Of a stretch of 64,000 nt of DNA, positions 1 to 64,000 are shown in pieces. The DNA lies in NCBI GenBank assembly GCA_965215265.1, contig OZ244048.1:3104001-3168000 (forward strand). The letters run 5' to 3'. Every line of letters begins with the position of its first letter. Within the stretch, counting starts at the first letter, position 1. Made by a program: the position numbers and the translations under genes. The notes beneath the pieces are model-generated. The model did no database searches. It was not told the origin of the DNA and saw only the letters and a program-made list of their open reading frames with translations. Source of the DNA: Candidatus Poribacteria bacterium. Lineage in GTDB: Bacteria; Poribacteria; WGA-4E; WGA-3G.

Positions 1-1
1 A

Positions 2-562
2 AAGCCAGAGAGACACGAACTCGTCGATATCCCAATTAATAGCATAATTGAACTCTCTGATATCACTACATACGAGGAGACCGGCGATACTTCACACGCA
101 TTTAAACTCGTCCTCGCGAAGAAGTATGTGGGCGACGGTCTCCTTCGCTATATGTATCATATCCAAGATGTGGAGAGCGAGCTCGTTGTCGGAGTCGATC
201 ATATCGCGGGAACAAAGGACGAGTACGAAATCTCTCGATGGATTATTGATGGCGAGCAAGATCTCAGCGATCCGTTGCCCGATACGATGACGCTCTATTA
301 TCCGCATCCCGATGATGAAGACCAGGAGATAGCAGTGGAATTCACTCGGCATGAGGTTATTGCTGCGACGCTTACTGTTACCAGTCCGCAAGGGCAACCC
401 GAGGAATTCACCGTAGAACTCCACGAATACGCTACCGAAGAGGAAGAGTTGATGTGTATTGAAGTTTGTGGAAAGTGGTTAACCTTCTATGTCGGTACGC
501 TTATAACGCGTTCCGATATTGAAATCTACCCGGCGATGAATACTGGAACTAAGGATGGATAA
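2..562 (+). CDS. Hypothetical acidic protein, 5'-partial
   Basis: The frame of ORF 128..562 is open back to position 2, so the gene probably starts before the window. No recognisable motif. Confidence 0.6.
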   Translation, partial: KPERHELVDIPINSIIELSDITTYEETGDTSHAFKLVLAKKYVGDGLLRYMYHIQDVESELVVGVDHIAGTKDEYEISRWIIDGEQDLSDPLPDTMTLYYPHPDDEDQEIAVEFTRHEVIAATLTVTSPQGQPEEFTVELHEYATEEEELMCIEVCGKWLTFYVGTLITRSDIEIYPAMNTGTKDG

Positions 563-582
563 TCTTATCCGAACGCGAATCT

Positions 583-846
583 TTGATTCAACGTCGGTGG
601 TCTGAATATCGTATCTATGCCAGGCGGTGGGTTGCTGAAAAAGATACGTCAAAGGTGTTGACTGAATTCATTGCTATACACTCGCATATCGATATGGACG
701 GAGAGGACGGTATCTTTGTACCTATAAGGCGATGCCGTCAATATCCACACGAACGGGTTGAGGTGGCGTTGGGTAGGTTGCAAATTAATAAACGTGTCCG
801 GGACTTGCTTACCGAGCAGGTTGTGGACAGTATGAAGGAGAGGTAA
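583..846 (+). CDS. Hypothetical protein
   Basis: 87-aa ORF tightly packed between co-oriented neighbours; TTG start is uncertain. Confidence 0.5.
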   Translation: MIQRRWSEYRIYARRWVAEKDTSKVLTEFIAIHSHIDMDGEDGIFVPIRRCRQYPHERVEVALGRLQINKRVRDLLTEQVVDSMKER

Positions 847-849
847 TAA

Positions 850-2370
850 ATGTCTGTCACAGATAAGATGCAAAAAGATATAACTAGACTATTAGAAGAA
901 GGTAAAAACCTACATCAGATTAAGATCATGGAGGGTATGCCAAAAAGCATAATTACTATCCGATTACAAGCTTCAGAGTTTATTATAAGACAGCATCTTG
1001 AAAAAGTCCCTACCAATCTCATTAAAGACTCGCTAAGCACCGGCCCGCGTACGAAGCATGTAGAGGAGACTATTTTCCGGTGGGAAATTTACAATAATAA
1101 ACTCCCTTCAGTAAGCATACCGGATATGGAAGAAAAAAAAGAGATATACTCGCTAATCATTAATTGGCGAATGAACGGAGGGTCCGAAATCGAGAGAAGA
1201 TTAAAAGAGAGAGGTAAGATAGAAGGTTATGGGATCGGTACTCTCAATAGAATGCTTAGACAATTAAAGATTTTCTGTAAAATAAGGAAAAACATTGAAG
1301 AACAACCTACGACAGAGGACACTATTGAAAAATCTATAGAGACGGACGGCACTATAAAGGATTCTACTGAAAGACAGCCCACGACAGAGACGCAGACTGA
1401 CAACAAACAACCTTACTTGGATAAGTCTTTCGAAAAAAAGGAAGTTGAAATCGATCCAGTTACCTACTTTGGTGGTACGGATACTATATCTAAGTTTACC
1501 GACAATATAGTAGATACTGATTTTTTTATTAAGACTAGCACCCAAAACGGGACTACACAAGTTACCCCTGGACAGAAGCACATGCACGAAGTCGTTTTTG
1601 TACAACAAGGGTTCTCCGGGGACATTTTACTAGGGGACTTTCATGATTTTAAAAAAAATATAGAAGACTATTCTTATGAATTTGATCGTATATTCCCAGG
1701 TTGGAAATATTTATTGTTTAATCTAATATCGACGGCTCCTACTCCTAACAAGCGTAAAGGAGGAAAAAAACCTTATGACCCAGATAACCGTTACGGACCT
1801 ATCCTTCAGGGGATTTTGGATCGGCAATTCAGGTATCAATGGACACCGCAAACCCTCGCATACAATCACTACGTATACGCGATTGTACTACAAAAAGTGC
1901 GCTCAGACGTTGATAATGCTGTAATCACATTTGAATTGCTTTTAGATTGTAAGGACTTTTTGATACCTTATTTTCCGTGGATAAAAGTGCCAATAGAAAG
2001 AGTGCTTGATTACCATCTACCAAAGACTTTAAGTAAAAAGGATGTTATACAGGATTTCATAAATCTTCCAAAACACGGTGCCGGGAGAGCATATGCGACA
2101 ATGCTCGCAGGCGTTCTTAGGTACTTTCCAAACTATGTAGGTAAAAGTGAAGGAACTTTTATAGACACTCTTAAGAAACACTCTTTGCTAAGCATTTTAG
2201 GTTCCTTATGTAAACCGCTTTTATGTAAAAAATATAAAGAGATCCAATCTGACATTACTACAGCAAAACTGACTGAATCTACGAAAGACGTTCTTGAGGA
2301 AAAAATATACGAATTAAATAAGATTACAAATAACGTTAAAGACAAATACGGTATAATTTTAAATAACTAA
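850..2370 (+). CDS. Hypothetical protein, AT-rich, possibly mobile-element derived
   Basis: 506-aa ORF with a GAGG RBS; internal repeat EQPTTE/RQPTTE; no family recognised. Confidence 0.75.
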   Translation: MSVTDKMQKDITRLLEEGKNLHQIKIMEGMPKSIITIRLQASEFIIRQHLEKVPTNLIKDSLSTGPRTKHVEETIFRWEIYNNKLPSVSIPDMEEKKEIYSLIINWRMNGGSEIERRLKERGKIEGYGIGTLNRMLRQLKIFCKIRKNIEEQPTTEDTIEKSIETDGTIKDSTERQPTTETQTDNKQPYLDKSFEKKEVEIDPVTYFGGTDTISKFTDNIVDTDFFIKTSTQNGTTQVTPGQKHMHEVVFVQQGFSGDILLGDFHDFKKNIEDYSYEFDRIFPGWKYLLFNLISTAPTPNKRKGGKKPYDPDNRYGPILQGILDRQFRYQWTPQTLAYNHYVYAIVLQKVRSDVDNAVITFELLLDCKDFLIPYFPWIKVPIERVLDYHLPKTLSKKDVIQDFINLPKHGAGRAYATMLAGVLRYFPNYVGKSEGTFIDTLKKHSLLSILGSLCKPLLCKKYKEIQSDITTAKLTESTKDVLEEKIYELNKITNNVKDKYGIILNN

Positions 2371-2385
2371 AGGTGAGTAGAATCT

Positions 2386-2454
2386 ATGAAGTTATTAATT
2401 CTTCTTTTTCTTTTAATTCTAGTACTGTTAGCTGCCACGCGGGCAGGGTTCTAA
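2386..2454 (+). CDS. Possible 22-aa hydrophobic peptide (MKLLILLFLLILVLLAATRAGF)
   Basis: AAGGTGAG RBS followed by ATG and a single hydrophobic helix; below the ORF-track cutoff. Confidence 0.4.
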   Translation: MKLLILLFLLILVLLAATRAGF

Positions 2455-2470
2455 CTAAAGGACATACTAC

Positions 2471-2641
2471 ATGATAAAAACTAAAGCAACACAAGCCGTA
2501 GAAATCTGGCGCGGTGCCGGTAAAAAAACCTTACAAGACGTTGCCATAGAGAACGGCGGCGTAAAAGAGGATACCGACGCAGACGCTGATGTTTTCCGAT
2601 TCAGTGATGCGTCAGTCCTTAAGGTTTTTCACGACGGGTGA
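2471..2641 (+). CDS. Small hypothetical protein (56 aa)
   Basis: AAGGA RBS, ATG at 2471, MIKTKATQAVEIWRG...VFHDG stop. Confidence 0.45.
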   Translation: MIKTKATQAVEIWRGAGKKTLQDVAIENGGVKEDTDADADVFRFSDASVLKVFHDG

Positions 2642-2813
2642 TATTTGACATTTTTAGGAGGGGGTAAATTTGAATTCTGATAACTATGAAGGTTTTATGA
2701 CTCCATTATTAAGGGGGGGGTCTTCTATGACTTATGAAAAACAACAGCGCATATATCCGGCTATATGGCGGATACTCTTCGGCTTGTAAAGGGGGCGCTG
2801 CTAGTGAAGACAA

Positions 2814-3719
2814 TCAACGGCGAAGATTCACCAGATAAATGCCCACTGCCACTAATGCTGAGCCAGTTAACAGACTCAGTGTCAATTCATCACCCAAAAG
2901 CAGATGGCTCAATAGCACACCAGCCAGAGGTGTTGCAAAAAAAAGTACTACAAGTTTACTTGCACTATAACGTTCAAGAATCGTGGTCCAAGCCAAATAG
3001 CAGAAACCTGCAATAACGCCCCCTTGATAGAGGAGTGCGGCAATGCCTGCTGTGGAAAATTGGAAATCCTTTCCACCTTCCAGGAGGAGACTCAACCCTA
3101 AAAAGCAGGGGAGTCCTAAGGATAACATCCAGACCAGCAGCCGGTAAGGATGAATCGCTTGGATCATTAATTTTGTGACGACAACGCGGAGCCCAAGAAA
3201 ACAGCCACTAACGAGAACTATCAGATCGCCGATTAAGGCGAAGCTGCCTATAGCGCTGTCTTGTTGCAAATTAGGTACAAAGGTGAAGAAAACGCCGCTG
3301 AAGGCAATTAGAATTCCCAGAGTTTTTAACACAGTGAGCTGTTCGCCGGGAATCCAGAAATGGGCAAACAACGCGGTGAAAAATGGATAGGCGTTAATGA
3401 GAATCGTTGAACGTGAGGCTGTCGTGAACAAGGTCCCAACGTTCAATGCAACAATCTGCAGTAGGAAAATCAAGGTGAGCAGTAGCAGGCGGGAAAATTC
3501 ACCCCGTTGCAATCGAAGCGGAATCCTTTGATAGAGGGCCCAACCCCCTACAGCGGCTAAACCTAATCCAAAGCGAAGAAAAGCAAGAGCCAGCGGCGGG
3601 AAATCCTGCAAACTGATTTTAATGGAGAGCGAGTTTCCCCCCCAAAGAAAAGCGAGAACCAAAGCAAGGGCGATAATCCTGCCGCTGGGATCCTCGCTTT
3701 TAACGTTAAGTTGTGCCAT
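2814..3719 (-). CDS. DMT/EamA family transporter
   Basis: About 10 TM helices with EamA motifs LWGGN...PPLALAFLRF and PFFTALFAHFW..GE. Confidence 0.9.
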   Translation of the reverse strand: MAQLNVKSEDPSGRIIALALVLAFLWGGNSLSIKISLQDFPPLALAFLRFGLGLAAVGGWALYQRIPLRLQRGEFSRLLLLTLIFLLQIVALNVGTLFTTASRSTILINAYPFFTALFAHFWIPGEQLTVLKTLGILIAFSGVFFTFVPNLQQDSAIGSFALIGDLIVLVSGCFLGLRVVVTKLMIQAIHPYRLLVWMLSLGLPCFLGLSLLLEGGKDFQFSTAGIAALLYQGGVIAGFCYLAWTTILERYSASKLVVLFFATPLAGVLLSHLLLGDELTLSLLTGSALVAVGIYLVNLRR

Positions 3720-3725
3720 TAAAAA

Positions 3726-4529
3726 TTAATCGTAAGCACCAGGGCGGTGGTTCCCCATTAAACGTTGTTGACGTTCTGTTGCCTGCTCCAAGATGGCCTC
3801 ATCAAATTGAAACCGGTTCAGGTAGGGTGGAAATTTCTGAGTTATCATCCGATTTGCATAATGTACCTGTAACAGATACCGAGTCTGCTGACTGTTATTA
3901 GCGGTGCCTCTATGCCAAACTTCACTCCGGAAAATTACCACGTCGCCGGCATTGCAGAGAATGCTCTGCTCTCCTGCCCCTTTCCATTGGGTTTCCCCGT
4001 CAGGTCTGCGTCCTGAAAGGTGGCTCCCTGGAACGAACTTCGTGGGGCCGAGTTCTTCATAAAGATTGTCAAGGTAGTAGTGTGCTGTTGTAATGAAAAT
4101 AGGGACCTTCACGCGCGGGTCTCCTAAAATGTCTGCCGGAAGCGAGATAGGCAACCAATCTGTATGCAAACCTTGGTCAGGACGGCCTGGCCCCGTTATC
4201 CATGCTGTCATACCGATAACGTGACAATCTTCACCGTGCACAGCTTCCGCTAACTCAATAACAGGCGACATATCAAGATATTGTAGGAATACCGGGTCGC
4301 GATTAAAAGCATTATTGATATGTTTGTTCAGGAATCCTTCACCGTTCTGTGGAACGTTATGCCGGTCGAAACTCTCAGGTATTGCTGTCAACCTATCCAT
4401 GGCTTCACGGAGTTCTGTAAGTTGTTCGGAATTGATAACGCTCGGCAGATATGCGTAGCCATCTTCTTCCATCGCGATAACCTGTTTGTCAAGCGCAGAA
4501 TAGGCAGTAAGTGGTAAGGCTTGCTGCAT
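3726..4529 (-). CDS. Phytanoyl-CoA dioxygenase (PhyH) family Fe(II)/2OG oxygenase
   Basis: EDGY N-terminus, HxD (LHTD), GPTKFVPGSH, AGDVVIFRSEVWHRGTAN..R. Confidence 0.9.
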   Translation of the reverse strand: MQQALPLTAYSALDKQVIAMEEDGYAYLPSVINSEQLTELREAMDRLTAIPESFDRHNVPQNGEGFLNKHINNAFNRDPVFLQYLDMSPVIELAEAVHGEDCHVIGMTAWITGPGRPDQGLHTDWLPISLPADILGDPRVKVPIFITTAHYYLDNLYEELGPTKFVPGSHLSGRRPDGETQWKGAGEQSILCNAGDVVIFRSEVWHRGTANNSQQTRYLLQVHYANRMITQKFPPYLNRFQFDEAILEQATERQQRLMGNHRPGAYD

Positions 4530-4710
4530 TAACCCTTCTCTCCTTTTGTGTACAGAATTATCTAGTTATCCTTGGTAACGTAGGGTCGGATTTGTAACAT
4601 TGTGACATGAAAACGTGGAAGAACACAATAACTCGCCCTAGCATCGAAATTATTATAACATTTTTACAAACATAGGTCAACATTTTTATTAAAAATTACG
4701 TTGTTAAAGT

Positions 4711-4732
4711 AAAGTGCATCCAAAAATGTGTT
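4711..4732 (+). repeat. 22-bp intergenic motif AAAGTGCATCCAAAAATGTGTT, copy 1 (upstream of infA)
   Basis: Identical to 6906..6927. Confidence 0.85.
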
Positions 4733-4787
4733 ATATTGAATAAAGTTAAAAACTATTGTAAAATTAAGAAAGGTAAGGAATACACAA

Positions 4788-5042
4788 ATGAAAAATAGAA
4801 GTTTAAGCCCCAAGCCATCAGCGAAAAACACAGCTATCCGGGTTCCAGGGCAGGTAGTTGAATCCCTACCGGGTAACCTCTTTCGCATAAAATTAGAAAA
4901 TGAGTACAAAGCGGTGGCGTACCTTGCCGGTAAACTGGTGCGACACAAAATTTGGGTTCTCCCAGGTGACCAAGTTACCGTAGAACTCTCTCCGTACGAC
5001 TTGACGCGAGGACGTATTATTTGGCGGAATCCTGAAGTTTAG
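4788..5042 (+). CDS. infA: Translation initiation factor IF-1
   Basis: S1 fold: GQVVESLPGNLFRIKLEN...GDQVTVELSPYDLTRGRII. Confidence 0.95.
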   Translation: MKNRSLSPKPSAKNTAIRVPGQVVESLPGNLFRIKLENEYKAVAYLAGKLVRHKIWVLPGDQVTVELSPYDLTRGRIIWRNPEV

Positions 5043-5054
5043 GGACAGAGAGTT

Positions 5055-6044
5055 ATGGAAGGAATTGTGATAAAAGCACGGGGTGGTACGTATGAAGTCC
5101 AGGTTGGCAAGCAGTGCTATACTTGTTCTCTGCGGCACCACCTCATTGAAGCGGAAAAACGGCGCCTTGCCGAAACAAAAGGGATGCCGTATGTCGAGCT
5201 TGCTGCAGTAGGCGACCGGGTGCATATCTCTACTTCCGCGAGCACATTTGAAAGTGGTTACATTGAGGAAATCCTTCCACGCGATACACAATTCGGTAGA
5301 ATTCGCATGGACGGTTGGCGGCAAGTGATTGTCGCTAATCTTGAAATGCTCCTCATCATCTTTGCGGCACGACAGCCTGCTCTCAAACTACGAATGCTTG
5401 ATCGATTCCTCGTCACAGCGGAAGCCTCAGATGTCATACCAATTATCTGTATTAACAAACTGGATTTGGTGAAATTAGCCGATGTCCAGAGAGAACTCAA
5501 TTTATATGAAGAATTGGGTTATACTGTGGTTTATACAAGTACGGTAACCGGGTTAGGCATTGACGGATTGCGCCGAGTGATGCAGGATAAAATATCAGCA
5601 ATTGTCGGAGTATCAGGTGTCGGGAAATCGTCTTTACTCAACGCACTACAGCCAGGTCTTCATCTGCGAATCGGTGATGTTGACGAGCGTATCCACAAAG
5701 GACGACATACGACAACGGAAGTGATGCTGCTGCCTCTGAAATTTGGAGGGTTTGTTGCCGATACTCCGGGCATCCGGACGCTCGGTTTACTAGAAATTGA
5801 CAACGAACAAGGGATGGATATTTATTTCCCGGAAATGCGTCCTTATATCCCTGAATGCAAATTCGCAGCATGTACACACCAGCATGAACCTGCCTGTGCA
5901 GTCAAACGTGCCGTCGAAACAGGCGATATTACACAACTCCGATATGAAAGTTATTTACGCATTTCCGGATTTAAGGAGGGTAGATATGAACGAAACACAG
6001 ATAGAAAACGTGTCTCCCGAAAAGAGCGACGCCGCAGACGATGA
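5055..6044 (+). CDS. rsgA: Ribosome small subunit-dependent GTPase A
   Basis: Circularly permuted GTPase motifs NKLD, GVSGVGKSS, GRHTTT, DTPG; Zn finger CKFAACTHQHEPAC. Confidence 0.95.
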   Translation: MEGIVIKARGGTYEVQVGKQCYTCSLRHHLIEAEKRRLAETKGMPYVELAAVGDRVHISTSASTFESGYIEEILPRDTQFGRIRMDGWRQVIVANLEMLLIIFAARQPALKLRMLDRFLVTAEASDVIPIICINKLDLVKLADVQRELNLYEELGYTVVYTSTVTGLGIDGLRRVMQDKISAIVGVSGVGKSSLLNALQPGLHLRIGDVDERIHKGRHTTTEVMLLPLKFGGFVADTPGIRTLGLLEIDNEQGMDIYFPEMRPYIPECKFAACTHQHEPACAVKRAVETGDITQLRYESYLRISGFKEGRYERNTDRKRVSRKERRRRR

Positions 6045-6816
6045 GCAAAAGAAGTGGTCAGACGCGATGCAGAATCTGCAGCGTATCATTGAAAAAAGTG
6101 AGCGAAAACTCGTCTACTTTCAAAATCGGGTGAAGCAAGCCCAATTTATGGATCGGCCAAATCTGCGAAAAATACGTGCAGCTAGTGCCCAAATTAGCAT
6201 GCATGCGGCGCACTTGGAAGCGCTTCAAAGTGAATTGCGCGAACTGGAACGGCGTTATAGCGGCGGTATATATCTACGCCAAACTAAAAAAAGCGACCTC
6301 CGCCGAATTTGGGGTTGGCTCAATCGCCCAAGAATACGAGAAATTTTATATCCTGTGAGCTGTACATTTGATGCTTTTAGCCTAGATTGCCAAAACTGGA
6401 TAACCAACCCGAAAACTTACGCTTTCTCAATTTTGATACGGCGTACAAAAACCCTCATTGGGTTTCTCGTCTTTCAAAGCGATGCAGATAGCGTTGTTGT
6501 CAAACTTATTGTTATTCAACCTGATTATCGGGGACGCGGATACGGCATCGATGCGCTAAGTCAGGCAGTGCATTTCGCATTTGAAGAATTGAATGCTGCG
6601 TACGTTACACTACAGGCTCCACCGGATAACGATGTAGCACTCGGCTGCTTTGAGAAGGCTGGATTCCACTACCTCGGTTACACTGATGATGTCAAGCCAT
6701 ACTATACAATGGAAATCGACAAGGACAACTGGGCAAGGGGCACAACATACAACCAGAGTCCCGCACCCCAGCGACTTACAGTTCCCCTCGGCGAACAGAT
6801 AAGAATAGAGCTGTGA
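5986..6816 (+). CDS. GNAT N-acetyltransferase (RimJ/RimL-like) with N-terminal coiled coil
   Basis: AAGGAGG RBS before ATG 5986; motif A PDYRGRGYG; DNDVALGCFEKAGF. Confidence 0.8.
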   Translation: MNETQIENVSPEKSDAADDEQKKWSDAMQNLQRIIEKSERKLVYFQNRVKQAQFMDRPNLRKIRAASAQISMHAAHLEALQSELRELERRYSGGIYLRQTKKSDLRRIWGWLNRPRIREILYPVSCTFDAFSLDCQNWITNPKTYAFSILIRRTKTLIGFLVFQSDADSVVVKLIVIQPDYRGRGYGIDALSQAVHFAFEELNAAYVTLQAPPDNDVALGCFEKAGFHYLGYTDDVKPYYTMEIDKDNWARGTTYNQSPAPQRLTVPLGEQIRIEL

Positions 6817-6905
6817 GTATTGATACCTATGCCTTATAATCTGCCTAAATCGCGAAAAAAGGGAAAATTTGCAAATTTTCCCTTTTTTTTTCACAAAATG
6901 ACTTA

Positions 6906-6927
6906 AAAGTGCATCCAAAAATGTGTT
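6906..6927 (+). repeat. 22-bp intergenic motif, copy 2
   Basis: Identical to 4711..4732. Confidence 0.85.
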
Positions 6928-6997
6928 TAAGTGAATCATTATCATTATTTATGATGATGATATCCTGTACCGCTATGCGGAAAAGGAGGTGCTTGTT

Positions 6998-7030
6998 ATG
7001 TTAGCAAACCAGAGGTGGTGTGACACCTAA
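6998..7030 (+). CDS. Possible 10-aa small ORF MLANQRWCDT
   Basis: AAGGAGGT RBS at 6983-6990, 7 nt before ATG; the stop codon lies in the loop of a hairpin. Confidence 0.4.
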   Translation: MLANQRWCDT

Positions 7031-7069
7031 GTGTCGTACCCTTATGGTGTGACGCTTCGGTGTCGCGCC
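7017..7069 (+). ncRNA. Candidate structured RNA: two tandem homologous 10-bp hairpins
   Basis: GGTGTGACAC-CTAA-GTGTCGTACC and GGTGTGACGC-TTCG-GTGTCGCGCC; G-U pairs work on the + strand; cUUCGg tetraloop. Confidence 0.55.
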
Positions 7070-7078
7070 CTTCAGGCC

Positions 7079-7114
7079 AGGGCAGGGGGCTGAACCCCCT
7101 CTGCCCTCATTTTT
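7079..7114 (+). terminator. Rho-independent terminator
   Basis: AGGGCAGGGGG-CTGAA-CCCCCTCTGCCCT GC-rich stem followed by CATTTTT. Confidence 0.7.
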
Positions 7115-7242
7115 ACCAGCCCAACTCGCTAAGTGTATATTGAGAAGGTTTTAATTTGATTTTTTTTGTATAACATGTTTAAAGGAAGTTAGCCTCGGTA
7201 AACGGATGACTAAACAACTGAAATAAAAAGGAGGTACCTATT

Positions 7243-7344
7243 ATGCGATTCAACCTAGCGACCCTTCACTCAAATTTATCTATGAAAGCCTGCACGTTGC
7301 AGGTGGAAATCATTGTTAGGCGAGGTGCCTCTGCCGATAATTGA
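7243..7344 (+). CDS. Possible 33-aa small ORF (MRFNLATLHSNLSMKACTLQVEIIVRRGASADN)
   Basis: AAGGAGGT RBS; followed by a TCAGGAT..ATCCTGA hairpin. Confidence 0.45.
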   Translation: MRFNLATLHSNLSMKACTLQVEIIVRRGASADN

Positions 7345-7550
7345 TTTTTCGTCCTATTCAGGATATTCAGTTAATCCTGAGATTTTCAGGCATAAGAAGT
7401 CCCTGAGAAAGCCTCAATTGGGATGACAATCCTCTAATTTTAATTTTTTAAGCACAAACCAGCTCGTTAAGTTGGTGGAATGCCCAGGGGGCAAAAATTA
7501 CGAAAAACCGGCATAGGCCCTTCAGCCTCAAGCTGCGGGAGTAACTCTCT

Positions 7551-7925
7551 ATGCCAAAATTTAATCCGGATTTCTGGGAGGTTTCGGTTCCACCCGAATA
7601 TTTCGACCGGTTCACTAATGAAGATCATCTCTGGTACCAGCCTCCTAACAGCAAATACGCGCGGACGTACCGCGCGAAACGTCGGAAAGTTCTCAAACAG
7701 ATCCGTCAAATCATCGCGAAAGATCTGACAGCCCGCCAAGCGGAATGTATCCAACTCTACTTCTACGAAGGCAAAACACAAGAAGAGATTGGTAAACTTC
7801 TGGGTATATCGCGCCGCGTTGTCAGTCAACACCTTTTTGGTGTCACGCGTAACGGAAAGCAGATTGGTGGTGCAATTAATAAAATTCGCAAGATGTGCCG
7901 CAAGCAGGGGATTGAATTTCCGTAG
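7551..7925 (+). CDS. Stand-alone sigma-70 region 4 / HTH protein
   Basis: LTARQAECIQLYFYEGKTQEEIGKLLGISRRVVSQHL; no region 2 visible. Confidence 0.8.
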   Translation: MPKFNPDFWEVSVPPEYFDRFTNEDHLWYQPPNSKYARTYRAKRRKVLKQIRQIIAKDLTARQAECIQLYFYEGKTQEEIGKLLGISRRVVSQHLFGVTRNGKQIGGAINKIRKMCRKQGIEFP

Positions 7926-8063
7926 ACGCTGTACCGGAAACTATCTATTAGCCTTGCCTTATAGGTGTAAATTAAGAAGAGAGGTAACCTTAAGAGTTAC
8001 CTCTCAACAATCCTCAATTAAAGCATTAATTCAAATTTTGTTTTATATTTCTGGATATTTTAA

Positions 8064-9692
8064 ATGACAACATTACCAAACAAAATCAACCTCAATCTGG
8101 ACGGTGAGACAGAAATCTCAGTCAAAGGTATCATCGCACCGATTGAGTATTCCTCATATAACTTTCATGTAGAGTGGGAGGCATTGGCAAGTCTACGCGT
8201 CGCTGAGCCAGAAAAACAGCATCCCGTCTCAATTTTCTGTGACTTTCTTCCTAAGGAAGCTGTTTCTGTCGGTACGCCTTGGGAGATTGAGCACGCGGGT
8301 GCTCTGGAGCTGCTGAAGCAACTTCATCCCCGTCCATCTCTGGATATGCGTGCGGATCTGCAGTACCGTAAAGACGAATCTCAAGGACTGTGGGCATGCC
8401 TCCGCGCCTACGACGATGAATTCGCCGATGTTGTGTTCCGTATTCATGCGCAATTTGACCTAAAGGATGGTTGGTTCACGCCTTCCCAGTTTACAGGACA
8501 TCTTGTTATTGATAGAATAAAAAGATCGGTTGCCTTCTTTCGGATGTCCGTTCCTGAAGGCACCATAAACTTTGATGTTAAATGGAAAGCCCCAGAGGGT
8601 TTTGAGACCGAAACATGGATTACCGATAGCGGCTTCTGCCCGCAAATGGAACTCCGCGCCGGAATAGAAAACGCTGTGCAAAACACTAAATTCGTTGAAT
8701 CCATTACACAAGAAGAAGTGGAGCACAAATTGATTCTCTGCTTCTATAAATCGCAGCAAATTAACTGGGTGTCACTTGAAGAAGCGTTGGAGATGGCTCC
8801 TGCACAACAGAAACCGATCCACGCTATCTCAATAGATGGCCCGCTCGCTGATGAATCCTGCTGAGGGAGTGGGAAAAACTTGAGGGCAGGTGTCCTCTCT
8901 AATGATCGAATCATTGAATTCTTGAACGATAATTTCATCAATACCTGGGGAGGCAATGCTGATTTAGGACGTATCCATAGTCTGCGGGAACCGATTGCCA
9001 AAAGACGCGAGCGTGAAGGTAAGACGTTTGACACAACACACCCCTTGGCACAAGCAATTATCAAGGGGTGGAAAACCGGATCAAAAAAAGAGTCATCGGT
9101 GGATTGCTTGGTTATATCGCCAGAATTTGAACTGATGGGCAGACAACCTGTTAGTGAACTCCGCGAAGATATTAGGTATAATAGACTCCTAAGGGATGAG
9201 TATTATCTAACATTTTTCAAGGAAGCTTTGGCGGGGAAACAACCTGGTTTGGGGAACGTTATCCTCACGACTGAACATCCTTCGCAAGAGGTATTGGACA
9301 TTTTTCGGACACCAACCGTGGGGTATCAAGACTACACTGTTGTCGTGATTGATACCACAGCCTTTGAAAATGGAGGCACGTTAACTATTAACATTGAAAT
9401 CGGCAGGGAAGAGGGTGAAGCGGCGTTCTATCTGTTTGATGGCGACACCGAACTCTCCACAGAAGAAGAAAAAACGAAAGATATGCTCACTTGGACATGG
9501 GGTGAACCCGGTGACACCCGCCAAATCATGCATCGTTTTGACCGAGGTCAATTTTTTAAATTAGGTGCTACTGGACATTGGCCGAAAGACGAACCGTGTA
9601 TCAACGCTTTTCAAGCACGAATTTCTGTAGCAGAGAATCAGCAAGTGGAATCTTTAGAAAGAGGGGGTCCTAAATCGGATGAGAACACCTGA
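8064..9692 (+). CDS. Selenoprotein N (SELENON)-like selenoprotein, 542 aa, Sec at codon 267 (TGA 8862-8864)
   Basis: ORFs 8064..8864 and 8880..9692 are in the same frame and separated only by TGA. Readthrough gives LADESC-U-GSGKNLRAGVL, matching the SELENON redox motif SCUGSG. Other SelN-like motifs: FRIHAQF, WFTPSQFTGHL, PQMEL, FLNDNFINTW. Confidence 0.85.
8865..8897 (+). promoter_or_regulatory. Putative bacterial SECIS element
   Basis: Hairpin GAGGGC-AGGT-GTCCTC (8882-8897); the apical loop G lies 25 nt after the UGA. Confidence 0.65.
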
Positions 9693-9713
9693 GTTGCGAG
9701 ATAGGTAGAAAGT

Positions 9714-9896
9714 CGTGTCCTGAAGGACACGGTTTGCCCACTGAGACAAGCTTACCGAACCCCGACCCCTGCCATCTATAGATTGGCAAGATAAGGTAAT
9801 CTTTGCTATCCTCGAGGATAGCAAAGAAAACGAAGTTGAGGGTAAAAGGTAAGTTTACGAAACCTTGCAGGTTTCGCAAACTACCTCTCCCTCAAC
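9714..9896. repeat. Cluster of palindromes (REP/MITE-like)
   Basis: CGTGTCC-TGAA-GGACACG (9714-9731); perfect 28-bp palindrome TCTTTGCTATCCTCGAGGATAGCAAAGA (9800-9827); long imperfect hairpin GTTGAGGG...CCCTCAAC (9835-9896). Confidence 0.8.
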
Positions 9897-9946
9897 CGAA
9901 CTTGCCAACCCACTGGGCAGCCTTTATTGGGCTCCTGTAGACAAAA

Positions 9947-10168
9947 AATATTCAGGTCGGGAACGCAGCCCCTGACGGTTCATTTGATCTCTTTGACAGC
10001 AACACTGAACTTCCGACAGAAGGCATACCTGAGGCGGCAGTCGCCTCAGCGTGGGGAATCAAATCCGGTAAAACTGAAAAAATCAAACACCGTTTTGAGC
10101 ATAGTGAGGTTTTTAAACTTGGGGCTACCGGCGACGGGTTTCGCCAGAAGAAATCTGTAAATGCCTGG
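9947..10168 (+). pseudogene. Remnant of a second copy of the C-terminal domain of the SelN-like protein
   Basis: A start-less frame reads NIQVG..FDLFDSNTELPTE..AWG..IKHRFEHSEVFKLGATG..VNAW, versus NIEIG..FYLFDGDTELSTE..TWG..IMHRFDRGQFFKLGATG..INAF in the upstream gene. Confidence 0.75.
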
Positions 10169-10379
10169 ATTCTCTTTATTGAGGCAGAGATTTCATTGTT
10201 TTGCTTGAGACAGGCGGCTGTGTGAACGTGATACCGAGTTGATAAGAGACGATGGTAAACAAATCACTGCACCTTGTTTCGCACTCTGTTCTAATATCTT
10301 ATCAACCGTTTTAAACCTCTTGGCAAAGTCATGATGCGGGACTCAAATCAGGACTTCATTTCGTGGTGCCTAATTTCAA

Positions 10380-11345
10380 CTACATTTCACGCAAGGCATC
10401 AACGACTCGCTGCATATCGGTAGGCAGGGGTGCGGAAAAGATTAAACGTTCGTCTGTGATTGGATGCGTGAATGCAAGCGTGCGTGCATGCAACGCCTGA
10501 CGGTTCAGCTGCACGAGTGCTTGCTTGATACTGTGAGTGCCTGCATCGTGCAGGGCACGCTTTTTCCCACCATAAATTGCATCCCCTGCAATCGGATGCC
10601 CGATGTGTTGCAAATGCACGCGGATTTGATGGAGCCTTCCAGTTTCTAACCTAAGTCGAACGAATGCGAATTTCTGGTAACTTTCTAGGACCTGATAGTG
10701 CGTGACAGCATGCCGTCCACCGGTTTCTACTGTTGTCATCCTCCGCCGGTCCCGGGGGCTCCGAGCAATTTGGGCATCAATCGTTCCGATATCTTTCGTA
10801 GGGGTTCCACATACTACAGCAAGATATTGCCGCTCGTTCGTATGCGCTTCAAATTGAAGAGAGAGCTCTCGGTGGACTACATCTGTTTTAGCTGCGACAA
10901 GAACCCCAGAGGTGTCTTTATCAAGTCTGTGCACAATCCCAGGGCGTTCCACGCCACCAATACCGGAAAGATCCGTGCAATGCGCCAGAAGAGCATTGAC
11001 GAGTGTTCCTGTGTTAACGCGATTTGCAGGATGAACAAGCATGCCCGCAGGCTTGTTGATGACAACTAGGTGCCTGTCCTCGTACAAAATATCAAGGGCG
11101 ATAGTTTCAGCTTGGGCGGTTTCCAAAGGACGCGGTTGTGGAATAGTGAGATACAGCCGGTCTCCAGTGCGAAGAGAATAACTCGGTTGTTTTGATACTT
11201 TGCCGTTGACAGTGACAGCACCTTCACGAATTAATTTCTGGAGATAGGTGCGAGATACACCTTCAGTTGCATCAAGAAGAAACCGATCTAAACGGATCCT
11301 ACTATGCTCCGTTTGAATATAGTAACTTTGCGTCTCGCTTTCCAT
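10380..11345 (-). CDS. rluD: RluA-family 23S rRNA pseudouridine synthase with S4 domain
   Basis: RLDRFL S4 domain, NKPAGMLVHP, RPGIVHRLDKDTSG, LETGRLHQIRVH, RQALHA. Confidence 0.9.
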   Translation of the reverse strand: MESETQSYYIQTEHSRIRLDRFLLDATEGVSRTYLQKLIREGAVTVNGKVSKQPSYSLRTGDRLYLTIPQPRPLETAQAETIALDILYEDRHLVVINKPAGMLVHPANRVNTGTLVNALLAHCTDLSGIGGVERPGIVHRLDKDTSGVLVAAKTDVVHRELSLQFEAHTNERQYLAVVCGTPTKDIGTIDAQIARSPRDRRRMTTVETGGRHAVTHYQVLESYQKFAFVRLRLETGRLHQIRVHLQHIGHPIAGDAIYGGKKRALHDAGTHSIKQALVQLNRQALHARTLAFTHPITDERLIFSAPLPTDMQRVVDALREM

Positions 11346-11354
11346 AACGGAATC

Positions 11355-12182
11355 CTACTTAATGATGTTCTCTTCCTTTATTTCGATTCCCTCTTCAACT
11401 TCAAGAATCTCAGAGGGTTCAATTGTTTTCCCTCCAGAAGGAGAATGGGTTTCCACACGCATAATAGCCCCCTCTTGCGGAAGTGAACGCGGACTGTCAA
11501 ACATCAGAACCGGCTTGGAATTTTTGTTCGATATTTGCGACATAAGCGTCGGGGGCATCAGGAGTAGGAACTTACCGCCTGATGGCGTTGAACCGACCAT
11601 GACGCCACCGCCGGTCGCGTGAAGCGTCCGGAGACTTTCCAAAAGAGATTGGTGTGCCTCGCGCCTGATTTCAGGCACAACCTCTAAAGCTGCGTCCATC
11701 AGGTCTATGAGATCTGCGAGACTGGCAACGCCGGATTCTATTAACTCAAATACATCAACTGAAGGGCTCACTTCTGAGGAATCCGATACAGGTGCCTGAA
11801 GTAAATCTGCAAGTGGGTTGCCATCAGCGTCTTTTATATCAAGTACCTCAGCAATCTCAGCGAGTTCCTCTATCTCAAGTCTGTCAAGAAGTGCTAAGAA
11901 TTCCTCCAAGGATGCCTCATCAGGTTTCTCAGTTTCCTCATACTCCACTGCAGCACTCTCTGTCCCTGCATTGTCCGGTTCGAATGCTGTTTGCGGGGAG
12001 ATTGTCGTTACCACGGGTGACGGTTGTTCAACTGGAATATCGGTTTTCACGACTTTTTGTGGCGGAGTAGACAGCGATTCAGTAAACCGTTGGTGCGCTC
12101 GACGCGCGTAGAGGAAGATACCGGTGCAGATTACTAAGGTTAAAATCAGCACACCTCCGATAAATTTAACAGTGTATTGCAT
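11355..12182 (-). CDS. Hypothetical acidic membrane-anchored protein
   Basis: AAGGAG RBS, N-terminal TM helix, acidic low-complexity body. Confidence 0.7.
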   Translation of the reverse strand: MQYTVKFIGGVLILTLVICTGIFLYARRAHQRFTESLSTPPQKVVKTDIPVEQPSPVVTTISPQTAFEPDNAGTESAAVEYEETEKPDEASLEEFLALLDRLEIEELAEIAEVLDIKDADGNPLADLLQAPVSDSSEVSPSVDVFELIESGVASLADLIDLMDAALEVVPEIRREAHQSLLESLRTLHATGGGVMVGSTPSGGKFLLLMPPTLMSQISNKNSKPVLMFDSPRSLPQEGAIMRVETHSPSGGKTIEPSEILEVEEGIEIKEENIIK

Positions 12183-12346
12183 AGTTTGCTCCTTAATGGA
12201 ATTCGTTAGACTTATCGCTCAATATATAAGCTTGTCCGGCGTATGATGTTACAAAGTATTGAAATGCCATTTGAAAAAATGAAGTGCATTCACAAACGGC
12301 AAATTGGCACGTCACGTTTAGTTTTTCCTAAAAAGTCGTTCAGCCT

Positions 12347-13507
12347 CTATATTCTATACAACGTTCGCATTTGTTGGATAACCTGGGGTAATTTTGCGAT
12401 AACGTCGTCAATTTGGGTTTCTGTCGTATCTCTGCCGAGTGAAAATCTAACGGTGCCTTGTGCTAACCTCGGAGGTAACCGAAGCGCCGCAAGCACATGC
12501 GATGGTTCCATTGAGCCAGAGGTGCACGCCGAACCTGTTGACACACAGATGCCCTCCATGTCTAACCGCAAGATAAGGCTTTCTCCTTCAACGTTTTCAA
12601 AGGAGACATTGAGAGTCCCGGGGGCACAATGTTCAGGGTGTCCATTATAGTGAATATTTTTAATGTAGGTATCAAGTCCATGGCGTAGTCGCTGCCCTAA
12701 CTTATTAAGATGTGCGGCGTAAGTGGCTTGCTCTTTTTTAGCGAGCTCTGCTGCAACCCCAAGGCCGACAATAGCCGGTACATTCTCCGATCCGGCGCGT
12801 CGATTGCGTTCATGCGAACCTCCGTGGACGAGGTTTGCTAACCGGGTGCCTCGTCGGATGTAAAGTACGCCGATGCCTTTCGGTGCGTAAATTTTATGTC
12901 CTGATAACGATAGGAGGTTAATACCCAACGCCTGAACATTAATTTGCAACTTACCAACTGACTGCACTGCATCCGTGTGCATCGGTATTTCGTATTGCTT
13001 GGCGATTTCACATATCTCTTCGATCGGTTGGATGGTGCCGTTCTCGTTGTTGACGTGCATGATAGTTATGAGTACGGTTTCTTCACGGATAGCATCCAGT
13101 AGTTGTTCCAGGCGAATCCGGCCGTACCGGTCTACAGGTAAGTACGTCACTTCAAAGCCACGTTTCTCAAGATATTGACATGTATGCAGGACCGCGTGAT
13201 GTTCGACAGAAGAGGTGATGATATGGTTGCCATTTCCTCGGTTCTTTTCCAATTCAGTCAGTCCTTTGATGGCGTGATTATCCGCTTCGGTTCCGCTTGC
13301 GGTGAAAACAATTTCGCTGGGGCTTTTGGCACTGATGAGCTCTGCCACCTGTTCACGTGCGATGTCAATAGCATTCCGTGCCTCGCGCCCGTAAGCATGA
13401 ATACTGGATCCGTTCCCAAATGCGTTTGTCATATACGGCATCATTGCATCCAGTACTTCTGGTCGAATTGGTGTTGTTGCATTGTAATCCAAATAGATGC
13501 GTTGCAT
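12347..13507 (-). CDS. iscS: Cysteine desulfurase (IscS/NifS group I)
   Basis: IYLDYNATTP, SGHKIYAPKG (PLP lysine), STGSACTSG; start probably MQRIY. Confidence 0.9.
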   Translation of the reverse strand: MQRIYLDYNATTPIRPEVLDAMMPYMTNAFGNGSSIHAYGREARNAIDIAREQVAELISAKSPSEIVFTASGTEADNHAIKGLTELEKNRGNGNHIITSSVEHHAVLHTCQYLEKRGFEVTYLPVDRYGRIRLEQLLDAIREETVLITIMHVNNENGTIQPIEEICEIAKQYEIPMHTDAVQSVGKLQINVQALGINLLSLSGHKIYAPKGIGVLYIRRGTRLANLVHGGSHERNRRAGSENVPAIVGLGVAAELAKKEQATYAAHLNKLGQRLRHGLDTYIKNIHYNGHPEHCAPGTLNVSFENVEGESLILRLDMEGICVSTGSACTSGSMEPSHVLAALRLPPRLAQGTVRFSLGRDTTETQIDDVIAKLPQVIQQMRTLYRI

Positions 13508-13553
13508 AGTTGTGTCCAGGTTGTTGAAGCGGTGCATTGCCAGCGAATCGTGC

Positions 13554-14906
13554 CTACTTGTATGTCCGGTGATTCCGAAAGGTTATGCGATTAGAAGAAA
13601 TATCAACGTTGTCCAAACGTTCACGCCTAACGACACTTCCGTTTCTATTTAAAAACGAGAGGTTGACAGGATGTGTCCCTTCAGGAAGCGGTATCCGTAC
13701 CGTAAACATCCGATTCGGAAGTGTCCCCCAGGAACGTGTATCAGCCTTCTCCGTTATAATGTTGACAAGGTTGGTGAGCAACCCTAACGCTTTATTTTCA
13801 TTTTTTGCTTTTCGGTATGCCAAGTACTTTAGTAAGGCGCGCCCCAACGTTCGGAAGAGAATCACCGTGTGTTCAGCGTTAAGCGTTTCTATAGCGATTT
13901 TTTCGACATCTTCTACCAAAATACCTTTCGCTTGTGCTTGTCCGACTTTCACTTCAATTCCGGAAAGCTGGGGGCGTTGGGAGTGATAGGTCGGCATCTC
14001 AATGTGTAAGAGATATTCTAATTCAACGTCCGAATATGTTTTTCCCTGGCGCTTACGGAGCGTTGGGACAAATTCTGTAGCTTCTGTTTCATTATTTTTG
14101 CCAAATTTATCGGTTTTCAGGATAGGAAAGGTTAACGTTGTTTTGCCTTTCTGTGGAACGTATCCGGTTTCATAAAACAGGATCAGTTCTCCATAATTTT
14201 CTGGCCGCGCCGGTGGTTCGCCGTACTGCTTTTGATAATACGTGGCTTCTTGAGGGAATCCCAATTTACGTGCCAAGCGTACCAGAGAATGGCCTATATC
14301 TACGGGCAATGGCACGCCTGTCTTCTCAGCAGCACTTCGATAATTTACCTCTGCTTGTCGGTAAGAGATGAAAGCATCATTCCAGTCCCCTGAGGCTTCA
14401 AAGAGCATAGCGGATAAATACGCTAAAAATCCACTTGCAAAAAAATCGTAATCCTCGTTTTCATCCTTGTATGACTCAATCAAGCTTGTTGCTTGCCGGC
14501 ATTCTACCAGGGCCTCACTCAACTGATTGAGAGACACGTAATTAAGAATCTGATAATAGTAGGCTAAGAGTCTCTCGTACCGTTTACCGGGGTAAGGTTT
14601 TGCTAAATCAGAGGTAAGAAGCGAGAGTGCCTCTTTTGAAACGCTTTTAGTATAGAGATCTTCTGCGATTTCTTCCGCTTGAGCGAATGCCTTGTTACTA
14701 TCGTTAAAATGATTGGCGTAATGGGCAACCATCCCGAATTCAAACAGTAGCGGTAGTTCTGGTTTCTTCTCTGCCTTCTTTTTTAAGTTGGTGTAAGTTT
14801 TTTCATAATCTCCTGTCTCCAATGAGATGCGTAGTTCTTTCATGTTATAGCGGCTACACCCAATCACCAGCAATAGCGAAATCAGAACAGGTAAAATTTT
14901 TATCAT
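13554..14906 (-). CDS. COG3014-like lipoprotein
   Basis: Lipobox VIGC, YPGKRYERLL, ALVECR, EKADTRSWGTLP; adjacent to lpoB. Confidence 0.8.
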   Translation of the reverse strand: MIKILPVLISLLLVIGCSRYNMKELRISLETGDYEKTYTNLKKKAEKKPELPLLFEFGMVAHYANHFNDSNKAFAQAEEIAEDLYTKSVSKEALSLLTSDLAKPYPGKRYERLLAYYYQILNYVSLNQLSEALVECRQATSLIESYKDENEDYDFFASGFLAYLSAMLFEASGDWNDAFISYRQAEVNYRSAAEKTGVPLPVDIGHSLVRLARKLGFPQEATYYQKQYGEPPARPENYGELILFYETGYVPQKGKTTLTFPILKTDKFGKNNETEATEFVPTLRKRQGKTYSDVELEYLLHIEMPTYHSQRPQLSGIEVKVGQAQAKGILVEDVEKIAIETLNAEHTVILFRTLGRALLKYLAYRKAKNENKALGLLTNLVNIITEKADTRSWGTLPNRMFTVRIPLPEGTHPVNLSFLNRNGSVVRRERLDNVDISSNRITFRNHRTYK

Positions 14907-14973
14907 AATTTTCTTAGGGTATTTCTGGTATGAGAGGTCGAAGGGCCTCTCATACCAGAAGAAGTTCCGGTTT

Positions 14974-15606
14974 TTACATCTTATACTTTTTGCGTCCGAT
15001 AAACTTCTTAATTTTCTCGCCACCTATCCAGACTTTTTCATTCGTCTCAATATTGGTCAAGGTTAGATCCGTCTGATAAAACATGACTTGATTTCCGCCT
15101 TCACGATCTTCAATGGTGTTGATTTCGCCGGTCATCATGTAATCGGCACCGAGTTCTCTGCCCATCCGTTTAATCGTTTCGATCGCTGCGAATTCCCCCT
15201 GGTCAGCCCGTTCTTCGCGAATTTCCCCGCGTTCATTTGCGCTGGACACGGTGCGCACTTTCCCGGAATTGATAAATGCGCGCTCAATATCACTGATGAA
15301 TGTTTGCACAGCAATGTGTTCCATGCTCTTATTTCGGATGCCGCCGACAATCACCACAGGCTTTGCTGAGGCATCTGCCGTATGGTCGATAATCCACGGG
15401 TGACTTAGACAGTCCTCAATTATTGTCTCTGCTACCATGCGTGAATCAGTGTCGTTCCAACGTCCAGAGAGATCTATGGTAGTATCGCTTTCAACGCGCG
15501 TGACCTGTTTAGATGCACTGCATCCTGTAAAAACTATGAATCCAAGCAGTAAGTAGCATGCGAGATGGAAAGTGTTGTTTGCAAGTTTATGTTTTTTTTG
15601 ATACAT
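14974..15606 (-). CDS. lpoB: Penicillin-binding protein activator LpoB-like lipoprotein
   Basis: Lipobox FTGC, DLSGRWNDTDSR, GRELGADYMMTG, EKVWIG. Confidence 0.8.
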   Translation of the reverse strand: MYQKKHKLANNTFHLACYLLLGFIVFTGCSASKQVTRVESDTTIDLSGRWNDTDSRMVAETIIEDCLSHPWIIDHTADASAKPVVIVGGIRNKSMEHIAVQTFISDIERAFINSGKVRTVSSANERGEIREERADQGEFAAIETIKRMGRELGADYMMTGEINTIEDREGGNQVMFYQTDLTLTNIETNEKVWIGGEKIKKFIGRKKYKM

Positions 15607-15721
15607 GAGATATTCTCCTTTTTATAAAGAGGCCACAGTCAAATATGCCCTCAAAGCGCTCTAGTTTTCATAACAGAAATAGATGTGAATAAGAATTTGC
15701 GTGCTGTTCTTGAAAAATACG

Positions 15722-17515
15722 TTAAAAATCCAAATCGGATTCATCGACAATTTTCTCAATGAAAGTAGAAAGAGGAATTGCGCCGATGTCGCCTCCATCA
15801 CGGCTGCGAACGCTGACGGTTCGGTTTTCTTGTTCACGTCCGCCGATAATTAACATATACGGAACTCGTTGCAAGCGAGCTTGCCGAATTTTCGCACCGA
15901 TTTTATCATCACTTGCATCTAAGTGCACCCGGCATCCCTTCTGCAACAAAAGTTGTTGCACTTCTCTTGCATAATCAGCAAAACGTTCGCTAATAGTCAT
16001 CACAACGCACTGTACGGGTGCGAGCCATGTCGGGAAGGCACCTGCATAGTGCTCAATAAGCATGGCGATGAACCTTTCAAAGCTGCCACATATTGCACGA
16101 TGGATAACGACGGGCCGTTTTTCACTGCCGTCTGCTGCGACATAAATGAGTTCGAAACGTTCGGGTAACTGGAAATCGAGTTGAACGGTGGCACATTGCA
16201 CTTCACGGTTAATCGAATCCCGTACCTGAAAATCGAGTTTGGGGCCATAAAAGGCAGCTTCGCCAGCGTCTACAGTATACTCAATCTGATTGTTTTTCAA
16301 GACGTTTTCAAGGATTTCTTCGGCATGATTCCAGATTTCGACATCGCCCATAAACTTTTCCGGGTTGCGTGTGCTCAAATTGCACCGGAAGGGCAGATCG
16401 AAGGTGCCGTAGATACGTCGGAAGAGTGCAAGGATGCGCTCATATTCGGCAGCAATTTGGTTTTGCGTGACAAAGTTATGAGCGTCATCTTGGCAAAGTT
16501 GACGAACACGGGATAGCCCGCTCAAAGTTCCGGTGGCTTCGTTCCGATGTAATACGCCCTGGTCATAGAGGCGGTAGGGCAAATCCCGGTAACTGTGCCG
16601 TTTGCTTTTGTAAATCAGCATGTGTGCTGGGCAATTCATCGGTTTGAGCGCGCTGGTTGATTCACCGTTTTCGTTTTGCAGGAGGAACATATCATCCCTG
16701 AAGTGTTCCCAATGCCCTGACGTTTCCCAGAGGCTGCTGTTGTAGATAAGAGGTGTCCGTACCTCGTTATAGCCCTCGCTGAGATAGAGTTTACGAACCT
16801 TTTCAGACAAGATATTGTAAATGAGGGTGCCTTTAGGGAGCCAAAACGGACTGCCAGGGGATTCGGGATGCATCTGAAAGAGTTCCAATTCGCGTCCTAA
16901 TTTACGATGATCCCGCTTCGCGGCTTCCTCTCGCTGTGTCAAGTAGGCTTTGAGGGCGGACTTGCTATCCCAGGCAGTACCGTAAATGCGTTGCAGCTGC
17001 TCTCGATTGCTATCGCCTCGCCAGTATGCGCCTGAGACGCGGAGCAATTTGAAATGGCGGCACTCGCCTGTTGTGTCAATGTGAGGGCCCTTGCAGAGGT
17101 CGGTGAAGTCGCCGTTATGGTAAATGGAGACACCCTCTTCGGCAACGCCTTCATCAGTTGCGCTGACTTCCTGGTCCGAGATGCCATCAATGAGCTCCAA
17201 TTTAAACTTCTGAGCCCGTTCGGCGAACCATGTGCGCGCTTCGTCGTACCCCCAGATCTCTTGTTGAAAAGGCACATTGGCTTTAATCATCGCCTTCATG
17301 TGCATCTCTATTTCTGGAAAATCGTCTGGGGTTATAGGCCGCGGCACCTCCATATCATAATAAAATTCATTTTCAATCGGCGGACCTATAGCGAGTTTTA
17401 CACTGCTTTCGCCATCTGGAAACAGTTGTTGCACCGCATACGCCATAATGTGTGCCGTGGAATGGCGTAGACGTTGTAAATACTCAACTTTATCGAGTTG
17501 ATTGGATTCAGGCAT
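15722..17515 (-). CDS. thrS: Threonine--tRNA ligase (short form without the TGS domain)
   Basis: RHSTAH, DLCKGPH, RDHRKLG, KPMNCP, GLSRVR, AFYGPK, IHRA, IEHYAG. Confidence 0.97.
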   Translation of the reverse strand: MPESNQLDKVEYLQRLRHSTAHIMAYAVQQLFPDGESSVKLAIGPPIENEFYYDMEVPRPITPDDFPEIEMHMKAMIKANVPFQQEIWGYDEARTWFAERAQKFKLELIDGISDQEVSATDEGVAEEGVSIYHNGDFTDLCKGPHIDTTGECRHFKLLRVSGAYWRGDSNREQLQRIYGTAWDSKSALKAYLTQREEAAKRDHRKLGRELELFQMHPESPGSPFWLPKGTLIYNILSEKVRKLYLSEGYNEVRTPLIYNSSLWETSGHWEHFRDDMFLLQNENGESTSALKPMNCPAHMLIYKSKRHSYRDLPYRLYDQGVLHRNEATGTLSGLSRVRQLCQDDAHNFVTQNQIAAEYERILALFRRIYGTFDLPFRCNLSTRNPEKFMGDVEIWNHAEEILENVLKNNQIEYTVDAGEAAFYGPKLDFQVRDSINREVQCATVQLDFQLPERFELIYVAADGSEKRPVVIHRAICGSFERFIAMLIEHYAGAFPTWLAPVQCVVMTISERFADYAREVQQLLLQKGCRVHLDASDDKIGAKIRQARLQRVPYMLIIGGREQENRTVSVRSRDGGDIGAIPLSTFIEKIVDESDLDF

Positions 17516-17683
17516 GACGTTCTACTCTCTTTAAAAAACTGTATTAAATTTAACGGCTCTCTCAAAACTCCGTTTACGTTAATATTTTACAAGATATAGC
17601 TGGAAAATGCCAATTAAAAATACCGGTGAATCTGATGGAAAAGAGAGATTGGCAATTGCAATGTAATTGGGAGCAGTTTTAGA

Positions 17684-17757
17684 TGGGCGGTACAGGACTT
17701 GAACCTGTGACCTCTTGCATGTCAAGCAAACGCTCTAGCCACCTGAGCTAACCGCCC
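17684..17757 (-). tRNA. tRNA-Val(GAC)
   Basis: GGGCGGTTAGCTCAG...TTTGC-TTGACAT-GCAAG...GGTTCAAGTCC..CCGCCCA cloverleaf. Confidence 0.95.
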
Positions 17758-17770
17758 GTTTATGGTAAGA

Positions 17771-17845
17771 TGGAGGTGGCGGTCGGAATCGAACCGACGA
17801 ATAAGAGTTTTGCAGACTCTGGCCTTACCACTTGGCTACGCCACC
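17771..17845 (-). tRNA. tRNA-Cys(GCA), CCA encoded
   Basis: GGTGGCGTAGCCAAGTGGTAAGGC..AGAGT-CTGCAAA-ACTCT..GGTTCGATTCC..GCCACCTCCA. Confidence 0.95.
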
Positions 17846-17852
17846 GTTAGGA

Positions 17853-17924
17853 AGCGGGAGACGAGATTTGAACTCGCGACCTCCACCTTGGCAAGGTGGA
17901 GCTCTACCACTGAGCTACTCCCGC
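17853..17924 (-). tRNA. tRNA-Gly(GCC)
   Basis: GCGGGAGTAGCTCAGTGGTAGAGC..CCACC-TTGCCAA-GGTGG..GAGTTCAAATCTC..TCCCGCT. Confidence 0.95.
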
Positions 17925-17980
17925 ATAATTTTCAAAGTCTATGCACGGAAAATTGCGCGACTCTACAAAATATCATATAT

Positions 17981-18009
17981 ATTTTAACACATTTTTCTAA
18001 AAATGTCAA
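17981..18009 (-). promoter_or_regulatory. sigma70-type promoter of the tRNA operon
   Basis: TTGACA-17 nt-TAAAAT on the minus strand. Confidence 0.7.
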
Positions 18010-18132
18010 ATTAATTTTTGATTAAAATAAAATAGGTAATTTTGCCAAGGTTTTTCGCAAAAATGCGTCTACGCATACACCGTAAACCAGAGAAAATATC
18101 CAATGTATTTTTAGGGTTTACTATCATCGAAA

Positions 18133-20084
18133 TTAGTTTGTGGTATAAAACACCTTGTTCAGGACTTTATCTTCGTCGCTGACACCAAAATCTGCATCTT
18201 CTATTTCGGAAAGGTTAACATAGAGTTGATTCTTATCCAACAATGCCGCCAAGAGTTGCCGCTGTTTGTCCACATCATTGATGGCGATGAAATCTCGCAC
18301 CGCGGCTTCAGGGATTTGCGGATTGACATACCAGTTCAAGAATGAGTTTTCTGCGATGTTTCGCCAGAGTGTGACAAGTTCTTCAGCGGATTGTGCTGCT
18401 TGAATCTGTTCCATGAACACTTCATTGTATGGCATTAGTTCGCACGAGAGGAAAGCGTCTTGTGTTAACATCTCCTGTGCCATCACTTTCTCAATTCGCT
18501 CTTTACAAACGGTGACATGCTCTTCTAATTGTTCAACGAGGATAAATTGCCGCTCTACCCCCCCCCTACTTCATATTTGTTAAGTTCTAAGGCAGCATGC
18601 CCCGTCGTGCCAGAACCAGCGAAGAAGTCGAGGACAATATCGCCCGCATCAGTTGTGAGTTTCATGATGTCTAAAACAGTATATAGAGATTTGGGGTAAC
18701 TCATTGAATTCTCTTTACCAACAATATTTTCTAATAAAGTCGTCCCATGAGAGGTTGCGTTGTACTTTGGAGCTAACCAATGCGTGGTGATGATTTGTTG
18801 TTCCCTATATTTCCTATAAATCACAAGTTTCTCTGCCTCTCGCTTTATGACTATATCATTCTCGTGAAATCGTTTCATAAAGGTTTCCGGTATTGTGACC
18901 CAGGTCATTTCTCGCCCTGTGTTCGTTATTGGCAGGACTTCTTCGTAACCTTCTACTTTTTTCAATGATACCTTGGCGAGGTCTTTACTAACATAAATCG
19001 GGTACCAGTATTTGGGTTTATCTTCTCTTGTACAACCACCGCTTCCACCTTGAACCATGATGTAATTTTTTAAGTAATAATTGCCCTTCTCGTCTCTCAA
19101 ATTAAACTGCTTTTTTTTCTCTTCATCAATGACAATATTTTTTATGTTGTTTCCCAGGGTCTTTGTATAAATAAGCATGAATTCATTGCTAACCGAAAAG
19201 CCTTTATCCATATTACGGCCTCTCGCTTGATGAACAACTGAAACGACTGCCAACCTATTTTGCCTTCCGAAAACTTCATCAGCCAGCGAGCCTAAGTAAA
19301 AGAGTTCATGATGGTCAATTGCAATCGCGATAAACCCATCGGTCTTCAGCAATTCCTTTGCAATCTCCAATCTGTTTTTCATAAACGTTAGCCAAGTGGA
19401 GTGCTTAAAGGCGTTGTTGTAGGTAAAACTGTCTGCAGAGCCGCCCGTATTATACGGCGGATCTATGTAAATCAATTTTATCTTTCTCCGGAACTGTTGC
19501 TTCAAGCTATGCAGTGCCAATAGGTTGTTGCCTTTGATGATAAGGTTTTCCCGGATTGTGCCGTCCTCATCGCGTTTGATGGCGGACACCGGTTGTGTGC
19601 CGGCAGCCGTATGGCGTTTCCAATTCGTTAGCACTTTCGCATCCAAGAGGCGGTTGATTTCATCGTCGGCAAGGGTTTCATTGAAGAAAAGTTCCTGTCG
19701 TTTTTCCTCCTCGTGCGTCTGTCCCCCATCCAAGACGCAATCCTTATAGGGCCATGCGAGTGCGACTTCGCCGCGTTCTCGTAAGAACTTGTCATCAACG
19801 GTTAATCCGATTCTGTTTCGGAATCGGGTGTAAGAATCGCCAAAGAAATTTTTGTCGGAGATGTAGGTAATGAAGGTGTTGTAATTGAAAACATACCGCC
19901 CGTTGATTTCATCAAAGAATTTTTCCGCTATTTCCTTATCTGTCATCAACAGAGCAATCAAGCCGTGGTCGAGTTGCCAGGCGTGGTTTCTGACGGCGGC
20001 AGGGATGAGTTCCTCGGCACCGTCAACAAAACGCCGGTCAGTTTTGAGGAGGTTAATCAGTTTTTGGTTGAAGTTTGATGGCAT
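18133..20084 (-). CDS. mod: Type III R-M Mod-like N6-adenine methyltransferase, copy A, frameshifted at a G9 tract (18558-18566)
   Basis: NLIIKGNNL, IYIDPPY, central TRD, LDFFAGSGTT. Adding one G gives VGGGVERQFILVEQL..CKERIEKVM, joining ORF 18133..18486 (650 aa total). Confidence 0.85.
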
Positions 20085-20104
20085 AGTCGTCTCTTTTTTG
20101 TCGG

Positions 20105-22038
20105 TTATGTATAAAATTTCTGGTTCAGTGCCTTATCTTCGTCGCTGACACCAAAATCTGCATCTTCTATTTCGGAAAGGTTAACATAGAGTTGGTTCTT
20201 ATCCAACAATGCCGCCAAGAGTTGCTTCTGTTTGTCCACATTATTGATGGCGATGAAATCCCGCACCGCGGCTTCAGGGATTTGCGGATTGACATACCAG
20301 TTCAAGAATGAGTTTTCTGCGATGTTTCGCCAGAGTGTGACAAGTTCTTCAGCGGATTGCGCTGCTTGAATCTGTTCCATAAACGCCTCGTTGTATGGCA
20401 TTAGTTCGCACGAGAGGAAAGCGTCTTGTGTTAACATCTCCTGTGCCATCACTTTCTCAATCCGCTCTTTACAAACGGTGACATGCTCTTCTAATTGTTC
20501 AACAAGGATAAATTGCCGCTCTACCCCCCCCCTACTTCATATTTGTTAAGTTCGAGCACTGCGTGTCCTGTCGTGCCGGAGCCGGCGAAAAAGTCCAGGA
20601 TGATGTCGTCTTTATCCGTTGTAATTTTTATAATGTCCATAACTGTGTACAGAGATTTTGGATAGGCTACACCTTTTCTACCGATAATTTTCTCTAAAAG
20701 TTTTGTACCGTGTGTTATCGCATTATACTTTTTTTCTACCCAGTGTGTTGTAAACACTTCAACTTCCCTGACTTTGTAGAAAATCCTTATTTCACCACGC
20801 TGATTTTTCTCAGCCACAATTTCGTTATTCCTGACTCGTTGAAAAAAACTTTCTGGCTTTAGAAACCAGATCCTTTCGATACTCTTACTGATTGGTAAAA
20901 TTTCATGATAATCTTCCTGCTCTGTTAATGAAATATCTTTTAAATCCTCGCTGACATAGATAGGATAAAATAGGTGCGGTTTGTCCTTACGGAATCCTTC
21001 TCCTCTGATAAACGACCTAAGTTTATAATTTCCCTTTTCATCTTTCATATTAAAAGATGCTTTTTTGTTTTCTGAAATGAGCACTTTCCTAAAATTGGCG
21101 TAGTTCTTATCTTTGGCATAAACAAGCATAAATTCATTACTGGTGCCGAAAAATTTTTCCTGACTTCTGCCTTCTGGCTTGTGAACCACGGAGATTACCC
21201 CCAACCTATTCTCTCTTCCGAAAATTTCATCGGTTAGTGTGCCTAAATAAAAGAGCTCATGGTGATCGATTGCAATCGCGATAAACCCATCAGTTGTTAG
21301 CAATTCCTTCACAGCCGCCAAACGGTTTTTCATAAAGGTGAGCCAGGTGGAGTGATTAAAAGCGTTGTTGTAGGTAAAACTGTCTGCAGAGCCGCCCGTA
21401 TTATACGGTGGATCTATGTAAATAAGTTTAACCTTGCCGCGGAACTGCTGTTTGAGGGAATGCAATGCAATGAGATTATTTCCCTTGATGATAAGATTTT
21501 CCCGGATTGTGCCGTCCTCATCGCGTTTGATGGCGGACACCGGTTGTATGCCGGCAGCCGTGTGGCGTTTCCAATTTGTTAGCACCTTCGCATCTAAGAG
21601 GCGGTTGATTTCATCGTCGGCAAGGGTTTCATTGAAGAAAAGTTCCTGTCGTTTTTCCTCCTCGTGCGTCTGTCCTCCCTCCAAGACGCAATCCTTATAG
21701 GGCCATGCGAGTGCGACTTCGCCGCGTTCTCGTAGGAACTTGTCATCAACGGTTAATCCGATTCTGTTTCGGAATCGGGTGTAAGAGTCACTAAAGAAGT
21801 TTTTGTCGGAGATGTAGGTAATGAAGGTGTTATAGTTGAATATCCAGTGCCCCTCGATTTCCTCGAAGAACTTTGCTTTTATCTCCGGATCGGTGAGGAG
21901 GAGTTTGATGAGGTCGTGACTGAGTCGCCAAGCGTGGTCTTTGACTGCGGCGGGTATGAGTGCCCCAGTATCGTCAATGAAACGCGGTACTGTTTTCAGT
22001 AAGGCGATGAGTTTCACATGGAAATTTTCTTTGGGCAT
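20105..22038 (-). CDS. mod: Type III R-M Mod-like N6-adenine methyltransferase, copy B, frameshifted at a G9 tract (20524-20532)
   Basis: Same motifs and same G9-TAG junction as copy A; adding one G joins ORF 20105..20452 (644 aa total). The central TRD differs from copy A. Confidence 0.85.
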
Positions 22039-22114
22039 AACGGATGTAACCTCTGTAACGCTTGACGAAGGGATGGTTCGAACTAGTTTCTTCGTTTAAC
22101 TTCAGGATGTTGTT

Positions 22115-22143
22115 AGTATATCAGATGGCGGACGAGAAGTCAA
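22115..22143 (-). promoter_or_regulatory. sigma70-type promoter for the mod pair
   Basis: TTGACT-17 nt-TATACT on the minus strand. Confidence 0.55.
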
Positions 22144-22241
22144 GAAAGAAACCTATCTCCGGACACCTCTGAAAACGCCCCCGACTTTTCAAAGGAATCT
22201 CGCGTGTGCTTTTAGGGTGAAATAGATAATTACTAATACAC

Positions 22242-23705
22242 TTAACGGTTAAAAAATTTTCGCAAGGTTTGAATTAATGACCCTTCAGAGAGCCATTTTG
22301 CGGCTATACGCCATACACTGCTTGAATATGTGGGGTAGACGTGAATTGTAGTGCTTAACTTCCGGAGCGGCATTCCGTGCTGCATCGCTAAGACGTATTC
22401 ATGGATAACCTCGCCTGCATTCGCTCCGACGAGGTGTACGCCGAGAATTTTTCCTTTCCACTTACTAGCGATGACTTTGTTAAAGCCGCGGGTTGCTCCG
22501 TCTGCGACTGCCCTGTCGACATCATGCTGTGCGAGTGTGAAAACATCGACATCGCCATATTTATCTCGTGCTTCTGCTTCCGTTAGACCGCAGCGTGCAA
22601 CCTCCGGATCGCAGAACGTCGTCCACGGCACAACGGAATAGTTAATCCGTTGTGAGAAAGGGAAGAAAATATTCCGAACGATGAGCTGCGCTTGAAAAGC
22701 GGCAACATGTGTGAACAGGTAATGCCCGATGACATCTCCAGCAGCATAGATATTTTTAACGCTGGTTTGGAGTTTGTTGTTAACTTGAATGCCGCGTTTG
22801 GTGACATGCAAGCCGAGGTTTTCAAGTCCTAAGCCTTCAACGTTTGGTGTGCGCCCGGTGCAGATTAATATCTTGTCAAAAAGTTCTTGCGAGGCGTTAT
22901 TTCTGGCGGTTCCATCGGCAGGGGACGTGGGTTTGAATGTAACACTTGCTGCTCCATCTGGACCGTTGCTGATTTCCGTGAGGACTGTATTAAGCCGGAA
23001 GGTGATACCGTCTTCGCTGAGATATTTCAGCATTTGCTCAGAGACATCTGCATCCTCTTTGGTAAGGATGTGACTGCTCCGTTGCGCGACCGTGACTTCT
23101 GCGCCTAGACGGTGAAATGCTTGTCCTAGTTCAATACCTATCGGTCCGGCTCCAACAACAAGCAGGCGTTTCGGTAGTTCCTCCAGTTCCCAAACCGTTT
23201 CACTATCGAGATAGTCACAAGTTTCCAATCCAGGGATAGGAGGTGCTGCTGGCCGCGAACCGGTACTGATCACAAACTTCTTGCTTGTGAGTGAACGTGT
23301 TTCTCCTGTCTCAGTATTCTGTACAATGAAAGTGTCAGGTGCCTCAAAATGTCCATTGCCGAAGATGACATCAACCCCGAGTTCTCGGAACCGTTCAGGG
23401 TTATCATGCTCATTTTCTATTATCTGTTGTGTGCTTCGCACGTACGCCATAGCGTCGGGGAAGATCGGTTTAAAACCGTTGGTAGTGATGCCGTATTTCT
23501 GAGCGTACTTGATTTGATTTGCGAGTTTCGCGACTTTGAGGAGTGCCTTGGACGGTACACACCCTGTCCAGAGGCAGTCCCCCCCAATGCGATGCTTCTC
23601 GACTAGGGCGGTTTTTTTGCCCAACTTTGCCCCAGCGACTGCTAATACGAGCCCCGCACTCCCCCCACCAATAATTGTCAAATCGTAGTTATTTACGGTC
23701 TTCAT
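22242..23705 (-). CDS. Class I pyridine nucleotide-disulfide oxidoreductase (dihydrolipoamide dehydrogenase/mercuric reductase-like)
   Basis: IIGGGSAG, GGDCLWTGCVPSK, VVGAGPIGIE, IYAAGD, HVYPT; no C-terminal Cys pair, so not a true MerA. Confidence 0.88.
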   Translation of the reverse strand: MKTVNNYDLTIIGGGSAGLVLAVAGAKLGKKTALVEKHRIGGDCLWTGCVPSKALLKVAKLANQIKYAQKYGITTNGFKPIFPDAMAYVRSTQQIIENEHDNPERFRELGVDVIFGNGHFEAPDTFIVQNTETGETRSLTSKKFVISTGSRPAAPPIPGLETCDYLDSETVWELEELPKRLLVVGAGPIGIELGQAFHRLGAEVTVAQRSSHILTKEDADVSEQMLKYLSEDGITFRLNTVLTEISNGPDGAASVTFKPTSPADGTARNNASQELFDKILICTGRTPNVEGLGLENLGLHVTKRGIQVNNKLQTSVKNIYAAGDVIGHYLFTHVAAFQAQLIVRNIFFPFSQRINYSVVPWTTFCDPEVARCGLTEAEARDKYGDVDVFTLAQHDVDRAVADGATRGFNKVIASKWKGKILGVHLVGANAGEVIHEYVLAMQHGMPLRKLSTTIHVYPTYSSSVWRIAAKWLSEGSLIQTLRKFFNR

Positions 23706-23748
23706 AAGAGGCCCTTGATGAAATCTATTGCCTGCAACAAATAAGTGT

Positions 23749-25308
23749 CTACCTTGTTTTGCGTAGGACGCGCCCCGGCAGTGCGCCTGTGGAATGGCTC
23801 TGCTCAACAACGGGGGTGCCATTAACGAATACCCATTCTACTCCCACGGGTGCTTGTATCGGATTGAACCAAGTGGAACGGTCTGCGACGGTTTCTGGAT
23901 TGAAGATGACGATGTCGGCTGCAAGTCCTATAGCGATTCTGCCTCGGTCGTTGAGGCGGAACCTTTCGGCCGGGAAGCCGCTCATCTTATAGATTGCTTC
24001 TTTCAACGGAACTAATTGGCGTTCTCGGACAAATTTGCCGAGGTATTGCACAAAACAGCCGTAGCTCCGCGGATGTGGATGTGGGATGTTGTAAACGCCA
24101 TCGCTTGCAATCATCATGCGCGGATGACTTGCGGTTTTGTTTAAAATGCGTTCATTTTCTTCTTCGGTTGTTGACCACGGCATCACAAAGGTTTCAATGG
24201 CGGCTTCTTCACGAATAAGGTCAAAGGCGAATTCTTCAAAGGATTTTCCTTGATTTCCGTTGCGGCTCACGGCTTCAGTTAGAGTCATCCCGATAAAGCG
24301 TCCGGAGCGCGTGTAGCCAACGATTTGGTTGCCGTGTCCTAATTCTTTTCGGAGGTAGACGATGGATTTTTGTCGCACATCCGGTTTTTCTAAGTTTGCT
24401 AACATCTCTATGGGGGCACCAGTCTGAAATTCCATCGGTAGCATCATTGCAAGGTGTGTCATGCCTGCAGGGTACAGGTAGGATTCAAACGTCAAGTCAA
24501 TGTCTTCCTGTTCTACACGTTCAAGGATTTCTTCTGCTTCTGCATCTACCCGTTCGTGTGAAATATGCACTGGAATTTCGGCGCGTTGTGCAATATCAAT
24601 TATTTCTTCCCATGCCCGTTTTCTACCGAGGAGTCGGTATCGGATGTGTGCTGCATAAATTGCGTCGTAAGTGGATGCAATTTTTGAAAGAGAGACCAGT
24701 TCGCGTAAATCGGCATTCGCAGAAGGTTGATAATCAAGTCCTAAACAGAGACAACACGCACCGGCATCAAGCCATTCGTGGGTGGTGCGTGCCATAGTCT
24801 TCAATTCATCAGTTGTTGCGGGGCGTGCCTCCCATCCCATTGCCCCGAGGCGTACTGCACAATGTGGGACCTGCGGATAAAGATTGGCTGGGATTTGCCC
24901 GTGGAAGAGAGAAAGGTAGGCCTCAGGGGTTTGCCAATTCAGGGAGAGTTTGGCATCCCCGTAAGCAAATTGAGTATAGTGCCACAATTCTCGTGCGCGT
25001 TCTGCAGGGAGGGGTGCCCAGCCAAAACCGTCTGGTGAGGCTAAATGTGTAGTCACGCCTTGGCTCACAGTCGCGAACTGATCGCGTCCTCCCAGGAGCG
25101 CAATTTCGGAGTGGACATGCACATCAATGAACCCGGGACAAACGACTCTATTCTTTGCAGATATCCGCCGCGGTGTTTCTGCTTTCTCCAATTTACCGAT
25201 GGCGGCGATGTTATCCCCATCAATTCCTACGTCTCCCACGAACGGTTCTCGTTTACCGGTGCCATCAACGATGGTCCCGCCTTCAATTATTAGATCAAAG
25301 CTCATCAC
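23749..25308 (-). CDS. N-acyl-D-amino-acid deacylase family amidohydrolase
   Basis: GGTIVDGTG, PGFIDVHVHSE, QGVTT, ASDG..PHPRSYGCF, DRGRIAIGLAADIVIF. Confidence 0.9.
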   Translation of the reverse strand: MMSFDLIIEGGTIVDGTGKREPFVGDVGIDGDNIAAIGKLEKAETPRRISAKNRVVCPGFIDVHVHSEIALLGGRDQFATVSQGVTTHLASPDGFGWAPLPAERARELWHYTQFAYGDAKLSLNWQTPEAYLSLFHGQIPANLYPQVPHCAVRLGAMGWEARPATTDELKTMARTTHEWLDAGACCLCLGLDYQPSANADLRELVSLSKIASTYDAIYAAHIRYRLLGRKRAWEEIIDIAQRAEIPVHISHERVDAEAEEILERVEQEDIDLTFESYLYPAGMTHLAMMLPMEFQTGAPIEMLANLEKPDVRQKSIVYLRKELGHGNQIVGYTRSGRFIGMTLTEAVSRNGNQGKSFEEFAFDLIREEAAIETFVMPWSTTEEENERILNKTASHPRMMIASDGVYNIPHPHPRSYGCFVQYLGKFVRERQLVPLKEAIYKMSGFPAERFRLNDRGRIAIGLAADIVIFNPETVADRSTWFNPIQAPVGVEWVFVNGTPVVEQSHSTGALPGRVLRKTR

Positions 25309-25418
25309 AGCCTCCTTTAAATTCCGTTAGGAACGTGCTGTTTATAGGTTAACATCAGAAGTAAGTTATGTCAAGAAAAAACAGAGCGCGCAATGGTATA
25401 TTGCGAATTGTTTTTTTC

Positions 25419-25447
25419 TTGAAAAAAAGAGTGGGCTCTGGTATAAT
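25419..25447 (+). promoter_or_regulatory. sigma70-type promoter
   Basis: TTGAAA-17 nt spacer (with TG)-TATAAT. Confidence 0.6.
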
Positions 25448-25494
25448 AAAATTTTAGGATTCATAGATGAGCGATGGGCATAGGAGGATAACTC

Positions 25495-25950
25495 ATGCGG
25501 CAATCTTACACGATGATTGTAGGGATAATCTTGCTGGGACTCATGATTGGCTTGAACGGTTGCGAAGATTCGGCTTCCGGTGGCAGCGGTTTAACTGATG
25601 TCGGCAGGGCAGAACCGACCATTGTCGATTCTGTCTTGGCGATTAACGTTTTTGAGGAACGCCCAGATGGGATTAGAGACAATTTTTTCGCAGAGGTCAA
25701 TGAAGAAATTTTTTTGTGGATTTTATGGAACAATATTGAGGAATCTCACAAGGTTAAGGTGTCATGGTTTTCACCGGAGGGTGACTTGGACGATCCGCCG
25801 TACTGGGAAGCGGAGCAGACTTTCACCTCAACAACCGGCGAAAAAATCACATGGTTCTACATTGAAAACCCAGGGGATCTAGGCGAGTGGTTTGTTGAAA
25901 TCTACTTGGATGGCCTCTTTGAACGGAGTCATATTTTCTGGGTAGAATAG
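25495..25950 (+). CDS. Hypothetical lipoprotein (Ig-like fold likely)
   Basis: AGGAGG RBS, lipobox LNGC, W..P.G and G.W.VEIY patterns. Confidence 0.75.
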   Translation: MRQSYTMIVGIILLGLMIGLNGCEDSASGGSGLTDVGRAEPTIVDSVLAINVFEERPDGIRDNFFAEVNEEIFLWILWNNIEESHKVKVSWFSPEGDLDDPPYWEAEQTFTSTTGEKITWFYIENPGDLGEWFVEIYLDGLFERSHIFWVE

Positions 25951-26084
25951 AGACACGGCACGTTGCAGAATTGTAAGAGCGGTCCGAATTGCGATACAAT
26001 GCAACAGTTTGTGTGTCCGAGTGCAGTGTCTTTAACGAGTTCGGCATCAGAAAAACTACGGTTGTGTTAAATATTGGAGCCCTC

Positions 26085-27170
26085 ATGGATAAACTCAAAA
26101 TCGCGCATATTGGGACTGGGAGACGTGGTGCAGGCACCTATTTGCCTATTATTTCAAAATTGACAGCAGACCTGGAGCTCGTTGCTGTTTGTGACACGCG
26201 GGAAGAGAGTGCCACCGAACAGGGTGAAAAGTACAATGTCCCTGCTTATACAGATACTGCGCAAATGTTGGACACAGTAAAACCCGATATCTGTGCCATT
26301 GTGATTACACCCAGCAACAATCACATTCCCGGGCTGCTCTGTTCTGAGCGGGGTGTCAGTTATTGCACGGAAACGCCGATTGATACGGACCTCGGGTGGG
26401 CAGATAAGATGATTGAATCTGCAGAGGCACACGGCACAAAATTAGAGGTGAATGAAAATTATTACCGGGTGCCGACTGAACGGATAAAACGAGAGATGAT
26501 TCTTGCTGGTGTTTTCGGAAAAGTTAACGCTGCTTACAACGATTTCCGTGGACACGGTTACCACGGCATCAGCCTCATCCGGAGTTATGTCGGCTTTGAT
26601 AATGAACCGCTGCAGGTTTATGGATTCAGGAAAAACTATGCTGTGCAGAATCATGTCTGGAGACAAGGGCAGCCGCCGCGTGACGCTGAGGATTGGCAGC
26701 ATGCTGTGATTGAGTTTGCAGATGGCGCAGTCGGGATTTTTAATTTCAGTAGTCTCTCGTACGGCTCGCCTCTGCGCGGCTTTAACGGCTCGAAGTTTTA
26801 CGCTGAGTGCGGGATGTGCTTCCGAAATGAAGCTGTGATACTGACAGAGACTGCTGATGCACAGCGAAAGATTAACATCTCCCGTAGAACGAATAATGTC
26901 GACGGTTATCAAACGCTTGCAGCACTTGTAGCCGACACGCAACCCGAAGTAGTGTGGGAAAACCCTTTGCAACATTACCCACTCAGCGATGGCGAAATCA
27001 CTGTAGCATCAGAACTGATGAGTCTAGTCAACGCTGTCCGAAACAATACGGAACCCGAGTACGGCCCGTACAACGGTCGCAAAGACCGGGAAATTGATGT
27101 CGCTATGGCCCGTTCTTGGGCAAACAACGGCATTCCTGTTAGTTTTCCATTGGAATATCAGAAACGGTGA
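26085..27170 (+). CDS. Gfo/Idh/MocA family oxidoreductase
   Basis: KLKIAHIGTGRRG, LVAVCD, CTETP (EKP-like); GGAG RBS before MDKLK. Confidence 0.85.
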   Translation: MDKLKIAHIGTGRRGAGTYLPIISKLTADLELVAVCDTREESATEQGEKYNVPAYTDTAQMLDTVKPDICAIVITPSNNHIPGLLCSERGVSYCTETPIDTDLGWADKMIESAEAHGTKLEVNENYYRVPTERIKREMILAGVFGKVNAAYNDFRGHGYHGISLIRSYVGFDNEPLQVYGFRKNYAVQNHVWRQGQPPRDAEDWQHAVIEFADGAVGIFNFSSLSYGSPLRGFNGSKFYAECGMCFRNEAVILTETADAQRKINISRRTNNVDGYQTLAALVADTQPEVVWENPLQHYPLSDGEITVASELMSLVNAVRNNTEPEYGPYNGRKDREIDVAMARSWANNGIPVSFPLEYQKR

Positions 27171-27205
27171 AACTTCATTTCAATGAGCATAAAGGAATAT
27201 ATACT

Positions 27206-28180
27206 ATGCGAGAATTACATCAAAAACCGCCCACGAGATCTAAATCTTGGCGCTATCGTGTCCGAAATCAGAACGGCCGGAACCGGACAAAGTTTAGCCT
27301 GCTTATCGCCGTTTTATTAGTTTTTGGATTAAGCACGACATCGATGAGCAATGAATGGGCAAATTACTACTTTCCAGATGCACTTGACAGTTTCTGGGTT
27401 TATGAAGACCAGGATGGTGAAGAATTAACCCGTTACGCGATTGAACCCGAAGAGATGGACGGCGAAACCTATCGCGCCTTCAGTTACTCACCGAGATTAG
27501 AAGATTGGGCAGAGTATGAATATTCGGTTAGACCTTATTTCTACCAAGTTAGTGACGAGTGGATTGCGTTTTCCGTCGGCAGGGAGGTTGAAAACGCGTT
27601 AAAGGCTGCTACGACAAAACAGTTGGAAGAAGGCATTGCGGTTATGCGCGAGGCTATGAGTAGTCAAGGACTTCCAGACGGAGTGTCCATCGACTTTGAC
27701 TATGACATTCAAGTGGGTGCCCAAGATTATTTCTATTTTCTGCCAACACCTGCAACTTTCAATGAAGAGTGGCAGGCAATGCAATTGAATCTTACTATAA
27801 CCATGACAATTGAAATTCAGGGCTTGCCTTTTGAGGTGCCGGAGGCGAATCAAACCGTTAAAACCTACCTTACAGTCGTAGAAACTGGCAACGTTGTTAG
27901 CACTGAGGCTGTTGATACAGTGGCTGGTACGTTTGAAGACTGTTTGAAAATAGAATTTCAAACAGAGACATCAACAGATATAGAACTCCCGCCTGAACTG
28001 CAAGCACAAGGATCTGCTTTGCTGGGCGAACAACAAACCGATGAATCTTTAACAACTCTCTGGTTAGCGCCAAACGTCGGCATTGTTAAATGGATGCACG
28101 AACATGAACAGTCCGATGAAGAGAGAAGTTTGGAATTAATTCAGTACGAAATTAATTCCACCGAATCGGAAAGCAATTAA
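27206..28180 (+). CDS. Hypothetical exported protein
   Basis: Hydrophobic signal-like segment, [30 protein letters not shown]. Confidence 0.75.
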
Positions 28181-28187
28181 CAGTAGC

Positions 28188-29243
28188 GTGCTGAACTTGA
28201 CACGGAATGAAGCGAATATGAAATCGGACCCGTTGATGTTGCAGGCGAATGAAAGTCGTCTGCCGCTCGCAAATATAAATTATAAAGTGCGTCCGCGGCG
28301 GCTTCGTGCAGATGAAAACCTACGCCGTCTTGTACGAGAAACCGTCCTCTCCGTCGATGATCTCATTTATCCGATGTTCGTTGTTCATGGATACAACATC
28401 AAAACTGAAATCTCGTCGATGCCAGGCTGTTATCAATATTCGGTTGATAATCTGGTAATTGCGGCGAAAGAGTTAGCAGCCTTGGGCATTCCCGCTACAA
28501 TCTTGTTCGGGATTCCAGAGACGAAAGACCCGTTTGGCTCTGAGGCATACGCTGACGATGGCATTATTCAACGAGCTGTGGCTGCGCTAAAAGAGGCGGT
28601 GCCTGAGTTGCTTGTGATGACTGATGTCTGTCTCTGTGAATATACTGACCACGGCCATTGCGGTATCGTTGAAGCGGGGGAAGTGCAGAATGATCCAACG
28701 GTGGCGCTTCTTGTGAAAGAGAGCCTGTCGCATGCACGTGCTGGTGCAGATGTCATCGCGCCTTCCGATATGATGGATGGACGTGTCGGTGCAATTCGCG
28801 AGGCATTGGACCAAGAAGGCTACCAAAATATTTCGATTATGGCATATTCTGCTAAATATGCGTCAGCTTTCTATGGCCCCTTTCGCGAAGCTGCGGAATC
28901 CGCGCCACAGTTTGGAGATAGACGTTCCTATCAGATGGATGCGGCAAATGCTGAGGAAGCGTTACGGGAAGTTGCCTTGGATATTGAAGAGGGGGCGGAT
29001 ATTCTGATGGTGAAACCAGCACTCGCCTATCTTGATATCATCCATCGCGTGAAGACTGAATTTCAGGTGCCTGTCGCTGCTTACAACGTCAGCGGCGAAT
29101 ACGCAATGATTAAAGCAGCTGCACAGAACGGCTGGCTTGACGAACAGCAGGTCGCTCTGGAAGCTTTAACCTGCATTAAACGGGCCGGGGCCGACATGAT
29201 CTTGACCTATTTTGCGAAGTCTGCCGTTGAATGGCTTTCGTAA
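28188..29243 (+). CDS. hemB: Porphobilinogen synthase
   Basis: [41 protein letters not shown]; exact start uncertain. Confidence 0.97.
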
Positions 29244-29294
29244 AGGAGCCTACGGTTCTATCCACTTTAATGGAGAAAAAAAGGATATACAAAA

Positions 29295-30578
29295 TTGGGA
29301 AACAGCAAATCTTTAAACGCTTGGCAAAAATCACAACGATTTATCCCTGGCGGTGTCAATAGCCCCGTCCGCAACTTTAGTAAGGTTGGCGGGCATCCAC
29401 GTTTTATGGAACGTGGATGCGGCTCGAAAGTCTATGACATTGATGGAAACGAATATATTGATTACCTTGCCTCCTGGGGTCCACTAATTTTGGGGCATGC
29501 ACATCCAAGTGTTGTTGAAGCGATTACGGCTGCGGCTGCTTGTGGTACGAGCTTCGGGACACCGACACCGTTAGAGACTACATTAGCCGAGTTGATTGTC
29601 GATGCAGTGCCTTCAATTGAGCAGGTCCGGCTTGTGAATTCAGGTACTGAGGCTACGATGAGCGCTATTCGCGTTGCGCGCGGCTATACCGGCCGGGATA
29701 AAATCATCAAAATTGACGGTTGTTATCATGGACATGTTGATTATCTGTTGGCGAAGGCTGGTTCTGGTGTTGCGACTTTCGGCCTTTCCGATAGCGGTGG
29801 TGTTCCTGAAGATTTCGCACGTAATACGCTGACTGTTCCATTTAATAATCCGGATGCGGTACTCGAAACTATCCAAGCAAACCCTGATAAAATCGCTTGT
29901 CTTATCCTTGAACCGATTATGGGTAACATGGGCATTATTCCGCCACGCGACGGTTACCTCAACGAAATTCGGCGCATCACCGCGGAACACGGTATCGTTC
30001 TCATCTTTGACGAGGTGATTACTGGGTTTCGAGTTGCGTACGGTGGCGCGCAAACCTACTATAACGTTATCCCGGATATGACGTGCTTAGGAAAAATCAT
30101 TGGTGGCGGTTTGCCGGTTGGGGCATACGGCGGTAAACGAGAAATCATGCAATGTGTTGCGCCGGAAGGCGATGTTTATCAGGCTGGCACGCTTTCTGGA
30201 AATCCGTTGGCTGTTACGGCTGGTATCACTACGCTCCAACGCCTCGGAGAACCGGGGGTTTACGAACATCTGGAGAGCCGTGCCGCCGCCCTGGCAGGCG
30301 GATTGGCTGAAGCAACCCAAAAGCATCAGATTGATGCCTGCCATAGCCGGGTTGGCTCCATGTTAATGCTCTATTTCACGCCTGAAACAGTAATGGATGC
30401 TGATGACGCGCGGACTGCTGATATAGAACGCTACCGTCAATACTTCTGGGGATTACTTGAAGGTGGTGTCTATGTCGCACCATCCCAATTTGAGGCTGGT
30501 TTTGTGTCCTTCCTTCATTCTGAAGAGGATATTAACAAAACCGTGCGTGCTGCAACGCAGGTATTGTCTGAGCTTTAA
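29295..30578 (+). CDS. hemL: Glutamate-1-semialdehyde 2,1-aminomutase
   Basis: PGGVNSPVR, SWGPLILGH, NSGTEATM, FDEVITGFR, GKIIGGGLP, QAGTLSGNP. Confidence 0.97.
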   Translation: MGNSKSLNAWQKSQRFIPGGVNSPVRNFSKVGGHPRFMERGCGSKVYDIDGNEYIDYLASWGPLILGHAHPSVVEAITAAAACGTSFGTPTPLETTLAELIVDAVPSIEQVRLVNSGTEATMSAIRVARGYTGRDKIIKIDGCYHGHVDYLLAKAGSGVATFGLSDSGGVPEDFARNTLTVPFNNPDAVLETIQANPDKIACLILEPIMGNMGIIPPRDGYLNEIRRITAEHGIVLIFDEVITGFRVAYGGAQTYYNVIPDMTCLGKIIGGGLPVGAYGGKREIMQCVAPEGDVYQAGTLSGNPLAVTAGITTLQRLGEPGVYEHLESRAAALAGGLAEATQKHQIDACHSRVGSMLMLYFTPETVMDADDARTADIERYRQYFWGLLEGGVYVAPSQFEAGFVSFLHSEEDINKTVRAATQVLSEL

Positions 30579-30666
30579 ACGCATCGGTTTTCCATAGTTT
30601 GCAATTGAGTCAAGTTTCATATTGAAATAACACCACCATAAGTGCTTGTGAGAAACAATACGAAAA

Positions 30667-31647
30667 ATGTCAAGTTTTGATCCGATTGTTCAATTGATTA
30701 GCGATGACCTCAGAGCCGTTGAGGATAAACTGAGCGAAGAGACCGCAAGTGAGTATAGTTTTGTGGATATGGCGGTGCAGCATGTTGTAAAAGGCGGAGG
30801 AAAGAGACTGCGTCCTATTCTGGTTGTGCTTTCTGCTAAGGCGTGTGGGTATGAAGGTGCTGATGCCCATACACTGGCTGCAGTTGTTGAGCTTATCCAC
30901 GTTGCTTCCCTGGTTCACGATGATGTGCTTGATGAGGCTGCCATTCGCCGGGGCCGTGAGACTTTACAGACTAAATGGGGCAATAAAGTCGCAGTGTTAG
31001 TAGGAGATTATCTTCATGCGCGTGTGCTTTCTATGCTAGTATCTCGTCACGCCGACGATCCGGCGATGGAAATCCTGGCCGATACCACGCAGGCGATGTG
31101 TGAAGGTGAAGTGATACATGCCTATAAAAGCGGCGATTTTGATATAACCCAAGACGAGTATCTCAAAATTATTAGTTTTAAAACCGGTAAATTGATCTCG
31201 GCTTCTTGCACGCTGGGGGCACAGCTTGGCACAACCGATCAGCGACAGATTGAGGCCCTCACAATATACGGGCAGCAAATTGGAACTGCATTTCAAATCG
31301 TCGACGATCTGCTTGATTTCGTGGCAGATCCAGAAAAATTAGGGAAAAATGCGTTTGGAGACTTGCGAGAAGGCAAACTCACGTTTCCCATTCTGCACAC
31401 CCGCACTGTGTGCAGCGATACCGAAAAGCAGAAACTGGAAGAGGTGCTAAATCCAAATACTGACGAAGCAGATGCCATCGCGTTTGTTGAATCGCTTTTT
31501 CAACGTTATGCGGTTGAGGTGCACTGTTTAAAAGTTGCACAAAATTACGCTGAACTTGCGAAAGCCGCCCTTGTTACATTAGTATCTACACCCGCCCGGA
31601 CTGCACTTGAGCATCTTGCTGATTATGTGGTTTCGCGGGATTCTTAA
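30667..31647 (+). CDS. Polyprenyl diphosphate synthase
   Basis: GGKRLRP, first aspartate-rich motif HDDVLD..RRG, second motif FQIVDDLLD, DLREGK. Confidence 0.93.
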   Translation: MSSFDPIVQLISDDLRAVEDKLSEETASEYSFVDMAVQHVVKGGGKRLRPILVVLSAKACGYEGADAHTLAAVVELIHVASLVHDDVLDEAAIRRGRETLQTKWGNKVAVLVGDYLHARVLSMLVSRHADDPAMEILADTTQAMCEGEVIHAYKSGDFDITQDEYLKIISFKTGKLISASCTLGAQLGTTDQRQIEALTIYGQQIGTAFQIVDDLLDFVADPEKLGKNAFGDLREGKLTFPILHTRTVCSDTEKQKLEEVLNPNTDEADAIAFVESLFQRYAVEVHCLKVAQNYAELAKAALVTLVSTPARTALEHLADYVVSRDS

Positions 31648-31763
31648 GCATTCTGGAACGAATTGCCTCTCACACAACTATGCTATGACGCTGGACGCAC
31701 CGAAACCAGCAAATCTGAGGAATTTCCGCCATTCTGAGTGGTTTGTATTGTCCGTAGAAAAAT

Positions 31764-32972
31764 ATGTTTTATCCAGCTTATATCTACCTTGAGCACCGAA
31801 AATGCCTTGTTGTCGGCGGCGGAAACGTTGCCGAACGAAAGGTTGTTTCATTACTTCTCAGCGGTGCACGGGTTACGTTACTGAGTCCGGAAGCAACCGT
31901 GCTTCTGAAGTTCCTCGCATCTATCGGCCAAATTGTCTGGTACAAACGGGGCTTGAAAACGGGTGATACATACGGTTACTTTCTGGTCTGTGCCGCGACG
32001 GATTCAACGACTCTTAACACTGCGGTATTCAGAGAGGCACACGAAAAACACAAAATTCGCCTGGTCAACGTTGTTGATGTTATTCCGCAATGCACGTTCG
32101 CCGCTGCGTCTGTCGTGACAGACGGTGAACTGATGCTCAGCATCTCAACGAGTGGGAAGAGCCCTGCAATCAGCCGTCGCATCCGAGAATACCTTGAGGA
32201 AACGTTGGACGTTAATTCATCACTGTATACACTAGGCTATGAAAATGGTAAGCCGGTACCGATTGTGAATCAAGGTCTTCCGTACCCAATTTATCTTTTA
32301 TTAAAAAACCGCCGGTGCGTTGTCTTGTGTCGGAAGGAAACGCCGGAAATCGCACGTCGGATTTCACTGCTCCGGCAATCTGAGGCAACCGTTGTGCTGA
32401 ACCCTGATCATCTTAACGATGCGTTTCTGATTGTCACGGATAATGGGCACAATGCGACTGGCGAGATAGAGACGAGTTGTATGGGCAGCCATGCAGGGTG
32501 CGATAGCAAAGGAGACTCGCCGACCCCGCTCATAGAGAACGTTCAGCAACAAGATGCAGGCACCTATTTTACGCAGGAGCTCGTCATAGATGGTGACTTA
32601 ATAATTAGTATTGCAGTTGGTGATAAAGAGCACGCTGATAAAGCGATACGTCTGCACAAAAAACTGGCAGAGCGGTTCGAAAACAGAGGGTATGCGGTTT
32701 TTATTGATTTCCTCGGGGCACTCCGTCCAATTATCCTGAGTGCACTTCCGACCTCAAAAAAACGTGCAGCCTTTTTTGAGACGCTCATCGACCACGTTGG
32801 AGTAGACAGTGCAGGTGCCTGCGTATCCCTTCAGTCTGGCCGATGTTGCTTAAGACTTAGACGGTCTGAATGTGACAGGGAATGTTTATTCAACTGGATG
32901 AGACATGGCAGATTGGATGCTGCCGATCAGCTTGTATCCGCCCTGTTAAATGAGGCTGCGGCAAAGGCATGA
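31764..32972 (+). CDS. Precorrin-2 dehydrogenase/sirohydrochlorin ferrochelatase (SirC/CysG-N-like) with a degenerate second copy of the domain
   Basis: YPAYIYLEHRKCLVVGGGNVAERK, VNVVD..CTF, ISTSGKSP; second start PYPIYLLLKNRRCVVL. Confidence 0.85.
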   Translation: MFYPAYIYLEHRKCLVVGGGNVAERKVVSLLLSGARVTLLSPEATVLLKFLASIGQIVWYKRGLKTGDTYGYFLVCAATDSTTLNTAVFREAHEKHKIRLVNVVDVIPQCTFAAASVVTDGELMLSISTSGKSPAISRRIREYLEETLDVNSSLYTLGYENGKPVPIVNQGLPYPIYLLLKNRRCVVLCRKETPEIARRISLLRQSEATVVLNPDHLNDAFLIVTDNGHNATGEIETSCMGSHAGCDSKGDSPTPLIENVQQQDAGTYFTQELVIDGDLIISIAVGDKEHADKAIRLHKKLAERFENRGYAVFIDFLGALRPIILSALPTSKKRAAFFETLIDHVGVDSAGACVSLQSGRCCLRLRRSECDRECLFNWMRHGRLDAADQLVSALLNEAAAKA

Positions 32973-33808
32973 ATTTTTTATTTTTAATCACGCTTCTAAT
33001 TTACTTGACAGCGAGCATTTTTCAGCTTCTTTCTCTGATTATAGGAAGTCGCACAGAAGTCTCAACCCTCCAGCATACAATTGCGAGTATCGCTTTTTGG
33101 GCGACTACTCTGGGCTTCGCGTTTCTGACGTTCTTTATCGGGCTGTGGTGGCTGCGTCAAGAACATTTCCCGATGACACATTGGCTGGATACAACCTCCT
33201 TTTTTGCTTGGGCGATCACGTTAATTTACTTAATCATTGTCCATTTGACACATCTTCGTGCGCTAGGGAGTTTTGTTGTGCCTGTAGCCTTCCTCGCAAT
33301 GCTCATCTCCTATAGTTTCTTCAAAAGTACGGCATCCTTGCCGGAACAGTTGCAGAACTACTGGCTTCTTGTGCACTCAACGCTGATTTTTCTGGCGTAT
33401 GCGGCTTTCATCGCTGCTTTCGGGTTTGGGCTGATGTACCTGATGGCAGAGAAGAAAATTCGAGAGAAGACACATTTGCTCTTATCCAATCTACTGCCTG
33501 CGCTTGGAAATTCTGATGAATTCGGTTATCGGTGTACTCTTATGGGCGTTATTCTTCTCTCAATAGGAATTATAGTCGGTATTCTTTGGACACAATACAT
33601 CCGCGAAATTCCGTGGCGATGGCTAGATGCCAAAGTTGTCTTCACGCTTATCACTTGGTTTATCTATACCGCGCAAATCGCTATTCGGCAATTTTGGGGT
33701 TGGCGTGGGCGAAAGGCTGCGTATTCGGCCATTATTGGGTTTATTGCTGTCCTCTGTACATACGTCGGAGTGAACCTCTTTTTACACAGCACTCACGCCT
33801 GGCGATAG
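32969..33808 (+). CDS. ccsA: Cytochrome c biogenesis CcsA/HemX-like membrane protein
   Basis: 8 TM helices, WLLVH, W..W.W.DAK, GWRGRKAA, H near the C-terminus. Confidence 0.85.
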   Translation: MNFLFLITLLIYLTASIFQLLSLIIGSRTEVSTLQHTIASIAFWATTLGFAFLTFFIGLWWLRQEHFPMTHWLDTTSFFAWAITLIYLIIVHLTHLRALGSFVVPVAFLAMLISYSFFKSTASLPEQLQNYWLLVHSTLIFLAYAAFIAAFGFGLMYLMAEKKIREKTHLLLSNLLPALGNSDEFGYRCTLMGVILLSIGIIVGILWTQYIREIPWRWLDAKVVFTLITWFIYTAQIAIRQFWGWRGRKAAYSAIIGFIAVLCTYVGVNLFLHSTHAWR

Positions 33809-33846
33809 TTCGGGTACGACTTGTCAGTTGCGTCTCTGCAGGTAAT

Positions 33847-33875
33847 TTGACTTTGCTAGCAAAATGTTGTATAAT
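33847..33875 (+). promoter_or_regulatory. sigma70-type promoter upstream of hemA
   Basis: TTGACT-17 nt-TATAAT. Confidence 0.6.
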
Positions 33876-33898
33876 TAAAGAACAGAGCCTCTGTAAAA

Positions 33899-35332
33899 AT
33901 GAGTAGTTCTATGGGAAAACACCACAGTGGGCAGGACGGAATACAGTCATATAATACTGTATCGGTTCCCACATGCGATATAAATTGTGATTCTAGAGTC
34001 TCTACTGCATTTGGGAATTTGCATGCTCCAATGAAACAGATGAAGCAGATCTTTTCTATCGGGACAAGTCATCACGTTGCGCCGATAGAGTTCAGAGAGA
34101 GACTGGCATTTTCTGAAGCGAAACTGAGCGCTGCACTGCACGAACTTCGAGAATCAGATTCGGTACAGGAAGCGGTGATTCTGTCTACGTGCAACCGGGT
34201 TGAAATCTATGCCGTAATGAATGCCTGCCGGGGTGCCGAAGCGCCAACGCGGTTTCTACTTGAATTCCTCTCGCGCTATCACCGGATTGATGTGGACGTG
34301 CTCAAGCAGTTCACCTATATGCACCATGAGCTTCGGACAATTCTTCATCTTTTTAGAGTGACAGCTAGTCTTGATTCTATGATAGTTGGGGAGCCGCAGA
34401 TTTTGGGGCAGGTGAAAGAGGCTTATGAATTTTCGCGTTCTGCCGGGGGGGCTGGGCTGCTCCTAAATCGGTTGTTTACTAAGGCTTTCAGTGTTGGGAA
34501 ACGGGTCAGATCAGAGACGACTATCGCTAGCGGTGCGGTTTCGATCAGCTATGCGGCTGTCGAACTGGCAAAGAAAATTTTTAACACCTTAGCGGGCAAA
34601 ACGGTGGCGATTATCGGCGCTGGTGAAATGAGCGAATTGACAGCTAAGCACCTCGTTGCCAATGGGGTTTCCAAGGTCATCGTCGCGAATCGTACGTACG
34701 AGCGTGCTGTGAAAATTGCTGAGAAGTTCAAAGGCACTCCGGTGCCTTTCAAAAGCGACCTCGGTTTCCTGATTGATGCCGACATTGTTATTAGTTCGAC
34801 TGATGCGTCTCAATATCTTATTAGTCCACGTCCACTTGCTGAAGTAATGAAAAAACGGAAGCACCGGTATATGTTTCTCATTGACATCGCTGTCCCTCGC
34901 GACATAGACCCGGATGTCAGCAAAATAGACCACGTCTTTCTCTATAACATTGATGATCTGGAGGCTGTTGTTGCTTCGAATCTCAAACAGCGCCAACTCG
35001 AAGCTGCACGGGCTGAACAGATTGTCTCTGAAGAGGCGAATGGGTTTCATGGGCAATTGCAAATTTTTTCGGTCAATCCAACGATTAAGGCACTGCATCA
35101 GCAATTTCAGAAGATAGTTGAAGCAGAGCGTGCCGTCTGCTTTGGCAAGGCTGAACTGTCTGATAAACAACAGGCTGCTGTTGCGTCCATGACTCAGGCG
35201 ATTGTCAAAAAGCTGCTCCATCATCCGGTTAAAAATCTACGGGAGGCTGTAAACGATGAGGATGCGGACCACGGGCAATATATACAGGCACTCCAGGAAT
35301 TATTCGCCTTGGATGCTATGGATGAGAACTAG
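33899..35332 (+). CDS. hemA: Glutamyl-tRNA reductase
   Basis: LSTCNRVE, SLDSMIVGEPQILGQVK, IIGAGEM, DIAVPRD; the true start may be about 34031. Confidence 0.96.
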   Translation: MSSSMGKHHSGQDGIQSYNTVSVPTCDINCDSRVSTAFGNLHAPMKQMKQIFSIGTSHHVAPIEFRERLAFSEAKLSAALHELRESDSVQEAVILSTCNRVEIYAVMNACRGAEAPTRFLLEFLSRYHRIDVDVLKQFTYMHHELRTILHLFRVTASLDSMIVGEPQILGQVKEAYEFSRSAGGAGLLLNRLFTKAFSVGKRVRSETTIASGAVSISYAAVELAKKIFNTLAGKTVAIIGAGEMSELTAKHLVANGVSKVIVANRTYERAVKIAEKFKGTPVPFKSDLGFLIDADIVISSTDASQYLISPRPLAEVMKKRKHRYMFLIDIAVPRDIDPDVSKIDHVFLYNIDDLEAVVASNLKQRQLEAARAEQIVSEEANGFHGQLQIFSVNPTIKALHQQFQKIVEAERAVCFGKAELSDKQQAAVASMTQAIVKKLLHHPVKNLREAVNDEDADHGQYIQALQELFALDAMDEN

Positions 35333-35407
35333 TGATGTACGCATGAGTTGAGGGGCGGTGTAGTTTGGGGCGATTTCTCCTGCTTACCGGATTCTAAGTG
35401 AGAAGGC

Positions 35408-36325
35408 ATGTCGATGAACAGTTCGATTACAATAGGAACGCGTGGTAGTCAGCTGGCGCTGTGGCAGGCGGGATTTGTCAAGAAACAGTTCGCTATCTAT
35501 TTCCCAGAGCTCCCGGTGTCGCTCAAAATTATCAAAACGACCGGGGATATTGCGCAAAACCGTCCGATTCTCGGATTAGGCAGAGGCGTTTTTACAAAAG
35601 AGATAGAGACGGCCCTCTTAAAGCATGAAATAGACCTGGCTGTGCATAGTCTGAAAGACCTGCCTACCGAATTGCCTGCAGGGCTCTGTCTCGCAGCGAT
35701 TCCTGTTCGTGAAGATGCACGTGATGTCCTGATCACATCCTCAGGACTCACATTAGGACGGCTGCCAGAGGGTGCGAAAATCGGCACAACCAGCCCGAGA
35801 CGTAAAGCGCAGCTGCTGCATACGCGCCCAGATTTGCAGATACAAGAGGTGCGGGGCAATATTGATACGCGGCTCCGCAAACTTCATGAAACCCAATTGG
35901 ACGGGCTTATCCTCGCCGCCGCAGGCATTAAACGGCTCCGCAAGACAGCAAGCATTACGCAGTTTTTGGATAGAGAATTGATGGTACCTGCCGTTGGCCA
36001 AGGTGCCTTGGCGATTGAAACACGGCAGCAGGATAGGGCCATTGCGAAGTTAGTCGCCCTGCTAAATAACGCCCGGGCAGAGACTGAAATCACTGCAGAA
36101 AGAACGGTATTGGAAAGACTCGGCGGCGGATGCAATGTCCCTATTGGTGCAAACGCTATGCATGTGGCCGGTGAACTCTCACTTATCGCTACTGTCTGTC
36201 ATCCAGAAGGTACCCGGCGTATTGTAGAGAGGGCCACGGCACCCTCAAACGATGCCCAGCTGCTAGGCGAACTAATCGCCGATAAACTCCGCACCGGCGG
36301 GGCAGCTCAACTTTTAAAGATGTGA
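35408..36325 (+). CDS. hemC: Hydroxymethylbilane synthase
   Basis: IGTRGSQLALWQ, VHSLKD, RGNIDTRL, PAVGQG, GGCNVP. Confidence 0.96.
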   Translation: MSMNSSITIGTRGSQLALWQAGFVKKQFAIYFPELPVSLKIIKTTGDIAQNRPILGLGRGVFTKEIETALLKHEIDLAVHSLKDLPTELPAGLCLAAIPVREDARDVLITSSGLTLGRLPEGAKIGTTSPRRKAQLLHTRPDLQIQEVRGNIDTRLRKLHETQLDGLILAAAGIKRLRKTASITQFLDRELMVPAVGQGALAIETRQQDRAIAKLVALLNNARAETEITAERTVLERLGGGCNVPIGANAMHVAGELSLIATVCHPEGTRRIVERATAPSNDAQLLGELIADKLRTGGAAQLLKM

Positions 36326-37884
36326 TGACTACACAGAAACAAGGCACTGTTTATATCGTCGGAGCAGGACCGGGCGATAGCAAACTCATCACCCTTAAAG
36401 GCATAGAATGCCTTCAGAAGGCTGATGTCGTTATCTACGATCTGCTCTTGAACCACAGCTTGCTTGAGTACTGCCCTGCGCATACCGAAAGGATTCAAGC
36501 CCCGGATCCGAGAATTCGTACCGCCCGCCAAACTGAGCTGAATCAGTCGCTCATCCATCATGCGAAAAGCGGAAAAACTGTTGTTCGTCTGAAGGGTGGC
36601 GATCCGTATATTTTTGGGCGCGGCGGCGAAGAGGCGCTTGTACTCGCGGAAGCCGGAATCACATTTGAGGTTGTTCCCGGTATTACCGCAGCGGTAGCTG
36701 CATCGGCGTATGCAGGCATCCCCGTCACGCATCGCAACTATGCCTCGTCGGTTGCGTTTGTGACGGGGCATTCTGCGGCATTAAAACCGGATTCAAACAT
36801 CGATTGGGAACGTCTCGCTACGGCTGTCGATACGCTTGTTGTTTACATGGGTGTGGCACATTTACGCCAAATCGTGGAACGACTCAGAGGACACGGTAGA
36901 ACGGCACAAACCCCTGTTAGCCTTATCCGTGTTGGGACGACTCCACAACAACAGGTTGTACAGGGGACGCTTGCTGATATCGTGGAAAAAGTGGAGGCTG
37001 CGCAATTGAGGAGCCCGGCGATTATCGTTGTCGGGGAGGTGAACCAATTGCGGGCGCAACTCCGGTGGTTTGATACTAAACCGCTTTTCGGCAAACGGGT
37101 GCTTGTTACGCGTGCACGTGCCCAGGCAAGTGGATTGGCAGATCTCCTAGAACTTAACGGTGCGGAGGTTATCCAATTTCCGACTATACAGATTGAGCCC
37201 GTCGCAGAAACCGCTCGCCTCGCTAGTGCTATAGAGATTTTGCACGAGTATACGTGGATTATTTTCACTAGTGTCAATGCCGTTGAGATTTTCTATCAAC
37301 GTCTCCGGGAAAATGGGAGGGATGTGCGTGCGTTTGGAACAACGTCCCAGCTCTGTGCTGTTGGTTCCAAAACGGTTGAGGCGTTAAATCGTATCGGTAT
37401 CCATCCGGATTTCGTGCCTACTCAGGCACGTGGGGCTGCGATCGCTGCCGAGCTCGACAATGTAACCGCTCAGAAAATCCTGCTACCGCGCGCCAAAATT
37501 GCTCCACCCGACCTTCCTGACAGCTTACGCGCGAAAGACGCTATTGTTGATGAAATTCCGCTGTACGATACGATTAGCGTGGAGAGCGGAAACCGGGCGG
37601 CTATCGCAAAACAACTCCTGAAAGGCGAAATCGAATTGGCGACGTTCACCAGTTCGTCAACCGTAACCAACTTCCTTGAGATGTTTCCTACGTATACCGC
37701 TGATGTCTTATTGGCGGACGTTCGCGTTGCGGTTATCGGGCCCACGACACAGGCGACAGCAGTCGCACACGGAATGCGTGTTGACATCGTGGCGAAGCAT
37801 GCTACAATAGAACACCTCGTTGAGTCGATTGTTGAGATGTATCAAAATAGGAACTGCTCTCCCCATCATGGACATGATGCCTAA
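36322..37884 (+). CDS. cobA/hemD: Uroporphyrinogen-III C-methyltransferase / uroporphyrinogen-III synthase fusion
   Basis: VGAGPGD, RLKGGDPYIFGRGGEE, then PLFGKRVLVTR, FTSVNAV, FTSSSTV. Confidence 0.95.
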   Translation: MMTTQKQGTVYIVGAGPGDSKLITLKGIECLQKADVVIYDLLLNHSLLEYCPAHTERIQAPDPRIRTARQTELNQSLIHHAKSGKTVVRLKGGDPYIFGRGGEEALVLAEAGITFEVVPGITAAVAASAYAGIPVTHRNYASSVAFVTGHSAALKPDSNIDWERLATAVDTLVVYMGVAHLRQIVERLRGHGRTAQTPVSLIRVGTTPQQQVVQGTLADIVEKVEAAQLRSPAIIVVGEVNQLRAQLRWFDTKPLFGKRVLVTRARAQASGLADLLELNGAEVIQFPTIQIEPVAETARLASAIEILHEYTWIIFTSVNAVEIFYQRLRENGRDVRAFGTTSQLCAVGSKTVEALNRIGIHPDFVPTQARGAAIAAELDNVTAQKILLPRAKIAPPDLPDSLRAKDAIVDEIPLYDTISVESGNRAAIAKQLLKGEIELATFTSSSTVTNFLEMFPTYTADVLLADVRVAVIGPTTQATAVAHGMRVDIVAKHATIEHLVESIVEMYQNRNCSPHHGHDA

Positions 37885-37909
37885 TGATTGAGTCAAGGAG
37901 CCTTGAAAC

Positions 37910-38635
37910 TTGCGCAATTACGCCCAAATCACCGAACGTCTGAAAGACTTGGAAATGCCAATGGAATTGCTTGGGATTGTCCACGGTTATCCTATACACC
38001 AAATTCGCTTAGTATCGTCAGCACATAAGCCTCGACAGGTTCTTGTCACTGGCGGTGTACATGGCGATGAACCTGCAGGCGTTGAGGCAGTCTTACAGTT
38101 GCTTGCGCGTGACAATACTGCATTGCTAAAAAAGTTTTCATTTTTAGTGATTCCTTGTGTCAACCCCTACGGTTTCGTTCATGACACCCGTGAAACCCTC
38201 GACGGTGTAGACATTAACCGTGCTTTTGAAACAGATAATGTTGCGGAAGTGGCAGTCATCAAGGAGGCACTAGGACAAACGCAATTCTTGCTCACAATAG
38301 ACTTTCACGAAGACTACGATGCAACCGGTTTCTACCTCTACGAAGGTAAACGTGACGAGAAGTACATCGGACCTCAGCTGGCTGCAGCTGCCAAAGCAAT
38401 CGGTCCGCTGGATGCGGAGAACCCAGGCGAAGATGCCCCCGAGATTGCCGACGGAGTCTACAAAGTTGCGACCTCATGGGGGACTCAGGGGCTGGCACCT
38501 TACCTGTTACATTTTCACAGCGAACATGTTATCATTTCTGAAACGCCGACAATCTGGCCTCTGGAACAACGTGTCGCTCTCCATGTAGCCATACTGGATA
38601 CCGCACTAGACAGCGTATCAGAAAAGGGCATATAA
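37910..38635 (+). CDS. M14 family zinc carboxypeptidase / desuccinylase-like
   Basis: GGVHGDEPAG, NPYG, DINR, DFHED, ETP. Confidence 0.85.
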   Translation: MRNYAQITERLKDLEMPMELLGIVHGYPIHQIRLVSSAHKPRQVLVTGGVHGDEPAGVEAVLQLLARDNTALLKKFSFLVIPCVNPYGFVHDTRETLDGVDINRAFETDNVAEVAVIKEALGQTQFLLTIDFHEDYDATGFYLYEGKRDEKYIGPQLAAAAKAIGPLDAENPGEDAPEIADGVYKVATSWGTQGLAPYLLHFHSEHVIISETPTIWPLEQRVALHVAILDTALDSVSEKGI

Positions 38636-38657
38636 AGGGAAAGGGAAGATTAGTAGC

Positions 38658-38686
38658 TACTATGTTCTTAGTAGATAGTTCACTTA
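38658..38686 (+). repeat. 29-bp direct repeat, left copy
   Basis: TACTATGTTCTTAGTAGATAGTTC(A/G)CTTA; 28/29 identical to 51094..51122. Confidence 0.8.
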
Positions 38687-38873
38687 ACGGGAACCAAGAC
38701 TGCCATTTCATGACGGAGCCTCCAGAGTTCTGTTCCCGACACACGAAAAGAAATATTGGCAACTGTCACGTGAAAAATCTAAAAAATATACCTATACTTG
38801 TAATATGGACAGAGCACTAGTGTAATCGTTTTGCTCGCTCGAAGTTCTAAAGTGATATTATGTGTCATTTTTT

Positions 38874-39139
38874 TTAGAAAGCGTTTGCAACAATAACAAG
38901 GTCCAGGATATTCACCACGCCGTCGCCATTAAGATCCGGCTTGTATTCCCCGAATGCATTTGCAACGATAACTAGGTCAAGAATGTTCACGATACCATCA
39001 CTGTTGAGGTCGGCGGCCTTGCTAGTGCTTTTTAGGTAGATTTTTCCGTCTAAATCTGTGAGGGTATGCACGTCGGCTTTGATACCATTTGAAACCGCTA
39101 TTGTGTTTTCAGGCAATTCGATCTTCTGTTCCTTGCCAC
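38874..39139 (-). pseudogene. 3' fragment of a dockerin-like/EF-hand-repeat protein, truncated by the 433-bp duplication
   Basis: DLNSDGIVNILDLVIVANAF and DLNGDGVVNILDLVIVANAF; the upstream part is replaced by the repeat at 39140. Confidence 0.75.
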
Positions 39140-39572
39140 TATACTCCCATTTGCCGATGAGGCGCTCCTTTATCGCCGCCTTAACTTTATTCCGGATTGT
39201 ACCTTTCGCGGGCAGCATCAGAATCCGCAAGTAGCCTTTCTCTTTCCTTTTGCGTTTCTTGGGACTTTAGTATTACACAACTTGTGAACACCATTCCCAT
39301 TATGCCGAGTGTGACGAGTCTTTTCATAGGGTGAATCCTTATCCTGCATCCAATGCGAAACATTCTCTATTTGGGTTGCGCAGAGCTGGCACTTATGCGA
39401 ACCTGTCCAATGCTGTTTCAGTTTACGCCCCAACCTTGTGAACAATTAGCATGTAGCATGGATAGCATGTAGCATGGAGTGCAGGGAGGTCTTGAGTTTC
39501 GTTTTCAGGTTTCATAGGAAAAGTATACCCAAACCTACTCAAAATGTCAATAACTTACATAATGTAAACACT
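39140..39572 (-). repeat. 433-bp direct repeat, left copy (promoter plus 5' end of a lipoprotein pseudogene)
   Basis: Near-identical to 50653..51086; contains TTGACA-17-TATACT (39550-39522), four TAGCATG heptamers (39447-39476) and ATG 39327 (MKRLVTLG..FTSC). Confidence 0.95.
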
Positions 39573-39626
39573 CTCTAGAGAAATTCTCGATAAATGGAAT
39601 ATATCATAAACTTTATACGGTGTCAA

Positions 39627-40304
39627 CTAAAAAAACTGTTGCGCCGCTGCGAGGTGTTCCGGATATCCGATATCTATCCACGCCACGTTCGTTTTAAGAA
39701 CATAGAGATTTTTTAATTTCGGAAGCACATCGTAGGAAAGAGAGAAAACATCACGTGCGGGAAATTCACGTGCAATTTCCGTATTGAAAAGATATACCCC
39801 GGCGTTGATATATCCACTTTGGTGCGTGGTAGGTTTTTCCAAAAACCCGGTAATCCGCCCAGTGTCTGAAGAACTAATTTGCCCATAAAGACGCGTGTCG
39901 TCTACCCAAACAGCTAACAGCAACCCAACCATGTGCTCTTGAAAGGTAGATGTCATCTGGTTGAGAGAGAAGTCTCGCCAAAGCACATCACCGTTCAGAA
40001 CAAAGAAAGGTGAGCCTTGGATGGACCGCATCGCATTTTTGAGGGCACCGCCAGTGTCCAATTTTCGATCGTCTTTGCAATAACGAATCGAAAGCCCTTT
40101 GTATGTATTCCCAACGGTTTCTTGAAGGACGTTGTGAAGATAGCCCGTAGCAAGGATGAGTTCTTGAACACCGACTTCCTTTAGGAAATCACATTGCCAA
40201 TCCAGGACAGAACGTCCTTTGACTTGCATGAGGAGTTTCGGAGTGCGTTCTGCTGTTTTCCCCAATCGCGTGGCACGGCCACCACATAAAATTATCGCTT
40301 GCAT
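39627..40304 (-). CDS. Sugar-phosphate nucleotidyltransferase (HddC/mannose-1-P guanylyltransferase-like)
   Basis: AIILCGGRATRL..PK, LDTGGAL, VLNGD, FLEKP, INAGVYLF, WIDIG. Confidence 0.88.
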   Translation of the reverse strand: MQAIILCGGRATRLGKTAERTPKLLMQVKGRSVLDWQCDFLKEVGVQELILATGYLHNVLQETVGNTYKGLSIRYCKDDRKLDTGGALKNAMRSIQGSPFFVLNGDVLWRDFSLNQMTSTFQEHMVGLLLAVWVDDTRLYGQISSSDTGRITGFLEKPTTHQSGYINAGVYLFNTEIAREFPARDVFSLSYDVLPKLKNLYVLKTNVAWIDIGYPEHLAAAQQFF

Positions 40305-40334
40305 ACCAAATCTATTTTTATCCTTTGCGAGAGC

Positions 40335-40363
40335 TGTGGGGACACTTTAAAAGTGTCCCCACA
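40335..40363. repeat. Perfect 13-bp inverted repeat
   Basis: TGTGGGGACACTT-TAA-AAGTGTCCCCACA, just 3' of the Pro-rich peptide gene. Confidence 0.8.
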
Positions 40364-40391
40364 AATAATTCTAAGGTTCTGCCAACCTATG

Positions 40392-40745
40392 CTAAAGCGG
40401 CTCTGGATTCGGAGCATCGCTTGGTTCAGGACTTGGCTTGGGTTCTTCTGGGGGCAGTGGATCCACAACCCCTGGATGAGAAATTATTGACGCGGTTCGT
40501 GCAGCAACGTCCATAACAAGCGGCTCTGGATTCGGAGCATCGCTTGGTCCCGGGCTGGGTTTGGGTTCTGGTAACGGTGGCTTCACAATCCCCGGACAAG
40601 GAATTATGGATGCTATTTGCACGGAAGCGTCCATAAAAAGCCTTTCAACCGGTGTAGTCCCCTCGGCAAAAATGGCCGCTCCACAGAATGTTGTCATCAG
40701 TAGGAGACTGAGTCCAACCGAAAATACGCTAGGTTTACGTGTCAT
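40392..40745 (-). CDS. Secreted Pro/Ser-rich peptide with two tandem ~40-aa repeats (117 aa)
   Basis: GGAGG RBS before MTRKP; Sec signal ending AIFA; repeats MD..ASII..PG.V.P..EPKPSP.PSDAPNPEPL. Confidence 0.75.
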   Translation of the reverse strand: MTRKPSVFSVGLSLLLMTTFCGAAIFAEGTTPVERLFMDASVQIASIIPCPGIVKPPLPEPKPSPGPSDAPNPEPLVMDVAARTASIISHPGVVDPLPPEEPKPSPEPSDAPNPEPL

Positions 40746-40782
40746 AGTTTTCCTCCGAAAAAATGTATCCGTTTCGGGCAAA

Positions 40783-42630
40783 TTATTGGCACGGGGTGCC
40801 ACTTGCCCGCAACAGATGGTTTGCTCTAAATTGATGGTTGTCAACTAAAATAGTCGGGGAGGCTTTGATGCCCAGTTCAGCGGCACGTTTGATATTTTCT
40901 CTAAAGAGTTGTTCCGCCTCTGGAGCGTCAAAACGCGCTTGGATTTTCTCAACATCGATGTTGAGTTTTCGTGCGCATGCCTCCCAACTTTCGTTCAGTT
41001 TTTTAGCACGGCATAAGAGATAGTCCAGATACTTATCTGGGTATTCTTTCGCTATTAGCAGCTGCCGGATGTCCTCTGCTACTTCAGGATATCCGTGTAA
41101 ACTGACGAACGGTGTTATATCTTGCGAACGTTTTTCTGGATTCTCCTTAGCGATAAAGCGGAGTTTGAAGTCAATTGTATCACCGAATTCCTTCACAATC
41201 GGAATCAACTTCTGCTCTGCTTGAACGCCAAACGGACAATAGCTCATTACAAAGAGTTCCACGGTGGGAGTCCCTATTCGTGATACACGGGATGTCAATA
41301 GTTCCTCAAGGTTCATCGGGGAACGGCTGTGATCTACATCCTTGGTGTGCAGTGCCACGACCTCTGAGAAACCGGGCGAATGTTTGGTATCATGACATTC
41401 CAAACAGACCGATGTCTCATTGCCCCTTCGGATGTTAGCTTTCTTCGGATTACCGATGTGCTGTTTGCCGGGACCATGGCACGTTTCACATTGGACACCC
41501 TTGAGCGTTGAGGTATCGTCGCCAATCTGGAATCCTGTTTGGTAACCGAATCCAGTCGTATGACAGCTGACACACTTTGGATCAAAGTACCGCTCCTTTT
41601 TCAAAAGCGTTTCAAAGGCAAACGCATGTCGCGTCGCCGACCATTGGAGGTACTCTTGTTCATGACAACTCCGACACGCTGTTGCCGATACATATCCGTT
41701 TTTTGCTTGTTGTTCCAACGTTTGAGCGGCGAAGAGAGGCAACGGTTCAGACGTTTTCGCGACACCTCGGTAAAAATCAGTTAGCAATTGGCGGATCTGG
41801 GATGCTTCTGGCACATCACCGGTTAAGGCAAGCTGCGTTGCATGGTGCCGAGTCAACTCTCCGCCTGAATTTACCCACAGTGCCAAAAATCCTAACGTTT
41901 TTCCTTCGGGTGTAGAGCCTACCCATAGAGGTCTATCTGCCTCTTGTATCGGTGCGCCTTCCTCCGGGCTGATAACGATATCAATACCGGAGAATTCTGT
42001 CAAACGTTTGGCCCCCAAGGCGATGAGAACGTCTACCTCCGGGGTTTCGTTTACTGAAGCGGATACGAACCCCATGGACAACTCACCCACAGTTTTTAGG
42101 ACAAAACGCTGTGTGTCCAGACGGTTATCGCTGAGGAACGGGAACGACGCAGCAGCACGCTGTGCGCTGAGATATGCATCCTCATACCCGAGGTCGTTTT
42201 GACTCAGTGCCACCGCATGGTATCCCATTATGGACATCGCCTGGAGGTTAACCTGACACCGCTGTGCATCGATTTCTTCAGTGCCATTAAAGATATTCCC
42301 TGCATCAACGAGTAACACCGGAATGCCGGCTTGGCGTATCTGATCCACAACGTACGCTCGCCTCGGTAGTCCACCTGACTGCTCTTGATAGCAGCCACAA
42401 GGTTCCAGATGACTTTTCGTACCACCCGTATAAAGGATGATGATGGCAGGCGGATCTTCATCTTTTAGAAATGTGAGAACGGTTCCAAGGGTTTCACCCA
42501 TTGGCTGGCGCGCCTGTTGCTTCACTTCCTGTATCTGTGCTTGTCTGCGCGATTCTGCCCAATGCGTATAGAGTGGTGGAAACGCTACAATGAGGGTTAA
42601 AAGAATTAAAGTAATTATCGCAAGTTTCAT
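40783..42630 (-). CDS. Exported fusion: UshA/5'-nucleotidase-like N-domain, tetraheme c554-like cytochrome and DsbA/thioredoxin-like domain
   Basis: HLEPCGC..GGLPRR, VDAGN; four CxxCH (CRSCH, CVSCH, CETCH, CLECH); FVMSYCPFG...ASPT. Confidence 0.8.
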   Translation of the reverse strand: MKLAIITLILLTLIVAFPPLYTHWAESRRQAQIQEVKQQARQPMGETLGTVLTFLKDEDPPAIIILYTGGTKSHLEPCGCYQEQSGGLPRRAYVVDQIRQAGIPVLLVDAGNIFNGTEEIDAQRCQVNLQAMSIMGYHAVALSQNDLGYEDAYLSAQRAAASFPFLSDNRLDTQRFVLKTVGELSMGFVSASVNETPEVDVLIALGAKRLTEFSGIDIVISPEEGAPIQEADRPLWVGSTPEGKTLGFLALWVNSGGELTRHHATQLALTGDVPEASQIRQLLTDFYRGVAKTSEPLPLFAAQTLEQQAKNGYVSATACRSCHEQEYLQWSATRHAFAFETLLKKERYFDPKCVSCHTTGFGYQTGFQIGDDTSTLKGVQCETCHGPGKQHIGNPKKANIRRGNETSVCLECHDTKHSPGFSEVVALHTKDVDHSRSPMNLEELLTSRVSRIGTPTVELFVMSYCPFGVQAEQKLIPIVKEFGDTIDFKLRFIAKENPEKRSQDITPFVSLHGYPEVAEDIRQLLIAKEYPDKYLDYLLCRAKKLNESWEACARKLNIDVEKIQARFDAPEAEQLFRENIKRAAELGIKASPTILVDNHQFRANHLLRASGTPCQ

Positions 42631-43782
42631 TTAAAAAAACCTATTGAAGAGAGAAATAATCCCTAAATGGAAAGGACCTTTACAGATGACTGTTAACAGC
42701 CCACCGAAGGTAATCACGGGGGCAAAACGAATAGCAGGTTGGATCTGGATTTTGTTATTGAAGTGCGTAAAAGCATTTTCTTTAACTAAACTTTGTAATT
42801 CACGAATTGTTTCCTCCGAGAGGCCGACTAGATCCGTTGTTATGAGCTCACCGCCTTGTTTTCGTTCGCTTCTGTCCATCTGTTTCTCATAAGAGACATG
42901 CCCGTCTGCCTGCTCCATTTTGACGATGTGTTCGCTGAGGATCATGCCAACCTGTAAGTCTGATACATCCACGGTCCGGTCAAACGCGACACTCGCTAAC
43001 TGGAGCACGAGCTGCTTCGCTACAACAAAGATGAGGAAATAAAAAGCTAAGAAAAAGGCGAGACTCCCTAACATCAAACCAATTGAAGGGGCAGTTTTTA
43101 GCATCAACCATCCACTCACGAATAGCATGATGACGACAGCAGTGGGTGTTTTCAACAACGAACCCAACACTTTTTGCACAATGGCCAAAAAAGCTAGCAC
43201 CAGCACCAATTGCATCACCCGGTCTAATTGCCAACCCAATCTATCTAAAAGATAAGAGAGTCCTGCTCCGATGAGAATAAATTGAAGCAGATTAAACAAT
43301 TTATCCAGCACCGAATTCCGATCGAGGGATGTCTTGATGAGTTGAATCAACACCGTACCTATTCCCCGGATCTTGACTAACTTTACGATGAGGTAAACCA
43401 CCGAGATTACGGTATAGGGCACGATAATATTTATCATCACTACCACAGGGGGAAACATTAACATCTCTTGTATGGGACCAAACCACCATGAAGGTAGTAT
43501 TAAACAAATTCCCCAGAAAAACTTTGAGTCCCCCGGTGAGAAGATGCCAAACGTATAAAATGCAATGGCGATAACACCACTGGTGACAAATAGGATTACA
43601 ATGTTTAAAGGGGTAGTCAACCCCAGGAACCATCCCATCAGCTGTCCGAGATTGCCTGCGTAGATGAGGCACATTGAACAGAAGTTTGGTATCTGGTGTT
43701 TTTTGATGTCCGTCCAACTTGCATAGCTGCAGAAGGCAAACGCAATAAAAATAAGGATGGATTCATAAGTGAATGTATTCAT
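42631..43782 (-). CDS. A24 family prepilin peptidase (long multi-TM form, resembling archaeal FlaK/EppA type)
   Basis: ASWTDIKKHQIPN and SPGDSK aspartate motifs; C-terminal VSDLQVGMIL..GLSEETI..IRFAPVI. Confidence 0.85.
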   Translation of the reverse strand: MNTFTYESILIFIAFAFCSYASWTDIKKHQIPNFCSMCLIYAGNLGQLMGWFLGLTTPLNIVILFVTSGVIAIAFYTFGIFSPGDSKFFWGICLILPSWWFGPIQEMLMFPPVVVMINIIVPYTVISVVYLIVKLVKIRGIGTVLIQLIKTSLDRNSVLDKLFNLLQFILIGAGLSYLLDRLGWQLDRVMQLVLVLAFLAIVQKVLGSLLKTPTAVVIMLFVSGWLMLKTAPSIGLMLGSLAFFLAFYFLIFVVAKQLVLQLASVAFDRTVDVSDLQVGMILSEHIVKMEQADGHVSYEKQMDRSERKQGGELITTDLVGLSEETIRELQSLVKENAFTHFNNKIQIQPAIRFAPVITFGGLLTVICKGPFHLGIISLFNRFF

Positions 43783-43884
43783 AAAACACGATTTCTGTTT
43801 CAGTTTATGCCCCCATGCGAAATCAATCCTAACCTAATTTAACGAGGCATTAGAAGGACTTCCCCTTCAATGACGGCTTTGGTC

Positions 43885-44483
43885 TTATTCAATCCGCTTG
43901 AAAGTACAGCGGATGCCCCCACGTTCTGCCCACCCGTTTGGAGTCAGTTCCATGATGCCATACAGCATCAGGTGCAACTTGTTCTGCGTGACTGAAATGC
44001 CTAGCCAATTGTTCCTCGAGGTCTTTTTTATCGAAACGGTTTTTCCGGTTCTAAGCCTGCTGGAGGACATGCCAGAGATGAATTCCGGGAACGGTATGCT
44101 TGTATCCCGAAAAACCCGTAAGAACGGAAAGTGGATATCGCCATAACGTTGTGTGCTGATTTTGAAACTTCCGGTCACCTTCGTGTCTCCATTTTTACCT
44201 TGATACCGGCGGAAGACGTTCCGGTCGGCTGATACGTCAATGCCGGTATCTCTTCACTCACATCGCCTTCATCAACTTCCATCTCAAGAAATTGCCATGT
44301 GCCGAGCAGCTTATCGGTTAGCGCCAGTTCCATTTTTCGTGGATCATGTTTCCTACGTTCATTTTCGACTGCTGCACGCCGTCTCTCGCGTTCGTTTTGC
44401 ATTTTCTGGTATTTCGGGCTGGTGCAATCTGTGAAAACGAGAGGAATGAGCAGGATAAAAGTTAATTGAACAGAATTCTTCAT
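43885..44483 (-). pseudogene. Lipoprotein (lipocalin-like GTW motif), apparently split by a frameshift
   Basis: MKNSV..FTDC lipobox, LLGTWQF; the other frame reads RRYQGKNGDTKVTGSFKI into ORF 43885..44178. Confidence 0.6.
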
Positions 44484-45457
44484 TTCTGTTTCAATCTCCC
44501 CCAACTTGTTGTTAGCAATTGCACTTGAGGGTGGACAGGCAATGCTGCGGGGTCAAACAAGTGGCCGTCGATATTCTGCCCTTGACTTGTCAGTTGTTTT
44601 GTCACGCGAGTGGTCAGATCAATTGTGAAAAGTTGTTTCTTATCTTTCGATTTCTTTTCATAGAGGAGTTGTATTCCATTGGGGAACCATGTCGGATCCC
44701 TAGCAAAACCACCGGCTCTGGACACAATTTGCTGCCTTTTGCTCCCATCAGGTCTCATTATATGAATGGTACCCTGATTTATCTCATGGAGGAACCATGG
44801 CAGATCGGCAAAGGCAATCCATTCTCCGTCTGGAGACCATGCAGGGAAAATATGCCGTATATCGCCCAGAGACACTTTTTTCCGGACACCCCCTTGTGCA
44901 GGAATGAATATCAGGGGGTAGCCTTCTTTTTCTTGTTGTGCTCTCGCAGCTGGAGAAAAAGAGAAGACGATTCTATCACCGTCCGGGGACCACGCGGGCT
45001 GCCCCCCAAACTCCCCGGCGCGTGCCAAAGGTTTTTCATTTTCCCCATCAATGTCAGCACTGTAAATACTCTCGGTGTCTCGCAAGTAAACAATTTTTTT
45101 GCCATCAGGGCTCCATGCAGGCTCACTTCTATCCACGGCCCTGGGGAAAACCGCTTTTACATTCCGACCATCCACATCCATGAGGTACAAGTCTCTGATA
45201 CCGTCCCGATGGGAGACAAAGAGAATATGCTCGCCTGTGGGTGAAAAGACGGGGTCATAATCCGCTGACAGGTGCTCGGTTAATTGGATAACTTCGCTCC
45301 CGTTGGGATTCATGAGATAGATGTCCAGGTTCCCGTTTCGATCCGATGCAAAGACAACCTTTGCTGTTTCCGGTGCTTTTGCCCAAGTGATGTCCGAGAC
45401 ACGACAAAAAAGTGTAACACATAAAAAGCAAAAAAGGAAAAAAGAGCGTTTATTCAT
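44480..45457 (-). CDS. TolB-like PD40 beta-propeller secreted protein
   Basis: VVFASDRNGNLDIY, repeated PAWSPDG; signal peptide from MNKRS; C-terminal VHPQVQLLTTSWGRLK. Confidence 0.88.
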   Translation of the reverse strand: MNKRSFFLFCFLCVTLFCRVSDITWAKAPETAKVVFASDRNGNLDIYLMNPNGSEVIQLTEHLSADYDPVFSPTGEHILFVSHRDGIRDLYLMDVDGRNVKAVFPRAVDRSEPAWSPDGKKIVYLRDTESIYSADIDGENEKPLARAGEFGGQPAWSPDGDRIVFSFSPAARAQQEKEGYPLIFIPAQGGVRKKVSLGDIRHIFPAWSPDGEWIAFADLPWFLHEINQGTIHIMRPDGSKRQQIVSRAGGFARDPTWFPNGIQLLYEKKSKDKKQLFTIDLTTRVTKQLTSQGQNIDGHLFDPAALPVHPQVQLLTTSWGRLKQK

Positions 45458-45557
45458 AAGAATTCCTTTTCGACGAATTGGTATCATCCCCTTAAAAAGG
45501 AGCATTCGGCGGCTACCACCGGGGAACGTCATGGGAAGTTTTCCACCAAGCAGTGTC

Positions 45558-45597
45558 TGCGAGCATGAGACCGCCAGCGGCGACACCGAGTGCTAAT
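45558..45597 (-). repeat. 40-bp exact copy of the precursor leader-coding sequence (45869..45908)
   Basis: TGCGAGCATGAGACCGCCAGCGGCGACACCGAGTGCTAAT occurs twice; encodes LALGVAAGGLMLA. Confidence 0.9.
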
Positions 45598-45605
45598 AGA
45601 GGTTT

Positions 45606-45664
45606 AGGCGGGGCGAGATGTCACCACATTGCTTTTGCGTCGATATTTGCATCTCGCCTCGCCT
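45606..45664 (-). terminator. Stem-loop 3' of the precursor gene
   Basis: 15-bp stem AGGCG(A/G)GGCGAGATG / CATCTCGCC(T/C)CGCCT with one mismatch; no U-tract. Confidence 0.5.
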
Positions 45665-45691
45665 GAGATTGTTAGAAACTAACATCTTTGT

Positions 45692-45979
45692 TTAAGAACA
45701 AAATTTATGTATTTCGACGATGTCTTCAATAACATGGCCTCGGTCCGGACAAAATACTTCTCTTGTCCCGACAACAATTCGATGCTCATCACATGTCTGT
45801 TCACCAGGACATTGGGAATCATTATCACAAACCTTACCAGCTTCCGCGTCGGGGGCGGTCATTGCCTGTGCGAGCATGAGACCGCCAGCGGCGACACCGA
45901 GTGCTAATGGCGTTTTCACGCCAACCCGCCCTTCCTCAGAATTAAGGAAGTCTCGGATTTTCGACTTGAGATTTTTCAT
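45692..45979 (-). CDS. Putative RiPP/pilin-like precursor peptide (95 aa, five Cys)
   Basis: AAGGAG RBS; leader KIRDFLNSEEG, hydrophobic segment, DAEA, then core GKVC-x5-C-x5-C-x13-C-x16-CS. Confidence 0.8.
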   Translation of the reverse strand: MKNLKSKIRDFLNSEEGRVGVKTPLALGVAAGGLMLAQAMTAPDAEAGKVCDNDSQCPGEQTCDEHRIVVGTREVFCPDRGHVIEDIVEIHKFCS

Positions 45980-46001
45980 TCGGGTTACTCCTTTCTTTTT
46001 A

Positions 46002-46053
46002 CCGGGGATCTCAGCCCCGGCGGGATGGGCTCAACCTTTTAGGTTGAGCCCAT
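46002..46053 (-). promoter_or_regulatory. Two hairpins 5' of the precursor gene
   Basis: ATGGGCTCAACCT-3 nt-AGGTTGAGCCCAT (46025-46053) and CCGGGG-7 nt-CCCCGG (46002-46020). Confidence 0.65.
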
Positions 46054-46070
46054 TTTCAGTGCCAGAGAGT

Positions 46071-47629
46071 TCACTTGCACTGAAAATGCTTGAAAATAAC
46101 TTTTACTTCGGCAGGGGTATGGTGTTTAGATAACACTTCTACCAAAGCGTTTTCAAGAGGTTCAAATCGGTTCGTTTCCTGCCGATACGCACTTGGATAG
46201 GTGGTACCGGTCCGCGGATCATAGTATCGGCAGAAAATGGGTGGAGACAACGTGGAGACTGATGGATGCTGACGCACTTTCGCACGTGCCGGGCCCTCTT
46301 TAAAGAGTCTGACAATCTCCTGTGCAGTGTGTTCCCAGGTATATTTTGTTGCGAATCCTTTTGCAATTTGTTCAAACTTCGCTCGTCGTTTTGTATTTTT
46401 TAGAAGTTGGTTTATCGTTTTTGACAACTGCTGCATCGGTATGTCCAGATTGCTCCCTTTGCCAGAGGAGCATTCGACGAGTACCCCCGCACTCTCAATT
46501 TCTGGGGGTAAGCCATACTTTGAGAGGACAACCGCGGGGGTGCCGTACGCCATCGCCTCCAACACCAATGAGGGCGACGTACCCGGCACTGCGGGAAAAC
46601 AGACGATATCTAACGCTTGGAAAAAGATCGGTAACACCGCTCGGGTGCCTTCGTCCTCTGCACTGAAAAACACCACATTGCTTGGCGGGTTCCGGTACTC
46701 TTCTGCCAAGATGGAGTCGTAAACAAAAAAGGTGAGGTGTGGATTGGATGTTGCCAATTCCGAGATTACCTGCACGCTAGTGTTAGGTTCGAAACCTGAA
46801 ATAATTCCGATCAGAGGATGTTGTGCAAAGAGTGGGTTCTCCGTGAGTGCAGCAGTGTGTTGCTTTGCTAATGCTTTTCCGATGGGTTCAACAACATGGA
46901 TGCCTTCTGATATGACATGCATTCCGGCGGGATCTACGCCGAATCCTGCCAGCCAATCCGCAAGCCATGAGGCTTTGGGCAGAAGCAGATCCGTGGATTT
47001 CTGGGCGGTGTGTGAATTTAAGGCGTTTTCCAGAACCCCGTGTTGCACCCGTCTGTCACTTTCTATACAGCGAAGTATCGGCAGTTTTTTTGAATAGTAT
47101 AAGATGTCGTGATTCGGAAATTGCCCGAGTAGTAAGATACCATCGTAGCCATCCATTGCGTACCAAGGGAACCAGAAATTCGGAGGATCAATGTTTATCT
47201 GTCGATTTGACACGAGCTCGCCAAAATCGTGCCCTGAATCCCGGTGGGTGTTAATAGATGGTACCTATTCTCGTTTGTTACGGCATCCTGTGCACTTTTT
47301 TCTGGTAAAAACTGAAAAGGTACGAGTAACTTGAGAGGTTCCGTGGCTTGTGGAACTTTTTTCGTCTCTGCTGTAGGGCTTAACAGGTGTCCATGCCTGC
47401 TGAGTCGCTGTAACCGCTCAATGCCTTGAAAAATTTGATCGGTTTTGAATTGGGAGTTCAAGCCTTCAACGGTTGCATAAATTGTTTCCGCGAGGTCACG
47501 ATTGAGGAGTGCCCACTCCACGTCGTTGATTTCAGCGATGACATCGGATTCTGTATCTGCGGCATATTTCTTACCGCCGTGTTCAAATTTGTGGTGTTGA
47601 TGCACTCGGTATCTATCTTGAGTTTTCAT
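46071..47629 (-). pseudogene. RRE-like domain plus GT4 glycosyltransferase, copy 2, split by a frameshift near 47215-47250
   Basis: ORF 47195..47629 (HKFEHGGKKYAAD...GHLL) parallels the N-terminus of 47708..49426. ORF 46071..47213 (YDGIL, LEAMAYGTP, YTWEHTA, HTPAEV) parallels its C-terminus. Confidence 0.7.
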
Positions 47630-47707
47630 GATGTTTTTCTGTAAATTATCTTTCGTGAAAAATCGTAAATAGTAGGTTTCAAACCTCTACAACGGAATAG
47701 GCGTTTG

Positions 47708-64000: not shown

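Follow-up and report, generated by a model that had tools for sequence, protein, structure and literature searches.

In the window analysed here, a stretch of 64,000 nucleotides from contig OZ244048.1 of a Candidatus Poribacteria genome, two called open reading frames (ORFs) follow each other in a common frame, with a TGA triplet as their sole separator. This raises the question if they are two genes, the remains of one, or a single gene whose UGA is translated as selenocysteine (Sec). An original prediction, made from the sequence alone, had proposed the latter and had recognised in the product a homolog of selenoprotein N (SelN, SELENON/SEPN1), an ER membrane protein of animals that is mutated in SEPN1-related myopathies. 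With a probability of roughly 90%, we consider positions 8064-9692 to form one gene whose 542-aa product is a selenoprotein homologous to SelN, the UGA being decoded as Sec.

The first ORF (8064-8864) encodes 266 aa ending in ...PLADESC, the second extends over 8880-9692, and the frame is interrupted by nothing but TGA 8862-8864, exactly as predicted. Reading this triplet as U gives a 542-aa product with ...DESC-U-GSGKNLRAGVLSNDRIIEFLNDNFINTW...; the site itself (...DESC-U-GSGK...) contains an S-C-U-G redox motif. All three motifs that had been singled out in the upstream half (FRIHAQF, WFTPSQFTGHL and PQMEL) are found 5' of the UGA. Scans of the read-through product against Pfam (none at E <= 1), NCBIfam and PDB sequences gave no match. 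The gene encodes no signal peptide, and its orthologs of 73-82% identity, for which the matches begin at residue 1, lack one too; the window copy is therefore probably cytoplasmic, while many relatives are lipoproteins or secreted proteins. The features of the locus are compiled in Table 1.

Table 1. Features of the selenoprotein locus in window coordinates; domain limits are approximate where indicated.
Feature	Position	Strand	Remarks
Whole selenoprotein gene	8064-9692	+	542 codons, TGA stop 9690-9692; TAA directly 5' of the ATG
N-terminal beta-rich domain, common with animal SelN	8079-8708	+	From BLASTP to P0247 and motifs; limits approximate
Thioredoxin-like domain, DsbH/UAS type	8709-9173	+	Mapped from the P0004 model, offset 42 residues; limits approximate
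Redox dyad	8859-8864	+	Cys266 codon TGC, then predicted Sec267 codon TGA
Putative bacterial SECIS hairpin	8882-8897	+	6-bp stem GAGGGC/GUCCUC, loop AGGU (8888-8891); in codons Leu-Arg-Ala-Gly-Val-Leu
C-terminal beta-sandwich, aa ~398-526	9255-9641	+	Domain-only database matches to aa 398-526; absent from animal SelN
Decayed remnant, second C-terminal domain	9935-10171	+	38% identity to aa 439-517; one internal TAG; G000:C1:3113935-3114171

The TGA is no assembly slip, since a contig from a second study (X5, covering 8790-9241) carries it with 0 differences. Near-identical sequence also occurs in sponge metagenome runs; one such contig (X6, 8181-9174) has 27 differences, and among those listed none changes 8862-8864. 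A contig of one metatranscriptome library (X18, 8476-9002) is ~91% similar to the window and may indicate, at most, that a relative of the gene is transcribed. Downstream of the stop codon, a hairpin at 9714-9731 is visible by eye; the promoter/terminator scan left it unflagged.

The genome has a complete Sec machinery, which the prediction had named as a check. All four components score above curated cut-offs: selA (588.6 bits), selB (336.5 bits, adjoining the tRNA-Sec gene), selC, i.e. tRNA-Sec (80 bits, anticodon TCA), and selD (359.6 bits), which has an in-frame TGA of its own. By eye, a potential 5-bp stem with a GGU-containing loop can be made out 3' of the selD TGA; it is absent from the MFE fold.

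A further check proposed at the outset concerned the codon at this position in homologs. TGA was found at 88 of 92 distinct sites in related genomes, a count that overstates independence because the sequences compared are related paralogs and orthologs; the other four sites have the Gly codons GGA or GGC. In a narrower set of 33 loci, searched with a motif pattern that left the residue at the UGA position free, all 65 motif sites had TGA, as had 150/150 among the matches listed in a scan of the phylum. For the orthogroup of P0004, the motif pattern matched seven of ten sites, and the search table gives five with TGA and five without. A nearly complete N-domain is present in 80 database proteins, of which 69 stop exactly at the Cys preceding the site, the pattern that gene callers produce at a TGA, and four go on with Cys. 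Bacterial Cys forms with Cys-Cys at the dyad (P0139, P0142, P0162 and P0168) have unbroken ORFs. Two relatives, P0040 and P0051, have Trp (TGG) at the site; they look degenerate, because the adjoining motif is lost as well and one of them also lacks the Cys. In homologs, the position is thus TGA or Cys, a few derived copies having Gly or Trp.

The genome of the window itself contains three intact paralogs (100, 56 and 41% identity), all with TGA at the site, and one decayed copy with several stops (C1:3291292-3291745). DESC-TGA-G[ST]GK is kept in all four, and DESC-TGA-G[ST]GKxLRA in the paralogs at 41-100% identity. The prediction had spoken of a hidden bacterial SelN. The homolog is real, but it is not isolated: the family, which has expanded in these sponge-associated bacteria, is present in 117 of 151 sampled genomes of the phylum with ~900 matches, frequently in tandem arrays, and a cluster automatically named 'Putative selenoprotein n 1 (Fragment)' exists, its commonest phylum being Candidatus Poribacteria. 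Among 1.84 billion representatives searched, 525 clusters matched at E <= 0.001. When 21 'DDQSC' relatives were combined into a profile, the homologous-protein search retrieved only three proteins, without taxon names. In the Planctomycetota, the family occurs in nine of 301 sampled genomes, with the site motif at five distinct places; the pattern had no match in loci L092, L094, L095 and L098. A scan of genome contigs gave one locus.

If TGA 8862 were a true stop, the locus would produce two polypeptides, of 266 aa and, restarted at TTG 8880, of 270 aa, or would be a pseudogene. Across the databases, gene callers do split family members at this point (BrnA antitoxin is the annotation given to one C-terminal fragment), and a GGGAG just past the TGA, ~10 nt before the TTG, resembles a Shine-Dalgarno sequence. 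However, the five codons between TGA and TTG (GSGKx) show conservation at the protein level and agree with the motif of SelN and of the Cys forms, whose ORFs run on without a break, and the supposed start codon is CTG at 42 of 88 sites. True decay is seen in the multi-stop copy, whereas the TGA is otherwise maintained over deep divergence in a genome that retains the entire Sec apparatus. A split or dead gene is thus very improbable, and the gene is continuous across the TGA.

Bacterial SECIS elements lie within a set distance range from the UGA and have a G in the loop; in E. coli fdhF, the element is a small stem-loop shortly downstream of the UGA whose apical loop contains G-G-U. The GAGGGC-AGGU-GUCCUC hairpin described in the prediction is present at bacterial-SECIS distance, its loop beginning 23 nt after the UGA, and it is conserved in relatives. 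Taken alone, this hairpin is within chance and the energy tests are weak: the 70-nt MFE fold gave z = -1.31, 23 of 200 shuffles folding equally well, and synonymous recoding according to genome-wide codon usage (60 sequences) gave a mean z of -1.14 with ten of 60 at <=0.05 (0.063 for the window's own hairpin). It is the combination of a TGA kept at 88/92 sites, synonymous freezing in the stem-loop only and compensatory pair changes that places it beyond chance. The Arg codon is AGG or AGA at 88/88 sites versus 19% genome-wide, and the constancy of these rare codons argues for selection acting on the RNA. Likewise, the first Leu codon ends in G at 84 of 88 sites (CTG and TTG together make up 33% of Leu codons in the genome), the second is CTC at 85 of 88 versus 28% genome-wide, Ala is GCA at 81 of the 88 sites, and 61 of 62 Gly codons are GGT. 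The flanking codons vary freely (Ser AGC 44, AGT 39; Ile ATT 49, ATC 25, ATA 11). In the alignment, 95.5% of cells are paired, and both sides have changed at pair 21-36 (GC 84, AU 1, CG 1, UA 1) and pair 24-33 (GC 60, AU 7, GU 5); the covariation score of 0.136, versus 0.095 in shuffles, was attained by none of 500. The hairpin is under constraint at the RNA level, although part of its conservation could reflect recent ancestry. In the Planctomycetota, four of the five distinct sites read have TGA and a hairpin GAGAGCG-GGUC-CGCUCUC at the equivalent place, which also occurs in the third paralog of the window genome.

All four copies with a Gly codon still have the hairpin, so its presence alone is no marker of Sec decoding. 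This observation, the Gly and Trp codons in some relatives and the weak energy tests would also suit a selenium-free read-through, in which a near-cognate tRNA inserts Trp, Cys or Gly at the UGA and the hairpin is a generic stimulator or a by-product of the LRAGVL codons. Against this, the site aligns with the Sec of animal SelN and with Cys in the bacterial Cys forms, and within the thioredoxin fold it takes the redox position. Further counter-arguments are the degenerate appearance of the Trp forms, the AGR codon kept without exception and the maintenance of selA, selB, selC and selD; we give such a read-through even less credence than a split gene.

Homology to SelN is evident from similarity searches, in accordance with the prediction. 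The chordate protein P0247, assigned to a 'selenoprotein N' Chordata cluster with a score of 0.98, matched the window protein with E 4.9e-21 in the search of representatives, the alignment crossing the Sec site. The BLASTP alignment (112 bits) has 250 columns, includes this site and shows 32% identity; it covers aa 83-296 of the window protein and begins at P0247 residue 259. P0247 has counterparts of FRIHAQF, WFTPSQFTGHL and PQMEL; it matches no Pfam model itself, having only sub-threshold EF-hand matches. The bacterial protein begins near P0247 residue 180-260, directly at the N-domain, and has no TM or EF-hand region. The inferred architecture, a 542-aa bacterial selenoprotein that lacks the TM/EF-hand N-terminus and has an additional C-terminal domain, is thereby supported.

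The fold was read not from a model of the window protein itself but from models of two close homologs, the paralog P0004 (53% identity) and P0124 (64% identity in its N-domain), and we take the modelled fold of these homologs as established. The N-domain model (P0124) has a pLDDT of 91.1; no solved relative was returned for it, the top results being E 0.069 in Foldseek and Z 5.1 in VIA. In the P0004 model, a beta strand (294-299) and a helix (310-317) flank Cys 308, which puts the C-U dyad where helix 1 starts, the position of the thioredoxin CxxC. Structurally, the middle domain is most similar to DsbH (2ju5, Z 12.8), 3f9u (12.2) and AGR3 (3ph9, 11.7), followed by the UBXD7 UAS domain (2dlx, Z 10.1) and 2ec4 (Z 9.0). 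The C-terminal domain resembles PliG (Z 12.0), GOLD (Z 10.4) and the ColH collagen-binding domain (Z 10.0), and some orthologs, e.g. P0002, have two copies of this beta-sandwich. Searching solved PDB chains by sequence with this family gave no match. A published structure of a poribacterial SelN was considered and discarded: no word in PMC7474598 begins with 'bacteri' or 'prokaryot', and the PDB has no match.

From these data we infer how selenium would be inserted and used. The UGA at 8862-8864 would be read as Sec by the genome's own SelA, SelB, SelD and tRNA-Sec, with SelB recruited by the hairpin within the coding sequence. The Cys266-Sec267 pair would alternate between the selenol/thiol and the selenenylsulfide state and might thereby reduce or exchange oxidised client cysteines (disulfides, sulfenic acids), the flanking domains selecting the client protein.

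As to the origin of the family, the three animal rows form one clade in the N-domain tree (SH-aLRT 99) on a long branch, at least 3 substitutions per site (path) from every bacterial row; this clade lies far from that of the window, beside other bacterial lipoprotein-like sequences, which gives no support to the suggested gene transfer between host and symbiont. That the gene was recently acquired from a sponge has only a minimal chance of being correct. One could cite for it the Candidatus Poribacteria origin of the nearest named homologs, the near-identical sequence in sponge metagenomes and the record of SelN in the sponge Amphimedon (PMC3473315); against it stand this separate long-branch clade, the family and the same bacterial hairpin in Planctomycetota, the 525 representative clusters and the lack of an EF-hand or TM region in the bacterial copies. 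A tentative scenario, which we think somewhat more apt to be wrong than right, is that SelN would be no animal invention but a eukaryotic offshoot of an old, mostly Sec-using family of bacterial oxidoreductases of the envelope and the cytoplasm, the Sec at the C-U dyad having been retained across the domain jump and the decoding signal rebuilt. In Poribacteria, such proteins would be the dominant part of the selenoproteome, with at least ten Sec genes per genome in tandem arrays, many with one or two PliG/collagen-binding-like beta-sandwiches; this pattern would suggest a symbiosis-linked, selenium-hungry redox system with diverse clients.

An inventory published in 2026 with 119 families of prokaryotic selenoproteins (Table 1 in PMC13188914) does not include the family. 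Its addition would bring in a per-genome expansion among the largest for any one selenoprotein family, together with a compact SECIS-type hairpin conserved in two phyla. Our literature searches for bacterial SelN found no paper, supplements, which may list such genes, being outside their scope; matches to 'selenoprotein n' in BSepDB turned out to be 'selenoprotein name'. SELENON is a gene for human muscle disease whose product has a poorly understood catalytic chemistry. The animal protein is an ER-localised calcium sensor and redox partner of SERCA2, and its 3D structure was still unsolved according to PMC7474598. A soluble, anchor-free bacterial homolog and its natural Cys forms could be used to solve the structure and study the enzymatic properties of the C-U site and the conserved N-domain, and the origin of animal SelN becomes a testable question. 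In terms of annotation, hundreds of genes are at present split into two 'hypothetical proteins'.

Compared with animal SELENON, the window protein has a homologous core that comprises the N-domain and the thioredoxin-like domain, with the S-C-U-G dyad at the equal aligned place and the motifs FRIHAxF, WFxPxQFTGH, PQMEL and LNxxFxxTW in both. It differs by the missing N-terminal TM segment and EF-hand, by a C-terminal beta-sandwich found in the bacterial protein only and by the lack of a signal peptide in the window copy. The eukaryotic SECIS sits in the 3'-UTR, whereas the putative bacterial signal is an intragenic hairpin just past the UGA. Furthermore, the genes are multi-copy and in tandem in Poribacteria, but single copy in animals according to PMC3473315. 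With the SECIS of the E. coli fdhF type, the hairpin shares the small stem-loop near the UGA and the GGU in the loop, the loop of the Planctomycetota and the third paralog being GGUC; the stem is just 6-7 bp here, and a bulged U is not evident. The DsbH, Thioredoxin_7 and UAS folds (2ju5, 3f9u, 2dlx, 2ec4) and AGR3 (3ph9) match the middle domain best in structure, yet sequence identity is just 12-16% and the active-site motif is unlike theirs. The bacterial thioredoxin-fold selenoproteins known so far (Sec-Trx, Sec-Grx, DsbA-like and thiol:disulfide interchange proteins, among others; Table 1 in PMC13188914) likewise have a UGA-encoded Sec at the redox position, Cys homologs and a SECIS-type hairpin directly 3', and were identified by comparative genomics. 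In contrast to their UxxC or CxxU motifs, the C and U are adjacent here, a large N-domain without solved relative is added, and the copies per genome are far more numerous.

The two open reading frames (ORFs) lie in one frame and are separated only by a TGA and five more codons, as the original prediction had described. Translating this TGA as U gives a 542-residue product with the sequence ...DESC-U-GSGKNLRAGVLSNDRIIEFLNDNFINTW.... Because a TAA directly precedes the ATG at 8064, the window copy has neither a longer N-terminus nor a signal peptide. One contig of sequencing run X2, which may be the source of the window DNA, contains the whole stretch with 0 differences; contigs from a second study (X5) span 8064-8793 and 8790-9241, again with no differences, and sponge metagenome runs also contain the gene's stretch. 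We regard the locus as a genuine selenoprotein gene and a homolog of animal selenoprotein N (SelN), with a probability of roughly 0.9. As predicted, the locus encodes a bacterial SelN homolog that contains Sec, and its putative in-frame SECIS is compact and conserved; this is borne out by the match to a chordate SelN-type protein, by the TGA at most family sites and by the near-fixed codons of the hairpin. All Sec machinery searched for was found in the genome, a single contig of 4.83 Mb (see table). Its selD carries an in-frame TGA of its own, which brings the Sec-encoding genes of this genome to four or more. A possible 5-bp hairpin, seen by eye, follows the selD TGA and has GGU in its loop.

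Features of the gene, its surroundings and its genome (plain positions refer to the window, G000:C1 to the contig of the window's genome)
Feature	Position	Strand	Details
Small Sigma70_r4/LuxR-type HTH protein	7551-7925	+	E 6.4e-13; directly upstream of the gene
Terminator-like hairpin	7979-8005		11-bp palindrome, after the HTH protein
First ORF	8064-8864	+	266 aa; C-terminal end ...GPLADESC
In-frame TGA	8862-8864	+
GGGAG stretch	8865-8870		columns 4-8 of alignment A1
Second ORF	8880-9692	+	270 aa counted from TTG start
Hairpin	8882-8897	+	GAGGGC-AGGU-GUCCUC
Decayed second C-terminal beta-sandwich	9935-10171	+	38% identical to aa 439-517; contains one TAG
Class-V aminotransferase (Aminotran_5)	12347-13537	-	E 2.2e-90; 2.7 kb downstream of the gene
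Third paralog (L024)	G000:C1:1711914-1712627
Fourth copy (L026/L027/L030)	G000:C1:3291292-3291745		interrupted by several stops
selD (L019)	G000:C1:4044300-4045226		359.6 bits; ...VKCAG-U-ASK...
tRNA-Sec			anticodon TCA; 80 bits (cut-off 47)
selA			588.6 bits
selB			336.5 bits; immediately 5' of the tRNA-Sec gene

The gene belongs to a large family that has expanded in Poribacteria. Its own genome carries a decayed copy besides three intact ones, which show 100, 56 and 41% identity, and all of them have DESC-TGA-G[ST]GK; the third paralog lies within an 843-aa open frame, i.e. a much larger protein. Matches were found in 117 of 151 sampled genomes of the phylum (97/99, 9/10 and 10/26 in three families, 0/15 in six others), and amount to about 900 (150 + 753), frequently adjacent in tandem. 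Each of the 150 matches listed has an in-frame TGA. With a pattern open to any residue at this position, all 65 sites in 33 loci were TGA, and 63 loci yielded 92 distinct sites (TGA 88, GGA 2, GGC 2). The Gly codons are confined to one orthogroup with a signal peptide (P0004 type, L060-L069), in which TGA alternates with GGA/GGC (Gly, not Cys) between close orthologs while the hairpin is kept. In a library of 1.84 billion proteins, 525 representatives matched at E <= 0.001, of which 301 also passed 1e-10. Among the 80 proteins covering at least 85% of the profile of the N-domain, the N-terminal part common to the gene and animal SelN, 69 stop exactly at the Cys preceding the Sec site, which is only an indirect sign of TGA, although the codon was TGA wherever DNA was at hand. 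The others have Cys-Cys (4), Trp (2) or Ala (1), are a broken eukaryotic gene model (1) or the window's protein (1), or end elsewhere (2). The two Trp relatives (P0040, P0051) have a degraded motif, P0051 with Gly replacing the Cys; P0037 also lacks the Cys. Family members with a Gly codon, with Trp or without the Cys may be pseudo-enzymes. In the 541-aa database protein P0115, a single ORF joins two successive SelN-like genes, the first by its post-Sec half and the second by its pre-Sec half, and some tandem copies may have fused into two-Sec proteins.

Folding energy alone does not distinguish the hairpin (z = -1.31; 23 of 200 shuffles as good), and against synonymous recodings the effect is mild (mean z -1.14; 10/60 at 0.05 or better). 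In the gap-free alignment of the 88 distinct TGA sites (A1), codon choice is nearly fixed within the stem-loop and free outside, although these sequences are kin and the counts overstate their independence. In the stem, the first Leu is TTG in 42 and CTG in 42 (G-ending 84/88; CTG + TTG are 33% of Leu codons genome-wide), Arg is AGG in 76 and AGA in 12 (19% in the genome), and the second Leu is CTC in 85/88 (28%). Ala is GCA at 81 of 88 sites (35%), Gly is GGT in 61/62 Gly codons (24%) and Val is GTC at 58 of 88 (29%). In the flanks, Ser two codons past the TGA (AGC 44, AGT 39) and Ile seventeen codons past it (ATT 49, ATC 25, ATA 11) vary freely. Standard pairs fill 95.5% of the 528 hairpin cells, and slid registers are all worse (44-82%). 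Pair 21-36 is GC in 84 (AU 1, CG 1, UA 1, unpaired 1), and pair 24-33 is GC 60, AU 7, GU 5 and other 16; by eye, many of the latter are Gly to Arg or Val to Glu variants in which a one-base shift saves the stem. The covariation score, 0.136 vs 0.095 in shuffles, was matched by 0/500 shuffles. We conclude that selection acts on the RNA structure of the hairpin. That it is a Sec-specific signal is countered by the four Gly-codon copies, which still have it. A Planctomycetota MAG reads DDESC-TGA-GSGKGLRAGPLS, followed at equal distance by GAGAGCG-GGUC-CGCUCUC, a hairpin that also marks the third paralog of the window's genome and 4 of the 5 distinct sites read in Planctomycetota. The hairpin of the window copy is likely the site bound by SelB. 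The GGGAG right after the UGA is strongly conserved and Shine-Dalgarno-like, and the Gly codon here is GGG in 73 of the 82 Gly codons in A1 vs 22% genome-wide; it may serve to slow translation at the UGA or be part of the Sec signal.

Kinship with animal SelN is shown by P0247 (588 aa), a library protein found at E 4.9e-21 and placed in the atlas cluster 'selenoprotein N' of Chordata (score 0.98). The pairwise BLASTP alignment of 250 columns scored 112 bits at 32% identity; it starts in the N-domain, crosses the Sec site and reaches LNxxFI(N/S)TW; the P0247 gene model lacks the two Sec-position residues. Further animal-type sequences, P0256 and P0270, have EF-hand-like N-termini. For the N-domain, a quick maximum-likelihood tree was computed from 81 rows, including partial rows for P0247 and P0270, leaving out P0210 and P0246 (not ending in the domain) and replacing P0001 by the window's first ORF. 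All three animal rows fall into a single long-branched clade (SH-aLRT 99), which lies within or next to a group ending in ...DDQSC, whose members have bacterial lipoprotein-type leaders. The window copy falls in a distant clade with Poribacteria-type relatives, near the Cys forms P0142 and P0139. Since these clades lie far apart, recent transfer between sponge host and symbiont finds no sign in this tree, which is unrooted and includes only three eukaryotes; any ancient transfer may have run in either direction. SELENON is also recorded in a few algae, according to an excerpt of PMC7539508.

Among named sequences, the nearest homologs come from Candidatus Poribacteria MAGs; in Planctomycetota the family is sporadic (9/301 sampled genomes). 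A 2026 review tabulates 119 prokaryotic selenoprotein families, including a SelO-like but no SelN-like entry; in its text, the families common to prokaryotes and eukaryotes are SelD, GPX, deiodinase-like, SELENOW-like and MsrA (PMC13188914). Within the full texts of the literature library searched, no paper describing SelN/SEPN1 in Poribacteria or as a bacterial homolog was found. Since an atlas cluster with Candidatus Poribacteria as its commonest phylum bears the automatic name 'Putative selenoprotein n 1 (Fragment)', the likeness has already been caught by machines, if not in print.

As to the neighbouring genes, the family of the downstream aminotransferase includes cysteine desulfurases and selenocysteine lyases. 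The distant Cys-form homolog P0139 has a long extra N-terminal region that by eye resembles an ECF sigma factor.

The read-through product had no match in Pfam, NCBIfam or PDB sequences. The model of its 53% identical paralog P0004 (pLDDT 84.2) has three parts. The middle one (residues about 268-415) resembles DsbH (Z 12.8, rmsd 3.9, 125 aligned), the C-terminal domain of the DsbD family (Z 12.2), AGR3 (Z 11.7) and the UAS domains of UBXD7 (Z 10.1) and FAF1 (Z 9.0). Residues 429-557, at the C-terminal end, fold as a beta-sandwich similar to PliG (Z 12.0), GOLD domains (Z 10.4) and clostridial collagen-binding domains (Z 10.0). The N-domain, modelled separately (P0124, 51 sequences; pLDDT 91.1), had no convincing solved relative (best Foldseek E 0.069; best Z in a VIA search 5.1, with only 1 of 48,161 chains reaching 5). 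The number of C-terminal domains differs among orthologs: there are none, one or two (about 124-129, 255-294 or 399-412 residues past Sec, respectively), some orthologs having two intact beta-sandwich copies; the window copy has one. Tandem-array copies, including the window's, lack a signal peptide and start with MKTF/MTTL...NKI.LNLD, whereas signal or lipoprotein leaders are found in other paralogs and in the majority of distant relatives. The C-terminal fragment P0072 is publicly named 'BrnA antitoxin family protein', probably a misannotation, since a comparable fragment, P0002, matches Pfam only below the cut-off (17.2 vs 26.1 bits).

We infer a redox function on client proteins, given the fold, the place of the motif in it and the redox role reported for animal SelN in an excerpt of PMC7474598. 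SelB with Sec-tRNA would bind the hairpin as the ribosome arrives at the UGA, leading to insertion of Sec267, and the N-domain and beta-sandwich would bind clients. The neighbouring Cys266 and Sec267 may form and then resolve a selenenylsulfide, which would give the thioredoxin scaffold a centre that is strongly reducing or competent for exchange. In P0004 the Cys and the Sec-equivalent residue (308, 309) lie between strand 294-299 and helix 310-317, the fold position at which thioredoxins carry their CxxC. In thioredoxin reductase, the C-terminal G-C-U-G forms and resolves a selenenylsulfide in like manner.
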